The position numbers were made by a program, and so were the translations under genes. A stretch of 64,000 nucleotides of DNA from positions 64,001 to 128,000 of the forward strand of contig CBDDDG010000022.1 of NCBI GenBank assembly GCA_965226555.1, written 5' to 3'. Within the stretch, counting starts at the first letter, position 1, and each line of letters begins with the position of its first letter. Source of the stretch: Salinispira sp. (GTDB lineage Bacteria > Spirochaetota > Spirochaetia > DSM-27196 > Salinispiraceae). Shown here in pieces: positions 1 through 64,000 of the stretch. The notes beneath the pieces are model-generated. The model did not search any database, was not told where the DNA came from, and was given only the letters and a program-made list of their open reading frames with translations.

Positions 1-1
1 C

Positions 2-514
2 ATTCAGGAAGCAGGGAAACTTGCGGACATGCTCTTTGCCTTCTTTCCTGCCTACAGCAATAGTACCGATCTTGTTGAAATATCACTTCTGCTCGGTTAT
101 ACATCGCAGGCGCGTTCAAGTCTGAACACCTACCTGCGCAACAATATCAGGCAAGAGCCGGCAGAATATGTTAAGAGTCTTTTCCTGCTTGCCCGTATTT
201 TTATTGCAGAAGAAAATGTCATAGCTGCGCGGACGCTCCTTCTCGACTATTTTCAGGCAGATAGGCTTCCGGCAGATAGTTCCGGGGTCGATTCTGATGT
301 CGATCCGAGGATTGATTCTCTGTATTATGTCCAGAGTGCGCAGCTTCTTTATGATCTGCTGCAGTCAAATGGGGAGTACTCCGCCGATAATGATCTCCTG
401 AAAAAACTTGAAAAAATACTCACAGGGGTACAATTACCGGCTCATTCTGTGTCTGCCTATCCGGACATCCGTTTATTCGATACATCGGTAAACAGCCTTC
501 CAGACGATAATTGA
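2..514 (+). CDS. Hypothetical helical-repeat (TPR-like) protein, 5'-truncated by the window edge
   Basis: Frame is open from the window start to the stop at 514; helical, TPR-like pattern (LFLLARIFIAEENVIAARTLL). Confidence 0.55.
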   Translation: MQEAGKLADMLFAFFPAYSNSTDLVEISLLLGYTSQARSSLNTYLRNNIRQEPAEYVKSLFLLARIFIAEENVIAARTLLLDYFQADRLPADSSGVDSDVDPRIDSLYYVQSAQLLYDLLQSNGEYSADNDLLKKLEKILTGVQLPAHSVSAYPDIRLFDTSVNSLPDDN

Positions 515-522
515 GGGTTTTA

Positions 523-2013
523 TCATTGATCGTTCTCAAGCTGAAGGATCTGCTCCATAATGACTGTGTCATGAGTATGCAACACTTCAGCCCCATAGCT
601 TGTCAGAATGGCTTCCTGCATGTGTATTCTGCGCTGGAGCTGGGTTCCTTCGGTTTCCTGCTCAAACCGTATGAGGTAGTTGCGTTTTTCAACAAGGGCA
701 TCGTTATTGTCGAAAAAGGTAATTTCCAGAATACTTTGATCATTAAGCTGAAAAACTGCGTAGGCGCCGTTAAGTTCCTGCTCCCGGGTTCGGAGGGTGA
801 TGTAGGGCGCCGCAAAAAACATTTCCCAATCGCTGTCGCTCACATAGAGCCCTGAAATTTCATGGGGATAAAGAATTTTCTGCTTTATGTGGTATTGGGT
901 ATTCTGAAGGGTAGAATTGTTCTCGACACGTTGATAACTTCCCGACCAGAATGTGCTGTTTGATCTCGTGTTGAATTCTACCGCTATGGTGTTAAGATCC
1001 AGCACCGATAATTGAATGCGCTGAGTAATGTTTGAAATAATTTCATTTTGAGCGTATATCCATAGGTTATTGCCAATACCCCAGCGGGCAGAACTTGTCC
1101 AATGAAAATGCAGCTGCCGATCGGCTGTCGCCATCTGAATCGTTTCGTTATCGTGAGAGAAGAGAATAATCTGATCTCCGTCTGTATGAATCCAGAGACC
1201 GTCAAGAAATACATGAAAATCATTAACATTTCCCGCATGCAGACGGGCGAGCTGATCTTGTTCCACGATGGTGCCCGATATTTTCCGTGTTGATGTCAGA
1301 TGATACCGGCTGTCATCCGGTTGCCACGTATACGTAGATTGTATCATATCAAGATTATTTTCTGTTCCAAGATCATGATTCAGCGCATGTATTGTATGCG
1401 CGGTGGTATTCAATCCCGTTACCGGAATGTTTTCCCTGTTGACATTATGTATGTCCACCGCAATATCGGCGCGAATACTAATTATCGAGGTAAACTGGAG
1501 TCCGAAGTTTGCGGCTGAATTTTGCTGAAATATATCGAGGGTCTGTTCTCCGGGCTTATTGACTCCAATAACAACAATTTCCACATTCCCATTACCCGCA
1601 ATATCATCAATGTAGAGGTTAAGGGTTTTGAGGTCTGTTGCCTGAGTATATCCTTGCCAGCTTGCCAGATAGGAGTTCAGCACAGGATCAAGATCAATGA
1701 CCATAATGCCAATAAAATTACCCTGATCATTCTGGTCCTTGAACACGACTATTTGTTCATTCTGATTATCGGTATCAATATTCACGTTGTGTATTTGATG
1801 GACGATAAACTCATCCGGCAGAGATATGAAAAGATCCGCTATATCTTCTCCGGCAGGCGACGCGGGGTTCGGTGTCTGAGGCGAAAAAAGGGCTATGGAA
1901 TTTCCTGCCTGCGGGAAAATTGAACCGCCCGCCACCGGAAGAGGCTGGGTTTCCCCGCATGAGTTTAATGCGAAGAAAACAAGGACGGTGATGCAGTAAT
2001 AATACAAACGCAT
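523..2013 (-). CDS. Lipoprotein, pallilysin-related adhesin family (spirochaete)
   Basis: Lipobox FALNSC; resembles the family (NIDTDNQNEQIVVFK, DIAGNGNVEIV, GEQTLDIF, FLDGLW). Confidence 0.6.
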   Translation of the reverse strand: MRLYYYCITVLVFFALNSCGETQPLPVAGGSIFPQAGNSIALFSPQTPNPASPAGEDIADLFISLPDEFIVHQIHNVNIDTDNQNEQIVVFKDQNDQGNFIGIMVIDLDPVLNSYLASWQGYTQATDLKTLNLYIDDIAGNGNVEIVVIGVNKPGEQTLDIFQQNSAANFGLQFTSIISIRADIAVDIHNVNRENIPVTGLNTTAHTIHALNHDLGTENNLDMIQSTYTWQPDDSRYHLTSTRKISGTIVEQDQLARLHAGNVNDFHVFLDGLWIHTDGDQIILFSHDNETIQMATADRQLHFHWTSSARWGIGNNLWIYAQNEIISNITQRIQLSVLDLNTIAVEFNTRSNSTFWSGSYQRVENNSTLQNTQYHIKQKILYPHEISGLYVSDSDWEMFFAAPYITLRTREQELNGAYAVFQLNDQSILEITFFDNNDALVEKRNYLIRFEQETEGTQLQRRIHMQEAILTSYGAEVLHTHDTVIMEQILQLENDQ

Positions 2014-2066
2014 AAAACTATATACCGTATTTTTGCATTAATGGGAATACGGGAAAGGACGAGAAC

Positions 2067-2190
2067 AAAGTTTATCAATGCAAAAGTTTCTATCTGGAAT
2101 GCTTTCTTTGTGCTTAGCATTCTCCTATTTTATAGAAAGTTTTGCTACTGGAAATTGTGCTCTGCACAATTTTCCAATGCAAAACTTTGA
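2067..2190. repeat. Modular palindromic repeat, copy 1 (modules B + A)
   Basis: GGAATGCT-ttctttgtgctt-AGCATTCT hairpin followed by AAAGTTTTGCTACTGGAAATTGTGC-tct-GCACAATTTTCCAATGCAAAACTTT. Confidence 0.9.
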
Positions 2191-2197
2191 GATAGAT

Positions 2198-2431
2198 TTA
2201 AAAATCCTGATATTTAAGCCACCACGATCCCCATGGAACTGGTATTATCGTTTCCGGCTTACTGTGTACCTGAGCAATATCTTCCATATCAATGAAAGTG
2301 TCGTTCCACCCCTTTTCAGCTATAAGATTGCCAAAATCATCAAAATCTTTTTTATATGGATTTGGCTTACCCTTAGTGAAATCATCAAAATTATTCATTA
2401 TATATTCCTCCATTTTTGTGTCCTCTATCAA
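2198..2431 (-). CDS. Small hypothetical protein (start may be ATG 2398 after GGAGG)
   Basis: Directly follows the stop of the SDH protease gene; SD-like GAGG/GGAGG present. Confidence 0.55.
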   Translation of the reverse strand: MIEDTKMEEYIMNNFDDFTKGKPNPYKKDFDDFGNLIAEKGWNDTFIDMEDIAQVHSKPETIIPVPWGSWWLKYQDF

Positions 2432-3370
2432 TTAAAAACATCTCCTGCATCCCATTTTTGAATGCATGAACCCTTTATAACCTAATTTCTTACGGTAAAA
2501 ATCATTACACAAACCATGATAATGTCTAATCAATTCATTGACAGAATCAATATTACCAAAATTATCTATTTTTAATTTTATTTTCTCGCTGGAAAGATCG
2601 TGCATTGTTATTCCTCGCCCATGAGAGTGCCATTGTTCAGCATTTCCAAGAGCTTTTGCGATTTTTTCAGCTCTTTCTTTCCGCATGGGTTTCGTTACTA
2701 TTGTTTCACTACTTTCTGTTTTTTTCCAGTTTTTGAATTTGTATTTTGGCAACCAGTTTTTAATTAAGTCTTCGCCGTGTTCAATGGCTTGTTCTATGGC
2801 AAAAAGCATAGCAGGTTCAAAATTCTGTGTCAAAAAATAAAGCTCCGCACGCACAGCATCAGATGTATCCGCCTTGTTTATACTTGCAATTAACTCCTTA
2901 TATTTTGCCAAATACCCGTACCCTGTGTTTCCAGCGATATTCAATTGTGGATCAATGGGCCCCAGCATTGAATAGTAATCCATAAATATTCTGTCACCCG
3001 ACATGACCAAAATTGTACCTGCTGAATAGGCAACGTTTGGAATCACAAATGACACCTCAGCATAATAGTTTCGCATAACTGAAACCAATCGTTCAACTGT
3101 TTCTATCGAACCGCCACTGGTCTCCAATAAAATAATTAGACATGGTCTTTTTTTTGTCTTTTGTCTGTTTTTGTTTAATGTTTCTACCAATACTCTAAAT
3201 TCATCATCTAAGGGTGGAAAAATTGGCGAATTTATAAAAAGACAGTCGACACCCGTTTTATCGTGATTTGTACTGCCAGAAAGGATATATTTCCCCAACC
3301 CTTCAGCTATTTCAACATTCAGCTTACTCAATGTTGAGTTAACAATACGCTCAGTATTTACCGATTCCAT
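2432..3370 (-). CDS. SDH-family (SDH_sah) ClpP/crotonase-fold serine proteinase
   Basis: Motifs LETSGGS, VIPNVAYSAGTILVMSGDRI, SMLGPIDPQ, WHSHGRGI. Confidence 0.8.
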   Translation of the reverse strand: MESVNTERIVNSTLSKLNVEIAEGLGKYILSGSTNHDKTGVDCLFINSPIFPPLDDEFRVLVETLNKNRQKTKKRPCLIILLETSGGSIETVERLVSVMRNYYAEVSFVIPNVAYSAGTILVMSGDRIFMDYYSMLGPIDPQLNIAGNTGYGYLAKYKELIASINKADTSDAVRAELYFLTQNFEPAMLFAIEQAIEHGEDLIKNWLPKYKFKNWKKTESSETIVTKPMRKERAEKIAKALGNAEQWHSHGRGITMHDLSSEKIKLKIDNFGNIDSVNELIRHYHGLCNDFYRKKLGYKGFMHSKMGCRRCF

Positions 3371-3532
3371 TTTTTGCCCGCCGCATTTTTAGCATTTCAC
3401 ACTACACTACCACATACAATATCCCATATAAAATACATTAAACAAACTAATTCAAGAAAAAAGGGAAAAATCCGCGCCTGCCCGCCCATGCGACTGGATC
3501 AGGTCAAAATACTAAAACTTTTTCATTATTTT

Positions 3533-3563
3533 TTGACTCATTTCTGTAAAGGTATGGTATAAT
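3533..3563 (+). promoter_or_regulatory. Sigma70-type promoter of the Panacea gene, probably leaderless
   Basis: TTGACT ... TGgTATAAT (extended -10), then 6 nt to ATG 3570; no SD. Confidence 0.6.
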
Positions 3564-3569
3564 TAAAGA

Positions 3570-4112
3570 ATGTATAATGTACAAAAAGCAACAGCATTAG
3601 CTGCATATATTATTGATAAAGCAGGTAAGGGTGATAAGATTAATTTCCTTAAACTGTTAAAACTCATGTATCTTTGTGACAGATATATGTATGAACAACA
3701 TGAAAAATTTATTACAGGCGATGAGTATGTTTCAATGAAACTCGGTCCTGTGCTTTCTCATGTTTATTATGCTATTACTGGCAAGAAGAAGTATCCTTTC
3801 TGGAATGATCATATTACTACCAAAGGTTATGATGTAGAGATTATTGCCCCTGTTAACCATAAGAATCTTCTCAATGAAGAAGAACTGTTTATGGCAGATA
3901 ATATCTCCAATGTTTATGGAAGATATAGTGAAAAGGAACTTGTGGATATTTTACACGCTTCCTGTTCTGAATGGAAAAATCCTGAATCTGAGAAGAGTGC
4001 TGTCATGCCGCTCTCTGTAAGCGCCATTAAAAAGGCAATGCAAGCTGAAAATAGTGTCGTGGATTTTCCTGTAGAAGCCATTAAAGAGGCAATGCAAGCT
4101 GAAATACAGTAA
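3570..4112 (+). CDS. Panacea-domain (DUF4065/SocA-like) antitoxin
   Basis: KLLKLMYLCDR...ITGDEYVSMKLGPVLSHVY and ELVDILH...EW, typical of the family. Confidence 0.85.
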   Translation: MYNVQKATALAAYIIDKAGKGDKINFLKLLKLMYLCDRYMYEQHEKFITGDEYVSMKLGPVLSHVYYAITGKKKYPFWNDHITTKGYDVEIIAPVNHKNLLNEEELFMADNISNVYGRYSEKELVDILHASCSEWKNPESEKSAVMPLSVSAIKKAMQAENSVVDFPVEAIKEAMQAEIQ

Positions 4113-4121
4113 AAACAATAT

Positions 4122-4157
4122 GTTTTGCTACTGAAAATTGTGCTCTGCAAAACTTTG
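4122..4157. repeat. Modular palindromic repeat, copy 2 (internally deleted module A)
   Basis: GTTTTGCTACTGAAAATTGTGCTCTGCAAAACTTTG, same orientation as copy 1. Confidence 0.8.
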
Positions 4158-4185
4158 TTTTTATGATATTATCGAAATTGTTATT

Positions 4186-5544
4186 ATGAGAGCCGTAGAC
4201 CTAATACTAAAGAAACGTTCGGGTAATGAACTGCATGAAGATGAAATTCGTTTTCTTGTGAATTCCTACGTGAAGAATACCATACCTGAATATCAGATAG
4301 CTGCATTTCTCATGGCGGTCTATTTTCAGGGACTCAGTAACAGGGAAACCTCATTACTCACGCAGCTTATGATCGATTCCGGCGATGTCATTAATCTTGA
4401 GAAACTGGAGGGGTTTTCCCGAAATTCTCTGGTAGATAAGCATTCAACCGGCGGCGTTGGCGACAAAGTCAGTCTCATTCTCGCCCCCATTGTCGCTGCC
4501 GCAGGCGCGCAGGTTCCCATGATGTCGGGGCGCGGTCTGGGGCATACCGGTGGAACTCTGGATAAGCTTGAGAGCATACCCGGGTATTCGACTGCGCTTT
4601 CTCCGGCGGATTTTGCGCGGATAATTGATACCTGCGGTTTTGCGATGACCGGGCAGAGTAAGCGCATTGTGCCGGCCGATAAAAAACTCTATGCCTTACG
4701 GGATGTTACCGGAACAGTTGAATCGGTACCGCTCATAACCGCCAGCATTCTGAGTAAGAAATTTGCTGAGGGTACGCAGCAGCTTGTGTTCGATGTTAAA
4801 TGCGGTACGGGCGCTTTCATGAAGACTGTTGAAAAAGCGCGGGAATTAGCGGAATCATTAGTCCGTGTCGGTCAGGAGCTTGGGCGCGGCACCACTGCGG
4901 TCATAACTCGAATGGACGCCCCCCTGGGAACAAAGGTCGGTAATTTTCTTGAAGTAGAAGAAAGCATTGCCTGCCTTTCCTGTGAGGGTTGGCAGGCAGA
5001 TTTCAGCTCCGGTAATTTTGTCATTCATGGAGAAAGCGCCGATCTTATGGAAGTAACGCTTCATCTTGCTGCCCATATGCTCAGCATAAGCGGAATTGCG
5101 GAAAATTTCGATACTGGACTGCGGCGTTCCGTAGAGCTTCTCCGAAACGGAAAGGCGCTTGATCGTTTCTGGCAGAATGTTGAACTTCAGAAGGGGCAGA
5201 GGGCCGAGTGCGAAGCGCTCATTGGCAATAGGGATGGCCTGTTTCGGAAGGAAATTACTGCTCCGCGGGGCGGCTGTCTTCAGAGTCTGGATGCGCAGCG
5301 AATTGGCGAAGCATCGGTATTGCTTGGAGCGGGGCGTAGCCGCGCCTCCGATACTGTTCTTCCCGATGTCGGCATTGAAGTGCATGCAAAACCCATGGCT
5401 ATTCTCGCGAAGGGTGAAAAAGTACTCACTCTTTTTGCCCGTGATGAAACAAAGCTTGCTGCCGCTGCTACGCATGTATCTGGTATAGCTGACATCGGCG
5501 CTGAAGAAAAAATTGAGGAACCGCAGATCATTTCAGTGATCTGA
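4186..5544 (+). CDS. pdp: Pyrimidine-nucleoside/thymidine phosphorylase
   Basis: MRAVDLILKKR start, VDKHSTGGVGDK, SGRGLGHTGGTLDKLESIPG, ADKKLYALRDVTGTV. Confidence 0.95.
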   Translation: MRAVDLILKKRSGNELHEDEIRFLVNSYVKNTIPEYQIAAFLMAVYFQGLSNRETSLLTQLMIDSGDVINLEKLEGFSRNSLVDKHSTGGVGDKVSLILAPIVAAAGAQVPMMSGRGLGHTGGTLDKLESIPGYSTALSPADFARIIDTCGFAMTGQSKRIVPADKKLYALRDVTGTVESVPLITASILSKKFAEGTQQLVFDVKCGTGAFMKTVEKARELAESLVRVGQELGRGTTAVITRMDAPLGTKVGNFLEVEESIACLSCEGWQADFSSGNFVIHGESADLMEVTLHLAAHMLSISGIAENFDTGLRRSVELLRNGKALDRFWQNVELQKGQRAECEALIGNRDGLFRKEITAPRGGCLQSLDAQRIGEASVLLGAGRSRASDTVLPDVGIEVHAKPMAILAKGEKVLTLFARDETKLAAAATHVSGIADIGAEEKIEEPQIISVI

Positions 5545-5556
5545 ACATACATCAAT

Positions 5557-7695
5557 ATGAATGCTGCCGAACAAGGAAAAAATATGATATGGAAGGTTTC
5601 CCGGCCGGCTCCTGAAGATATAGACTTATTTACCCGAAAATATGGCACTAACCGGTTAACATCTGCCTTATTGCTGGCTCGGAACATTGTGGAACCCGAG
5701 CAATTAAAATACTTTCTGAACGATGATCTGCGCTTCCTGCATAACCCCTTTCTTTTTTCTCATATGAATACGGCAATAGGCCGAATTAAGGTTGCGATAT
5801 CGGAAAATGAATACGTTCTCGTTTACGGCGACCGCGATGCCGATGGAATTACTGCGACAGTACTCCTTGTTTCTGCCCTGCGGGATGAGGGGCTCACGGT
5901 TTTTTGGGAAGTACCGATGGGTGATGATCCCTATTCATTGCAGAATAGTATTGTTGAAAAATATGCGGAGAAGGGTGTCACGCTCATTATTACCGTAGAC
6001 TGCGGAATAACGAATGTTCAGGAAATTTCTCATGCCCGTACATCGGGAATTGACTGCATAGTGATCGATCACCACAACCAGGGAGAAGAACTTCCGGAGG
6101 CTGCGGCAATAATCGACCCGAAATGCAGTTTTGACCGATATCCCTTTGAAGGTCTCAGCGCTGTCGCCTTAGTTCTGAAATTACTTACCGCTCTTGACAT
6201 TTCGAGGAGCGATTTTTACAACCAACCCATGTGCTTCCTTAATCTTCGCCCGGGGAACGAGAGTATAATTATTGAAGCTGTGAAACTTTTCAATCTTGTT
6301 GAGGAAGCTCGCATAAGTGAAACGATAGTTCCGGGTTCAGGTAAACATCAGCTTGATCGAATTATCGACTTCATAAAGGATCAGCCAATCATCGTCTATC
6401 AACAGGATATTCAGATGAAACTCCTCTCTGAGGTATTTGGGAATTCCTTCGAATTTATGATGACGGATATTACCGAAGAAATATGGACTGCATTTCCCGC
6501 TCTCAGAGGTAAGAGCCTTCTCCGTATGCTGGAGGGCTCAAAACTCAATAAATTCAGCGCAAAACCGATGCAGGAAATTGATGCCGCCGTACAGCTTCTC
6601 ACAAGTTACTTTTATGCGAAAAATCCATTCATTCTTGAAAATATGAAGGCGCGTCTCGACATTACCGCGCTTGGTCTTATTGCAGACATGATGCCCCTCT
6701 TCGATGAGAATCGAATAATTATCCGCCACGGACTCAGATTACTTGAGAAAACACCGCGCAAGGGCCTGCGCGAACTTATGGCGCGTCTGAATGTACTTGG
6801 CTCTCCGCTAACCTCAACCACTGTTTCATGGAAACTTACTCCGGCAATTAATGCGACAGGACGTATGGGTCAGCCTGATCTCACCATTACATTGCTGCTT
6901 GAAGAAGGTAACATTGTTGAGTTGGCAGAGAACATTCATCAGCTCAACGAAAAAAGAAAACAATTGGGTAATACTGCCTGGGAATTTTCTCTCCCTGAGG
7001 CAAAAACGTCGCTTGAAAATTATGAGGGTCTGTTGATCTGTGTTTCGCATGAGTCAATAAGCAGGGGAATAACCGGTATTCTGGCAGGAAGATTGAGCAG
7101 ACAATTCAATGTGCCGGCAATTGTTCTGGCTATTGTTGACGATAGCTATGTTGCTTCTGTGCGCAGCGCGCGGAATTTTCATGTTACCGATTTTCTGGCG
7201 CAGTTCTCGCATATTTTTGATGATTTTGGCGGACATGATGCAGCAGGGGGGTTTCGCTTCCAAAAGGATCGCTATGATCAGTTTCTGAGTGAACTCAAAA
7301 GCAGGGCAGCTCTTATTGAGCTGGGGGGAGAATCGGAAATAGTGCTGAATGTGGATATGGAGCTTCGGGCTTCGGAGATTGGTGAGGAACTTGAGAAATT
7401 TCAGGAATCAATGGCTCCGGCGGGTCAGGGTTTTCGGCAAATTCAGTATGCGGTACGTAAGGCACGGATTGTAGATGCGAAAATTATCGGCAAGAATGCC
7501 GAGCATCTCAAGTTGCTTTTGGCTGTTGGAAATCAGAAATGGCCTGCCATTTACTGGTCATCGGCAGATCGATTTCAGAGGGATTTCACTGCAAATTCAG
7601 TGGTCGATTGTGTTTTTACCCTCGAACGGAATTATTTTGCCAATAATTCAGTTCTTCAGCTGACAATTCTCGACATTCAAAATCATGAAGCATAG
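5557..7695 (+). CDS. recJ: ssDNA-specific exonuclease RecJ
   Basis: YGDRDADG, ITVDCG, IDHH, PAINATGR, GGHDAAGG motifs. Confidence 0.95.
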   Translation: MNAAEQGKNMIWKVSRPAPEDIDLFTRKYGTNRLTSALLLARNIVEPEQLKYFLNDDLRFLHNPFLFSHMNTAIGRIKVAISENEYVLVYGDRDADGITATVLLVSALRDEGLTVFWEVPMGDDPYSLQNSIVEKYAEKGVTLIITVDCGITNVQEISHARTSGIDCIVIDHHNQGEELPEAAAIIDPKCSFDRYPFEGLSAVALVLKLLTALDISRSDFYNQPMCFLNLRPGNESIIIEAVKLFNLVEEARISETIVPGSGKHQLDRIIDFIKDQPIIVYQQDIQMKLLSEVFGNSFEFMMTDITEEIWTAFPALRGKSLLRMLEGSKLNKFSAKPMQEIDAAVQLLTSYFYAKNPFILENMKARLDITALGLIADMMPLFDENRIIIRHGLRLLEKTPRKGLRELMARLNVLGSPLTSTTVSWKLTPAINATGRMGQPDLTITLLLEEGNIVELAENIHQLNEKRKQLGNTAWEFSLPEAKTSLENYEGLLICVSHESISRGITGILAGRLSRQFNVPAIVLAIVDDSYVASVRSARNFHVTDFLAQFSHIFDDFGGHDAAGGFRFQKDRYDQFLSELKSRAALIELGGESEIVLNVDMELRASEIGEELEKFQESMAPAGQGFRQIQYAVRKARIVDAKIIGKNAEHLKLLLAVGNQKWPAIYWSSADRFQRDFTANSVVDCVFTLERNYFANNSVLQLTILDIQNHEA

Positions 7696-8725
7696 ATACC
7701 TGTACATTTTTTTTCTCATCGGCTTTCTTCATCTCATTCATGGCAGCCCGGCAGCGGAAAGTCTTTCTGATGCTGAAGACCAGTTCCAAGACCAGTCCCA
7801 GAATGCGCCGGACATTTCCGCCGAACACGTTCCGATTCCGGAAAACGCATTCTTTCCCGGCTTCATCATTGCTGAAGACAGGCTTTATCCGGGCTCCCTG
7901 TTTGAAGCATTTATGTCTTACCATGAAGAGGAGCCCGTGCTGTACATAATGGACGGTGAAAAAATTCTGTACGCCATCCCGCCGGTGCCCGTTGACGATA
8001 CAGAGAATTTTGAACCCTTTCTGTACTTCCTTCAGGGACTCGATAGTACAGTCAGCCCCGGAAATTATCAGCTGCGCATGAAAACTCAGGAAAGTGATCG
8101 TATACTTCACGAGTATTATATTGAAATTTATCCACGGGATTTTCACAGTGAGGAAATCGTGCTGAATACAAAACTCACCGAAATTCGGACTGATGCAAGT
8201 TCCCGCCGTATTAATGAGGGAAGGGAACTGATTGAATTATTGGAAACCGTAAAAAACTCCAGCCGATTCATGCTCGGTTCTTCAGAGCGGAGGCATCCAT
8301 TACAGAATATAGTATATACATCATTCTTTGGCGACCGCCGTGTTTATGTCTATGACAACGGTAATACGGCAACAAGTGTTCATAATGGACTGGACTATCG
8401 CGGGGCTGTAGGGGAAACAATTTTTTCCCCATTTAACGGGAGGGTGCGTATGGCGAAGGATCGAATTGTTACGGGAAATACCGTAATCCTTGAACACCTG
8501 CCGGGGACATATAGTTTGTACTACCATCTTTCTTCAATGGATGTCGCGCCGGGTGATGATGTGATAATTGGCGATGTTCTCGGAACCATTGGGGCTACCG
8601 GTCTTGCGACGGGGCCGCACCTCCACTGGGAAATTCGGGTGCGGGGAGTGGCTGTTGACCCTGAAATATTTCTTGAGGGTGTTTTACTTGACAGAGGACG
8701 TCTCAGTGATATACTGAGCAGATAG
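7685..8725 (+). CDS. M23-family metallopeptidase with signal peptide
   Basis: HNGLDY, YYHLS, GATGLATGPHLHWE. Confidence 0.9.
   Translation: MKHRYLYIFFLIGFLHLIHGSPAAESLSDAEDQFQDQSQNAPDISAEHVPIPENAFFPGFIIAEDRLYPGSLFEAFMSYHEEEPVLYIMDGEKILYAIPPVPVDDTENFEPFLYFLQGLDSTVSPGNYQLRMKTQESDRILHEYYIEIYPRDFHSEEIVLNTKLTEIRTDASSRRINEGRELIELLETVKNSSRFMLGSSERRHPLQNIVYTSFFGDRRVYVYDNGNTATSVHNGLDYRGAVGETIFSPFNGRVRMAKDRIVTGNTVILEHLPGTYSLYYHLSSMDVAPGDDVIIGDVLGTIGATGLATGPHLHWEIRVRGVAVDPEIFLEGVLLDRGRLSDILSR
8688..8715 (+). promoter_or_regulatory. Sigma70 promoter for rpsU, inside the 3' end of the M23 gene
   Basis: TTGACA, 16 nt spacer, TATACT, with extended TG. Confidence 0.7.
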
Positions 8726-8748
8726 TTTAATGAAGGTGGTGATATACT

Positions 8749-8958
8749 ATCGCATATATAAAAGTTGATGATGCCGAGAATCTGGAAAAGTCGATCAAGC
8801 GCTTTAAGCGGATGGTGGAAAAAGAGGGGATAATTCGTGAATGGAAAAAGCGTGAATTTTATGAAAAACCTTCTACAATCAAGAATCGAAAACGAAAAGC
8901 GGCCGAGCGTAAGGTCCAAAAGAAAATACGTAAGGCGCAAAGTATGAAAAATTACTGA
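8749..8958 (+). CDS. rpsU: 30S ribosomal protein S21 (absent from ORF track; apparent ATC start)
   Basis: Translates (I/M)[54 protein letters not shown]...; SD-like AAGGTGGTGA upstream. Confidence 0.95.
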
Positions 8959-9674
8959 TGGTTCGCAGGATCGGGAAGGGGCTTTGCAGGCTCCCATTTT
9001 GGAGAAGGTTTTGCATTTTGCAAACCATATTTTTCCTTTTATCCTGTACGCCGCAGTCCTTTGTTATAGAATCCGCAAAGTTATATCCGCTCTATGTTTA
9101 TAATCCTGAAGAAGATTCGCTAACGCTCTTTGCGGCGCTTTCCGTTCGTCTTGAGGCGGGAGCTACCGATATCCGCCGAATTCGTCTGGAAGAAGAAGGC
9201 GGACTATTCTGGGAAATTGATCTGGTTCAAAATGGGTCTTACATATCCCGTACTCCCCAGTCTTCGGAAGAGGAATATGTATCTCCATTCTTTGAGGTTG
9301 GGGAAGATGAGCAGAAAACCGATTTCCTGTACCCATGGTTTCTGAGCCCGGGCGAAAATGCTCTTCCCAATGGCGTATATTCTCTCATTCTGTGGGACTA
9401 TTCCGGTGAAAATTCACAAATTTCTGCTCGCTATACAAATATCAGTGAAAATGATTTTCAGGATCTGAAGAAACATCTCATCTCCCTGAACCCATCCCAA
9501 AAGAACATTCAAAATTCCTATGAAGTTGTCTACCATAATGATCCTCGCAACAATGCAGTGCTGAAATTGGAGCAGGAAGAGTACATATCATCCAGCGGGG
9601 ATGCCAGTGAGGGAATTTTCCTGTGGGGAGTGCCTGCCGGCATCAATTGTCTGGTACTTGCGGGACCCTACTGA
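8958..9674 (+). CDS. Hypothetical lipoprotein
   Basis: Lipobox FLLSC; start overlaps the rpsU stop (TGATG). Confidence 0.6.
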   Translation: MVRRIGKGLCRLPFWRRFCILQTIFFLLSCTPQSFVIESAKLYPLYVYNPEEDSLTLFAALSVRLEAGATDIRRIRLEEEGGLFWEIDLVQNGSYISRTPQSSEEEYVSPFFEVGEDEQKTDFLYPWFLSPGENALPNGVYSLILWDYSGENSQISARYTNISENDFQDLKKHLISLNPSQKNIQNSYEVVYHNDPRNNAVLKLEQEEYISSSGDASEGIFLWGVPAGINCLVLAGPY

Positions 9675-9704
9675 CGCAGGTGATGGGGTGCTATTTGATG
9701 AGGG

Positions 9705-10634
9705 CTATTCGTGGGTGTGTTTTCCGCAAAAAATTTTCCGAAGATAATATCTCATCACTTGCAGGGGCTTCATACCCTTGCTTTGAACAATATCGCTGGC
9801 TGCCTGGTGAATTTCAATGTTTTCACCGTATTTTTCCTTAAGGGTGTGCCAATGCTTGGCAATCCAGACATATAAATCTCCCTCAGTTCTGTCGGGAAAA
9901 TGAATCAGTAAATTATAATTTTTAATTACTTCAATAATAGGCATGTATACGTTGTTGAACCAGGAAATTACCGCAATATCAAGCGATAATTCATAGTCGT
10001 AATCCTCATTGAGGTAATACTTATGTTCAAGAATATGAAAAAGCACTTCATTATAGCGCCCGGTGCTTGTGAAATTCAAAGAATAATCGCTAATAAGAGA
10101 GGAAAATTTTGTTTTTTGTTCAAATCGTTCTTTTTCATACCCGATTACTGCTTCCATGAGCTCAATCTTATCCATTTTGGGAGTTATTGTTATAATTGAA
10201 TCGAGCTGTATAACCTCCGCATCAATCATGTCCATCCCTTGGCTTCGAGCCACACTTACCCGATGATTTCCATCCCTGACAAAATACACTCCGCCTATTT
10301 CATATAATTGTATGGGCGGGAGAATTATATTGCTCAAATAGAGTTTGTCAATGTTTAACCACCGGGGTCTGAGATGATTATGTTTGGGAAGAAAAATTCT
10401 GTTAAAATCCCTGTAACGTCCTTCGCTTCCAATAATTTTGTTGATGTCGACAGCCTGTATCCCGCGGTAGGCTTCAGTCCGTGGACTGAGGATACGCTTT
10501 ACCTCATCGAGTGACAGGAGATCGTACTTATGGGGTTTGAGAATACCAATTATGCTCTGAATAAAGGCCTTATGGCGGGCGCGATTAAAATCTTCCTGAG
10601 AAACGACGTTGGCATAGGTATTATCAACATTCAT
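9705..10634 (-). CDS. ParB/Srx-like fold protein (DUF4032-like) paired with a metallophosphoesterase
   Basis: IIGSEGRYRDF, LPPIQLYEIGGVYFVRDGNHRVSVAR. Confidence 0.7.
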   Translation of the reverse strand: MNVDNTYANVVSQEDFNRARHKAFIQSIIGILKPHKYDLLSLDEVKRILSPRTEAYRGIQAVDINKIIGSEGRYRDFNRIFLPKHNHLRPRWLNIDKLYLSNIILPPIQLYEIGGVYFVRDGNHRVSVARSQGMDMIDAEVIQLDSIITITPKMDKIELMEAVIGYEKERFEQKTKFSSLISDYSLNFTSTGRYNEVLFHILEHKYYLNEDYDYELSLDIAVISWFNNVYMPIIEVIKNYNLLIHFPDRTEGDLYVWIAKHWHTLKEKYGENIEIHQAASDIVQSKGMKPLQVMRYYLRKIFCGKHTHE

Positions 10635-11310
10635 ATGGAAACTCCAATACAAAATGATTATACACATTGATAATTTGCGTTTCATGAAAATGCACCACAC
10701 GATCTGAATTATGATCATAGAGATGCACATGTCCGTGAATAAGATACCGCGGTTTGAATAAGCGCATAAAGATTCGAAAGGTCTTGAATCCCCGATGAGT
10801 ATGTGTATTCTGATCGTTTAATTTATACGGCGGACTGTGGGTGAGAAGAATGTCCAGATATCTGCCGTGAAAAATACGGTTAAAAATAAGGCGCGGTATA
10901 AGAGTCAGCATTTTAAAAAACATTTGACATTCGGTATATTGATTTGTTCCCTTATTATAGCGGATACAGCCCCCAAGACCGGCAATAAGTAGCCCATGCC
11001 GCGCCTTTATTACCTTATCGCCGATATAGGTTGATCCGAAATAGTTTCGTACTTTGTTTTCCGTATTTCCATGGTCATTGAAATCGTAGATAGAGGATTG
11101 TTCCGGTTTTCGAAACATTTCAAAGCATGTGAGGTCATGGTTTCCAAAAACAAAGAAAATGTCTCTGTTCAATATGCTGGCAATAAAGCCAAGATAATTC
11201 ATGGGGATATCGCCGGCGCCCAATACAAGGTCTACATCGGCAAAGCGTTCTTTCGCGTGTATTGAATAAACAAGCGGATCAATGTGATCGGCAACACAGA
11301 GTATTTTCAC
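10624..11310 (-). CDS. Calcineurin-like metallophosphoesterase
   Basis: ADH, GD, GNHD, THSPP, HGHVH motifs. Confidence 0.9.
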   Translation of the reverse strand: MKILCVADHIDPLVYSIHAKERFADVDLVLGAGDIPMNYLGFIASILNRDIFFVFGNHDLTCFEMFRKPEQSSIYDFNDHGNTENKVRNYFGSTYIGDKVIKARHGLLIAGLGGCIRYNKGTNQYTECQMFFKMLTLIPRLIFNRIFHGRYLDILLTHSPPYKLNDQNTHTHRGFKTFRIFMRLFKPRYLIHGHVHLYDHNSDRVVHFHETQIINVYNHFVLEFPYEC

Positions 11311-11328
11311 TTGTTATGAAACGCTCTT

Positions 11329-12207
11329 TTGACGAAAATTAAGAATAATGTTACGATAAAAACTATTAGCCAAAGGGGAATTATCAAATACATGCGGTCT
11401 ATTTTAGTTGTTCATAAAAAAGGTATACATACAATACAGCAATGTATGCCTCCTTGTCAAATGCTTATTGCTGCTATATTATGCTTTTTTCTCCCCTACA
11501 TGATCTATTGCGATTCATTGTATGATGATGGGCTTGAGCAATTTTTGTATAACAATCCCCGGGAGGCAGCCGCTCTTTTTCAACTTTCTCTGCAGGAAGG
11601 GAATACAGAAGAGGATGTATTCATTTATCTCGCATATACCTATGAGCAATTAGGCTTTTATGATCAGTCAATATCAACTCTGCAGGATGGTCTGAATTAT
11701 GCGGAAAAAAAACGAGATGTTTTCTATTTTAATCTTGGCAATCTTCATGTGTATAAGAAGGAATTTCACGAGGCCATTGAATATTTTAATCTTGCCATTA
11801 AAACTCAGTCCCTGTATGCTGAGGCCTATCTGAATAGGGCGAATGCCCAACTGCAGCAACAGAATTTTCCTGCTTCACTTAGCGATTACCGGACATTTAT
11901 CAACATCGTTCCCGATCACCGGCTTGTGCCAGTTGTCAGGCGTATGATTGAAGCTATGAGCGCTGAAATGCTTGCAGCGGAAACTCGGAAAATGGAAGAA
12001 GAACGCCTTGCGGCGCTTGAAGCGGAACGCCGCCGATTAGAAGCACTTGAAGCTGAACAACGGGCGCAGGAAGAAGAGTTACGGCGCCATGAGCTGCTCA
12101 ATAGCATTTTGGGCAGCCTTAACACAGCAGGGGAAGAAGGAAACACCCTTGGGGCGGGTACTGAAGAAATATCGAATACAGAAGACGATTTTATGAGGGC
12201 AGAATAG
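11329..12207 (+). CDS. TPR protein with C-terminal coiled coil (true start probably further downstream)
   Basis: TPR motifs (FYFNLGNL, AYLNRANA) and E/R/A-rich tail. Confidence 0.8.
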   Translation: MTKIKNNVTIKTISQRGIIKYMRSILVVHKKGIHTIQQCMPPCQMLIAAILCFFLPYMIYCDSLYDDGLEQFLYNNPREAAALFQLSLQEGNTEEDVFIYLAYTYEQLGFYDQSISTLQDGLNYAEKKRDVFYFNLGNLHVYKKEFHEAIEYFNLAIKTQSLYAEAYLNRANAQLQQQNFPASLSDYRTFINIVPDHRLVPVVRRMIEAMSAEMLAAETRKMEEERLAALEAERRRLEALEAEQRAQEEELRRHELLNSILGSLNTAGEEGNTLGAGTEEISNTEDDFMRAE

Positions 12208-12211
12208 TAAT

Positions 12212-14011
12212 ATGAACAAAAAAATTATTCCCGGAGCCCTGCTGATTACAGCAGGAATTATAATTGGTATCGTTTTTTTTGCGATGAGCGCCAATAATGC
12301 TCCTTCGCGGGTAGAGAACATTCTTACTCTGGCAAAAGATTATATTGAGCAGGCGGAATATGACAGAGCACTGGACCTTCTGGAAGATATTCTGATTGAT
12401 GATCCGGAAAACGAAAACGCAATATATCTCAGAAATGTGGCGATTGAACAGAAAACGGGTGGGGAAGTACATAGCGAAAATGTGATTGCCGATGATAGCG
12501 CCGATGTTGATGGCGCCGATGATATTGCCGATGTTGATGGCGCCGATGATAGCGCCGAACAAAGAGAATTCTCCGATCCGGCAGATGTTGACGAAGGCCG
12601 CCGCGTAGCCGATCGGGAAGTTCAGCGGCAGATATATACTCTTCTTGAGGAAGCCCGGCAGTTACAGGAGGTACGGAATTTCATTTCTGCTAGGGATAAA
12701 ATTCAACAGGCCATCGGTCTGAATGAGGATTTTGCCCTGCCGTATTCACGTCTCGCAGAAACTTATCTGGAAGAAGACATTGAAAATTCGGAAAATCGGA
12801 GAAGGGCTGCCGAACTTGCCGAAATTGCAATTAATAAAGATTCTGAGCTCTGGGAACCATACAATGTACTTGGCAGCATTTTTCATGCCTCAAAATTATA
12901 TGAACGGGCAATTCAGTCCTTCAGCATTGCAGCCGATCTCGAAGGAGCCAGCGATGAGGTGCTCTATGCTCTTGGAAATGCGCAGTTTGATGCACGGCAG
13001 TTCAGCGCAGCCCGAAAGAGTTATGAGAGCTATATAAGCCGAAATTCAGATAATGTAAACGCATTTTTTAATCTTGGTTTGACATTTGAACGACTCAATC
13101 TCCATTCACCTGCCATCGAAAATTATCAAAGGGCACTCAGAGTCCAAAGTAATTATGCGCCGGCATATAATCGTATTGGCGAGCTTTCATTGCTTCAGGG
13201 AGACAGCGATGCGGCTCTCAGTAATCTCCGTCAGGCGCTGATCCACGATAATAATGCGCGTAATAACCGAGCTATTGCTCGGGTTTTTTATGAGCGGGGA
13301 GAATACGAACAGGCCCTGGATTTTTTTCTGACCGTACTCGCCTTTGAGCCCAATCGTGCGCAAAATCAGTATAACATTGCAACAGTACTGTTGGATCTCA
13401 ATAGATCCGATGAAGCTCTGCGCTTTGCTGAAGAGGCAGTACGCTTAGACTCTTCGGTTCCTGAGTATAACTATACACTTGGTCTTGCGCTGAAAGCAGT
13501 TGATAATCTGGAACAGTCCCAGTCCTTTTTTCTTGTTGCTATTGCCCAGCAAAACAGTTATATCAAACCACGAATTGAAGTAGCCGAAATTTTTATTATT
13601 AAAGAAAATTATGACGCTGCTCTTCAGGAACTTCTGATCGCATTTCGTCTGGATTCTTCACGATCCGATGTAAATAATAATCTTGCAACAATTTATCGAC
13701 TCAAAGGGGACTATGACAAGAGTCTGGAACACTCATCATTAGCCATCGGGGCAGAACCTGACTCTGCTCCGATCCGCTACAACTTTGCACTCACACTCAT
13801 AAAACTGCAGCGCTTCGCAGAGGCTGAGTCCAATTTGCGGCAAACAATTGGTATTGATGATATGTATTTTGATGCGTATATACGCCTTGGAGAGGTACTC
13901 ATTGCTCAGGGAAAAAATGACAAGGGGGTGAGGATCCTGAACGATCTCATTCAGCGGGCAATTGATTCCGAACAAGCTAGGGAAGCTATGAATATTATTA
14001 ATTCACTGTAG
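12212..14011 (+). CDS. Membrane-anchored multi-TPR protein
   Basis: N-terminal TM helix; numerous TPR units (YALGNA, FFNLGL, YNRIGE, NNNLA). Confidence 0.9.
   Translation: MNKKIIPGALLITAGIIIGIVFFAMSANNAPSRVENILTLAKDYIEQAEYDRALDLLEDILIDDPENENAIYLRNVAIEQKTGGEVHSENVIADDSADVDGADDIADVDGADDSAEQREFSDPADVDEGRRVADREVQRQIYTLLEEARQLQEVRNFISARDKIQQAIGLNEDFALPYSRLAETYLEEDIENSENRRRAAELAEIAINKDSELWEPYNVLGSIFHASKLYERAIQSFSIAADLEGASDEVLYALGNAQFDARQFSAARKSYESYISRNSDNVNAFFNLGLTFERLNLHSPAIENYQRALRVQSNYAPAYNRIGELSLLQGDSDAALSNLRQALIHDNNARNNRAIARVFYERGEYEQALDFFLTVLAFEPNRAQNQYNIATVLLDLNRSDEALRFAEEAVRLDSSVPEYNYTLGLALKAVDNLEQSQSFFLVAIAQQNSYIKPRIEVAEIFIIKENYDAALQELLIAFRLDSSRSDVNNNLATIYRLKGDYDKSLEHSSLAIGAEPDSAPIRYNFALTLIKLQRFAEAESNLRQTIGIDDMYFDAYIRLGEVLIAQGKNDKGVRILNDLIQRAIDSEQAREAMNIINSL
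12488..12558 (+). repeat. In-frame 27-bp tandem repeat (about 2.6 copies; ADDSADVDG)
   Basis: GCCGATGATAGC/ATT-GCCGATGTTGATGGC repeated. Confidence 0.9.
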
Positions 14012-14033
14012 GCGCATTCTCTGAAGCGTCGAG

Positions 14034-15788
14034 CTATATTATTCGTCCAATGAGCTGAAATAGTTCCTTCTTGCTCAGGATAAACCAGATCGGTCTTCCA
14101 TGCGGACAGCGTTTTGTCGGAAGTTTCCAGCTCTCCTCAATTATCTGACAGGCTGTAGTAGAATCAATGAGATCACCGTCCTTAATGGCTGTGCGGCAGG
14201 CCATACTGGCATACAGTTCATTCTCCAGATCCTGAGCAGTTTTTCCGATGTCTGAAATCATTTCTTCTACCTTGTGTTCTTTTCCTCGAAAAACGCTTGG
14301 AATTTCGGAAAGGCTCAGTTCATTAGATGCCTGAAGTGTACTTTTGAATCCGATAGTGTTTAAAGCATCATTTATGCGTTTGAGGCCTTCTTTTCGTTCA
14401 TCGCTGCGGATAGTTATGGGGATGAGGAGTTTCTCGCTGGTTTTATTTTTCCGATACCGTTCATAGAGAATGCGCTCATGCGCGGCATGCATATCAATAA
14501 TGTATAGTAGATTTTCAGATTCAACGAGGAGAAACACTGAAAATATCTGCCCAAGATAACGGTAGGACGGTGGGGCTTCATAGGAAATTCTTTCTTCTTC
14601 AATAGATTCAACAGATGAGGGCAGCACCCGATCATTTTGCGTATTCTGTTTATTCTGTGCATTCCGCATAGGTGGGTATGCAATAGGCGGAGTATGCGAT
14701 ACGGTATTTTCCAGAGTTGGGAATATACTCTTCTGGTCAGTGTCTGGCGAATGGTCAGTGTCTGGCGAATGGTCAGTGTCTGGCGAATGGCGCGCATAAA
14801 ATTCAATAAAGCTCTGAACAGTTTCCCGAATGCGCCGGTGAAGTTCATCGGGGTGTTTGAATCGGACCTCTTTTTTTGCGGGATGAATGTTAAAGTCAAT
14901 TTCGGCAGGATTGATATTAATAAAAGCAAAGGCAACAGGATGTTTTCCGCCGGGAAGAACGGATGAAAAAGCATATTCAATTGCGTGCTGAAGAGAAAAT
15001 TCATTGATTCTCCTTCCGTTGCAGTATATGTGGAGAAATTTTCGATTAAGCCGATAGAGTGACGGAAGTCCAAGTACTATGGTATAGGAGAAATTATTAC
15101 CGCTTCCGGTAATTGTGTGGAGTAATTCTCTGGGGCATTGTTTTTGATATGCCTGCGCAATACGATCAAGATAGTCTGTTTTCGTCAGGGCGGGAAGAAG
15201 AGATATGGTTTTCTGATCGCTGTGCAGTTTGAAATGTATATGGGGGTGTGTGAGCGCCTTTTCAAGGAACATGCTCTTGCAGAGAGCTGTTTCTGCTTGC
15301 TGCGACTTGAGAAATTGTTTACGGGCAGGAAGGTTAAAGAAAAGATCGTGAACCTTAACTCGTGTTCCACGATTTGAAGAAGCCTTTGTAAAACGAGGTT
15401 TTTGATTTCCATCGAGGTTCAGCCTGAGCCCCTCCGCAGATCCATCGGCCGCACTGAGGATTTCCAGATGTGAAACCGCCGCAATACTGGATAATGCCTC
15501 ACCCCGAAAACCAAGGCTTCCGATATGAAGAAGATCATTCTCAGTAACAATCTTACTCGTTGCGTGGCTCCGCCAACAAAGGCGAAGATCATCGGGGCTC
15601 ATCCCGCTGCCGTTATCGACAAGCTGAATAAGAGCGATTCCGCCGCGCTCTATACGGCAATCAATTTCCGTTGCGCCGGCATCAATGGAATTATCAAGAA
15701 GTTCGCGTAAAACAGAAGCGGGCCGGTCAATTACTTCACCGGCCGCAATTTTTCTGCTTACCGTTTCGGCAAGGATATGTATATTCAA
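14034..15788 (-). CDS. mutL: DNA mismatch repair endonuclease MutL
   Basis: IAAGEVIDRPASVLRELLDNSIDAGA, GFRGEAL, DMHAAHERILYE, ACR, CPHGRP. Confidence 0.97.
   Translation of the reverse strand: MNIHILAETVSRKIAAGEVIDRPASVLRELLDNSIDAGATEIDCRIERGGIALIQLVDNGSGMSPDDLRLCWRSHATSKIVTENDLLHIGSLGFRGEALSSIAAVSHLEILSAADGSAEGLRLNLDGNQKPRFTKASSNRGTRVKVHDLFFNLPARKQFLKSQQAETALCKSMFLEKALTHPHIHFKLHSDQKTISLLPALTKTDYLDRIAQAYQKQCPRELLHTITGSGNNFSYTIVLGLPSLYRLNRKFLHIYCNGRRINEFSLQHAIEYAFSSVLPGGKHPVAFAFININPAEIDFNIHPAKKEVRFKHPDELHRRIRETVQSFIEFYARHSPDTDHSPDTDHSPDTDQKSIFPTLENTVSHTPPIAYPPMRNAQNKQNTQNDRVLPSSVESIEEERISYEAPPSYRYLGQIFSVFLLVESENLLYIIDMHAAHERILYERYRKNKTSEKLLIPITIRSDERKEGLKRINDALNTIGFKSTLQASNELSLSEIPSVFRGKEHKVEEMISDIGKTAQDLENELYASMACRTAIKDGDLIDSTTACQIIEESWKLPTKRCPHGRPIWFILSKKELFQLIGRII
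14734..14787. repeat. Perfect 18-bp tandem repeat x3 in the MutL linker (HSPDTD)
   Basis: TGGTCAGTGTCTGGCGAA x3. Confidence 0.95.
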
Positions 15789-15824
15789 CGTACGTATACC
15801 ATGCGGGAGCTTCCACTCAGGGCA

Positions 15825-17231
15825 TTAAAATAACGAGAAACTTGTCTCCAATCGAGTTGAAACTGTCCAGTAGCGCGGGTTGCCATCAGCATCTATTTTG
15901 TCTCCTGGTGTTGAATCATATCGAAGATCATAAATAAACCCAACAGCTACTCCACCAGTGGCATATCCTATTTTGGCAGTTATAATAGCATTCTCAGGAG
16001 AAATTAGATCAGCGATGTCTCTGATATACTGTTTCCGGTAGCTTGCTCCAATAGTGATGCCTCCGAGTAGCTCAGGATCAATGCTGAAATTTGCGGTTAG
16101 GGTTGGATTAAGGTGGTCTATATCCGAATTGTCTGTGAATGAACCTTCCAATGTGGCATCGAGCACTATCTGACTATCCAGAATATCCACACCAAGTTTC
16201 GCAAGCCACCCGATGCTATCTGGAATACTCACTGTTGCATTACCGTCCTTGTATATTTCCCATCGTTGTGCGCGATAAAGGTCGTATGATGAATTGAAGT
16301 ATTCGGGAATAAAATTATTGCCGAGAAATCGTACCTGCGCACCATAGGTCATGATATCAAAAAGCTCTCCACCCAAGCCGACCATTCCTCCAAGGTTTGA
16401 ATTCTGCACAACAAGGTCTCCAAAAATAGCAAGGCGCAGAAGGTTTTCGGAGAAAAGAGGAAACCGGATATCGCCTCCGAAAATAAACACCGCTTCCTCG
16501 CTGTCGAAGTAATTGCTATAGGCTGATTTCTCAGCTTCTCTTTCATAGTAGAAAGGATCTGTATCAATTACCCCTGTAAAGCCAAGCTGAATATCTTTGA
16601 TGGCGGGAACATCAAGCCAATACAGTGGTCGAATAAAAAAGCGTCCGCCAATGACATCGAAGGCTGCAAGATTACCGATAATGGTTTCAAGACCAATGTA
16701 GGGAAAGTCAAACAGTTTTCCATCAAGGTCAAAAGATAATCCTGTTATCCGTCGGTTAGGGAGAAAGCTGGTATTACTATAATCGGATACGATAAATCCA
16801 TTACCGAGCTTAAAATTACTGATACTGCCCGCTGCCAGATAAAATGGATCGCCCTTGTAGCCAAGGTGTATATATCGGATAATGGGAAGATAAATATCCA
16901 GAAAACTTCGTCCATTGTCTGGATCGGGCAGCCAATCTTCCTCGCGTATGCGGAATCCTGTTGTTCCATCGGCGTTTTCGATTGAGAAGTTTATTTCGAT
17001 ATCCAGACCTATTCCGAAGGTGCCAACAGAAAAGTCGGGACGTATTTTGAGATTATTCCAAGTTTCCTCTTCTCCGGTAATGGAATTGTCCAGTGACAGT
17101 ATGGAAAATCCCAAACCCAGACCAAAATCCACTCCGTCTCCGGGACTATCGCCAGCAGGTGAATTTTCCTGAGAAATAAGTACAGTTGTTGTGAATAGCA
17201 ACAAAATGATCACTACATGTTTCAAACGCAT
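15825..17231 (-). CDS. Predicted outer-membrane beta-barrel protein
   Basis: Signal peptide, alternating amphipathic Gly/aromatic strands, C-terminal Phe. Confidence 0.65.
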   Translation of the reverse strand: MRLKHVVIILLLFTTTVLISQENSPAGDSPGDGVDFGLGLGFSILSLDNSITGEEETWNNLKIRPDFSVGTFGIGLDIEINFSIENADGTTGFRIREEDWLPDPDNGRSFLDIYLPIIRYIHLGYKGDPFYLAAGSISNFKLGNGFIVSDYSNTSFLPNRRITGLSFDLDGKLFDFPYIGLETIIGNLAAFDVIGGRFFIRPLYWLDVPAIKDIQLGFTGVIDTDPFYYEREAEKSAYSNYFDSEEAVFIFGGDIRFPLFSENLLRLAIFGDLVVQNSNLGGMVGLGGELFDIMTYGAQVRFLGNNFIPEYFNSSYDLYRAQRWEIYKDGNATVSIPDSIGWLAKLGVDILDSQIVLDATLEGSFTDNSDIDHLNPTLTANFSIDPELLGGITIGASYRKQYIRDIADLISPENAIITAKIGYATGGVAVGFIYDLRYDSTPGDKIDADGNPRYWTVSTRLETSFSLF

Positions 17232-17255
17232 ATGAGCTCCTGAAAATAATTTTAA

Positions 17256-17364
17256 AGAAATTCTTGCATTGGAAAATTGCGCTTGCGCAATTTCCAGTAG
17301 CCAAAATTTCAAATCTGGAATGCTTTTTCTATGTTGAGCATTCTCGCATTTTGTAAAACTTTAT
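17256..17364. repeat. Modular palindromic repeat, copy 3 (A reversed + B + C)
   Basis: TTGCATTGGAAAATTGCGC-tt-GCGCAATTTCCAGTAGC ... GGAATGCT-N12-AGCATTCT ... GCATTTTGTAAAACTTT. Confidence 0.85.
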
Positions 17365-17438
17365 AAAAGTCAGATACTAAAAGAATACCACATAATAATC
17401 CATAATTCCACTAAAATGTCATGCAAATAGCAAATTTT

Positions 17439-20400
17439 TTAATATGATATCTCCAGTATAAGGTTGATTTCAAGGCCGATACTATGGGCATAGGCATAGT
17501 CTTCAAACTTTACCGACTCCGCTGTGTATGCAACTGCAATATCGGCATTGAATTTTCCCAGATCAGAAAAAAACAGAATGCTTCCATGCCGAAGGATGAT
17601 TGAGAAACCTGGTTTTTCGGAAAGGGACAGAGCCGTTGCGGAGGAATTTTCTCTGAGAGCAGTGAAGCGAAGCGAAATCGCTTCCTCATGTTCAAAACCT
17701 AGGCTTTCATTTTCGGTATTCAGATTTTCAAAACCGGTACTCGCAGCCATATTCGCAGCCGTGTTAAGCCGCGTCATCCACAGCAATGATGACGATATCC
17801 CCAACGAGAAGGATGCCTCACCGCGTGAGGCAAATTTCCAGTCGACAGTATTCCGCAGTTCCGAAAAGGGCTGAAGCTCGAAAAGAACGGGCATTAGTTC
17901 TCCGCCTATGCGCCAGTCTTCAATATTATCCAGATTATGCCTGTACTGAAAATTCATTGAAAATTCATCACTCTCATAGAATGAAAAAATGGGTTCTCTG
18001 CCGAATTTTCCAAAGAGATTCAGCGCCTGCCAGGTAATAAGGGCCTTGAGTGATCGCTCGTCCGATTGAATGCCCTGTATCCATTCGAGCTTTCGAATGA
18101 TATCCAGTTCTGCGCTTCGCGGAATGATGAGGTCATACATTGACGGATTCAAGTCTCGCCTGAAAACAATGCCCATTTCATATTCCTGAAATGTTCTGCG
18201 GGGATCGCGAAAGACGCTATCGTTGCCTGCCGATGCAAAGAATGAGCTGCCGGCATCATCCGAAAATACGCCAATTATGTATAGCGGCAGAAAAACATAG
18301 GGGTTTATTGCGGCATGTTCAAAGAGCAGTTCGAGTGGATCAAAAAAATTCTCGGAATATGAACTGCTTTGGTGAAAAAACTTCTGCCTGCCGTTTATTA
18401 TAACATCAATCCCTGAATCCGAATAAAACCCTGCCTGAAGGGTTTGCGTGAAATTCTCATTCAGATTGGGGAGGGAATCGAATGAGCTGAGGGCATGCGC
18501 GCCAAGTTCACCGGAGAAATTTTCTCCTCCGAATCCAATTGATATATTAATATCGGTATTTCTCCGAAAATCAGCGCTGCTCAATTGTGTCCAATCCAGC
18601 AGCGCAATGCTATTAAAATAATTTGCCATATATGACGATTCAAAAATTTCTTCGGCAGGTTCTTCTTCATTAATGCTGAAAAGCAATGCCGTATGGAGGG
18701 CGGGATTTTCGCCAAGGGTAAAATCAATATCCCAATTTCTCATCCGCTTATCTTTGATTGCGCTGATCTGATAAGAAAGATTCAGATAAAACCATGGCGC
18801 AGGGTCCAAGGTAATTCCAAAATTTTGACTGACTCCCGCAGATTGTTTTCCTTTCATCCATTGTTGGCTGTAGATGTTTGTAAATTTCAGTCCCCGAATG
18901 GCATTGAAGGTGAGTGAATGCGAGGAATCTATGTGAATTTGATCATCCAGATCCGAGTAATAGCGCAGGAAAATGGAACTGAGAAAAAACGGGAGGTAGC
19001 CCGTGAGTTGAATGCTGCCGTCAAGCCCCGCGGCAGCGCCAAAACCGGGGGAGAAGGCTGCGGCGCTAAGGTCCAGCGAAGTGATCCCCATATGAAAAAC
19101 GCTGTCGGGGAACAGAACTGCCGATTCGGGAGTCCATTGCATACGCGCCTGTCCTCCGCCGGAAAAAATCTCCCTGCTATCTGAGAATTTCGGCGGGCGG
19201 AGAAGCAGCGATCCTGTTCCCTGCGCCATGAGCGCAAAACTGAGATATTTGAGTTCTCCCTTTCCGAGGGAATGCGGGAAGGGGGCGGTATATTCAATTT
19301 CTCCAGAGTGGAGGAGGCTGATGGTTTTTTCAACAAAATTGATGCGGAGTGTTTTCCATTTGTCTTCGGAGTCAACGGATAATTGAGCCAAATGGGTTCC
19401 GTTAATTGCAACCGTAATGCTTTCCTGAGCGGCAAGTTCTTTTCCGTTAAGTTCAATTTCCAGAGATTCATACAGATCCTGCGCAATTGAGTTAAGCGGG
19501 AAGCGTAATTCCGAGGAAGAATTCCCTGCCCAGCTGAAGACATAATGATCCGCATTCTGGTCAATTCGAGCTGTTTCTCCGAGCACAATAACATTTTTTC
19601 TCCGAATTTTCTGATCTCCAAAGAAAATTCTCCCCGCAGCTCCCCCGGAATTGCCGTCAGAAACGAGAATGATCCTCAGCGACCGAAGGTCTTTCAAGCG
19701 GGCACTTTCAACAGCAGTAAGATTGTATGACAGATTCTGCCAGCTGCCGACATCTGAAGCATCCAACAAACCAAGATAATGGCTCACTATGGCTGCCGGA
19801 TTATCTCCATCGAGCCTTCCGTTTCCGTTTATGTCTTCTGTTAATCCCTGCCAACCCTCATAATATGCCTGACCCGGATATGCGGCAAGGAGTTCGCCTG
19901 ATGCGCCGGTAAAGGGTATTCCCTGCTGCTCCGGGCGCGCCTGTGAATCGAGATTCAAATCGCCATCAATATCTTCATTCAATTCACCTGCCTGCAGGAA
20001 GACATGTACCCCCCCGTTGAGCGATTCCGGAAATACCGAAATAGTGAATCCGCTTATGAAATCGGATACGGCGCTGCTGTTGCTGCTCTGATACCCGACC
20101 CACGGCTCAGCGTCCGTTATCGTGAATTCCAATGCCGCAAGAGTGCCGGAAATACTGTCGTTCTCAGCAGGGAATGCGGGGTAGGGGCCGATCGCAGTCG
20201 CAAGTCTTTCGGGTTCAGCGGTGTTTTGGAAGGTGTCACGCGGAAGAATAATACCGTTCTGTCGGAAATTTCTGAAAAATTGCTGCCCGCGATTGTTGCG
20301 GTTCAGGTTCGGGAGGATCGATATGATTGCCGCGCAGTCTCCAGCGCATGAATTTTCCAACCGGACTGTTTCAGGAGCCGCCGAAGGGAAGAGTGATGCG

Positions 20401-22334
20401 GCATTGATCGCAAGAAAACTGCTGTCGGAAGCTGCCTGAAGAGGGTGGAAAATTCCGTTGGTATCGGTAACCGTGTACTTAAGGCTTCCTTCAATGTCTG
20501 CTTTCAGAAATTGCCCGTCAAGATGATATGCCCCACTCAGTTGAATATGCGAGGGTCCGCTCGGAGAATTTTCTCCTTCTCGGGGAAGGCTCAGCGACCC
20601 GTTCAGGGCAAGTTCAAGGGTATCATTTTGAGAGAGAAAAAACCGGTTTCCGATCGCTGCGCTCAGGCTGGCAAACTGTCCCGCCTGATCGGGGGTTCGG
20701 TAGACAATGAGGATATCATCAAGAGGTCCAATGTTTTCGGGAAAGATCAAAAGACCGTCAACAATTTCAACATTGTCAACAAACCGTGAATTTTGATATA
20801 CGGAAAGGCTTCCGGGTACTATTTTGTCCTCAATTCTCAAACCTTCTCCAATTTTTGAACGAAATTGCAGAAGGGTATCGCTGAGCGTAGCTTCGGTGTT
20901 GCTCAGGAAGCCGGGAACGTAGAGTCGGGCGGTTTCAGCGTCAATATCCAAAAGCGGATAGCGGATTTTCCATGGGTCGGCGCTTCTTTGTACGGAATTT
21001 TTCGGAGAAAGCTGCACACCGCCCGCTGTATTTCGGAAGGGAATGGCCGTATATGCGCCATTTGCCTTCCTGAGTAGCGCATCTTCAATGTTGGCATCGA
21101 CAGTATAGTAGGCCTGAATTTCAAAGGGCGAGAAAAGCCCCGGCTCATAGAGTACAAGAGCCTGCACATCGCCCGCATCTACACCGCCCTGCGCCCCCGC
21201 CTGCCCACCGCTCCGGTCCTTATTGAGAACGCGGGAAAAATCATTAAGAGTAATGCCCGGAGCCGCAGATGTGAATCCGTATAGCGCATTGAGCGGAATA
21301 ACAAAGTGCTGTTCAAAGTCTCCTCCCGGCTGTAGGCTGAAATCAACAGAATTTTTGCTCATTTCATAGTCGGAATGTTGGGAATGTTCGGATGCCTGTA
21401 AGCGAACAACCGGTATCTGTCCGACATAACTGCTATCGCCAACAGAAATTCCTCCAGCGATATAGTGAACCAGCACCCGTCCCTCGGGCAATATGGAACT
21501 CAGGCTCAACTCTCCAAGCTCCGGCCTGAAACCATAATCCTGATCCGCTGTGAGCAGACGGTAGACAATGCCATCCTCATCATGTACTGTTTCCGAACCA
21601 AAACTTCCATCCGCATCTTCCAGCCAGACCCGTAAATTCTGAGGATTTATATCCGGAAGAAGGAAGTACCTGCCCTGCACATAATCTGATACACTCTGCT
21701 CATTGATGAGGTACTCGTTATTCCCGGTAAAACGGCGCCGAACTTCATGTGCGGTATCGTAGCGAAGCATGAATTCATGGAGGGTCGATTCTGTTGCAAG
21801 AACCGCAGAAACTCCCGGGCTGCCGACAGTCCCTGTACTCATTGGTAAAAGGGGATATTGCTGAATTCCAATATCGGTATTACCAATGAGCACCTCCCGG
21901 AGCAGCCCATTGCCGTAGTATCCGAGAAGAATACTGTTATCGGTAAATCCCGATTGAAAACTGGCCTCAAAAAAAAAGTTGTTGTTTAACCACAATGATG
22001 TGAGTAAATCGACAGTATTGGTGAGGGGGGTTGATTTGAAAATTGATGGTGCGAGCGGCTGCTGTTCATAGGTTCCGTCACTTCGGGGAATCCAGCGGCT
22101 GCCGGCAGCAAAACCGAGGCGGGCCTCCCAAGAACCCAAAATAAAAAATTCTATTTCCGTGTCATCGCTTGAATAATCAAATATTGCCTGAGGAGATTCT
22201 TCAGGGTATACTATTGTTCCATCCTGTTGCAATTCCGGCAGGGTTGTCTGGGAAAATACGTGCATTCCTGATATGCTGAAGAGGAAAAGTGATATTGAGT
22301 AAAGGTAGAGTTCCCGTATGCAGTTATTCCTCAT
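17439..22334 (-). CDS. Very large (1631 aa) exported, probable outer-membrane protein
   Basis: Signal peptide; EDxxGx acidic motifs; beta-strand-rich C-terminal half ending in Tyr. Confidence 0.65.
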   Translation of the reverse strand: MRNNCIRELYLYSISLFLFSISGMHVFSQTTLPELQQDGTIVYPEESPQAIFDYSSDDTEIEFFILGSWEARLGFAAGSRWIPRSDGTYEQQPLAPSIFKSTPLTNTVDLLTSLWLNNNFFFEASFQSGFTDNSILLGYYGNGLLREVLIGNTDIGIQQYPLLPMSTGTVGSPGVSAVLATESTLHEFMLRYDTAHEVRRRFTGNNEYLINEQSVSDYVQGRYFLLPDINPQNLRVWLEDADGSFGSETVHDEDGIVYRLLTADQDYGFRPELGELSLSSILPEGRVLVHYIAGGISVGDSSYVGQIPVVRLQASEHSQHSDYEMSKNSVDFSLQPGGDFEQHFVIPLNALYGFTSAAPGITLNDFSRVLNKDRSGGQAGAQGGVDAGDVQALVLYEPGLFSPFEIQAYYTVDANIEDALLRKANGAYTAIPFRNTAGGVQLSPKNSVQRSADPWKIRYPLLDIDAETARLYVPGFLSNTEATLSDTLLQFRSKIGEGLRIEDKIVPGSLSVYQNSRFVDNVEIVDGLLIFPENIGPLDDILIVYRTPDQAGQFASLSAAIGNRFFLSQNDTLELALNGSLSLPREGENSPSGPSHIQLSGAYHLDGQFLKADIEGSLKYTVTDTNGIFHPLQAASDSSFLAINAASLFPSAAPETVRLENSCAGDCAAIISILPNLNRNNRGQQFFRNFRQNGIILPRDTFQNTAEPERLATAIGPYPAFPAENDSISGTLAALEFTITDAEPWVGYQSSNSSAVSDFISGFTISVFPESLNGGVHVFLQAGELNEDIDGDLNLDSQARPEQQGIPFTGASGELLAAYPGQAYYEGWQGLTEDINGNGRLDGDNPAAIVSHYLGLLDASDVGSWQNLSYNLTAVESARLKDLRSLRIILVSDGNSGGAAGRIFFGDQKIRRKNVIVLGETARIDQNADHYVFSWAGNSSSELRFPLNSIAQDLYESLEIELNGKELAAQESITVAINGTHLAQLSVDSEDKWKTLRINFVEKTISLLHSGEIEYTAPFPHSLGKGELKYLSFALMAQGTGSLLLRPPKFSDSREIFSGGGQARMQWTPESAVLFPDSVFHMGITSLDLSAAAFSPGFGAAAGLDGSIQLTGYLPFFLSSIFLRYYSDLDDQIHIDSSHSLTFNAIRGLKFTNIYSQQWMKGKQSAGVSQNFGITLDPAPWFYLNLSYQISAIKDKRMRNWDIDFTLGENPALHTALLFSINEEEPAEEIFESSYMANYFNSIALLDWTQLSSADFRRNTDINISIGFGGENFSGELGAHALSSFDSLPNLNENFTQTLQAGFYSDSGIDVIINGRQKFFHQSSSYSENFFDPLELLFEHAAINPYVFLPLYIIGVFSDDAGSSFFASAGNDSVFRDPRRTFQEYEMGIVFRRDLNPSMYDLIIPRSAELDIIRKLEWIQGIQSDERSLKALITWQALNLFGKFGREPIFSFYESDEFSMNFQYRHNLDNIEDWRIGGELMPVLFELQPFSELRNTVDWKFASRGEASFSLGISSSLLWMTRLNTAANMAASTGFENLNTENESLGFEHEEAISLRFTALRENSSATALSLSEKPGFSIILRHGSILFFSDLGKFNADIAVAYTAESVKFEDYAYAHSIGLEINLILEISY

Positions 22335-22394
22335 CTGTGTATTATAGAAACTTTTGCATTGCCTGTACTGTCATACACTCCACAGGAAGTGAAC

Positions 22395-23321
22395 ATGAGT
22401 AATTTTTCGGAAAACGCATACGCATTTGTATATCGGTTGCTGTCAAATCCTACTCTTACGGCATATACTCCTTTACAAAAGGAGGAACATGTTTCTCGTT
22501 TTTTAGAGACGAATATACAGCAATTAGAACCAACACTCACTTCCGCGGCCTTTTTTCCGGGCTACACTATTGATCAAATATCCCAAATTCTTCACAAAAC
22601 ACTTCATTCCCTGACAAATGAATCTCTGCTGCCCGCAGTCAGCGCCATTATTCAGGGAATTGATTATTCATTCCTGGGTCAAATAGTGCCGATTCAGGAA
22701 GGTTCAGAGTTTATAAAAACACTAAAAACGCAGATATTACAAATTATTGAGCATTTTCTCGCCATGCCCGGTTTCAGGCAGACATTTTCAGGCAATTATA
22801 CTGCGCTGCGCTATAACATTATCGAAGGATATATGAGTGAGATATTTAAACGAAAACGCCATATTTATTATGAACTTACAAAATTTCAGCGACTCCGCAT
22901 GAATAAAACCGAGATCAAGGCATTTGTGGAAATATGCATGCTTCTTCGAGCTCTTGTCCAGATGAAGGCCTATTCTGACTCCGGCAATAATGTATCAGAA
23001 ATAGTTAGTCCGCAGCTCCGTCAGGGCATATTCGATGAACTGAAATTGAAACTTAATACTGTGCCGGTTGAAATTATCAGCAGTATCGTCAATTCTGCCA
23101 TATCTTTTCAGGAAAATTCTCAGGTTGAGACAACAGCGCGGTTGGCGGCTATTTTTTCTACCCGCGGCAAAACCTTTGCCCGTAATACAAAAATTGACCG
23201 GGGGGCAGATACACCCGACAAAAGTTGGTTTGGAATTACGAGAAGAAATTATAAGTTTTATGGTTTTGATGGCAGGATGCTTGATGAAATGTATATTATA
23301 GCTGCCGAAAATGGCTGGTAG
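22395..23321 (+). CDS. Hypothetical cytoplasmic protein
   Basis: Long ORF with SD-like AGGA; overlaps the next gene. Confidence 0.75.
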   Translation: MSNFSENAYAFVYRLLSNPTLTAYTPLQKEEHVSRFLETNIQQLEPTLTSAAFFPGYTIDQISQILHKTLHSLTNESLLPAVSAIIQGIDYSFLGQIVPIQEGSEFIKTLKTQILQIIEHFLAMPGFRQTFSGNYTALRYNIIEGYMSEIFKRKRHIYYELTKFQRLRMNKTEIKAFVEICMLLRALVQMKAYSDSGNNVSEIVSPQLRQGIFDELKLKLNTVPVEIISSIVNSAISFQENSQVETTARLAAIFSTRGKTFARNTKIDRGADTPDKSWFGITRRNYKFYGFDGRMLDEMYIIAAENGW

Positions 23322-24498
23322 GGGAACAATGCAAAGCGGAAAAAACACCTTTTTTGAAAATTCGATACTTATTGTCATTGTTCTTGTACTCATTCAAACC
23401 CTTCTTGAAGATGTGGCAGTTCTTGCCTCGTGGCCGGTGGAATACCGTCGTGTACTTACCATTCTTGGATTTATTTTCGACATAATATTCACGCTTGAAT
23501 TTTTTTCCCGAAGTTTTTTTGCCATTTCACAAAATCGCTTCGGGCATTATGTGCTTGAGGGAAGGGGGTGGATTGATTTTATGGTTTCTGTGCCCTTGTT
23601 ACTCTTCAGTTCCGGCCCTGAATTTTTTGCCATAGTTACTGGCGGCTTTGCCGTTTCCTTTGGCGGAATTCTCCAGGTATTGAAGGTAGTAAAGTCAATA
23701 CGCATTGCGCGAATATTACGCTTATTGCGCGTTCTGAAAATATTCCGGCGTATCAAAAACACCGAAACCGTTATGACACAGCGCCATATTGCGCGCATTA
23801 CGACAACGGTTATTGCCACAATTGTCCTTGCTCTCCTTCTGTTCACGGTTGTTGATAATTTTCTGAACATTAACGATGTATATGCCGTGTATGAAGAAAG
23901 CATTCAGGGACTTACGCAGTATATCAGCGCTAATTCAGGTTTCCTCACTTCGGATACACAATTACAAGAGGCCTATTTTGCTTCAATTCCAATTATACTG
24001 ATGGTAAAGTATGATGGGATGACTCTTTATACCCGCTACACGAACGCCGAGTATGCCCGTCAGTGGTCTATTAACGATTATGTGTATGTTCAAAAAGATG
24101 CATTAGAATTGTATATAAATATATGGTATCTGAATGTATCGGAGGCAAAAAGTAATTTGTATTTCTTTCTTATGATTTTCAGTGTGATTCTGGTTATCAT
24201 GTTTGTCTACAGCCCCCATTTTGCGCTCACTATATCGGATCCGATACATGTAATGCGAAGAGGGTTTGATGAGACTTCGTATAATCTTCAGGTTCGTATT
24301 CCCGATCAGTTCAAAGATGATGAAGTATATATTCTCTCTGAATCATTCAACAGAGATTATCTTCCCATGAAAGACAGAGAAGGACAAAAAAACCAGGAGT
24401 CGGTACTGACACTGTCTGCTGTTAATCTTGCGGATTTCGCTGATCTCGGCGCTCCAAGTGCCAACGGAGAAAATGGAGCGGCGAATGATGACCATTAA
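23311..24498 (+). CDS. Ion_trans-like voltage-sensor-domain membrane protein
   Basis: S2 DIIFTLEF, S3 GWIDF, S4 KVVKSIRIARILRLLRVLKIFRRIK. Confidence 0.75.
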   Translation: MAGRGTMQSGKNTFFENSILIVIVLVLIQTLLEDVAVLASWPVEYRRVLTILGFIFDIIFTLEFFSRSFFAISQNRFGHYVLEGRGWIDFMVSVPLLLFSSGPEFFAIVTGGFAVSFGGILQVLKVVKSIRIARILRLLRVLKIFRRIKNTETVMTQRHIARITTTVIATIVLALLLFTVVDNFLNINDVYAVYEESIQGLTQYISANSGFLTSDTQLQEAYFASIPIILMVKYDGMTLYTRYTNAEYARQWSINDYVYVQKDALELYINIWYLNVSEAKSNLYFFLMIFSVILVIMFVYSPHFALTISDPIHVMRRGFDETSYNLQVRIPDQFKDDEVYILSESFNRDYLPMKDREGQKNQESVLTLSAVNLADFADLGAPSANGENGAANDDH

Positions 24499-24941
24499 TT
24501 GTTTTCAATTTCCGTACGGACATCCAGCAGCTTTGTAAGAGTGCGTGCCGCCTTTTTGAGATCCGACAGAGAGTATTTCAGCGCATGGTAGTTGAGGCCT
24601 GCGTAGTATGTCTTTGTGAATATACTGAACAGAATCTCACTCGTGGAATGTACCAAATTGAAATATACGCCGAATTCACAGCATATCTGAAGTAATTCTT
24701 CCATTCTGTCTCGAATATAATCCTGAAAATCTGCGCTGAAACAGAAAATAAAACTAAATTCGACGAACTTGTTTTCCTTCTCGACATAATACCCCATTAC
24801 ACATTCTTCAGAATCCTGAAACGTTGCGGAATACGAATCGTTGCTGTCTTCGGTATCGAGGATCTCATATTCCAGTTCCCTCAAAAGGAGGTCTACCCGT
24901 TGTTTCCGTTCTTTGAGAATATAATTTTTGTTCCGACTCAT
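24495..24941 (-). CDS. Hypothetical protein
   Basis: 148-aa ORF coupled (ATGA overlap) to the HD gene. Confidence 0.7.
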   Translation of the reverse strand: MSRNKNYILKERKQRVDLLLRELEYEILDTEDSNDSYSATFQDSEECVMGYYVEKENKFVEFSFIFCFSADFQDYIRDRMEELLQICCEFGVYFNLVHSTSEILFSIFTKTYYAGLNYHALKYSLSDLKKAARTLTKLLDVRTEIENN

Positions 24942-26230
24942 ATATCACCACTGAGCTCGAAAAATTGTTTTCGCTGAATTGATGAAAGTGCGTGAATTTT
25001 TTCGGCAACCCCTGCGGAAACTGATATTCGAATTTTCCGAAGAGATCTGACAAACTGTTCAATGACATTTTTTGTGAATACGGATGGTGAACTGTCGTAT
25101 GTTTCAAGATCATTGTTATCACGAAGCATTATATCTATATCAAAAGAGATATGTTCAGGTATGTCAATGAGTATATCGGTATTCGATATATCTGCATCGA
25201 GAAAATCAGTGAATCGTTGTATAAGCGCAATTTCGATCTGCTGGCGATTATCAAGGTTTTCAAGAGAGCGGTGGATAGGGTTTTCCGGCTGGAACTCAAT
25301 TGTCCGGACAACAGAAAACAGTTCTCTGTTGTAGACGGCATTAATGAGGGAAAAAGCAGGGTCATTTCTCCTAGCAAAATTCAGATAAAAACTTTCATCA
25401 TCAAGTCCGTAGAGATCATCTGCCTGTATTGTATTGTTCTCAAGGGCTATATGGAGCGATTTTTTTATCATTCCGGTTGCTGTGCGGATTGTCTGATGCC
25501 AATATACAGCACGATACATAAGGTATTTTGAGAATAATAAGCCCTCAATAGCTGCTATTGAATTTCGGTCGATAACGTATCCATGGATAGCGTTTGGTTC
25601 CAGCACTGAAAGAATATAATCGACATCCTGAGAACCATACGGAATTCCGCAGAACCATGCGTCACGGTTCAAATAGTCCAGTTTATCAGGATCAATGGCG
25701 CTGCTGAGCAATTTTCTGAAAAAAATGACCTGCTCATCATTGCAATCAATATTTTCATCGATAATTGCGCAGCAAAAATCAGGATCAATGAGAAGATCAT
25801 TCCGCAGAATATCTTTTATTGGCGAGAAAAGGATAATTTCAGCGGTGAGTTCTTCGTGCTGCTTCAGAGGAAGTTCTTTTAAACTGTGGGTGAATGGAAA
25901 ATGTCCGATATCATGCAGGAGGGCAGCCGCGAGAAATGCCTTGCATCCTTCCAGAGTAATAGGCATAGTTGTGTTTTTTCGTATAAAATGCTTCATGAGG
26001 TTCGATGCAATGTGGAAAACTCCCAGACTATGATTGAATCGGGAATGTGTCGCTCCCGGATACACAAGATAGGCAGGGCCAAGTTGTTTTATTCTGCTGA
26101 GTTGCTGAAATTGACGGGTTTGAATGATCTTGCGGAATGCCGATGATAAATATATGTGACCCCAGAGCGGATCACGGATGGGAATATAATAATCGTTAAG
26201 GAGATGCTCGCGAATAATGGAACTATCCAT
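24938..26230 (-). CDS. HD-domain phosphohydrolase (dNTPase/SAMHD1-like family)
   Basis: IRDPLWG, QLG...HSRFNHSLG, LLHDIGHFPFTH, DPDKLDYLNRD, MYRAVYWH. Confidence 0.9.
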   Translation of the reverse strand: MDSSIIREHLLNDYYIPIRDPLWGHIYLSSAFRKIIQTRQFQQLSRIKQLGPAYLVYPGATHSRFNHSLGVFHIASNLMKHFIRKNTTMPITLEGCKAFLAAALLHDIGHFPFTHSLKELPLKQHEELTAEIILFSPIKDILRNDLLIDPDFCCAIIDENIDCNDEQVIFFRKLLSSAIDPDKLDYLNRDAWFCGIPYGSQDVDYILSVLEPNAIHGYVIDRNSIAAIEGLLFSKYLMYRAVYWHQTIRTATGMIKKSLHIALENNTIQADDLYGLDDESFYLNFARRNDPAFSLINAVYNRELFSVVRTIEFQPENPIHRSLENLDNRQQIEIALIQRFTDFLDADISNTDILIDIPEHISFDIDIMLRDNNDLETYDSSPSVFTKNVIEQFVRSLRKIRISVSAGVAEKIHALSSIQRKQFFELSGDI

Positions 26231-26702
26231 AGTGGTAAAATATACTTTTTTTTCTCTTTTTAAGGCAATCCTCATTATTGTTTTTCTTTTTTCGATAGTA
26301 CCTTCTTATTCTCAAGAGAACAGTGAATTCCCCGAGGTAAACAGGGAACTCGAAAATTTTGCCCGGCAATTTTCATTTGAATATCGGCGGGTTAGTTTTC
26401 CGCAGCATACTGTTCTTGGCAGTCAGCTGCGTCCCGATCAATTATTCTCTTCTGAGAAAGAAATTTATCAGGAACTGACAGCGAGAACTTTCTGGAATGA
26501 TTTTGACTTTACGAATTTCGCGCTTGAGCCCCTGCCCACTGCGCCGTTTCGATCTGTGATAGTTGGAAAAATATCTTCCCTCGGAGAACAGCGCTATGAG
26601 GTCTTCCTTGAATTACGAGGTTTTGAAGATAGATACGCCCTCGGGGTAATTCTTGCGTATATTGATGGTGTATTAACTATTATTATTGTTCGCTACCTCT
26701 GA
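26217..26702 (+). CDS. Hypothetical exported protein (start uncertain, possibly GTG 26232)
   Basis: Signal-peptide-like N-terminus; fills the gap between neighbours. Confidence 0.5.
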   Translation: MELSIVVKYTFFSLFKAILIIVFLFSIVPSYSQENSEFPEVNRELENFARQFSFEYRRVSFPQHTVLGSQLRPDQLFSSEKEIYQELTARTFWNDFDFTNFALEPLPTAPFRSVIVGKISSLGEQRYEVFLELRGFEDRYALGVILAYIDGVLTIIIVRYL

Positions 26703-26784
26703 ATGCGCAGAGAAAACTTGATATGCGCCGCCAGCTCCCAATGCTCCCGTCCATATCATGGCATTTTTTATGTGAATGGCCTTC

Positions 26785-28143
26785 TTATGTGAGATATGCC
26801 AACCATTCCTGCTGCTGGTCAATCATTCTGTCGAGCATATTCCGAAGAGGAAGGGCGCGGTTAATGACAGGGTTCGCAAGTAAGGCCTGCATTGCATATT
26901 CACGGCTCCCCCTGAGTACTGCTTCGGCTGTGAGATCATAGACACCGCAGTAATTACGCAGGAGTGCCAGAAAACCCTTCTGAATGTTGGGAAGGTGTTT
27001 TCCTTCAATTTCCGATTTTCGTATATATGCCGGTACCTCCACTGCAATCCATTCCGGAAGATCATCAATGTAGCCGGCGTTAGGAATGTTGACCGCTGCT
27101 TCCAGATAGTTGCTGTCTGTCAGTATACCTTCAATAATGGGAACAACGCGTTCATTGCATTCAAGGCTGACTTTCTTTTCAATCCACTGCGCGCAGCTTA
27201 TGCGGTAATAATCGAAAAAGTCCAGAATACCGCGATGGTCTGCAATATCCCAGGCCCATGCAATATATTCTCCAAAATGACTGTCAACAGTTATTGGCAG
27301 GAGTCCATAATTTTCCATAATAAATTTGAACAGACTGCGGTCTGCCCATTCAAAGTTACTCGAAACCTTTGCTCTATTTCGGGAACCTTCGGCAAAGGCA
27401 AAGGTTTTTGTTTTCAGGTAATGATTCCAAATATCGCTATAGCCGGGTTCAGTACGAAAAAATTCATAGGCCTTTTTCATGATTTCCGGATACATATCTT
27501 TATTTGTCTTTTTATCCCGGGCTTCAAGAAGGCAGCTGAAATGGTTAAGACCGCCGGCTGCGCACTCAAGCTCATCAAAATCTTTGTTAAGGATGATCGG
27601 AATATATCGTTCGAGGGAAGCAATTTCATGGCATAAACCGGTAAATTTAATGCCCGGAAATGCTCGGTGTACGGTAGTCGTTATTGCCGTCATTGGGTTT
27701 GAGTAACAAAATAAATGAGCATGTGGAGCAATATCAATTGCATCGCGGCAAATTTCAAGAATGGGAGGGATAATTCGAAGAGCATGGAATAGGCCTCCAG
27801 CTCCGCCGTTTTCTCCATATACCTGCTGTATTCCGTATTGCTGCGGAATTCGCCAGTCTTCCTCCCAAAGTTTGAAGCGGTCGCCAACCTCAATGGAAAT
27901 GATAATGAAGTCGGCATCGGAAAATGCTTCTCTGCGGTTGAGTGTCGCCGAGATGCTGAAATTCAGCGTGTATTCCTCAATAGCATCTTCGGCTTTCGCG
28001 CGCATTTTGCTCAGACGCCCCTCATGTATATCATGCAGGCATACATGTGCCCCCCGCAAAGTATTGTTGCCGAATATATCGCCAATGGTACCAGTGCCGA
28101 AGTTTGAACTTCCTGCCCCAACAAGAACAATTTTTACCGACAT
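26785..28143 (-). CDS. GH4 NAD-dependent alpha-galactosidase/alpha-glucosidase
   Basis: KIVLVGAGS, GENGGAGG, YSNPM, GLCHE, GLNHF. Confidence 0.9.
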   Translation of the reverse strand: MSVKIVLVGAGSSNFGTGTIGDIFGNNTLRGAHVCLHDIHEGRLSKMRAKAEDAIEEYTLNFSISATLNRREAFSDADFIIISIEVGDRFKLWEEDWRIPQQYGIQQVYGENGGAGGLFHALRIIPPILEICRDAIDIAPHAHLFCYSNPMTAITTTVHRAFPGIKFTGLCHEIASLERYIPIILNKDFDELECAAGGLNHFSCLLEARDKKTNKDMYPEIMKKAYEFFRTEPGYSDIWNHYLKTKTFAFAEGSRNRAKVSSNFEWADRSLFKFIMENYGLLPITVDSHFGEYIAWAWDIADHRGILDFFDYYRISCAQWIEKKVSLECNERVVPIIEGILTDSNYLEAAVNIPNAGYIDDLPEWIAVEVPAYIRKSEIEGKHLPNIQKGFLALLRNYCGVYDLTAEAVLRGSREYAMQALLANPVINRALPLRNMLDRMIDQQQEWLAYLT

Positions 28144-28155
28144 AGTTTCTCCTCG

Positions 28156-29067
28156 CTATCCCTTCACTGATCCGGCCATCATACCCCTGATAAAATACCG
28201 CTGTAAAGAGAAAAACACGACAAGAGGAAGTATCATGGACACAAAGGCGCCTGCTGTTAATGTTTGCCAGTCCTGTCCTCTCGATCCGACAAGTTCCTGA
28301 AGGCGTGTAGTAACTAGGGTGATATTTCCCCGTGTCAAAAAAACAAGCGCTACCAGCAGATCATTCCAGACCCACAGAAATTGAAAAATTGCAAACGATG
28401 CTATGGCAGGAATGGACAGCGGGAGAATGAGTATGGTGAACGTTTGCCATGGAGTTGCTCCATCAAGTTTTGCCGATTCAATTATCGATCCGGGAATTCC
28501 CGAAATGTATCCGTAGAGGATGTATGTTGCAAGGGGAAGGCCAAAGCCGGTATGAGCGAGCCATATTCCGAGAAAGGAACCATTAAGCCCGAGTGTGGTG
28601 TATATACGGAGAATGGGAATGAGACTCATCTGCAGAGGCACGACTAACAGACCAACAATGATGAACAGAGCCATTCTTCTCCCGATCCAGCTCAGCCATG
28701 CGATGGCAAAGGCAGCGAAGGCTGCAATGGTTATGGGAATAATGGTTGAGGGTATGGTTACCAGAAGACTATTGATAAATGCTCTTCCCATGCCGCCGCC
28801 GGAACCTGTTCCGGAACCCAACACTTTCTGGTAATTGTCGAGCGTCAGTCCGACCGGAGGCGGATTGCGCCAGCGAGACGAGCCATCTTCGTTCGTCCGT
28901 TCAGAAAAATCACCAAAGACTTCCCACCAGCCGTAGCTGCTTATCTGCTGCGGATATCGAAAGGAAGATACAAATAGTCCCAAAACCGGAACCATCCAGA
29001 TAACTATGAGGATAATCATACATATGTACGCCGATGTTTTTCCTGCGCGCTTTTTAAAAGAACTCAC
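28156..29067 (-). CDS. Sugar ABC transporter permease (AglG-like)
   Basis: EAA-type motif ESAKLDGA; FQFLWVWNDLLVAL. Confidence 0.9.
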   Translation of the reverse strand: MSSFKKRAGKTSAYICMIILIVIWMVPVLGLFVSSFRYPQQISSYGWWEVFGDFSERTNEDGSSRWRNPPPVGLTLDNYQKVLGSGTGSGGGMGRAFINSLLVTIPSTIIPITIAAFAAFAIAWLSWIGRRMALFIIVGLLVVPLQMSLIPILRIYTTLGLNGSFLGIWLAHTGFGLPLATYILYGYISGIPGSIIESAKLDGATPWQTFTILILPLSIPAIASFAIFQFLWVWNDLLVALVFLTRGNITLVTTRLQELVGSRGQDWQTLTAGAFVSMILPLVVFFSLQRYFIRGMMAGSVKG

Positions 29068-29069
29068 AA

Positions 29070-30158
29070 TTACCCTCCAATGTTTTTCATGTTTCGTATG
29101 TTTTGTATAACAAAGGGAAGAACAACAATAAAGAGCAGCACAGCGAGCGCGCTGCCGGTTCCAAAGTTACCCTGTTGAAAGGTCTGATCGTACATTGCAG
29201 AGGCGACAACGTCAGTATTGTAATTGCCGCTGGTCATCACAAAGACAACGTCAAAGGCCTTGAGTACCATGAATAAAATAGTAGTGAGCACCATAATGAG
29301 TGTATTGCGAATGTAGGGAATGGTAATTTGAAAAAATATGCGGAACACGTTGGCTCCGTCAATTTTTGCCGCTTCATGGAGTTCTGCCGGAACATTTTTG
29401 ATCGCAGCCGATAATATCACCATTGCAAAACCGGTTAAAAGCCATATCATAATAAACATTAGAAAAAAATTATTCCAAGGTTCCTGAATGAGCCATGCAA
29501 TAGATTCATTGCCGCCGGCTTGGCGAATAGCATTGAGGAGGCCAATTTCTTCCCCAAAGGGCGATTTATAGTATACAAATCGGAAAATTATGGAAGCGCC
29601 GACAAAACTGATCGCCATTGGTAAAAAAATACATGCCTTGAACATTTTCTCGGCAGTTGCGCGTAATTTGTCGGTAATAACCGCTACCGTCAGCCCCAGC
29701 GCAACAGTAACAATAGGAACAATTATCACCCACAGGAAGGTATTCCGAAGAACAATGTGCATTCTCGGGTTTGAAAAAATGTATATATAGTTTTGCAGTC
29801 CAAGGAAGATATCGCCTGTTTTGTCGAAAAAGCTCAAAAAAATTGTCCGAAAAGCCGGATAGACTAGGTAGATTCCCAGCATAAAGAGAGCCGGAAACAC
29901 ATAAAAATATCCGACAATTTTTTCACGCTTTTTTTCCGATATCTGCTCGGCAACACTGTTTCCTGTCCAGTAAAAAAGCCAGATTCCACCAATGCCAACA
30001 AAAAGCACAAGAATGGTATTGATAATGGTTGGTATATTTTTGTTGCCAATAATAATAAAGGCGAAAATGAGCGCAATGATCGTGGCAATGAATCTGACAA
30101 TACTCAACAGTAGCCGAGCCGGATGCCCTTGAGCTGTCGGTCTAGCGGAATCTGCCAT
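29070..30158 (-). CDS. Sugar ABC transporter permease (AglF-like)
   Basis: FLPMAISFVGA, EAAKIDGA. Confidence 0.9.
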   Translation of the reverse strand: MADSARPTAQGHPARLLLSIVRFIATIIALIFAFIIIGNKNIPTIINTILVLFVGIGGIWLFYWTGNSVAEQISEKKREKIVGYFYVFPALFMLGIYLVYPAFRTIFLSFFDKTGDIFLGLQNYIYIFSNPRMHIVLRNTFLWVIIVPIVTVALGLTVAVITDKLRATAEKMFKACIFLPMAISFVGASIIFRFVYYKSPFGEEIGLLNAIRQAGGNESIAWLIQEPWNNFFLMFIMIWLLTGFAMVILSAAIKNVPAELHEAAKIDGANVFRIFFQITIPYIRNTLIMVLTTILFMVLKAFDVVFVMTSGNYNTDVVASAMYDQTFQQGNFGTGSALAVLLFIVVLPFVIQNIRNMKNIGG

Positions 30159-30262
30159 CGCCGCCCTCCAAATACACCATCTGCACATGTGCCATATGGC
30201 AATATACCATATGAGGAAACTTGTATGAGCTGCCCGATTGCTCAGACAGCCCACAAGAAAAA

Positions 30263-31597
30263 TTATGGATACGATGCATCAATTGCATTGAGTATTTCAA
30301 CTTCATCAAGGCCCTTACTATTAACAAAATCAACCATACCGCTCCAGAAGGTTCCCGATCCCACTGCGCCAGGCATGAGATCGGAAGCATCAAAACGGAA
30401 GGTATCGGCTGCAAGAATAATTTCGGCGTACCCCCGTTCAATAGGCGAGGGGTACCAGTCGAGAGAAGAATCGTTATGAGGACTCACAAACCCGCCGGCT
30501 TCAATCCATGATTTTGTTGATAAACCAGTTGAAATGTACTTCATAACAGCTCGTACTTCAGGCCTATCGGTAAACGCTGAATAGATATCGCCTGCGCCAA
30601 GCACAGGTTTTCCTTCTTCAGGATCAATGGGAGGCAGATAGAAATAGTCAATGAGCCCCTGTTCAACTTCACTTCCTCCTTCCGGGAAAAATCCGGTGAT
30701 GAAGTTAGCCTGCCGATGCATGAGCGCGAAGGGCGGGTCCTGGAGAAGAGGTATGGGACCGTCACCGAAGGGAACGGTGAGGATGGCATCTGTTCCGCCA
30801 AGAACATAATCTTTATTGAACCATATCTCACTGAGAATATCGAGCGCTCTTCTGATTTCCGGACTATTAAATTTTAAGTCCCCGGCAACCCATGCATCAT
30901 ATTTTTCAGCAGGTTCGGTTCTGAGGAGAATATCTTCAACCCAGTCTGTTGCAACCCAGCCGGTCGCGCCTGAACTTTCGATGGAAATAGACCATGGGGT
31001 ATATCCATCGGCAACCATCTGATCAGAAAGCGCAATGAGTTCATCCCATGTCTGGGGAATTCCATAACCTTCCGCTTCAAATACCGGCTTTGCATACCAG
31101 ACCAAACTTTTTAAGTTTGCCCGATACCACAGACCTGCAACTTTGCCGTCAACCAATGAGAGGTCAATCCAAGCATCAGAATACTGCTGACGCAGATAAT
31201 CATCGCTGAACCAATCGCTCAGGTCAACAATGAAATTCTGACGGGTAAGATCGGCCATGAGACCCGGTTGGGGAAAGGCTGCAATGTCGGGGGGATCCCC
31301 GCCTTCTGCGCGCACACGTACAAGTGTTTCAAAGTCGCCCGAACCCTCATACACAATGTTAATGCCTGTTGCTTCAGCGAATGGAATCATTGCCTCTTCA
31401 AAACGTTCGGCGTCAACATCGACAAATGCGCCGAAGATATTTACCGTTGTTCCCGATAAATCGGCGCCATTGGTGTAGGGATTGTCGGGGTAATTTCCAC
31501 CGCCTGCTCCTTCTTCACCGTTGCCTCCTGCATAAGCAAAAGTTATTACTACTGTCAGCAAAAGAACTAACAGTATATTTCGATTAATTTGTGGCAT
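30263..31597 (-). CDS. Sugar ABC substrate-binding protein (AglE-like)
   Basis: PPDIAAFPQPG, KSLVWY, GATGW, FRFDASDLMPGAVG; SD AGGAGG. Confidence 0.9.
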   Translation of the reverse strand: MPQINRNILLVLLLTVVITFAYAGGNGEEGAGGGNYPDNPYTNGADLSGTTVNIFGAFVDVDAERFEEAMIPFAEATGINIVYEGSGDFETLVRVRAEGGDPPDIAAFPQPGLMADLTRQNFIVDLSDWFSDDYLRQQYSDAWIDLSLVDGKVAGLWYRANLKSLVWYAKPVFEAEGYGIPQTWDELIALSDQMVADGYTPWSISIESSGATGWVATDWVEDILLRTEPAEKYDAWVAGDLKFNSPEIRRALDILSEIWFNKDYVLGGTDAILTVPFGDGPIPLLQDPPFALMHRQANFITGFFPEGGSEVEQGLIDYFYLPPIDPEEGKPVLGAGDIYSAFTDRPEVRAVMKYISTGLSTKSWIEAGGFVSPHNDSSLDWYPSPIERGYAEIILAADTFRFDASDLMPGAVGSGTFWSGMVDFVNSKGLDEVEILNAIDASYP

Positions 31598-31720
31598 AAC
31601 CACCTCCTATTTACATGCGCGAGGAGCGCATGAATTATTATTACACAGTACATGGTGTTGTGAGATGTGTCAAGAAGCGGGATTTTTTGATTTGGGATAT
31701 TAAGGTTTGCGGATAGAACA

Positions 31721-33115
31721 TCATTGATTTTTGCTCATCATGTCATTTCGCAGTCGGGTCATAAGGGTGAGCCCCCACAGATACATGCGGGGAATGTGAA
31801 AGGGTCCCTTGAACATGTTTCCCTTGAGGCTGGTGGACAGGCTCCCATCGCGGCGCAAATACCCGTACCATTCTCCATAGTCCCTGTCGGGAAAATGTCG
31901 GTGAGACCACAGATCAATTTTGTGGAACCATTGCCAATACTTTTCTTCTCCGGTCAGCAGTCCGGCGTAGAGGGTTGCAATGATCGCCTCATTATGCGGC
32001 CACCAGAATTTCATGTCGTGCCAGTATTCGAAGGGCGGTTCCTGTTTTGCATCCAGAAAATACAGCAGCCCCCCTGAGGTACTGTCCCAGCCGGATTCCA
32101 GCATCCATTTCAGAATGTCGGTGCCAAGCCGTATATATTCCTGACGGCGCCTGCGGTCGGAGGCGCTGGCAACGCGGCAGTCATGGGTGTCGGCAGGATC
32201 GGGGGCGGATCGGGCAGTGTGGGGGATGAGGTTTCCGTGTCCGCCGAGGTAATCGGCTTCCCTGAGAATGAACCATGCGGCTTCAATGCTGTGCCCGGGG
32301 TTCACGAGGCGTCCCTCAAAATGGTCTTCCAGAAACTCGCCTGCCGGGCCGGTCTGCTCCAGAACGCAACGGAGTTCGGGCTTCACGTGGAGGGTTCTTA
32401 TGGTTTCAATGCAGACGCGTATAAGTTCCGTATAGAAATTTTTCTCCGGCATTTCCAAGGTTTCCGGCGATTCAAGATTCTCTGAATGGGAATTGTTGGC
32501 TTTGTAGATACTATTATGAGCCTCTCTGAGTTCCTGAGCAACATTAATGAGAATCATGAGGTGGGCAAGTCCCGATGTCGGGCGAACTCCGGCATTCATT
32601 TTCGGTTCGGCGGGGTTCTTCAGGAAGGCGAGTACATTCAGGAGAAGCTGATGGGCCCGCCTGAGTCTGTCCGCATCGCCGGATGCCCTGGCCAGCATTG
32701 CCTTTGCGATGGCGGCAAAACATTCGCTGAAAACATAGCGCCGCTTAATGAGTGGGCGTCCGTCCCGGGTGGTTCTGAAATACATTCTTCCATCGGCAGG
32801 GTCGTAGCAGTGCCGATCGCTGAAACTCTCGGCAGATTCCGCTGCCCGCAGCAGCGTTTCTTCAAGTCTCCGGTACTTCGTTGCCGCATAGGGCCTCGTA
32901 CCGGCAACAATACTGGCAGCGGCAAAGGTCCATGCGGCGCGCCCCTGAAACCAGACCGACTTATCCTGCTCAATAACAGCGCCCCGCCTGTTCAGCCCGG
33001 TAAAAATTCCGCCATGCTCACTATCAACCCCTTCGCGCAGCCAGAACGGCAGAACATTCCCGTACAGTAACTTACGATATCGGGTTATTTTCCTGCCAAT
33101 TGTTCCGGCATCCAT
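31721..33115 (-). CDS. AGE-family (N-acylglucosamine 2-) epimerase
   Basis: DKSVWFQGR, NPGHSIEAAWF, MKFWWPHNE, GEWYGYL, KGPFHIPR. Confidence 0.9.
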   Translation of the reverse strand: MDAGTIGRKITRYRKLLYGNVLPFWLREGVDSEHGGIFTGLNRRGAVIEQDKSVWFQGRAAWTFAAASIVAGTRPYAATKYRRLEETLLRAAESAESFSDRHCYDPADGRMYFRTTRDGRPLIKRRYVFSECFAAIAKAMLARASGDADRLRRAHQLLLNVLAFLKNPAEPKMNAGVRPTSGLAHLMILINVAQELREAHNSIYKANNSHSENLESPETLEMPEKNFYTELIRVCIETIRTLHVKPELRCVLEQTGPAGEFLEDHFEGRLVNPGHSIEAAWFILREADYLGGHGNLIPHTARSAPDPADTHDCRVASASDRRRRQEYIRLGTDILKWMLESGWDSTSGGLLYFLDAKQEPPFEYWHDMKFWWPHNEAIIATLYAGLLTGEEKYWQWFHKIDLWSHRHFPDRDYGEWYGYLRRDGSLSTSLKGNMFKGPFHIPRMYLWGLTLMTRLRNDMMSKNQ

Positions 33116-33199
33116 ACATTCCTCCACGCGCCCATGCTCCCGCAGGCCCGTAGCCCGTGCGCCCTCCGGCAGGCAGATCAAGGCGGATTAAGCACATCA

Positions 33200-34150
33200 T
33201 CAGGCGCGAATTGAGCCGACCGTCAGCCCCCGCACAAAGTAGCGCTGAAACAGCGGAAAGGCAATGAGCACCGGCCCGGTGGTAATGAGCAGAGTTGCGA
33301 AAATAATTGTCTGCGTGGGCAGTTGCTGAATAAGTTCAAACAAGCGCGTGCCGCCGATAGTTCCGCTGTTTCGCACCAGAAAGTCAATGTTCTGTTCAAT
33401 GTTAATGAGCAGGTTTGGCAGAGGAGTCCACTTTGGGCTCCGTATGAACAGTAGCGCGGTGTACCAGTTATTCCAGTAATCGAGCATGGTGAAAAATGCT
33501 ATGGTCGCAATGCTGGGCTTGGCAATGGGAACCACCAGCTTAAAGAGTATCTGGAATTCATTGGCTCCTTCAATCCGCCCGGATTCAATAATTCCTGTGG
33601 GAATGTTAAATGCCAGAAAAGATCGCAGAACAATTACATTAAAAGGATTAATAAGTGTCGCAAGCACCAGCACAAGAAAAGTATCGCCGAGAAAAAGAAG
33701 CTGCGTCACCACCATGTAGAAGGGAATGAGACCGGCATTGAAGAGCAGAGTAATGAGCACAATGAAACTGATCTGCCTCCGGAACCTGAATTCAGGGCGC
33801 GAAAGCGCGTAGGCGCAGAGCAGCATAACAAATACTGACAGACAGGTTCCAATTGTCGTCATTGAAATTGATACAAAATATGAACGGCCTATCTGCTGGC
33901 CAGCCTCAAAAATGTAGTCGTAGGCGGCAGTACTCCATTCAGATGGAATAAAACGGTAGCCGAAATTTTTAATGGAATCTTCGGACGAAAACGACACAGA
34001 CGCAACAAGAATAAAGGGAATCAGACAGAGCAGGGCAAATGCGCCAATGCAAATGTTGAGAAAAACATTGCTATGAACCGAAATGGCATTTACCCGCAGA
34101 CTAATTTTTGCGGGTCTGGATTTTGCAGATTTTGCAGATGCAATAGTCAT
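33200..34150 (-). CDS. Carbohydrate ABC permease (LplC-like)
   Basis: ESGRIEGA, YWNNW, FQRYFVRGLTVG. Confidence 0.9.
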   Translation of the reverse strand: MTIASAKSAKSRPAKISLRVNAISVHSNVFLNICIGAFALLCLIPFILVASVSFSSEDSIKNFGYRFIPSEWSTAAYDYIFEAGQQIGRSYFVSISMTTIGTCLSVFVMLLCAYALSRPEFRFRRQISFIVLITLLFNAGLIPFYMVVTQLLFLGDTFLVLVLATLINPFNVIVLRSFLAFNIPTGIIESGRIEGANEFQILFKLVVPIAKPSIATIAFFTMLDYWNNWYTALLFIRSPKWTPLPNLLINIEQNIDFLVRNSGTIGGTRLFELIQQLPTQTIIFATLLITTGPVLIAFPLFQRYFVRGLTVGSIRA

Positions 34151-34169
34151 GCGCCCCCCTTCATCAACA

Positions 34170-35150
34170 TCAGAATAGACTCTTGGATTTATCAATGCGC
34201 CGAACGAGAAAGTTTGCCCCAACGACAAGCATGAACCCAATGAGCGACTGCAGAAACCCGATCGCCGCGCCCAGCCCCAGATCGCCCCGCACAAAAAGCG
34301 CGCGGAACACATACGTGTCAATAACATTGGTAGCCGGATACAGGGCACCGGTATTTCTCGGCACCTGATAGAACAGCCCAAAATCGGCAAAGAATATTCT
34401 CCCGAAGGCCAGAATCATGAGGACGAGAATAATGGGGGCAATGAGGGGAACAGATATGTGCCGTATCTGCTGCCATTTTGACGCCCCATCGACAACAGCG
34501 GCATCGTAGAACGTCGGATTTATCGCTGTTAGGGCAGCCAGATAAATAATGGAATTATACCCGACACTTTTCCACAGAGAGACCAGAATGAGAATGAGCG
34601 GCCAGCGCTCGGACTCAGAGTACCAACGCACCCCCGCTCCGCCGAGAGCCTGAATAATCTGGTTGAGCAGACCATTCGAGGGGCTGAGAATTGCATACAA
34701 CAGGTAGCTCACCACAACCCAGGACATGAAAAAGGGGAGAATGGACAGGGTCTGGTAGATTTTTGCCAGTTTTTTCTGCCGAATTTCGTTCAGACAGATG
34801 GCCAGCGCAACGGCAAAAAAGGCGCCGAGCACAATGAACGCAAAATTATAGACAAGCGTATTCCGAATAATTGTTCCCGTTGCGCTGCCGACAAACAGCG
34901 AGCGGAAATTTGCAAAATTATTCCATGAGCTCGTTATAAGATTCCCAATAAACCCCTGGCCCGCCGTAATGCGGAAATCCTTAAAAGCGAGAATCATGCC
35001 CGGCATGGGCAAGTATCGAAAAAGAAACAGCCAGATAAGGGCGGGCAGCGTCATAAGAAACAGGGATGCGGTCATGGCAGTCTGAGTGCCGCCTCGCTTA
35101 CGATGTTTCGGCATGGAAATGGAAGCCTTCTTCATAATAATATTCTTCAT
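34170..35150 (-). CDS. Carbohydrate ABC permease (LplB-like)
   Basis: YLPMPGMILAFKD, PFFMSWVV, YDAAVVDGA, DFGLFYQVP. Confidence 0.9.
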   Translation of the reverse strand: MKNIIMKKASISMPKHRKRGGTQTAMTASLFLMTLPALIWLFLFRYLPMPGMILAFKDFRITAGQGFIGNLITSSWNNFANFRSLFVGSATGTIIRNTLVYNFAFIVLGAFFAVALAICLNEIRQKKLAKIYQTLSILPFFMSWVVVSYLLYAILSPSNGLLNQIIQALGGAGVRWYSESERWPLILILVSLWKSVGYNSIIYLAALTAINPTFYDAAVVDGASKWQQIRHISVPLIAPIILVLMILAFGRIFFADFGLFYQVPRNTGALYPATNVIDTYVFRALFVRGDLGLGAAIGFLQSLIGFMLVVGANFLVRRIDKSKSLF

Positions 35151-35180
35151 ACTCAATTACAACGTGCGGAAACATAAGAA

Positions 35181-35220
35181 CCGGCCTGCAACAGCGCGGA
35201 AAGAGCGAAACGCAGGCCGG
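35181..35220 (-). terminator. Stem-loop after the substrate-binding protein gene (terminator or mRNA stabiliser)
   Basis: CCGGCCTGC-N22-GCAGGCCGG. Confidence 0.55.
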
Positions 35221-35246
35221 AAACACAATCCAAAACATTCTATCGT

Positions 35247-36716
35247 TTATTGAGCCGCGTACCAAGCATCAAACTGCCGCTGCAGTTCAGCCATGACCTT
35301 ATCAATTCCGTCCCGATCAAGCCGGGTGTTAATTTCGGCAAGCGAGGCATCGACTGAGTCACCATCAAAAAGGAAATTCTTGAATTCCTCCATAGTATTG
35401 GTGATCGCGTCAATTTCTCCCCGAATTGTTGTGTAGTCCGGAGTGAAACCAAGCGCCGGCGAAGCTGCCGCAGAGTTATTGAATTTGGCAAACTCAACCC
35501 AGAGATCATCGGGCTGGCCCTCAGTCAACCAGAGAATGAAGAAATTCTGCAGGGTGAACTGCGGAATGGGCCAGTTCGCATCGGTACTGCGGACAATACG
35601 ATTTGCTCCGGTTTGCTCGTAATGAACACCTTCAATACCCCAGTTCAGGGCATTGCGCACATATTCATCGCTGTTGAGAAGGTTCAGAAACTGCATAACC
35701 TTATCGGGACGCTGGGAATTCGCGGAAATTGCCAGCATGGAACCGGAAACGGAGGAATTCTCAGCGACCGGATCGGCAGTGGCCGTAAAGTAAATGGGAA
35801 TGCGATACCGTGTCTCCAGCGCGGGTCCCGCCCCGGGAAAGGCAAGGTCGTGCTTCACCAGAAAGTTGCCCTTGCTCAGTTCGTTGGTAACCGCCCCGAT
35901 AACCGATGTGAGCGTCGGCAGGTCGGGATGTATGTACCCGGCATCAATAAGCTGCTTGAATTTTCGGTATACGGAAATTTGCTCCGGCACCTCAAATTGA
36001 TTGCGTATTTTCAGATCGCGCTGGTCGACATAGAAAACAAAGGGCAGCGAAAGGTTCAGCCAGGTAATGTTTTCGCGGTCTCTTATGGCTCCGTCAATGG
36101 GTTCCGGCCACATGGGATAATCGTTGGGATAGTCGCGCTTGAATTGTTCGATGTAGGGCAGAAAGGTATCGTAGGTTACCGAGGTCATTTCCTCGGGGAC
36201 AATTCCGTACTGGTCAATAATCTTTTTAGACATGACATTGACGGGCCAGTTGCCAATTTCCTTATTGGTCGGCACGGCGTAGACCTCGCCATCAATTCTG
36301 TTCCCATCGAAAAACGCAGGGGAGAGAATATTGAGAATATCTTGCCCATGCTCCTCCAGAAGATCATTCAGAGGATGAAAAACACCCTTGAGCGCATTCT
36401 CCCGATAGTTAAAGGCCCATCCGGCCGTAAATGCCAAATCCCATCGTTCCCCGGAATTGGCAATTAGGTTCATCCGCTCGGAATATGAATCGAGTGCCTG
36501 AAACCTCAGAGTAACGTTTATTTTTTCAGTCAGATATTCATTCAATTCCCCGAAAAACTGATCGTATTCATCTGCGTTCGGCTGTCCTCCAAAATGATAC
36601 CAGATGATTTCATAGGTCGCATCCATATCCATATCCATATCCATTTCTGCTTCTCCGCCGGCAAAGGCTGAAAACAGAATTGTGAAAACAATTACTACCA
36701 TAGCGCATTGTTTCAT
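35247..36716 (-). CDS. ABC substrate-binding protein (LplA/DUF3502-like)
   Basis: Signal FAGG; IDGEVYAVP, FLNLL...WGIEGVHY, SPALGF, GIDKVMAELQRQFDAW. Confidence 0.85.
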   Translation of the reverse strand: MKQCAMVVIVFTILFSAFAGGEAEMDMDMDMDATYEIIWYHFGGQPNADEYDQFFGELNEYLTEKINVTLRFQALDSYSERMNLIANSGERWDLAFTAGWAFNYRENALKGVFHPLNDLLEEHGQDILNILSPAFFDGNRIDGEVYAVPTNKEIGNWPVNVMSKKIIDQYGIVPEEMTSVTYDTFLPYIEQFKRDYPNDYPMWPEPIDGAIRDRENITWLNLSLPFVFYVDQRDLKIRNQFEVPEQISVYRKFKQLIDAGYIHPDLPTLTSVIGAVTNELSKGNFLVKHDLAFPGAGPALETRYRIPIYFTATADPVAENSSVSGSMLAISANSQRPDKVMQFLNLLNSDEYVRNALNWGIEGVHYEQTGANRIVRSTDANWPIPQFTLQNFFILWLTEGQPDDLWVEFAKFNNSAAASPALGFTPDYTTIRGEIDAITNTMEEFKNFLFDGDSVDASLAEINTRLDRDGIDKVMAELQRQFDAWYAAQ

Positions 36717-36731
36717 AATTATACCTCCTTG

Positions 36732-36782
36732 GAAACTTTTGCTACTGGAAATTGTGCAAGCACAATTTTCCAATGCAAAACC
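36732..36782. repeat. Modular palindromic repeat, copy 4 (module A)
   Basis: AAACTTTTGCTACTGGAAATTGTGC-aa-GCACAATTTTCCAATGCAAAACC, abutting the SD of the binding-protein gene. Confidence 0.9.
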
Positions 36783-37031
36783 TTCTCATGGGAATTTCTC
36801 AAAACTGAGTAATTCCCCTTTGGGTTAAAACCCGTAATAATTGTTTACAGTATAAACCTTCTTTGCAGTTTGGCAAGACTTTTCTGAAAAAAGTTTGGGA
36901 AATAAACCTTTGGACAGATACACTGGGGGTTACTGAAAAACATAAAAGGAGAAAAATCTCAAATAATTTTCATCAGTTCATAAAGTTTCCAAAAGTTTCC
37001 CATATATGCGATATTTCACAGGAGGAATGCC

Positions 37032-38675
37032 ATGAACACACATGCGTTTATATGTACCGCGGATGCGGTGATTGTCGGGGGGAGTCTGGGGGCGGTGCAG
37101 GCGGCGAGGTCCTTGCTGGATATGGGATATTCGGTGGTGATGACGGAGGAGTGCGGATGGATTGGGGGGCAGCTCAGCGCGCAGGCGGTTCCGCCGGATG
37201 AGCATGAGTGGATAGAGGAGTTCGGGTGTACGCGGCGGTATAAGGAGTATCGGGAGGCGGTGCGGGGGTATTTTTGCGGGAGCGCCGGGTTTAGTGCCGG
37301 ACTCTGCGCGCGCGGGGGCTTTGATCCGGGGAATTCCTGGGTGTCGCGGCTTGCGCATCCGCCGGAGCTTGCGCATGAGCTGTTGTTGGGGAGTCTTCGG
37401 CCGGACATTGAGAGCGGGAGGCTTGTTCTGCTCACGGGGGCGGTGCCGGTGGGGGCGGAGGTCGATGTCAGTCGGAGAGGGGGAAAGGCATCCGGAGAAA
37501 TATCAGGAAAAAAAACAGTGAGGTCGATCAGGATTCGATTCCTTGCCGATAATTCGGAGCGGGAGCTTCGGGCAGAGGTTTTTGTTGATGGGACGGATCA
37601 GGGCGATGTGCTGCCCATTGTCGGCGCAGATTATGTGACCGGAGCGGAGTCCCGGCTCATGACCCGGGAGCCCGGCGCTCCGCTGAGGGAGCGTCCTGCC
37701 GATATGCAGCCGGTCACCTGGGTGCTGTCGCTGGGGTTGAACTGCGGTGAGTCGCCCATTGAGAAGCCCGCGCGCTATGAATATTTTCGGGAAATGCGGC
37801 AGCCCTTCGGCACCGGCGGGCATTCGGTGCTGAGCTGCTACGGACCCGATGGCGCAAGCGGCGGGGCACGGAGGTTTCCCATTCTTGAGGATGAGGGCGA
37901 CCTGCCCCTGTGGACTTATCGGCGAATTCAGTTTCCCGGGTACTTCAGCGCGCCCCGCCGGGAAATCAGCCTGCTGAACTGGCCGCAGAACGACTATTTT
38001 ATGGCAAATATCATTGAGACCGGCGCGCGCGGCGCGGGTGGGGGCGAGCGCGGGGGACAAAGCGCTGGCGAGTGGTCTGGGGGCAGAACCGGGGCGAAGG
38101 AGTTGAGCTATGCCTTTTTGTATTGGCTACAGACGGAGGCGCCGCGGAGGAGCGGGGGGCGGGGATACCCCGAAATTGGACTGCTGCGCGATGTGCTGGG
38201 TACGCCTGACGGAGCCGCGCAGTTTCCCTACATTCGCGAGGGAAGGAGGATTCGGGCGCTGAGGACGGTTACGGCGCGCGATCTTCTTGAGCGATTTCAT
38301 GCGGGGCTGCCGCGACAGAAAGATAGCGTTGGGGTGGGGAGCTATGCCATCGATCTGCACATTACAACGGAGACACACAGCTTTCTCTATGCGAAGAGGG
38401 CGCTTCCCTTTGAGATTCCGCTGTCTGCCCTCATCCCCCGCGATATGACCAACCTCATTCCTGCGTCCAAGAATGTCGGGAGCAGCCATTTGAGCAACGG
38501 CTGCTTTCGGGTGCATCCGGTGGAGTGGAACATCGGCGAGGTCGCGGGGTATTTAGCCGGCTGCTGTCTCAGGCGCGGGGTGCGGCCTGCTGATATGTAT
38601 CGGGAGCATCTTGAGGATTTTCAGGATTTCATACAGGACAGGGGCGTTGAAATATCGTGGCCCGCGGATATGTAA
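37032..38675 (+). CDS. FAD-dependent oxidoreductase (FAD_oxidored family)
   Basis: IVGGSLGA, WIGGQLSAQAVPPDE, PYIREGRR, FEIPLSALIP, RVHPVEWNIGE. Confidence 0.85.
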   Translation: MNTHAFICTADAVIVGGSLGAVQAARSLLDMGYSVVMTEECGWIGGQLSAQAVPPDEHEWIEEFGCTRRYKEYREAVRGYFCGSAGFSAGLCARGGFDPGNSWVSRLAHPPELAHELLLGSLRPDIESGRLVLLTGAVPVGAEVDVSRRGGKASGEISGKKTVRSIRIRFLADNSERELRAEVFVDGTDQGDVLPIVGADYVTGAESRLMTREPGAPLRERPADMQPVTWVLSLGLNCGESPIEKPARYEYFREMRQPFGTGGHSVLSCYGPDGASGGARRFPILEDEGDLPLWTYRRIQFPGYFSAPRREISLLNWPQNDYFMANIIETGARGAGGGERGGQSAGEWSGGRTGAKELSYAFLYWLQTEAPRRSGGRGYPEIGLLRDVLGTPDGAAQFPYIREGRRIRALRTVTARDLLERFHAGLPRQKDSVGVGSYAIDLHITTETHSFLYAKRALPFEIPLSALIPRDMTNLIPASKNVGSSHLSNGCFRVHPVEWNIGEVAGYLAGCCLRRGVRPADMYREHLEDFQDFIQDRGVEISWPADM

Positions 38676-38688
38676 GGAATGAGTCGGT

Positions 38689-40251
38689 TCAATTGGGAGC
38701 GGTCAGTTCAATTTCAAACGGACGTCCCCAGGGGAACGATACGGTGTAGTTTGCCCCGCGTAGCCAGTGGCTGTCGGGGAGTTCGGTTCTGAGGGCTGCG
38801 TTTATGCGGTCGCGGGTTTGTTCGCCCAGTGCGCGCAGGGTTTTTTCTGCGCTGGCTGCATTTGTTTCGCTGGCGGTTCGCGGGGGAAAGGGGGGGAAGT
38901 CTGACAGGCGGAGTTTCCGGCGGACAAGGGTCATGTATCCGAAGTCCTCGAAGATGCGCTGGCGGAGGAGGTCCCTGCTGTTGAGCCGGAGGACGGCGGC
39001 GGCGCAGACGGTGCCGATGGTGTTGCCGCAGGTGTTCCATGCTGCGTAGAAGGCCAGTTTGCCGAGGAGTCCGCGCCGGTCAAGCAGGCGGAGCAGGGCG
39101 CGGTCGCCGCCGTTTGTGTAGCTGATGTCGGCAAGATAGACGGCTGTTGAGGGGGGCAGGGCGGCTATTGCATCTGCAAGGCGGATGAGCTGCGGGGCAG
39201 GGCGGCTGGCGGACGCGCTGAGTGCATGCGTTCGGGGCGCGGGAGCTGGCGCGGGCTGTTCGGAGGCTTCGCGGGTGGCGCCGAGGGGGAGGTTGAAGGC
39301 GATGGCGAGGTCTTCGGGGGTGGGCGATTCGCTGATATTGGTCAGGGTGAAATGTTTCTGGATGCAGTCGGCGAGTTTCAGGTTTTCATAGCGGGGAATA
39401 ATTTCCAGACCTGCTCTGTGACTGTGAATAGGGAATATGCGGGTGGGCTGGCCATTTTTCCGGACATCTTTCCATGCCCGCGCGGCGAGGCTGCAGCCTG
39501 TTTCATCTGCTCCCGGATAGTGCAGAATGCGCGCGTGCAGGGGGGGGATGTTGAGCTGCATCAATTCCAGAGAGGAAAAACTGAACGCTGCGTTGTCGTC
39601 CTGAGGGATGGCGAGGCAGCCGATTCTGCCGTCCAATGCTGCCCGCAGAAGTTGCCGTGTGTATGAAAGGTTAAGTTGTCGGCGGGGCAGGTAGTCGCGC
39701 AGAATGTCGGGGGGAATGTCGGTTCGCAGGGCGGAGAGTTCCTGTTCTTCCTGCCTGCGGATAATACCGGTTGCCTGCCTGTGACGGAGGGCTCCGAGGC
39801 GATGGAGGCTGGCGCCCCAGTGTTCGCAGTACTCCGGTTCTTCGTCCGCTGAGTTGTATGATGGGCTGCGCATAATGACTACGCTGACATATAGTTTCAG
39901 GTGCGGGTAACGGGACCCGAGACCGAGCAGGGTGTTGAGGCGGTCGTTGAGCCTGTACCGGTCTAATGTGTGGATGCGGGAGGGGAGAAGTCCGCCGTAG
40001 AGGAGCATATCGGCTGAGGCAACGATGGCAGATGCCTGCCCCGCATACCGCTGTATCCAGTCGAATATCGCCGGAACATCGGCGGGTTCTTTCCTGAGTC
40101 CGAGCAGGGCGCGGGGCACCGACCGCAGCTCAGTCCGCGCATGAGTGTTCGCATCAGCCCTAACATCGGCCCTTACATCAGCAAAAAACTGAACCGGCCA
40201 AGAAGAATTACAGGGGCGTTCATCGAGGGGAATGGAGAGAATTATATTCAT
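38689..40251 (-). CDS. DUF4127-family protein
   Basis: IPLDERPCN, DMLLYGGLLPSR, YPGADE, YAAWNTCGNTIG, FPWGRPFE. Confidence 0.8.
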   Translation of the reverse strand: MNIILSIPLDERPCNSSWPVQFFADVRADVRADANTHARTELRSVPRALLGLRKEPADVPAIFDWIQRYAGQASAIVASADMLLYGGLLPSRIHTLDRYRLNDRLNTLLGLGSRYPHLKLYVSVVIMRSPSYNSADEEPEYCEHWGASLHRLGALRHRQATGIIRRQEEQELSALRTDIPPDILRDYLPRRQLNLSYTRQLLRAALDGRIGCLAIPQDDNAAFSFSSLELMQLNIPPLHARILHYPGADETGCSLAARAWKDVRKNGQPTRIFPIHSHRAGLEIIPRYENLKLADCIQKHFTLTNISESPTPEDLAIAFNLPLGATREASEQPAPAPAPRTHALSASASRPAPQLIRLADAIAALPPSTAVYLADISYTNGGDRALLRLLDRRGLLGKLAFYAAWNTCGNTIGTVCAAAVLRLNSRDLLRQRIFEDFGYMTLVRRKLRLSDFPPFPPRTASETNAASAEKTLRALGEQTRDRINAALRTELPDSHWLRGANYTVSFPWGRPFEIELTAPN

Positions 40252-40412
40252 AGAAACTTTTGCATTGGAAAATTGTGCAAGCACAATTTCCAGTAGCCAA
40301 AGTTTCCGATCTGGAATGCTTTCTTTGTGCTTAGCATTCTCCTATTTTATAGAAACTTTTGCATTTTGTAAAACTTTGTCATAGAAACTTTTGCATTTTG
40401 TAAAACTTTGTC
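40252..40412. repeat. Modular palindromic repeat, copy 5 (A reversed + B + 2 x 32-bp C)
   Basis: Same modules as copy 1; ATAGAAACTTTTGCATTTTGTAAAACTTTGTC tandemly duplicated at 40349-40412. Confidence 0.95.
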
Positions 40413-40468
40413 ATAACATTATGCAATGGGAATAGTACATAAAAGGAAATGTTTTGTATAATACCGAC

Positions 40469-43400
40469 ATGGAACCGGAAGCTATTGTTATTTCCCGGAT
40501 GCGGGCGGTTATGGTGGAGCTGGAGAAGCGGCTTTTTGCCGAAGTATGCCCGCTTGAGGGGCGCATTACCAGCTCGGCGCGTGCTGCTATTCCGCGCGCG
40601 GAGCTCGGGCAGCGGGAATGGCGGGCAATTGCGCTGGGGGAGAGATGGGGCGAGCCATGGGGACGAGCATGGTTTCTGTTTACCGGAGCTGTGCCCGCGG
40701 AGGTGCGGGAGAGTCCTGAGCGCTATGAAGCTCACATCAACATTGATGCCGAGGGCTGTGTCTATGTGAACGGGAAGCCCCACATCGGGCTTACGCATGG
40801 AGGGGCGCCCGGGGAGTTTTATCTGAAGCGGAAGGTGCCCCTGCGCGCGGAAATGTTTTCCAGAAATAGTGTGGAGATTTTTGTTGATGCCTCGGCGAAT
40901 CGGCTTTTCGGGGTTGCCCCGGGCGAGGATGCCGAGGAGCGAGGGCAGCGCGGAATGTACCGGCTTCGGGAGGCGCGTGTTGTTGCGCCTGATCGCGTGG
41001 TGGAGGGCATGGTTTTCGATATGGGCTTTCTGCTGGAGCTGGCGCTGGCCCTGCCGGAGAGATCGCGGAGGCGCCGAGTTATTCTGCGCTCTCTGAATGA
41101 TGCGGCAAATGTTATGGACAGCGGGGGCGGATACGGGCGGGCAGCGAAGTTGCTGTCGGCGCAGATCCGGGGGCAGGGAGGCGATACGGGCACGGAGGTC
41201 ATTTCGGTGGGGCATAGTCACCTGGATCTCGCGTGGCTGTGGCCGCTGCGGGAAACGCGGCGGAAGGCAGTGCGGACATCTGCAACAATGCTGCGGATGA
41301 TGGAGCGCTATTCCGACTATGTGTTTGGTTTCAGCCAGCCGCAGATGTATGCGTGGATTGCGGAGGACGAGCCCGAGCTGTTCACGGAAATTGCAGCGCG
41401 CGTTAAGGATGGGCGATGGGAATGCTTCGGCGCGCTCTGGGTTGAGCCCGATACGAACATTCCGTCATACGAGTCGCTCATTCGCCAATGTCTGTACGGC
41501 AAGCAGTACTGGAAGAGCACCTTCGGCATTGACTCCACTGTCGCCTGGCTGCCGGATACCTTCGGCTTTACGGCAGCCCTCCCGCAGATACTGAAGGGCT
41601 GCGGCATCGACAATTTTATTACCATCAAATTATCATGGAACGAACGGAACGCCTTTCCTTACCATGCCTTTCAATGGGAGGGAATTGATGGGAGCAGAGT
41701 GAATGCCCACATTCTCCCAACGCACAATTACAATTTCGACAACACTCCGGCGCAGCTTCGGGAGGCCGATTCCCGCTGGGAGGCCGGCGGACTTCTCGAC
41801 AGCTATCTCAATCTCTATGGTATTGGAGATGGGGGCGGCGGTCCCTCCATTGAGCATATTGAGTACGCCCGGCGGGCGGCCGACTGCGAGGGGCTGCCGC
41901 GTGTGACCATGATCGGCACTGACACCTTTTTCAGGGCCTTGCGCGGCGCGGCACCCGCCCTCCCTGTCTGGAAGGGCGAGCTCTACCTTGAACTGCATCG
42001 GGGAACCTATACCACGCAGGCAGAAATTAAGCGCCTGCACGCCCTCATTGAACTCGCCCTCCACGATCTCGAAGCTGTCTCGGTGCTGTACCGCCGCAAT
42101 CCGCCGCCCCAGCTCGAAAGCTGGTGGAAGATCCTGCTTCTCCATGAATTTCACGACATTCTCCCCGGAAGTTCCATTCATGAGGTCTATGTCGAAGCGA
42201 AACAGACACTGGCATCACTTCTGGCCGATGTGACCGGCGCCATACAGAATATTTTTGATATGAGTCCGCCGCCGATCGAACCCGCAACCGGGAATGATCC
42301 TGCACCGGCGCCCGCGGCGCTTACCCTCGTAAATACCAGAGGTATGGCAGATAGTGGCTGGGTTGAGCAGGGATGCGCGCACATTGCCTACGACCTACCG
42401 CCATTTTCCCATGCAGTATTTAACACGGTGCACGGTGAGCTGCCCGGTGAAAGCGCCTCTGAGGCCACGGAGTCCGCAAGGGCCGCAGAGAAGCCGAAAA
42501 CCGGCGAGTTCCTCCGGCAGAACGGCGCGTACATATTGACAAACGGCATTATCAGCCTGCGCATCAATGCCCGCGGGGCCATTACCTCCCTGCGCGATGA
42601 GCGCAACGGGAGAGAACTGCTGGAGGCGCCCGGAGCGCGGTTCCTGCTCTGGAAAGACAAGCCCTTCAATTGGGACGCCTGGGATGTGCCCGGTTATTAT
42701 CGGGAAACCAGCCCCAAAGAAGCTTCCATGACCGGCATTGACCTCATCTTCAACGACACCCGCGGCATCCGTTTGAAACTGAGCTACGCCGTGGGGAAGT
42801 CTTCCTTCACCTGCCTCCTGACCCTGCGTCCGGATTCGCCGCGCATCAATATCGACCTCAGCATCGACTGGCAGGAACGGAGAAAAATGCTGCGCCTGAG
42901 CCTGCCGACATCCATTCGCAGTTCCTTCGTGAACTGCGGAATTCAGGGCGGCTACGTGCAGCGATCCACGCTCATGAACAACTCATGGGAGCAGGCGCAT
43001 TTTGAGGAGCCGGTACATCGTTTTGCCGATATTTCCGATGCCCGGGCAGGTCTCGCGCTGTTTGCCTTCGCAAAATACGGCTTCCATTTCTCCGACTCCC
43101 TCATCGACCTGAACCTGCTGCGTTCTCCAATTGATCCCGACCCGGAAGCCGATGTCGGCACCCACTCCATCCGCCTAGGACTGTACTGTCATAACAACTC
43201 CTTCCATGAATCTGATGTCATAGATATTGCCGAACACTTCCATCACCCGCCGCTTGTCCTGCCCGGGGCGCCGCCTCCCGCCCTTCAGCCCATCCGCATT
43301 GCCTGCATCGACTCCCCGCGCACAACCCTGCGCATTCGCTTGCTGAAACCCGCCGAGTCCGGCGCTGGCAGCATCCTCCGCATTGCCGAAACCCGCGGTT

Positions 43401-43555
43401 GCCCGGGGAGCATCCGCATTGCCCTGCCCGCCGACACAACCCGCGCTCAAATCTGCAACTACCTCGAAGAACCCCTTGAAGACCTTAAAATTATCTCCTC
43501 CGAAATTGAACTCAGCGCCGCCCCCTTTGAGGTCAGAACAGTGCTTCTGACATAA
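40469..43555 (+). CDS. GH38 alpha-mannosidase
   Basis: GHSHLDLAWLWP, WLPDTFG, GDGGGGP, GELYLELHRGTYT, HEFHDILPGSSI. Confidence 0.95.
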   Translation: MEPEAIVISRMRAVMVELEKRLFAEVCPLEGRITSSARAAIPRAELGQREWRAIALGERWGEPWGRAWFLFTGAVPAEVRESPERYEAHINIDAEGCVYVNGKPHIGLTHGGAPGEFYLKRKVPLRAEMFSRNSVEIFVDASANRLFGVAPGEDAEERGQRGMYRLREARVVAPDRVVEGMVFDMGFLLELALALPERSRRRRVILRSLNDAANVMDSGGGYGRAAKLLSAQIRGQGGDTGTEVISVGHSHLDLAWLWPLRETRRKAVRTSATMLRMMERYSDYVFGFSQPQMYAWIAEDEPELFTEIAARVKDGRWECFGALWVEPDTNIPSYESLIRQCLYGKQYWKSTFGIDSTVAWLPDTFGFTAALPQILKGCGIDNFITIKLSWNERNAFPYHAFQWEGIDGSRVNAHILPTHNYNFDNTPAQLREADSRWEAGGLLDSYLNLYGIGDGGGGPSIEHIEYARRAADCEGLPRVTMIGTDTFFRALRGAAPALPVWKGELYLELHRGTYTTQAEIKRLHALIELALHDLEAVSVLYRRNPPPQLESWWKILLLHEFHDILPGSSIHEVYVEAKQTLASLLADVTGAIQNIFDMSPPPIEPATGNDPAPAPAALTLVNTRGMADSGWVEQGCAHIAYDLPPFSHAVFNTVHGELPGESASEATESARAAEKPKTGEFLRQNGAYILTNGIISLRINARGAITSLRDERNGRELLEAPGARFLLWKDKPFNWDAWDVPGYYRETSPKEASMTGIDLIFNDTRGIRLKLSYAVGKSSFTCLLTLRPDSPRINIDLSIDWQERRKMLRLSLPTSIRSSFVNCGIQGGYVQRSTLMNNSWEQAHFEEPVHRFADISDARAGLALFAFAKYGFHFSDSLIDLNLLRSPIDPDPEADVGTHSIRLGLYCHNNSFHESDVIDIAEHFHHPPLVLPGAPPPALQPIRIACIDSPRTTLRIRLLKPAESGAGSILRIAETRGCPGSIRIALPADTTRAQICNYLEEPLEDLKIISSEIELSAAPFEVRTVLLT

Positions 43556-43891
43556 CCAGATCAAGTCGGTCTTTGCGAAAGGCGTTTATTGTATGAAAAT
43601 CCGGGCATTGGGTGCCTGCCGGCGAAAGAAAAATGGAAAGAATGTGGGCACGCAACAGCGGGCATTCAGCACTTTCTCATTTGAGAGTGCTTGAATATCA
43701 ATAACAAAGGATCGAAATGATTGCCTATCTATGAAGGCTAAAAAATGTCAGGAATGCATGATTTTTTTGACAGGATATTGACGAAACTTGTATCCAATTT
43801 ATGGGGATGATGACGGGGCAGCAACAAACAATTCGCGCGCTCGGGCGCTGCCCTCTTGCGGACATCCGCAGGCATGCACATGCTTTCACAT

Positions 43892-45088
43892 TCAAACTAA
43901 GGTAATAAGATATCGAAGAAATTTTTTACTTGTCTCAATGTTGATGTCGTTGTTCGGTTTCAGAATAAGCTCACGTATCGTTTCTCCATGGAATTGAGCC
44001 ACTCCTCGTGAATTTCTCCCTGCCCAATGTTTACGAATATCTGTGGTATTGAGCAAATCAGTTTGAAATACCGATACTAATGCCTGACCAGCAATTTTAT
44101 TTGGGTAAATACCGATAAAATAAAACATGAAAACACTTTTCTCATTGGATAAAAACCTCAGGAACTTATCAATATTGTAGGCCTTGGGAGAAGATTTCAA
44201 AACCATTATCTTTGTTTTAACATCGATGGCTGTATGGTAATCATCAAAAAATTTTGTATAATCGCCTAATTCATTTTTTGTTTTAAACTGAAAGAGTTTT
44301 CCAACATGTTTTCTCAATTCGTCACGGAGTTTACCTCTCATATTCTCATCTTCTCCGATAACGAGATATTCAATTACCCTGCCCCTGATATTCACGTTTT
44401 CTATGAACACAGCTTTGAGAATTTCGTCCTTACAATTATTAACCCTTCTGTTTAATTCAGATGCAAGCGTAATATATTCATTTGATTTGGTGAACTGAAG
44501 AGTTCGTTCGGGGGCTGATAAAATACACGCCTTTTGAGTGGCAGAGACTTCAAACTTACTGCCTGATGGAACAATATTTGTTGTTGCTGCAACAAGACGA
44601 TTGAGAGTATCAGTAAAATTAATTTTCTGATGTATAGCAAAAAGTTTTTCAAAATTTTCCGGGGAATTTTTAAGTCCATTAAATTCTCTCATAATATCGG
44701 CACCATTAAAGCTCCCTCTGATGTTATCAATTCGTAAATCTTGTGAGCTATGGCTGATCTTTTGCAGAAATGTTGAATTTGCCATATAGAGTATGTTTTT
44801 ATTCGGTGTTACAAGACATACAATAAACGGACGTTCATCATATTTTCGCAGAGTCGAAAGGGACAAAACGGTATTCGAAAAACTGTTGGAGGCAGATACA
44901 CTAAAGCGCAGCGCAAAATGTTCTGAATAATATACTGTCCTGTCTCTGGTCAATTTGAATTGCTCTTGTACAGATTCAGCAAGTAATGCCTTATCTGCAA
45001 TGCCGTTCTTTCTTTTAATATATGCTACCAATGCTCTTAGATTACTATTTATGACTATTGGGAACCTCTGGAAACTCGAATTTTTCAT
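43892..45088 (-). CDS. Probable type II restriction endonuclease
   Basis: Immediately downstream of an MTase; PD-(D/E)XK-like E...LGDY...IDVKTK; low GC. Confidence 0.55.
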   Translation of the reverse strand: MKNSSFQRFPIVINSNLRALVAYIKRKNGIADKALLAESVQEQFKLTRDRTVYYSEHFALRFSVSASNSFSNTVLSLSTLRKYDERPFIVCLVTPNKNILYMANSTFLQKISHSSQDLRIDNIRGSFNGADIMREFNGLKNSPENFEKLFAIHQKINFTDTLNRLVAATTNIVPSGSKFEVSATQKACILSAPERTLQFTKSNEYITLASELNRRVNNCKDEILKAVFIENVNIRGRVIEYLVIGEDENMRGKLRDELRKHVGKLFQFKTKNELGDYTKFFDDYHTAIDVKTKIMVLKSSPKAYNIDKFLRFLSNEKSVFMFYFIGIYPNKIAGQALVSVFQTDLLNTTDIRKHWAGRNSRGVAQFHGETIRELILKPNNDINIETSKKFLRYLITLV

Positions 45089-45205
45089 GATTCATTGCGT
45101 AAAACAATGTTGTTTTAAGCTCAATCATGCGGTCACTGGTTAATTTTTTCTGCCAGATATTAGGTTTCCAGAGGTTCCCTATTACTCCTTTCCTGTCATA
45201 TGCAT

Positions 45206-46162
45206 TCATCTTCTCAGCGATCCGCTTTTCATCAGCTCCGCAATCGGGGCGGGCGAATTACGTTCACGGAACACTCCATCAGCATATCCCTGAATTGCGG
45301 AATCGCGCTCTGCCATGGCTAATCGCTTTTCGGTTAAGCAACAGTATTCCTCGCTCATTTCAATGCCAATAAATTTTCTCTTGAGCTTCTTTGCTGTAAC
45401 CGATGTTGTTCCGGAACCGACAAAGGGATCCAGCACCACATCGCCTTCATTTGAGGATGCGAGAATTGCCTTGGCCACAAGTTTTTCGGGCTTCTGGGTC
45501 GGGTGGTCAGTGTTTTCTGGCATTGACCAGAAGGGAATGGTAATATCTGTCCAGAAATTTGAAGGATGCGTTAATCTGAATTTGCCATTGCCATTTTCTG
45601 TCCAGTCCTTCGGTTTGCCGTTGACCGTGTACGGAGCAATGACTTTTCGCTGTAACTTCACCGCATGAACATTGAAGGTGTAATTGTCCGATACTGTTGC
45701 AAACCACATATCCTCCGCGCAATTCTTCCAGTTCCCCAAGGCGCCGCGCCCCTTCTCCCGCTCCCAGGTGATTCTGTTCCGTATCTTAAAATGCCTGTCT
45801 AAAACAGCAAAAATCTGCTGTGAACTCTTCCAGTCGCAGCACACATACATTGACGCAGTCAGCTTGAGCGTGTGCCGTATTGCGAGTATCCAGTTTTCAA
45901 AGGTTTTCTCATACCCATTGGCGGTTTGCGCGCGAAATCTGTTGCCGCCAAAGTTTTTATTCATATTATACGGCGGGTCAATAAAGAGCAGATCAACTGA
46001 AGACTCAGGCAATAAGGGCGCAATTTCGAATATATCGGCATGAATTGTCGTGTTGATACACTTGCCATTGAAGGCTTCTTTTGTCAACAATCGCTTTTTT
46101 AAGATAGCTATTTCGTCCTCTGTCAGATATGTTGTTCTATTGTTCTTTGCCCGTTCTTTCAT
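45206..46162 (-). CDS. Beta-class N4-cytosine/N6-adenine DNA methyltransferase
   Basis: DPPY precedes HPTQKP and LDPFVGSGTT. Confidence 0.93.
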   Translation of the reverse strand: MKERAKNNRTTYLTEDEIAILKKRLLTKEAFNGKCINTTIHADIFEIAPLLPESSVDLLFIDPPYNMNKNFGGNRFRAQTANGYEKTFENWILAIRHTLKLTASMYVCCDWKSSQQIFAVLDRHFKIRNRITWEREKGRGALGNWKNCAEDMWFATVSDNYTFNVHAVKLQRKVIAPYTVNGKPKDWTENGNGKFRLTHPSNFWTDITIPFWSMPENTDHPTQKPEKLVAKAILASSNEGDVVLDPFVGSGTTSVTAKKLKRKFIGIEMSEEYCCLTEKRLAMAERDSAIQGYADGVFRERNSPAPIAELMKSGSLRR

Positions 46163-48951
46163 GGTGATGACTTTAATACAGTATTGAGATACTGTCAAGT
46201 TCAATGACATGGAATATTAATATTTGAGATATCTCCATTTCATTTATTAAAAAAAACAAAGGTTCCCCCACCAGTAAAATGTGCTCTAAAGATCAGACAT
46301 CATATAGCATACCCTGAGGGTTACCTTCCAATATCGTCAAAGCTCTTATCCTATTTAAATGCGGGTGGGCAAATTGATTGCGGTAGCTGCGCAAGCAACC
46401 ATAGCAACTGGAATCGCACCCGCACCCACCTTCCACCCGCTCTTTTGATTTAGCCAGAACATTGCGAAAGATATCGACATCTTCTAGCTGTGCCACCAAT
46501 CCTGCCCCACCGGGAACATTATCATATAAAATGATCGCTATTTCATTCGGATTTTCGCCTTTAGCAATTGTCACATTCAAATCTCTATCTGGCACGCTCA
46601 ATGCTGCTGATGCTCCAAGCATAATTGAATAGGCAACAGAATATGCCTGCCATGGTTCGCAAAGTCCCGGAAACTGTAAACGCACTACATCGGTAACCAG
46701 CTCATGTCCCAATGAATATTTGCCCAATGCACATTCACAATCAGAACCCCAAGGAGTTTTATGTGATGAAGATTGTGGTTTCGTAAAGTGCGCGCCACAG
46801 GAGCGACAGATATAAAACCCCTGTTTTTTCTTGCCCTCACACAGAATAACCAAAGTACCAGGTGATGCTCTTGTTATTTTTATTTCATCAATCAATGTTG
46901 TTTGCGGCAATTCTTCATCCCTAAAACCATCGAAGAATGGTTGGGTAGTATAAAGGCGTTGAGTGCGCCTGTTTGGGATTTTTGGTTTCTTTTGCGCAAC
47001 GAATCCGAATATGGGAATGAGATATTTTTTGCTATTTTCTGATTGAGCGTCTTCTAATTTCTGAAAGTCATAAGCGTTATGGTAAGTGTAGTTTTGAATA
47101 GGACAATTTTTGCCTTTTACTATTTTAATGCCAGACGATACCCATTCTAATTTATTGGCAATTATTTTACTTCCAGCCGCATACTCAGCAATTGCTTGAG
47201 ATAAATCCCGCTGCAATGTAAGTTTATTGTTATCGGTTTCTAGTTCTACAACATCTACCGGAAAACCATACTTGGGAATGACTGCTTTACGGGAGAGAAA
47301 ATTTAATGCCGATTCACCAGAAATGGTGTCTATGCGTTTTTCTATGGCATCAGTCCCTTTGTTCATCGTAAAATGTTCTTGTCTCAATTCTTCCAATTTA
47401 TGATAATCCCCACATACTTCGCTTTCCACATTAGCAAGGCGGCTGTCAGGGCCTGTTATTTTGTCAATCCATGAATCATTGTCAATTCCCATTTTATTGT
47501 GCATGCTTTGAGGAATGATTGCGCGCAACGATCTTTTCAAATAATTATTGGTTTTACAGAATACAAACAGTTCAGATTTCGCAGCAGGATTCTCCCAATC
47601 GTGAATAAAGGATTTAACGTTCTTAAAGCGGTCTTCATTTTCCTTGAAAAAGGCAGATAAAACTGTGGCGACTACGTGTCGTAAAATAATTTTCTCGTTT
47701 GTTACTTGTAAGCGTGGCGGGTGTATTGTGCTGTTAATTATTCGCTCCTCCGGATTTTCATAGTGATAGAGATCATGAGGGTTACGACGGCAGTAGGTTA
47801 TTGCTAATCCTTGAGTATTTCGACGTCCAGCTCTTCCGACACGCTGCGTATAGTTAAAAGGCTCTGGAGGCACATTACGAAGAAAGGTAATTTCCAGATC
47901 GCCCAAATCAACACCAACCTCAAACGTAGTAGAAGAACTGAGCAGATGAATACTCCCCATTTTAAATTCATTTTGCCGTTCTTGAGCAACATTGCTACTA
48001 AGTTGAGCAGTGTGTTCTTCAGACCGCAGCGAATAGGGTAGTTCGGCATTTTCATCGCCATTGTTATATAATGCTTCCCACACACGATCCATAAGTTTTG
48101 TTGTTTCTTTTGTGTTTTTCTTCATCAGATAATTTACTGTTTGCGAGTAAGCGATAAAGAAAATGTTTTACAACAGCAGATTGAGCTCCTCCCCACTGAG
48201 ACACGTTTCGGGTGCTTCTTGGCTGTCCGTAGGTATACGCCCATTGCGGGTATGGAGAAAGTTTTTTCCAATTAGGTGTCTCTGCTTCTGTTGGTAATTC
48301 CATGGCGCGTCGCAAACGCATTTCGTTTAGGAGGTACATTAGCAGGTAATATAATTCATCATCGTTGAAGTTCCATGGAGGTTCCTGCAATGGTATTAAA
48401 TCATCCAATTTTATAAAATGTTCAGGCAGTGCCACAAACCACCGGACTAACCCTACGCCGCTGAGCGATAGCCTCTTTTCCTCCGTCAGGCTTTCCTGCA
48501 ATATTGATGTTAATATGTTCCGCCCTCTTGTTTCCTCTGTGTCATCACTTTTGAATAATCCCGCTTGCGCATATTGCTTGTATAATCTGCTTTTAAGGTC
48601 TTCAACGGATAAACCTTCTTCATTGACAGCTTCTGATCGAATGGCTCGAAGTAAAAAATTACGATCACGCAGTTTTTCGTAAGAATCTTGAGCGTACCAT
48701 GCAAAAAATGCGGCTCCTTGGCGACTGTCGGCAAAGGCCAGCACCTTGCGTCTGCCTTCGGGTAGTGACTCATGGAGGGCAGTAGCAATAACAGCATTAG
48801 GGCCGTCTGTCCCGTGTACAATTTCTTGCACAGGATCTCCAAAACTGCCTCGTTGATAGTCACAAACCTCACATTTCTCCAGTTGGTCAGGATTTTTTTC
48901 GTAAGCTTTGCATTTCCTGACTGATCTTGCTTCGAAAATTCGGACAATCCG

Positions 48952-49857
48952 CTAAGCAACACAACAGGATTCTCCTGCTGTTTTCAAAGCATAATTCATC
49001 GGACTCATATAGTCAAGAGAAGAATGAAGCCTCTCTCGGTTATACCAGTTGATGTATTCAAAAACTATCTTCCGCGCCTCCTGAAGGTTCTGAAACCTCG
49101 GCTTACCAAGCTCATTCTTCAGCGTGTGGAAAAAACTTTCCACAAAGGCATTATCGTAGCAATTCCCCCTTCTCGACATCGACTGGGTAATATGTAACAT
49201 TTCCAGTTTGTCTCGAATGCTCTGCGCGCAATACTGCGTTCCCTGATCTGAATGAAAGACCAAGCTATTCAACTCCCCGGGAGTTCTCCGTACGGCCTGT
49301 AACAGAGCCTTTTCCGTCTGTGTGCTCTCCATGGAATCACTGACATTCCAGCCCGTAATTTCCCGGGTATAGATGTCCAGAACCACAACAAGGTACGCAA
49401 ATCCTGCGCCGGCGGGCAGGTACGTGAGGTCCGATGCCCAGACCTCATTCGCTTTCGTAACCGTGGAGCTTTCAATGCGAAACACCCGCGGAGACTTCTT
49501 CTGGGATGGATTGCTCATTGTTGTTCGCGGGCGATATGCCTTCGTTCTCCCCGCATTGAGCCCCGATTCCCTCATAAGCCGGGCGACTCGGTTCCTCCCG
49601 ATTGCTTCACCATGAAGATGCAGCAGCCGGTGAATTCGGGGCGAACCGTAGCATCCCTTATTTTCAGTATACACACGCAGGATTTTACCCGTAAGCTCAT
49701 CATCCCTGCGGGTGTTTTTGGACGGTTCTCTCTTAAGCCAGTCATAGAATCCCGAGCTGGACACCTTCAGAAGTTTGCAGCATGGTGCAACAGCATGTCC
49801 GGTCTGCTTCAGCTGCTCAATTCCTCGATACTTCATTTCAGGCTCTCCTTTCTGCAA
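48952..49857 (-). CDS. IS3 transposase OrfB (DDE/rve)
   Basis: YGSPRI, WASDLTY, HSDQGTQY, GNCYDNAFVESFF, YNRERLHSSL. Confidence 0.95.
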   Translation of the reverse strand: MQKGEPEMKYRGIEQLKQTGHAVAPCCKLLKVSSSGFYDWLKREPSKNTRRDDELTGKILRVYTENKGCYGSPRIHRLLHLHGEAIGRNRVARLMRESGLNAGRTKAYRPRTTMSNPSQKKSPRVFRIESSTVTKANEVWASDLTYLPAGAGFAYLVVVLDIYTREITGWNVSDSMESTQTEKALLQAVRRTPGELNSLVFHSDQGTQYCAQSIRDKLEMLHITQSMSRRGNCYDNAFVESFFHTLKNELGKPRFQNLQEARKIVFEYINWYNRERLHSSLDYMSPMNYALKTAGESCCVA

Positions 49858-50123
49858 AAAAAAACCATTGCATCATTGAGTATTGCCACCGCCTTTTTCT
49901 CGGCGCGCAGTTCCTTTCTCAATCGTTTGTTCTCGGCCAGGGCTTCCTGAAGTTCCCGAAACTCGGGACCTTTCTGGTCGTTCCGAACCCATTTCGCGAG
50001 GGTATGATAACTTGCTATACCCAGCTTTTCCGTCGCCTGCTTCGTGCCAATTTCTTTGGCAAGCTCCACAGCCTGTTCCTTAAAATCCTCAGCATAGAAT
50101 TTTCTGACTTTCCGTGTTTCCAT
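49833..50123 (-). CDS. IS3 transposase OrfA (HTH + leucine zipper)
   Basis: EDFKEQAV...LGI...TLAKW, ENKRLRKEL; stop overlaps an OrfB ATG (ATGA); U9 run just upstream. Confidence 0.9.
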   Translation of the reverse strand: METRKVRKFYAEDFKEQAVELAKEIGTKQATEKLGIASYHTLAKWVRNDQKGPEFRELQEALAENKRLRKELRAEKKAVAILNDAMVFFCRKESLK

Positions 50124-51547
50124 AACACTCTCCTCTCCCTATAGTATCGTGCTTAGAAGAGTGTCCGTTAAATCGAAGCAAGATCATGACAAAAATTCTT
50201 GCTTCGCGGTTGCAACTACATTTTGGTTCAGATAAAGGATGCAATAATTCACCGCAACAACGGCATAATTCCAAATCTGTTGCGTCTGTTACGGGCAAAT
50301 AGTAATCTACCCCAAAATCTGTTTGACTCGGATCACGATTGGCTTCCACAAGTTTCCCGTTATTTTCTTTACCAACGTAATAGTGCTGTCCACATTCTCG
50401 ACAAAGGGCAATTTCCAGTGGCTTAGCTTTTCCATTGTCGCCTTTACGATTTAGTACTATAATGTCTTTGTTATTTTGATGAAGTAGGAATGCTCCTTCC
50501 AATGCGCGCAAAAACGCATGGAGTCGAGGGTGTTTTTTCGCTGGTATTGATTCACCAAAAGTAACGCCGGAATCAGAGAATGATTCTTCAAAGAGTTCCT
50601 GCGCAAAACCCGCAACAATTTTTTTATTATTGTCATTTTTGCTGGAGACAAGGGTGGCGCTTGTAGCGATACATCGAAAAGAATCTTTTTTTCCGCCATC
50701 GTACAATCGTTGTTTGAGGCGTCGAATTAACATGCCCATTTCCATGCCCTTGGTTCCACGGTACTGATGCGCTTCGTCAAGCACAATGAATTGCCAGTTG
50801 GCGCCTTTTCCGTTATCAAACAATGGACTATCATTTGGACGAATAAGTAGATATTCCAGCATTGAATAGTTGGTTAGCAAAATATGCGGAGGATTTGCCC
50901 GCATGTCCTTTCTAAAAATTAACTCTCCCGGATGAGGTTGCTGATCTGTTCCATTGCGGTACCGATTATTCTTATTCTCTGGTGTCTGCCCAATATATTG
51001 TCCAAACGTTGGCAAGAAGGAAGAATTATTTTCTTGTAATTTTTGACATATATCTCCAATCCGTTCGCGCTGATCATTTGCGAGAGCATTCATCGGATAT
51101 AGAATTAAAGCCCGAACTCCGGGATCGCTAAGCTTTCCATTCAAATGCTGCTTATATAACTCAAAAAAGATAGGGTAGAGAAAACACTCCGTTTTACCAC
51201 TGGCGGTGCCAGTTGCAATAACGGTATTTTCATTGTTCTCACACATGGCACGGATAGCATGTTCCTGATGAGAGTAGAGTTCCCTGTCAGCTAGAGCAGG
51301 AATAAGATGATTGGCTTCATTGCCAAAGTATTCTTGCGCAAGCCTGCGCGCATTTAATCCTTTCCTGAAGTCCTTTTGTTCTTCAGGGGTCACCTTCTTT
51401 AATAACTGATTCTCTTGCTCTAAGGCGGCTTGAAAAGATGCTCTCAGCGCCGGATCTTTGAAGAAAAATGAAGTTTTCAGGTAACTTTCATATCGACTAC
51501 GAACTTTTTCACAGATTTTATCAGGGGTGAGTACAGATTGGCTATTA

Positions 51548-53482
51548 TCATTGCTGCTCATTTGCGATCCTCACAATTTTGTCTACATTAACAAAATGAA
51601 TACTTTTTCTTCGTTTATCAACTGGCAAATACTTTAATTCTTTTTGCATCATTTCACCTTTAAGGGCTTGGGTTACTTCCCCCGCGCTAAAACCTTTGCC
51701 GTGTCTATAGCCCCAACTGCGTTTTACCATCGGAATCACTGAAGATGCAGGGTGAGCTATTTTAGGTAGTAAAATCTGAATTTCAGGTTGTGCAATCTGA
51801 ATGAGCTGCTGCACTTTGTCACCAATGATTGCCTTCAAATACTTACAATCATCCAGATTATCATATCTGAACTCTCGAAGAGGAATAGGGATCAGTGAAT
51901 ATCCCGTTTCATTTTGATTTTGGCGAGGATACCTCCTGCCCTGTTGATTATCCCATGCAATTTCAACTCTTTTAATATGGCGGGGTAGCCATAAGTGAAT
52001 TTCCGCATTAGCATCGCCATAGTTTTTAAACTTTTCAGGAGTCATTTGGAAACATGTGTCTTGCCAGTCTGCCGATTCGTTATTCATACACCACCAGATT
52101 CTGGGCAGGTGTAACGAAATCGTAACTTCATCGTTATTGGAGTTACATGTAAATATTTGCTTATCGTATGCTGCGTATGGCGCAACTTCAAATGCGTTCT
52201 CATTTTTTGTCATCAATTTACAGGTATTTTTTGCTGTCAAATCAATATTGTTTCCAATAAACTGAATTCTTGTTGAAGTATGTCCGCTTTTATCTGGTAG
52301 CAATATGGTATTTTCGACATATTCTCCTCCGTTTATTGTAATTTTCTCAAGGCCCTGTATATAGCGAAACGAAATGCTATCTTGCATTTTAATGTTTTCA
52401 TCGTAGACGCGAAGAAAGAACCGTCCTTGCCTCTGAGCCATAACATCTATAAGCTTTTGCTCGGGAAGTTTAATATTTTCTCCCCAGCCATCTGCTTTCT
52501 CTTCACCAACTCGCGCCCAGACAATGTTCTTTCCTGCTATAATCTGTGGCAGATTACCAACAAATAGCTCATTTTCATTATTTGTAAATAGACATTTTCC
52601 CTTTAGTTCTACGGCAATGGATGATGTCAGTGCAATAGGTTTACCCTCATCATCTCTAAATTCATAATTTTGCGTTGATGCATCTTTGTCAAGAAAATAA
52701 AAATGCGCCATAAATCGTTTATCACTACAAAATTCCGGTTCGACACGTATATTACTACCGATTCTTTCCCACTGTTGGGGAGCAATCACAATGAAATGTC
52801 CTTTGGTTAATGTGGAAATTTCACGTCCATCATCACTCCAGTCATTTTTCATTTTAAAAATAAGAGGTTTATTTTCTTTATATAACGTAATTTTGTCGCT
52901 ACTGCCATCAGTAAATATGGTTAACAAATTTTCTGTAAACGATGTTAATTGATATTCGTTATTTAGAGTGTTCAGGCAGCTACCGTTTTGCGTAATCTCC
53001 CTAATTTCCCTACTTTCATTTACCGATAGAAAAATACTCCAGCCAGTAGAAAGATTGCGACAGATAAATTCGGGTTTTGGTTTTATAAAAGAATTATCGC
53101 TTTTGTTCTTATTGTGCTTTTGATGTTTTTGCGTTCTTTTTCCAGGTGCCTTTATTGGACCGCGGTTTGAGTCAGTTTTCTCATTGTGAATGGGATTTTG
53201 AGGCAGCTGTACGGGATCAAGGGGAGGTTGGTGTTGGGTATTATCCGGTGGAGATATAATTTCTCGAGTTGGAGTAGCTGTAATGCCCCCATCTCCCGCT
53301 GTCTGGTTACTGTTAATACGATCATGTGATATTTCAGGTTCAATAGCAGGAGTAGTGGGCTTATTTCCGTTATCCCGGGAATCATTTTCAGCATCAGATG
53401 TCTCATGCATATTATCCTCTTTGGATAATAATTGTGTAATCCACCGTTTACAGAGATTGATTATTTTGCGAATCCAATTCAT
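51548..53482 (-). CDS. Helicase-associated hypothetical protein with C-terminal eL13-like domain
   Basis: 644 aa; overlaps the helicase start by 14 nt; C-terminus PMVKR..GYRHGKGFSAGE...PVDKRRKSIHFVNV. Confidence 0.75.
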   Translation of the reverse strand: MNWIRKIINLCKRWITQLLSKEDNMHETSDAENDSRDNGNKPTTPAIEPEISHDRINSNQTAGDGGITATPTREIISPPDNTQHQPPLDPVQLPQNPIHNEKTDSNRGPIKAPGKRTQKHQKHNKNKSDNSFIKPKPEFICRNLSTGWSIFLSVNESREIREITQNGSCLNTLNNEYQLTSFTENLLTIFTDGSSDKITLYKENKPLIFKMKNDWSDDGREISTLTKGHFIVIAPQQWERIGSNIRVEPEFCSDKRFMAHFYFLDKDASTQNYEFRDDEGKPIALTSSIAVELKGKCLFTNNENELFVGNLPQIIAGKNIVWARVGEEKADGWGENIKLPEQKLIDVMAQRQGRFFLRVYDENIKMQDSISFRYIQGLEKITINGGEYVENTILLPDKSGHTSTRIQFIGNNIDLTAKNTCKLMTKNENAFEVAPYAAYDKQIFTCNSNNDEVTISLHLPRIWWCMNNESADWQDTCFQMTPEKFKNYGDANAEIHLWLPRHIKRVEIAWDNQQGRRYPRQNQNETGYSLIPIPLREFRYDNLDDCKYLKAIIGDKVQQLIQIAQPEIQILLPKIAHPASSVIPMVKRSWGYRHGKGFSAGEVTQALKGEMMQKELKYLPVDKRRKSIHFVNVDKIVRIANEQQ

Positions 53483-53490
53483 TATGATTG

Positions 53491-53519
53491 ATAATAGTTT
53501 TAAAAATTTATGACGTCAA
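53491..53519 (-). promoter_or_regulatory. Sigma70 promoter of the eL13-like/helicase operon
   Basis: Minus strand TTGACG-17-TATTAT, 8 nt before the ATG. Confidence 0.55.
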
Positions 53520-53626
53520 TAGATGGATGCCATTGCAAGTCATCTTGAATCCAAGAATTATAAAATCAGGGAGAAACACACTACATACGAAAGGGGTGAA
53601 GATATAGCGGGTAATGAGGAACGGCA

Positions 53627-54832
53627 ATGAGTAAATCAGCGTATGGGCAGCCAATTATTATTACAGAAGATGAAAAGCTTCTTAAGCCCCAGCAGCCTCC
53701 GAAGCCGGAGGAAGATGAGAAATTTCTGCAGGATCTGATTTTCAAACATGCCGATTGCCTGCCCGTATCGGAAATTGATGACGCCTACACCCCGCTGATC
53801 CCCGTTTGCAGGGAACTGAATACGCATGCCGGTCCCCTAGACATTCTGATGGCCACGCCTGCAGGCAAGCTCGTGATAATTGAAACCAAACTCTGGAGAA
53901 ATCCGGATGCCCGACGGAAGGTAGTTGCGCAAATCCTCGATTATGCGAAAGAACTTGCCCGGTGGTCTTATGAAGATTTATATCGGGAGATTAACAGAAA
54001 CCTGCAGACCTCAGGCAATCATCTCTATAATACGGTTACCGCCTCAGCAGGTGAAGCTTCAGCCCTCGATGAAGCTGCTTTTGTTGATGCTGTGAGCAGA
54101 AACCTCCAAAAAGGTGAATTTTTGCTGTTGCTGGTCGGAGATGGAATTCGGGAGGGCGCAGAAAGATTAACCGAATTTCTGTCAACTGCCGGTAATCTTG
54201 CCTTCACATTTGGCATGATTGAAGTTGCTTTTTTCAAGGCACCGGACATTGGCACTCTGATTATTCCCCGGGTAATAGCCCGCACAGTCGAAATTCAACG
54301 ATCAGTTGTTGAACTCCCTCCGGGACTGCAGCTCCGGGAAGTTGCCGATCAATTTGATACATCACTTTCTCCAGAACGAAAAAAGGAGAAAGAGTTTTAC
54401 AGTACTTTCTGGAGAGAATTTATCAATGGACTTTCACTTGATGATCCCGGACAGCCAATGCCGCATCCTTTAAATGCCGAGAACCAATATTTTTATCTGC
54501 CACCGCAGCCTCCAAAAAGGGTATGGATCAGCGCAGCTTTTATTCCGAGTAAGAAGCAGGTTAGTGTATATTTCACCTGTAGTACCATTCCGCCCGGGCC
54601 TGATATGGCTGAAAAACTGGAGTTTGAGAGGGATGAAATAGTTGCCGAACTTTCCAAACTCGGTGAGGGAATTTACTGGGATATGCCGAAAAGCGTCGGT
54701 GTCTACCGATCTGTTGATGATATATTTGCCCCGGAGAACCGGCAGATAATTCAGGACTTCTTTCAAACCTGGGTAAACCGGTTCATCAATGCCTTTAGGC
54801 CGAGACTAAAGCGGCTGTCTGAAGACAGATAA
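53627..54832 (+). CDS. PD-(D/E)XK (NucS-like) nuclease with DUF4268-like C-terminal domain
   Basis: E..LQ, GPLDIL...IIETK...VVAQILDYA; FYSTFW..F in the C-terminal domain. Confidence 0.7.
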   Translation: MSKSAYGQPIIITEDEKLLKPQQPPKPEEDEKFLQDLIFKHADCLPVSEIDDAYTPLIPVCRELNTHAGPLDILMATPAGKLVIIETKLWRNPDARRKVVAQILDYAKELARWSYEDLYREINRNLQTSGNHLYNTVTASAGEASALDEAAFVDAVSRNLQKGEFLLLLVGDGIREGAERLTEFLSTAGNLAFTFGMIEVAFFKAPDIGTLIIPRVIARTVEIQRSVVELPPGLQLREVADQFDTSLSPERKKEKEFYSTFWREFINGLSLDDPGQPMPHPLNAENQYFYLPPQPPKRVWISAAFIPSKKQVSVYFTCSTIPPGPDMAEKLEFERDEIVAELSKLGEGIYWDMPKSVGVYRSVDDIFAPENRQIIQDFFQTWVNRFINAFRPRLKRLSEDR

Positions 54833-54857
54833 TCGTCCCACCCTGCCCCGCGCGCCC

Positions 54858-55280
54858 TCAAACCCAGGTAAAGGTTCCATCGGCCTGGGGTTGTGAAAAG
54901 GGGTTGAAGGCGACCTCCCACAGGTATCCGTCGGGGTCGGAAAAGTATGCGGAGTATCCGCCCCAGAAGACCTTTTGGGGTTCTTTGACAATGTGCGCGC
55001 CAATTGCTCGCACATCTTCTATAACCTCATCAACCTCTGCTTCAGAACCAACATTGTAGGCCATGGTAAAACAGGGCGATGCCGCAGGAATCGGCACCCC
55101 GACATCCTCAGCCAGTCCAGTAAGCGGATAAAGCGACAACACAAAGGACTGCAAATTAAAAGCCACAATGTTTTCAGCGCCTTCCTCGGTCGCGACCTTC
55201 CATCCCAATTTTTCATAGAACACACGCGACCTCTGAAGATCGGCCACGCCCAATGTTATAATGCTCAATCGCTGTTCCAT
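54858..55280 (-). CDS. VOC/glyoxalase family protein
   Basis: ITLGVADL..SRVFYE, FWGGYSAYFSDPDGYLWEVA. Confidence 0.9.
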   Translation of the reverse strand: MEQRLSIITLGVADLQRSRVFYEKLGWKVATEEGAENIVAFNLQSFVLSLYPLTGLAEDVGVPIPAASPCFTMAYNVGSEAEVDEVIEDVRAIGAHIVKEPQKVFWGGYSAYFSDPDGYLWEVAFNPFSQPQADGTFTWV

Positions 55281-55307
55281 ACAATACTCCTCGCGCTATC
55301 GACGTAT

Positions 55308-55353
55308 AAAAATTTTTGCATAAATCAAAAAATTTCAGTTTTGCAAAACTTTC
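55308..55353. repeat. Degenerate C-type palindromic modules upstream of the VOC gene
   Basis: AAATTTTTGCATAAATCAAAAAATTT and AGTTTTGCAAAACT. Confidence 0.55.
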
Positions 55354-55454
55354 GAATAGCTATGCCATATAACAGTATCAGAAAATTGCGCAAAATACAG
55401 CACAATGCAAAAGTGTCTGATAATATTCGGGGATATCAATCCTTCGCCCAGCCT

Positions 55455-56653
55455 TCATCCGAGCGCGCGCAATTTTCGCATTAATTTCTCCAGGGAAACA
55501 ATGTGCGCATCGTTGCCAATGGGAAACTCGTCATCGCCGCCATAGACGACATACCTGCGCACGGCGCCAATGTCATCGCAAATCTGGTGAAAATATCTGT
55601 TCACCTTGGGAGCAAGCCCATATTTGACTTCCACAGCCCAAACATCCGCGTTCGGCATGGTTATGAGCAGATCAATTTCTGCGCCGGCGGCGCTGCGGTA
55701 GAAGTGGGTTTTTGCGAGGGAGGTAGGACTGAATGAATGTTTTCCACAACAAAACCTTCCCAGCTCTTGCCGATAATGGGGTGAGACAGCAGCGCATCGC
55801 CATTCCCAATGCTCAGCAGCCGGTGGAGCAGGCCGCTGTCGCGCACATAATAGCGCGGCGATTTCACCAGCCGTTTTTTAGCATTCCTGTGCCATGGTTC
55901 AATTCGCCGAAGCAGCAACAGATCGGTCAGAATGTCGATGTAACGGCTAACGGTCTTGTGGTCTGTTTCCAAATTCGCCCCCAGTTGCGAAACATTCACC
56001 GGCTCGCCCTGAAAATGGGCAAGCATTGTCCATAAACGTCTCAGCCGGACAGCGGGAACGCGAAACCCCAGCTGCGGCACATCGCGCTCCACATAGGTCC
56101 GAATTAAATTTTCCAGCCATTCCATGGCTGTCGCGTCAGTATCGGCAAGATAACTATCGGGAAATCCTCCCCGCAGCCACAGACGCTGAACATGATTCTG
56201 AGATTCGCCAATATCCAGCTTCATTTGAGAATCGCCGGTCTCCAGAACATTAAGCCCCGTCAGTTCAAGATAGCTGATGCGGCCGGCAAGGCTTTCTGAC
56301 GATTGCCGCAATACCTCCATGGAGGCAGAGCCCAACAGCAAAAATTGAGCAGCGCTGCGTCCGTCCTGCCGATTCCGGTCGATAATGCCGCGCAGAATCC
56401 TGAAAATTTCAGGAAACTGCTGTATTTCGTCCAGAATAATGAGCTTTTCGCGCCGCGAATGAAAAAAAGCAATTGGATCGCTCAATTTCAGTGTGTCTTC
56501 TGGAGATTCTAAATCGAGATACAGAGCGCTCATATCGCGCTCCAGAGATCGGGCAAGTGTTGTCTTACCCACCTGGCGCGCGCCAAGCAGGGCAACCGCA
56601 GGCACTCGCGCAATGTGTTTCCTGAGCCTGTCGCCCATTAACCGTTCCAACAT
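55455..56653 (-). CDS. AAA_14 ATPase + DUF4143 protein, one frameshift near 55715 (probably sequencing error)
   Basis: GARQVGKTT, LDEIQ, ESLAGR, RGGFP, GKSWEG; the other frame continues FYRSAAGAEIDL...AVEVK. Confidence 0.85.
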
Positions 56654-56777
56654 ACCGGTATAGTAGGCGATACATGCCAAAATTACAAGGCCTCAGTACG
56701 TTTTACCGTGTAATTTGGGAATTCGATGCCCAAATTGCACGGTAAAGGTGAAATGTATTGGTTTTGTTATTGGTCTG

Positions 56778-58155
56778 TTATTTATTTGGGGGAGAAGTTT
56801 GCTCATGGGGCATCAGGCGCCGCAGCGGACGAAAATAGGTTTTGGGGCTGTAATCGGCAAGATCAGATACTCTGGTCATATACACACAGGCATAGCTACT
56901 AATCTGCTCGGCATAACGGCTTTCTTCGAGACCGGCGCGAAGCACCTCTCCCCAGTATGGATTAAAGTATTCTCTGTATTTGATGAGAAGTTCCGATATA
57001 CGGTTATTTAACCATTCAATTTTTTTCAAATAAGGTATCAAGTTCGGCTCGGTTAGCCGCTATTCCTTCATGCCGGGCAATATCAAGTTGATTCAGCTTC
57101 AGTTCGAGGGCAGCCTTTTCTGCGTTCAGATGAGCAATTTCCTGCTGAGTGGATTCCCCCCTGAGCACTCCCTTCATCTCATCCTCAAGATCGCTGAGTA
57201 CGAGACCTGTTCGCCAGTCGCAGCTTTTCTTAATGGTAATAACATCACCGTAAATATGGTCGCCGAGGTAAAGAATTTCGTTACCCTGTAATCCAAGATC
57301 CTTTTGAAGTTTTTTAAACCATCCGCCCTGATAAATACCGGTGATCACCTTACCTTCATAATTTGTCATGTTTCCGGTTTTCGTGTCGACCTTGAGAAAG
57401 CGGTGAGCCTTCTGAAAAAATTCCGGTTTGTCTGCAAGGGTTATGACAATATCGAAAAGTTCACGCCAATTCTTATGATTTTTCAGATATGGAGTAATTG
57501 CGTAGTCGAGAATGGTTCGGGAATAGGTATATTCGCTGTTTGTGATCATCATGAGTTTTTTACCATAATCTATGTAACGTTCAAGCAGGAGCGGAATGCG
57601 TTTATCGAGAAGGATGAGGCGCTCGGGCCTATTCTCTAAGACCTTTTTAATGGAACCGTCAATATGCGCGGTATTAATTGCGTCCTGTACGTTCTGTCCA
57701 ATATCGGCGAGCGATGGAAGTTTTACTCCCGTGTTATATAAATCCACAAGCTGGCTGTATAAAACTCCGGCAGAAATGGCAAAATTCGTATCGAGAGGAA
57801 TAAAATTCGTATCTTGAATATCAATTGCGATATTCTGATAAAAATTCTGAACCTGCCGATAATGTATTTCCTTCAATCCATGAAATGCCCTTTTCACCTT
57901 ACCAAAGCGATTGAGCTTCAGAAGGTTACCGTTTTTGCTGTCAATTACCAGACCGACAATGGCACGGTCGTAATCAAATTCAAGTTCCCGTATTTCCGGC
58001 GGATATTCATAGTGTTCGGTGAGTATACGTAATGCTTCGGTATGCGCAAGTTTTTCAAAAGCTTTGATATTGTAGCATACAAGAGTGTAGTCCATATCGA
58101 AGCCGATGAGTTTGATTTTTTTAAGATTCAGGGAACGATTTACGTATACTGCCAT
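56778..58155 (-). CDS. HAD-IG family 5'-nucleotidase, frameshift in an A-run near 57020
   Basis: GFDMDYTL, ITNS, KP.FF, YLGDHIYGD; C-terminal FNPYWG...YACVY in the other frame. Confidence 0.88.
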
Positions 58156-60995
58156 TATTCTTTTTCCGGGAAAAGTATAATTTCCGCATATGAGGAATTT
58201 TCAAAAACCCGTTTAGCGGAATTCTGAATATCATCTGCGCTCAGCTCATCGTACCATGCGGTTTTTTCCAGAGCATATTCCCAGCCGAGGTCATTTTTGG
58301 TGAGAAATTCAATTTGTCCCAGCCACCATCCATTTCTTTCAAGATTTTCTTCATAACTCACTCGCTGACTCTCTGAAACCCGCTGCGCATATTCCTCGCC
58401 CAGTCCCTCGGCAACAATGCTGGTAATCTCGTTTCTGATCAGGGTAGTGAGTTCCTGAACCCGCTCAGGCTCGGTACTGAAATTTATGGTAAACAGATAA
58501 TCTTCATCGGGAACCCGATTCAGGGTGAATGAAGCATTAATACTGTATGTTCCGCCGACTTCCTCTCTCACAAGCTCAATGAGCCGAATGTTAAGCGCGC
58601 TGCTGAGGGCGGAAAAATCGTAGAGGGTGTCGTAATTCCAGAGAATTTCATCGCTCCATGCAAGTGTTACAATGGCTAAGGGTTCTATTCCGGCGTAAAT
58701 TTCATCGCGGATATTTTCGGTAAAGTAATCAAGTCCATTATCGCGCGCTGTTTCCTGTTTTCCCCCATCGGGAAGACTGGCAATCCATTGAGTAACCTTC
58801 TGTTTCAACTCCTCAGGTTCAAAGGCGCCAACGAAAAAGAAGGTGAAATCGCCCGCATGGGTGAACCGTTCTCTGAAAAACGAAAGAAGCTCGTCATAGT
58901 CGAGATCAGAAACATCTTCAGGCAGGGGACTGCGCAGGGGATAGGTGAGCGCGCGGAAATGATTGTTGAAGAGGGCCGCGTTTAAACGATTCCGATACTG
59001 AACCCGCGGATCCCGTTTCCTGATTTTCAAGGAATGCCGAGAGGCGGCTGCGGTACGACTCCCAGGCTTCAGTATCTTCGCCAAGGTCGGTAAAATACAG
59101 ATAATTCAACTGCAGCATGGTTTCAAGATCATCAGGAGAAACACTTCCAGAAAGTCCTTCTTCATATTCGGAAATCCATGGAGATATATCGACCTGCTTC
59201 CCTGCCAGCGCCTTACCGATATCCACTGAACTCAGCGCGCCAAGCCCTCCCGTTGATACGGCAAGTGTTGAAAGGGCAGCAGCTGTATAATTATCATTAT
59301 CAATAAGGCTGAGACCGCCCCTGCTGACGGCGCTGAATAGAATTTCGTCATCTTTGAAATCTGTCGGCTTTGCATATACAACAGCGCCGTTGGAAAGTTC
59401 CCAGCGATATATCCCTGAATAACTATCGAAAAGTTCCTGTTGAATAGTTCCATGGCTTGGAGTATTGGGCACAAGTTCATTATCTGCGGTATTGTCAGTC
59501 CATGGAGACGGATTTTTATCGGCGCCGGAATGATAGGCAGAGAATATTTTTTCCTTCGTCAATGAGATGTTTTCAAGTTCCTCAGGTCCGGTGATGATTA
59601 TTGTATTGTTTCTATTATCAAGGCGTTCCTGAGTAATTGTTTCAAAATCGTCAATAGTAATGCCTGGCATGATCTGCTGAACAGTTTCCCATTCCAGTTT
59701 GTAGACGGCACAGGTTCTCCCGTTAAGTAATGTTCCTGCAGTATGCCGGGATATTGCCAGTGTTCCCGATTATCCTGTTCCTTCCACTGTCTTTCATACC
59801 GGCTCAGCAGCTGTTTCTTTGCCCGTTCAAGTTCGCTACTGAGAAAACCATGGCGCCGTATCCGCTCAAATTCTTCTGAAACTCGTTCTATGGCCTGTTC
59901 AATTTCTTCCACCTCGGCGAGAATGGAGCTGCCGTTACGACGGGTCCAGCGGGTATATGCGTTTGAATAGGCAGATGCGGTAATAAAGGGCGGGTCGGCT
60001 TCCTGAACAATTTCAAACAACCTCTGATTAATCATTTATAAAAGAGTTGGTCAATGAGAGAATGCGGTATTCATGCACTGTACGAATTTCAGGAACAGTA
60101 TAACGCGTGGTAAGAATTTCAACAGAGGTAACTGTTTCTTCAGGGTCGCTTGCAACAATGAACTGCTCCGATTGGCTTTCAGGCACATCAAATTTTCTTC
60201 TGTTCCGAGAGGGCATGGGATTCTGATGTTTTGAAAAACGTTCACGGATCATTGTCTCAATTTCAGAACTATCAAAATCGCCTACTGCAATAATTGCCAT
60301 GAGATCAGGACGATACCAATCTTCATAAAACGCCGCAGAGTTTCCGGATCGGCAGTTTCAATGATCTCCGGCTTGCCAATGGGAAGGCGCTCCGCATACA
60401 GTGACCCCTCAAAAGTACGGGGAGAATTTTCTGTAAAATCCGCTGCCGGGCGCCCGCGGCCGATGCGCCACTCTTCGAGAATAACATTTCGTTCGCTTAT
60501 AACATCCTGTTCCTGAGTGTTATGGGAGAATGCCCAATGTTCAAGTATTTCAAAGCCCTGTTCAAGGCGTATTACCGCGGTCTGTTGGTACAGAGAGCAT
60601 GTATACTGTTTCATCAAAGCTTGTATACGCATTAATATCGGGACCAAATTTATTCCCGCATTTTGAAGAAAGGAAATGAGATCATTTTCAGGGATACAGT
60701 TCGGTACCGTTAAAGGCCATGTGCTCAAGAAAATGAGCGAGCCCTGCTGATCATCATCTTCCAGTATTGAGCCGGCATTAACAACGAGCCGTAATTCTGC
60801 GCGGTTTTCCGGTTTACTATTTTCAACAATATAATACACAAGTCCGTTTTCCAGGGTTCCGTGAGTTATTGCGGTATCAAAGGGAATTTCTGCCATATCC
60901 GCGGCATGCGGGATATTTCCGGTACTCTGACAGGAAAATAGCAAAATACTACAAACACATAACAGAGTGAGTAGCTTAGCGTGTAAGGTATACAT
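58155..60995 (-). CDS. M16 (PqqL-like) zinc peptidase lipoprotein with multiple frameshifts
   Basis: Lipobox LLFSC; GTLENGLVYY, LVVNAGS, RLPIG, LSNGAVV..KPTDF, VREEVGGTY distributed over five ORF fragments. Confidence 0.8.
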
Positions 60996-61012
60996 AATTT
61001 TATTTCTCCTTA

Positions 61013-61256
61013 AAATTTTTGCATAAGGCAAAAATTTCAAATGGCTGGTCGGAGGCTGCGCATCCGGTTCGCCCATGTTTCCGATCTGGAATGCTTTCTT
61101 TGTGCTTAGCATTCTTCTATTTTATACAAATTTTTGCATTGATAAAGTTTTGCCTGTGGCAAAACTTTCTTATACCTTGAGAGAATCAAACATATAGATG
61201 AGAGAACCCTCATTGGAAAATTGTGCAGAGCACAATTTTCAGTAGCAAAACTTTGT
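61013..61256. repeat. Modular palindromic repeat, copy 6 (C + B + C + A reversed)
   Basis: AAATTTTTGC-ataag-GCAAAAATTT; GGAATGCTTTCTTTGTGCTTAGCATTCT; AAAGTTTTGCC-tgt-GGCAAAACTTT; CATTGGAAAATTGTGC-aga-GCACAATTTTCAGTAGCAAAACTTT. Confidence 0.9.
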
Positions 61257-62823
61257 AGTATTTTCTTTTTATACAATGGATCTTCGAGTTTTGTATATAC
61301 ATATTCGAGTATGGTCAAGGCATAATTCTGTATGCTGCGGGTATCGTGTTCTGTGTAGGTCAGTAAGGCGTATTCCGCGCAGGAAAGAATGAAGGATTCC
61401 GGAAGTTGCCAATTTTCTGCCGACTGGAGAAATGCAATAAGAGTCTGTAGAAAAAATGTTTGCGCGCGTAATGACTGATCGGGAAAAAATGGCAGTAATT
61501 CAGTGAATACATGCGGATTTATTTCGGCTCTGAGGAATGAACTGATCCGGGCGGCAGCGCTCGCCCCCCCCATATCGGAGAAAAAGCCTGAGAATGAGGG
61601 CCCGTGCGCAGGGTCCCACGAGGGTATATCTATCGCTTGCCGCGTATATATACAGAAGTACATTGTGAAGCGCCGATTCATACATAAGCAATTTCCCTTG
61701 AAGGTTATCCGTCTTGTCAATAATTTCCAATTGTTCCCGGAGCCTTTCAGGATTGCCGACAAGGCTGATGAGAAAATCGGATAAAAAATTACTTTGTACA
61801 TATTGTTTTTCGGGAAAATCCTGCGCCGGAGGGAGCAGTGTTTCCACCAGAAAAATTCTCAGCGATCATCTGCATATCAAAACGGTGAATTCTCCATACG
61901 GAATCGCTGACATGAAGATATTTTTTATGCAGCGCGGCAAATTCATATTCCCATGGTTCCGGAAGATTATACAGTTCATATTCGGTATTTTCTGAGGTAA
62001 CTGCTTTCAATCGTCTGTTATCAATGTGAATATACAGTGTCGTATTACGAAAAAAGAGAAGGGCAATGAGGCGCCCATTGCCCGGGGTTTTTCCGCCCTG
62101 CAGTTCTTTTCCGCTAAGTGTATAACGCCGGTATTGACCTGAAGCCGGTGAATGAATAAGAAATTCTCTGCCATGTACAATAAATTCATTCCAGTTCTTC
62201 TGAATGCTTATGTGCGTAATGAGAATTCCATCAATTGAATACCAGAGCAATTGTTCATCAGTTTGAATAATAATTGTCTCTTCCTGACTTACCAGTAATT
62301 TTTTCCATGAGCGAACGGGAAGTTTCCAGCTCATAAGGGGCATATCGCCGAGTTGGAATGCAGACGAAAAAATATGAACAGTATTGTGTTCATCAATAAG
62401 TATACCTCTCCCGTCAACAAGAGCAATTTCTTCCCCCTGTGAGGATAATGATCGGAAGAAGGGTGTTTTTCCAATAAATCCGCGGGGTGAAAATGAGAGG
62501 AGGGTATCGCGGACAGGAATGTGAATTTCACCATTTCCCTGAACATACCACATTCCCCAAGGAAGATGCGCAAAATCATACTGCCAGAGAATATTCCCGT
62601 TAACATGAAGGCGCTGTATATGTTTGTCATCGGTCATGACGATAAGTTCATTCTCCCCAATAGTTAATGGGGTCTGAAGTACTCTGCCCTCAAACACTAT
62701 CTGCCTGTACCAAGGGGGCATACCGTCATCTCCCTGCGCATCTGCCGGAAATGGAGATGCGAAAGTTATGAATGCGGCGATTAATGCGAGAGGAAAGATC
62801 AGATTACTTATCATATAGTACAT
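61106..62823 (-). CDS. Exported protein with PQQ-like beta-propeller N-terminus; about two frameshifts
   Basis: Signal peptide, GNILWQY-type blades; coding signal passes through ORFs 61789-62871, 61500-61847 and 61106-61801. Confidence 0.5.
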
Positions 62824-62850
62824 ACTATCCGAAATAGTATATATAACTAT

Positions 62851-62880
62851 GGAAAATTTTGCATTTTGCAAAAATTTCTA
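62851..62880. repeat. Isolated C-type palindromic module between divergent genes
   Basis: GAAAATTTTGCA-tt-TTGCAAAAATTTC. Confidence 0.6.
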
Positions 62881-62906
62881 GTGTATACTGTAATGTAGGT
62901 AGGTTC

Positions 62907-64000
62907 ATGGAAAAAACGTTACTTGTTTTTATTTGTGTTGTTTTTATTTTTCTTGGTATAGGCGGGCTTCTTTTATTTCAGCAGAGCGCGTTTCTCAATC
63001 CGTTTCAGAAACTGTACACCTTCGATGTTCCTGTTTTTGCTACCGGTGATATTCTGGGTAACAATTATATTATCGATTCAGCATTCAAAAGGGTGAGTAA
63101 GATACAGCCTGATGGTAAGATTGTATATCAGATTAACGGCGGACTCCGAAATGATAATCAGTTCTTTTATGTTAACCAGATTGCAGTAAATGATGATGGA
63201 TATTTATTCCTTCTTGATGAGACAAGGGATGAAAAAGGGTTTTATGTTCTCCGTGAACGAATTCTCCTCTATTCTCCGCAGGGCAAATTTCTTGGCGTTC
63301 TCCATGAAATAAATTATCCGGTTGATCTCAATGATCCCACTCTTGTACAACGCGGCCGGATAAATAAGCTTGCCGCCTCAGAAAACCGTGCGGTTACCTA
63401 CTATATTCTGGAAGAAAATGAAATTATCATAAACGAGGTAAATTTCGCAATAGAAAATGATCGGCTTTCCGAAGGTTCCATTACGTCAATTCAGGAAAGA
63501 AAGTATACCTATCCCGATACCCTTTTAAATATTGCCGACATTATTGAATTCCGCAATTCCCCCGTTGTTACTCTTCGGAATGGTACAATAAAGCTCCTGA
63601 GTAATACGGGCAGGGAAGATGATACCATCCTTTTTTCAGGGCAACGGAGTTCTCAAAATTCCAAACGAATTGTTCCATGGGAACTTGCCTCAGACAGTCA
63701 AAATAATATCTTTTTTGTCGATTTGGAAAGTCGGGCAATTCGTGACCTCAATGGAAACATTATCCTCGATCGTGACCGTATTGCCTCTGCGACCGGCATT
63801 GAAGATTTCGATGAGTATGACTATTACCGTCTGGACATTTCTGACAATGATATCCTTTACACGACCAATGATGTTGGTGTTGTAAGCTACTCTTTCACGG
63901 ATGGCAGTATCTCGTTTGAAGATACTGCCGAATTCAGTCAATATCAGATTCTCATCATTGTATTGTGGTGGGTAAGTTTGCTTGTTTTTATTGTCTCATT
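62907..64000 (+). CDS. Membrane protein with extracytoplasmic NHL/beta-propeller-like domain, 3'-truncated by the window edge (absent from ORF track)
   Basis: MEKTLLVFICVVFIFLG TM; YIIDS..KRV, QIAVNDDGYLFLLD, RERILLYSPQGKFL; second TM in the same frame at the window end. Confidence 0.75.
   Translation, partial: MEKTLLVFICVVFIFLGIGGLLLFQQSAFLNPFQKLYTFDVPVFATGDILGNNYIIDSAFKRVSKIQPDGKIVYQINGGLRNDNQFFYVNQIAVNDDGYLFLLDETRDEKGFYVLRERILLYSPQGKFLGVLHEINYPVDLNDPTLVQRGRINKLAASENRAVTYYILEENEIIINEVNFAIENDRLSEGSITSIQERKYTYPDTLLNIADIIEFRNSPVVTLRNGTIKLLSNTGREDDTILFSGQRSSQNSKRIVPWELASDSQNNIFFVDLESRAIRDLNGNIILDRDRIASATGIEDFDEYDYYRLDISDNDILYTTNDVGVVSYSFTDGSISFEDTAEFSQYQILIIVLWWVSLLVFIVS

Follow-up and report, generated by a model that had tools for sequence, protein, structure and literature searches.

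The window, a 64,000-nucleotide stretch of Salinispira sp. DNA, contained a two-gene locus on its minus strand, in which a partner gene was followed by a helicase gene. The partner is an intact open reading frame for a short protein of 644 aa at the DruH position (51548..53482), with a 14-nt overlap between its stop and the start of the helicase gene. Its N-terminal 135 aa (53078..53482) contain 14 Pro and consist of a short basic/hydrophobic start followed by a Pro-rich, poorly conserved linker. Next come a conserved, acidic core (residues 136-566; 51785..53077; pI 5.5), which hhalign relates to the middle of larger partners, and a basic eL13-like tail (residues 583-639; 51566..51736), recognized by profile and PDB sequence matches, with a pI of 10.2 for residues 578-644. 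Mean pairwise identity was 24% over residues 26-135, compared to 50% in the core and 55% in the tail. Just 5' of the partner, on the same strand, lies a sigma70-like promoter match of 10/12, a consensus match only (53491..53519). The initial annotation had placed the module between restriction-modification (R-M) and nuclease genes in AT-rich DNA, and both descriptions held. On one side are paired genes for a type II methyltransferase and a type II restriction endonuclease (43892..46210, minus strand), on the other a divergent NucS/PDC-S11-like nuclease gene (53627..54832, plus strand). The GC content of 44-48 kb and of 50-54 kb is ~40%, vs. 52-61% at 36-44 kb. Neither the R-M pair nor the NucS-like gene was conserved with the module in related loci, and we do not count either of them as part of the system.

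The helicase, previously described as one open reading frame of ~1350 aa, proved to be a pseudogene in three minus-strand pieces, split by an IS3-family element. The N-terminal piece (50187..51561) is YprA/DruE-like and carries the DEAD/RecA1 region (Pfam DEAD; PADLOC DruE, E~1e-64). The middle piece (48064..48921) contains a frameshift near 48112, after which ~74 aa are lost, and the C-terminal piece (46293..48125) carries Helicase_C and MZB (DUF1998) with no nuclease domain after MZB. The 1265 bp insertion (48922..50186, minus strand) encodes OrfA/OrfB, ends in inverted repeats of 37 bp, and is flanked by a target duplication of 4 bp (48918-48921 and 50187-50190); the genome holds 11 full-length IS3 copies at an identity of at least 97.9%. 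The insertion junctions were present in contigs from runs X1 and X2, which derive from one sample, and a contig from a second study (X4) skips the element. At 48112 the X2 contig is one base shorter; the frameshift there is thus probably an assembly error, and we rejected it as a firm sign of decay. The same contig retains the ~74-aa gap, which includes a Cys-rich module kept in related loci L001, L006, and L027. Given the IS3 insertion in the helicase and the loss of these ~74 aa, the copy of the module in this genome is probably dead.

Related loci were used to describe the intact system. The initial annotation had coupled the partner to a DUF1998 helicase, and the neighborhood survey revealed a conserved two-gene pair. 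A YprA/DUF1998 helicase lies directly 3' of the partner in 28 of 29 related GTDB loci (in the 29th, the contig ends in the partner), with an 8-nt start/stop overlap at 21 of the 28 junctions. Both the SF2 core and the C-terminal MZB are present in the family, and the helicase is intact in 24 loci, whereas the local copy, 58-67% identical to intact relatives, is broken. No other gene was common to more than four of the 29 loci, including the accessory genes of Druantia I, II, and IV (DruA-D, DruM/F/G/L), and DruF, DruG, and DruM were absent from the 45 neighbor proteins scanned, a subset of all neighbors. Among the scanned neighbors, defense genes occurred near several loci (R-M, PglZ, DrmA/B, PDC-S68); many neighborhoods consist of housekeeping genes and are not defense islands.

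The helicases matched PADLOC DruE best, with far higher scores than for the YprA or SngC models, and the top PDB chains were 9tu7 and 9wae, helicases of ~2000-2100 aa, ahead of YprA (6znp). All complete members of the clade end 25-40 aa after MZB and thus lack the PLD nuclease of type III-A. In a quick, long-branched tree of 26 rows, the helicases of short partners formed one clade (SH-aLRT 100), which grouped with the helicases of long partners (99) apart from E. coli III-A; the tree included no named III-B reference. For the family, the results support the proposed Druantia-like pairing of a leading partner gene with a Druantia-side DUF1998 helicase; the local helicase is a pseudogene.

The last ~63 aa of the partner read as the initial annotation had quoted them, and the final ~57 aa are eL13-like by profile and PDB sequence matches. 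The C-terminal comparison with L13e gave a match for the window protein in NCBIfam and for the family in Pfam. Model PRK12277 (archaeal L13e) matched residues 588-635 with E=1.4e-5 and 24.6 bits, vs. a curated cut-off of 96; the window protein by itself had no Pfam match at E<=1, and Pfam L13e was matched by 91 of 119 homologs at E<=0.05. Using phmmer, the last 80 aa found an eL13 chain (9e6q_AH, E=0.0057) as the best PDB match. With the family profile, eL13 was present in each of the best 60 of 94 PDB sequence matches, and an archaeal eL13 was on top (E=7.2e-12). The tail shares G-[RK]-G-F-S-x-x-E and D-x-R-R...N with ribosomal protein eL13 (PF01294; archaeal short form NF008914; 9e6q_AH) over ~50 aa, and G-F-S-x-x-E and D-x-R-R were invariant in 36 aligned tails and short eL13 proteins. 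On sequence grounds, the partner ends in a genuine copy of the eL13 core. Unlike eL13 itself, this copy is fused to the C-terminus of a defense-type partner in bacteria and scores below the curated cut-off, so it does not qualify as a stand-alone eL13 ribosomal protein. The tails form their own group, being 45% identical among themselves vs. 35-38% to stand-alone bacterial and archaeal-type short eL13 forms. They end no more than 15 aa before the stop in 217 of 219 tail-bearing proteins. In the literature searched, supplements (e.g., Table S2 of Bell et al.) aside, L13e was not found on such helicase partners.

Partner homologs numbered 254 at E<=0.001, and a whole-protein profile returned 1462 representatives at E<=1e-30. 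The core aligned colinearly with the middle of the ~1200-1380-aa partners of related nuclease-less helicases (hhalign probability 94.7%, E=6.1e-8, 378 columns); the N- and C-terminal parts of these proteins have no counterpart in the short partner. By this alignment, the core is a trimmed middle of longer, DruH-sized partners and not a new fold family. It is probably an Ig-like array, with a weak CEA Ig match (E=0.35). One eL14 chain also matched the core (E=0.0023) and was rejected as chance because no other eL14 chain scored. A Clostridium-type family of 1069-aa partners did not match the core, and the long partners matched it at 2% only. Of five other large helicase partners besides E. coli DruH, four gave no match to the core and one (L071) did. 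The ESM Atlas returned no usable match for core or tail.

The partner, taken in the initial annotation as part of an undescribed system, had no match to the DruH or DruF profiles. No PADLOC profile linked it to characterized DruH, and hhalign probabilities were 0.3% and 0.7%. The long partners likewise had no match to DruH in PDB 9tud, and a comparison of motif windows reached 0.1%. By eye, H-G-G-I-P occurs in the long partners near the position of E135-G-G-L-P in E. coli DruH; this type of motif was absent from the short partners (0/260).

The locus was then compared with known systems. As in Druantia type III, two genes form the operon, and a single large partner immediately precedes the helicase. 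Type III-A of E. coli and P. aeruginosa (9tud, 9tu7) has the same gene order and an SF2 + MZB helicase with 31% identity in the RecA1 region, whereas the short-partner module lacks the PLD nuclease and a DruH profile match. Bell et al. (10.1101/2025.09.15.676423) describe Druantia III-B and a "type III-like" branch, mostly without a nuclease; the same overlapping order of partner and YprA/DUF1998 helicase, with no nuclease after MZB, is seen here. The M. smegmatis DruH-DruE pair, as outlined in PMC13316683, measures 1132 + 1667 aa, and the related long-partner loci have the same sizes (1200-1380 + 1630-1670 aa). The short partner is roughly half as long as that of III-B and of the M. smegmatis pair, has neither the N- nor the C-terminal region, and carries eL13 or another ribosome or RNA-polymerase domain at its end, beside a helicase of ~1400 aa. 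ARMADA has a YprA helicase of the same larger clade (Bell et al., 10.1101/2025.09.15.676423), but the short-partner loci have no Vsr nuclease and no BrxHII or PglX gene in common, and we do not assign them to it. A PglX-like methyltransferase was upstream in four of eight long-partner loci.

The eL13-like tail was present in 22 of 28 partners. Alternative tails were uS5 (P0173), uS17 (L017, above the curated cut-off), bS6 (P0051), NusB (P0084), and the NusA C-terminal repeat (P0108), and four partners carried RpoD (L028, L064, L087, L088). RpoD was captured by short partners at one end and by long partners at the other, and the RpoD-bearing variants have lost GFS and RR from the tail. The eL13 tail was absent from 41 of 260 non-redundant core-bearing proteins, several of which have short or unrecognizable ends. 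Bar one permease fusion, all recognized cargo consisted of ribosome or RNA-polymerase proteins. Since relatives swap the tail for other ribosome or transcription proteins, the tail is likely an interchangeable recognition module of a putative anti-phage system. The earlier idea that the partner had recruited eL13 is right about the homology, although the tail is not fixed: eL13 is the most frequent among several that can replace one another. Some bacteria also carry eL13-like genes on their own: stand-alone genes of 66-72 aa occurred in three of the 401 genomes examined from the window's phylum. The spread was patchy (core in 1/401 and tail in 1/251 sampled genomes), yet covered many phyla. 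Searches of IMG/VR, INPHARED phages, and plasmids found neither the core nor the tail.

Our preferred reading, which we hold tentatively and at slightly less than an even chance, is a two-gene Druantia type III-like module whose eL13-like slot binds exposed invader nucleic acid and so helps load or switch on the helicase. The ancestor would have had a DruH-sized partner of ~1200 aa, from which the N- and C-terminal regions were lost. In E. coli DruH, the N-terminal region is essential (PMC13192584), the C-terminal domain contacts DruE (10.64898/2026.05.13.724313), and ssDNA is bound at the Ig5/C-terminal interface (10.64898/2026.05.12.722862); the short partner lacks both the essential region and the DruE-contacting domain. 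The tail would have taken over recognition, which in E. coli DruH takes place partly at that interface. By binding exposed nucleic acid, the basic tail may help the helicase load, which would then travel 3'-5', unwinding or stripping replication or transcription intermediates without cutting. Cleavage would be left to other nucleases, e.g., the neighboring R-M enzymes. The loading model is favored by the tail's retention of basic eL13 motifs and by its conservation, which equals that of the core. Against it, the short partner lacks the two DruH regions named above and has no sequence link to characterized DruH, two of the alternative tails (NusA-C and bS6) are better known for binding proteins, the RpoD-bearing variants have lost eL13 signature residues, and many neighborhoods are made up of housekeeping genes.

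A wider proposal, which we consider doubtful, is that the partner is a cassette-slot immune receptor that repeatedly captures ribosomal and transcription proteins as sensors, one of them from the archaeal/eukaryotic ribosome, as a prokaryotic counterpart of integrated-domain receptors, and that a stand-alone bacterial eL13-like family has gone unrecognized. Somewhat less likely is an integrated decoy, in which the tail would imitate proteins of host translation or transcription that phage proteins attack or hijack, and binding of a phage protein would trigger the helicase. This would explain why every recognized alternative tail is a ribosome or RNA-polymerase protein, and why RpoD was captured by short and long partners alike. 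However, the dominant eL13 tail has no host counterpart, as the family-profile search of G000 found the partner as its sole match, and low-sensitivity searches of phage and viral collections yielded no eL13-like gene. We judge it unlikely that the tail instead anchors the complex to rRNA, ribosomes, or transcription complexes, with the helicase acting on expression machinery or R-loops and stalling infected cells. The preserved eL13 signature residues and the source of the recognized cargoes agree with such anchoring, but no eL13 site is known in bacterial rRNA. In addition, the characterized DruE proteins are, as outlined in two reports, DNA helicases that clear phage without toxicity (10.64898/2026.05.13.724758, 10.64898/2026.05.13.724313). 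That a permissive C-terminus merely captures small genes while the core does all the work is improbable: proteins without the eL13 tail or with short ends would fit, but across many phyla the tail is conserved to the same degree as the core, sits next to the stop, and is replaced almost exclusively from one functional class. Least probable is a mobile helicase of the MrfA/YprA kind that, together with an accessory subunit, serves DNA repair or element maintenance, since the missing nuclease domain, the match to a repair family (YprA/MrfA, 6znp), and the housekeeping neighbors are set against far higher DruE scores and a patchy spread over many phyla.

Preprints from 2026 disagree on sensing at the DruH position, describing an exonuclease, an ssDNA binder, or a protein sensor. 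The branch described here is a natural deletion series, in which the middle of the partner is kept, the helicase nuclease is dropped, and one small tail varies. Because the tail varies in this way, tail swaps can tell nucleic-acid from phage-protein recognition. The tail also represents an archaeal/eukaryotic ribosomal-protein domain that was transferred into bacteria and long retained there.

A 644-aa partner ORF at 51548–53482(−), with the eL13-like C-terminus of the initial annotation, was confirmed among the window ORFs, as was its overlap with the helicase gene (the partner stop runs 14 nt past the downstream start). The full partner had no match in Pfam or PADLOC, and its sole NCBIfam match was archaeal L13e (residues 588–635, E = 1.4e-5, below the cut-off). 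Its last 80 aa matched the PDB eL13 chain 9e6q_AH (E = 0.0057). Partner residues 130–644 retrieved 254 homologues; within the best 120 of the 254, Pfam L13e was matched at E ≤ 0.05 in 91 of 119 non-self proteins. Using a profile of 82 hand-picked tail-bearing family members (A1), eL13 chains made up all of the best 60 of 94 PDB matches, with an archaeal chain ranked first (E = 7.2e-12) and eukaryotic chains starting at 1.4e-7. Judged from these profile comparisons, the eL13 assignment of the tail (residues ~583–639) is sound. Yutin et al. place L13e with the non-ubiquitous archaeal ribosomal proteins (PMC3353972). The tail is basic (pI 10.2), whereas the core, residues 136–566, is acidic (pI 5.5), and tail conservation equals that of the core. 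By eye, some tails carry a ~65-aa insertion between the two eL13 motifs (L016:11381–11764 and L018:11339–11728; proteins P0089, P0117 and P0119), and a similar sequence by itself forms the tail in P0043 and P0045.

Tail-only matches, 66–72-aa ORFs, occurred in 3 of the 401 genomes sampled from the window's phylum, in contexts that differed each time and were never ribosomal. The G005 gene (L035:1489–1698(−)) has molybdenum-cofactor-like genes nearby (by eye), the G021 gene (L036:1489–1689(+)) is near gyrA on a 449-kb contig, and the G047 gene (L037:1474–1692(+)) adjoins a ferredoxin-like gene (by eye). Among the matches listed for these genes, the nearest comprised one close match together with 20 short L13e proteins, of which three are named as archaeal. 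Fused tails were 35% identical to the stand-alone bacterial forms versus 38% to the archaeal-type set. Searches of phage, viral and plasmid collections found no copy.

By its predicted domain content, the partner tail is a slot for different domains. The eL13-like form was present in 22 of 28 complete partners of the core-motif set and in 219 of 260 non-redundant proteins, a pool biased upward by being gathered partly with a tail-containing profile. It is replaced by uS17 in L017 (E = 2e-29), uS5 in P0173 (E = 5e-28), bS6 in P0051 (E = 6e-7; the P0009 bS6 match is weak) and a NusA C-terminal repeat in P0108 (E = 2e-7); further ends had no domain assignment, and one is a permease fusion. P0084 carries NusB ahead of eL13 (E = 3e-33). 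An N-terminal RpoD-like sigma domain accompanies a degenerate tail in the short partners L028:7583–11656 (E = 4e-142) and, by eye, L064:9893–13942, which L063 matches in size and tail. The tails of L013, L024, P0198 and P0222 look similar to a winged-helix HARE-HTH/RNA-polymerase-delta domain, with no domain-library match. A 60–140-aa spacer, absent from the window partner, precedes the tail in 166 of the 219 tail-bearing proteins; it matches 47 repeats of one 4314-aa malectin/I-set protein and is probably Ig-like. If the tail served as a decoy, the bacterial cargoes would be better accounted for, but eL13, which is absent from the host, would be left unexplained, and we consider this unlikely. 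A tail that tethers the partner by docking on ribosomes or RNA polymerase seems less likely still, and a mere passenger is improbable. A repair function for the module is the least probable of these readings.

Linkage of the partner to a DUF1998 helicase, as first proposed, was borne out by a gene-neighbourhood survey. A GTDB core-motif scan returned 29 loci in MAGs of many phyla; the helicase is directly next in 28, and the remaining contig ends within the partner. No further gene was common to more than 4 of the 29 loci. Partner and helicase form a conserved two-gene unit, with an 8-nt start/stop overlap at 21 of 28 junctions. The downstream helicases (~1400 aa, mostly 53–67% identical to the window's pieces) were intact at 24 loci, cut by a contig end at one and broken at three. 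Helicase was visible in four of six metagenome loci, the other two ending too early; L059 is probably a duplicate of L020, and L060 of L061. The module is rare and patchy: one of the 401 genomes from the window's phylum has the core, and one of 251 from another phylum has the tail. Scanned neighbours (a subset of 372 ORFs) included defence genes (R-M, PglZ, DrmA/B, PDC-S68) and also housekeeping genes. Three loci have a PIN-domain gene just ahead of the partner (L016:8597–9022, L018:8740–9165 and L022:8895–9383), and a PIN domain is joined to the partner N-terminus in P0114 and P0118. No published description of the eL13-tailed module was found in the literature searched.

The ~1350-aa helicase annotated after the window partner retains the helicase domains and coupling but is not intact, being split over three ORFs within 46293–51561(−). 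These carry DEAD, Helicase_C and MZB domains, and DruE models scored best for them. The gene is split by an IS3 element at 48922–50186 (1265 bp, 37-bp inverted ends, 4-bp duplication). Contigs of runs X1 and X2, from one sample, span both junctions; a contig of X4, from a different study, joins the flanks without IS3. A frameshift near 48112, absent from the X2 contig, probably reflects an assembly error. Compared with L001, L006 and L027, the gene lacks ~74 aa including a Cys-rich module, a loss that the X2 contig shares. The partner gene is intact. The window's genome holds 11 near-identical full IS3 copies (at least 97.9%), a recent expansion, and another copy apparently cuts a second DEAD/YprA-like helicase (C21:15164–17303; L072:7164–9304). 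The same genome gave more than 25 tblastn matches to the window's N6/N4 methyltransferase. The island is flanked by a glyoxalase-family gene (54858–55280) and an AAA_14/DUF4143 ATPase (55661–56680).

A full-length match to a characterised DruH was checked with E. coli DruH (L032, whose structure is PDB 9tud), and neither PADLOC nor hhalign linked it to the core. Of five other large helicase partners compared, four had no match; the fifth, L071, which is 1268 aa long and encoded ahead of a related helicase, matched the core (E = 9.8e-5, 295 columns). Its relatives occurred in 6 of 301 genomes searched, and all seven fetched loci have a 1200–1380-aa partner directly upstream of a helicase 42–45% identical to the window helicase's N-terminal piece. 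In profile–profile alignment the core is colinear with long-partner residues ~273–714 (probability 94.7%, E = 6.1e-8, 378 columns); the short partner therefore corresponds to the middle portion of a DruH-sized protein and lacks its two ends. RpoD lies at the C-terminal end of two of eight long partners (L087:2366–6400 and L088:322–4464), so the short form is not alone in cargo capture; the PADLOC label MzaA on these and on L028 and L064 comes from the sigma part only. An H-G-G-I-P motif near residue 130, invariant in long partners, falls by eye roughly where E. coli DruH has E135-G-G-L-P, a likeness that hhalign, PADLOC and PDB searches did not confirm. In E. coli DruH, the G136A/G137A change within that motif abolishes defence (PMC13192584). 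A PglX-like methyltransferase directly upstream in four of eight long-partner loci (L071, L082, L084, L085) hints at a three-gene form.

In a quick IQ-TREE of 26 hand-chosen rows (SH-aLRT as the sole support measure, with long branches flagged), one clade (SH-aLRT 100) contained the 11 helicases with short partners, among them the N-terminal piece from the window. This clade grouped with the long-partner helicases and two others (SH-aLRT 99), and E. coli III-A DruE fell outside. Every complete sequence of the grouping ends 25–40 aa after MZB. Bell et al. describe a 'type III-like' branch mostly without nuclease, and the grouping fits it, in a tree that included no named III-B sequence.

In characterised type III systems, dimers of DruE load onto ssDNA where it is exposed and unwind in the 3'–5' direction (10.64898/2026.05.13.724758). 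DruH, an Ig array flanked by N- and C-terminal domains, is reported to be a 3'–5' exonuclease docking on DruE via its C-terminal domain (10.64898/2026.05.13.724313). DruH is also reported as an ATP-inhibited binder of ssDNA, with binding at the Ig5/C-terminal interface (10.64898/2026.05.12.722862), and as a protein sensor (PMC13192584). The reading we favour, held tentatively and somewhat short of an even chance, is that the short partner retains the scaffold of the longer one while a small basic module, the tail, replaces the lost C-terminal region. This tail would bind nucleic acid and would load or activate a helicase that may unwind without cutting.
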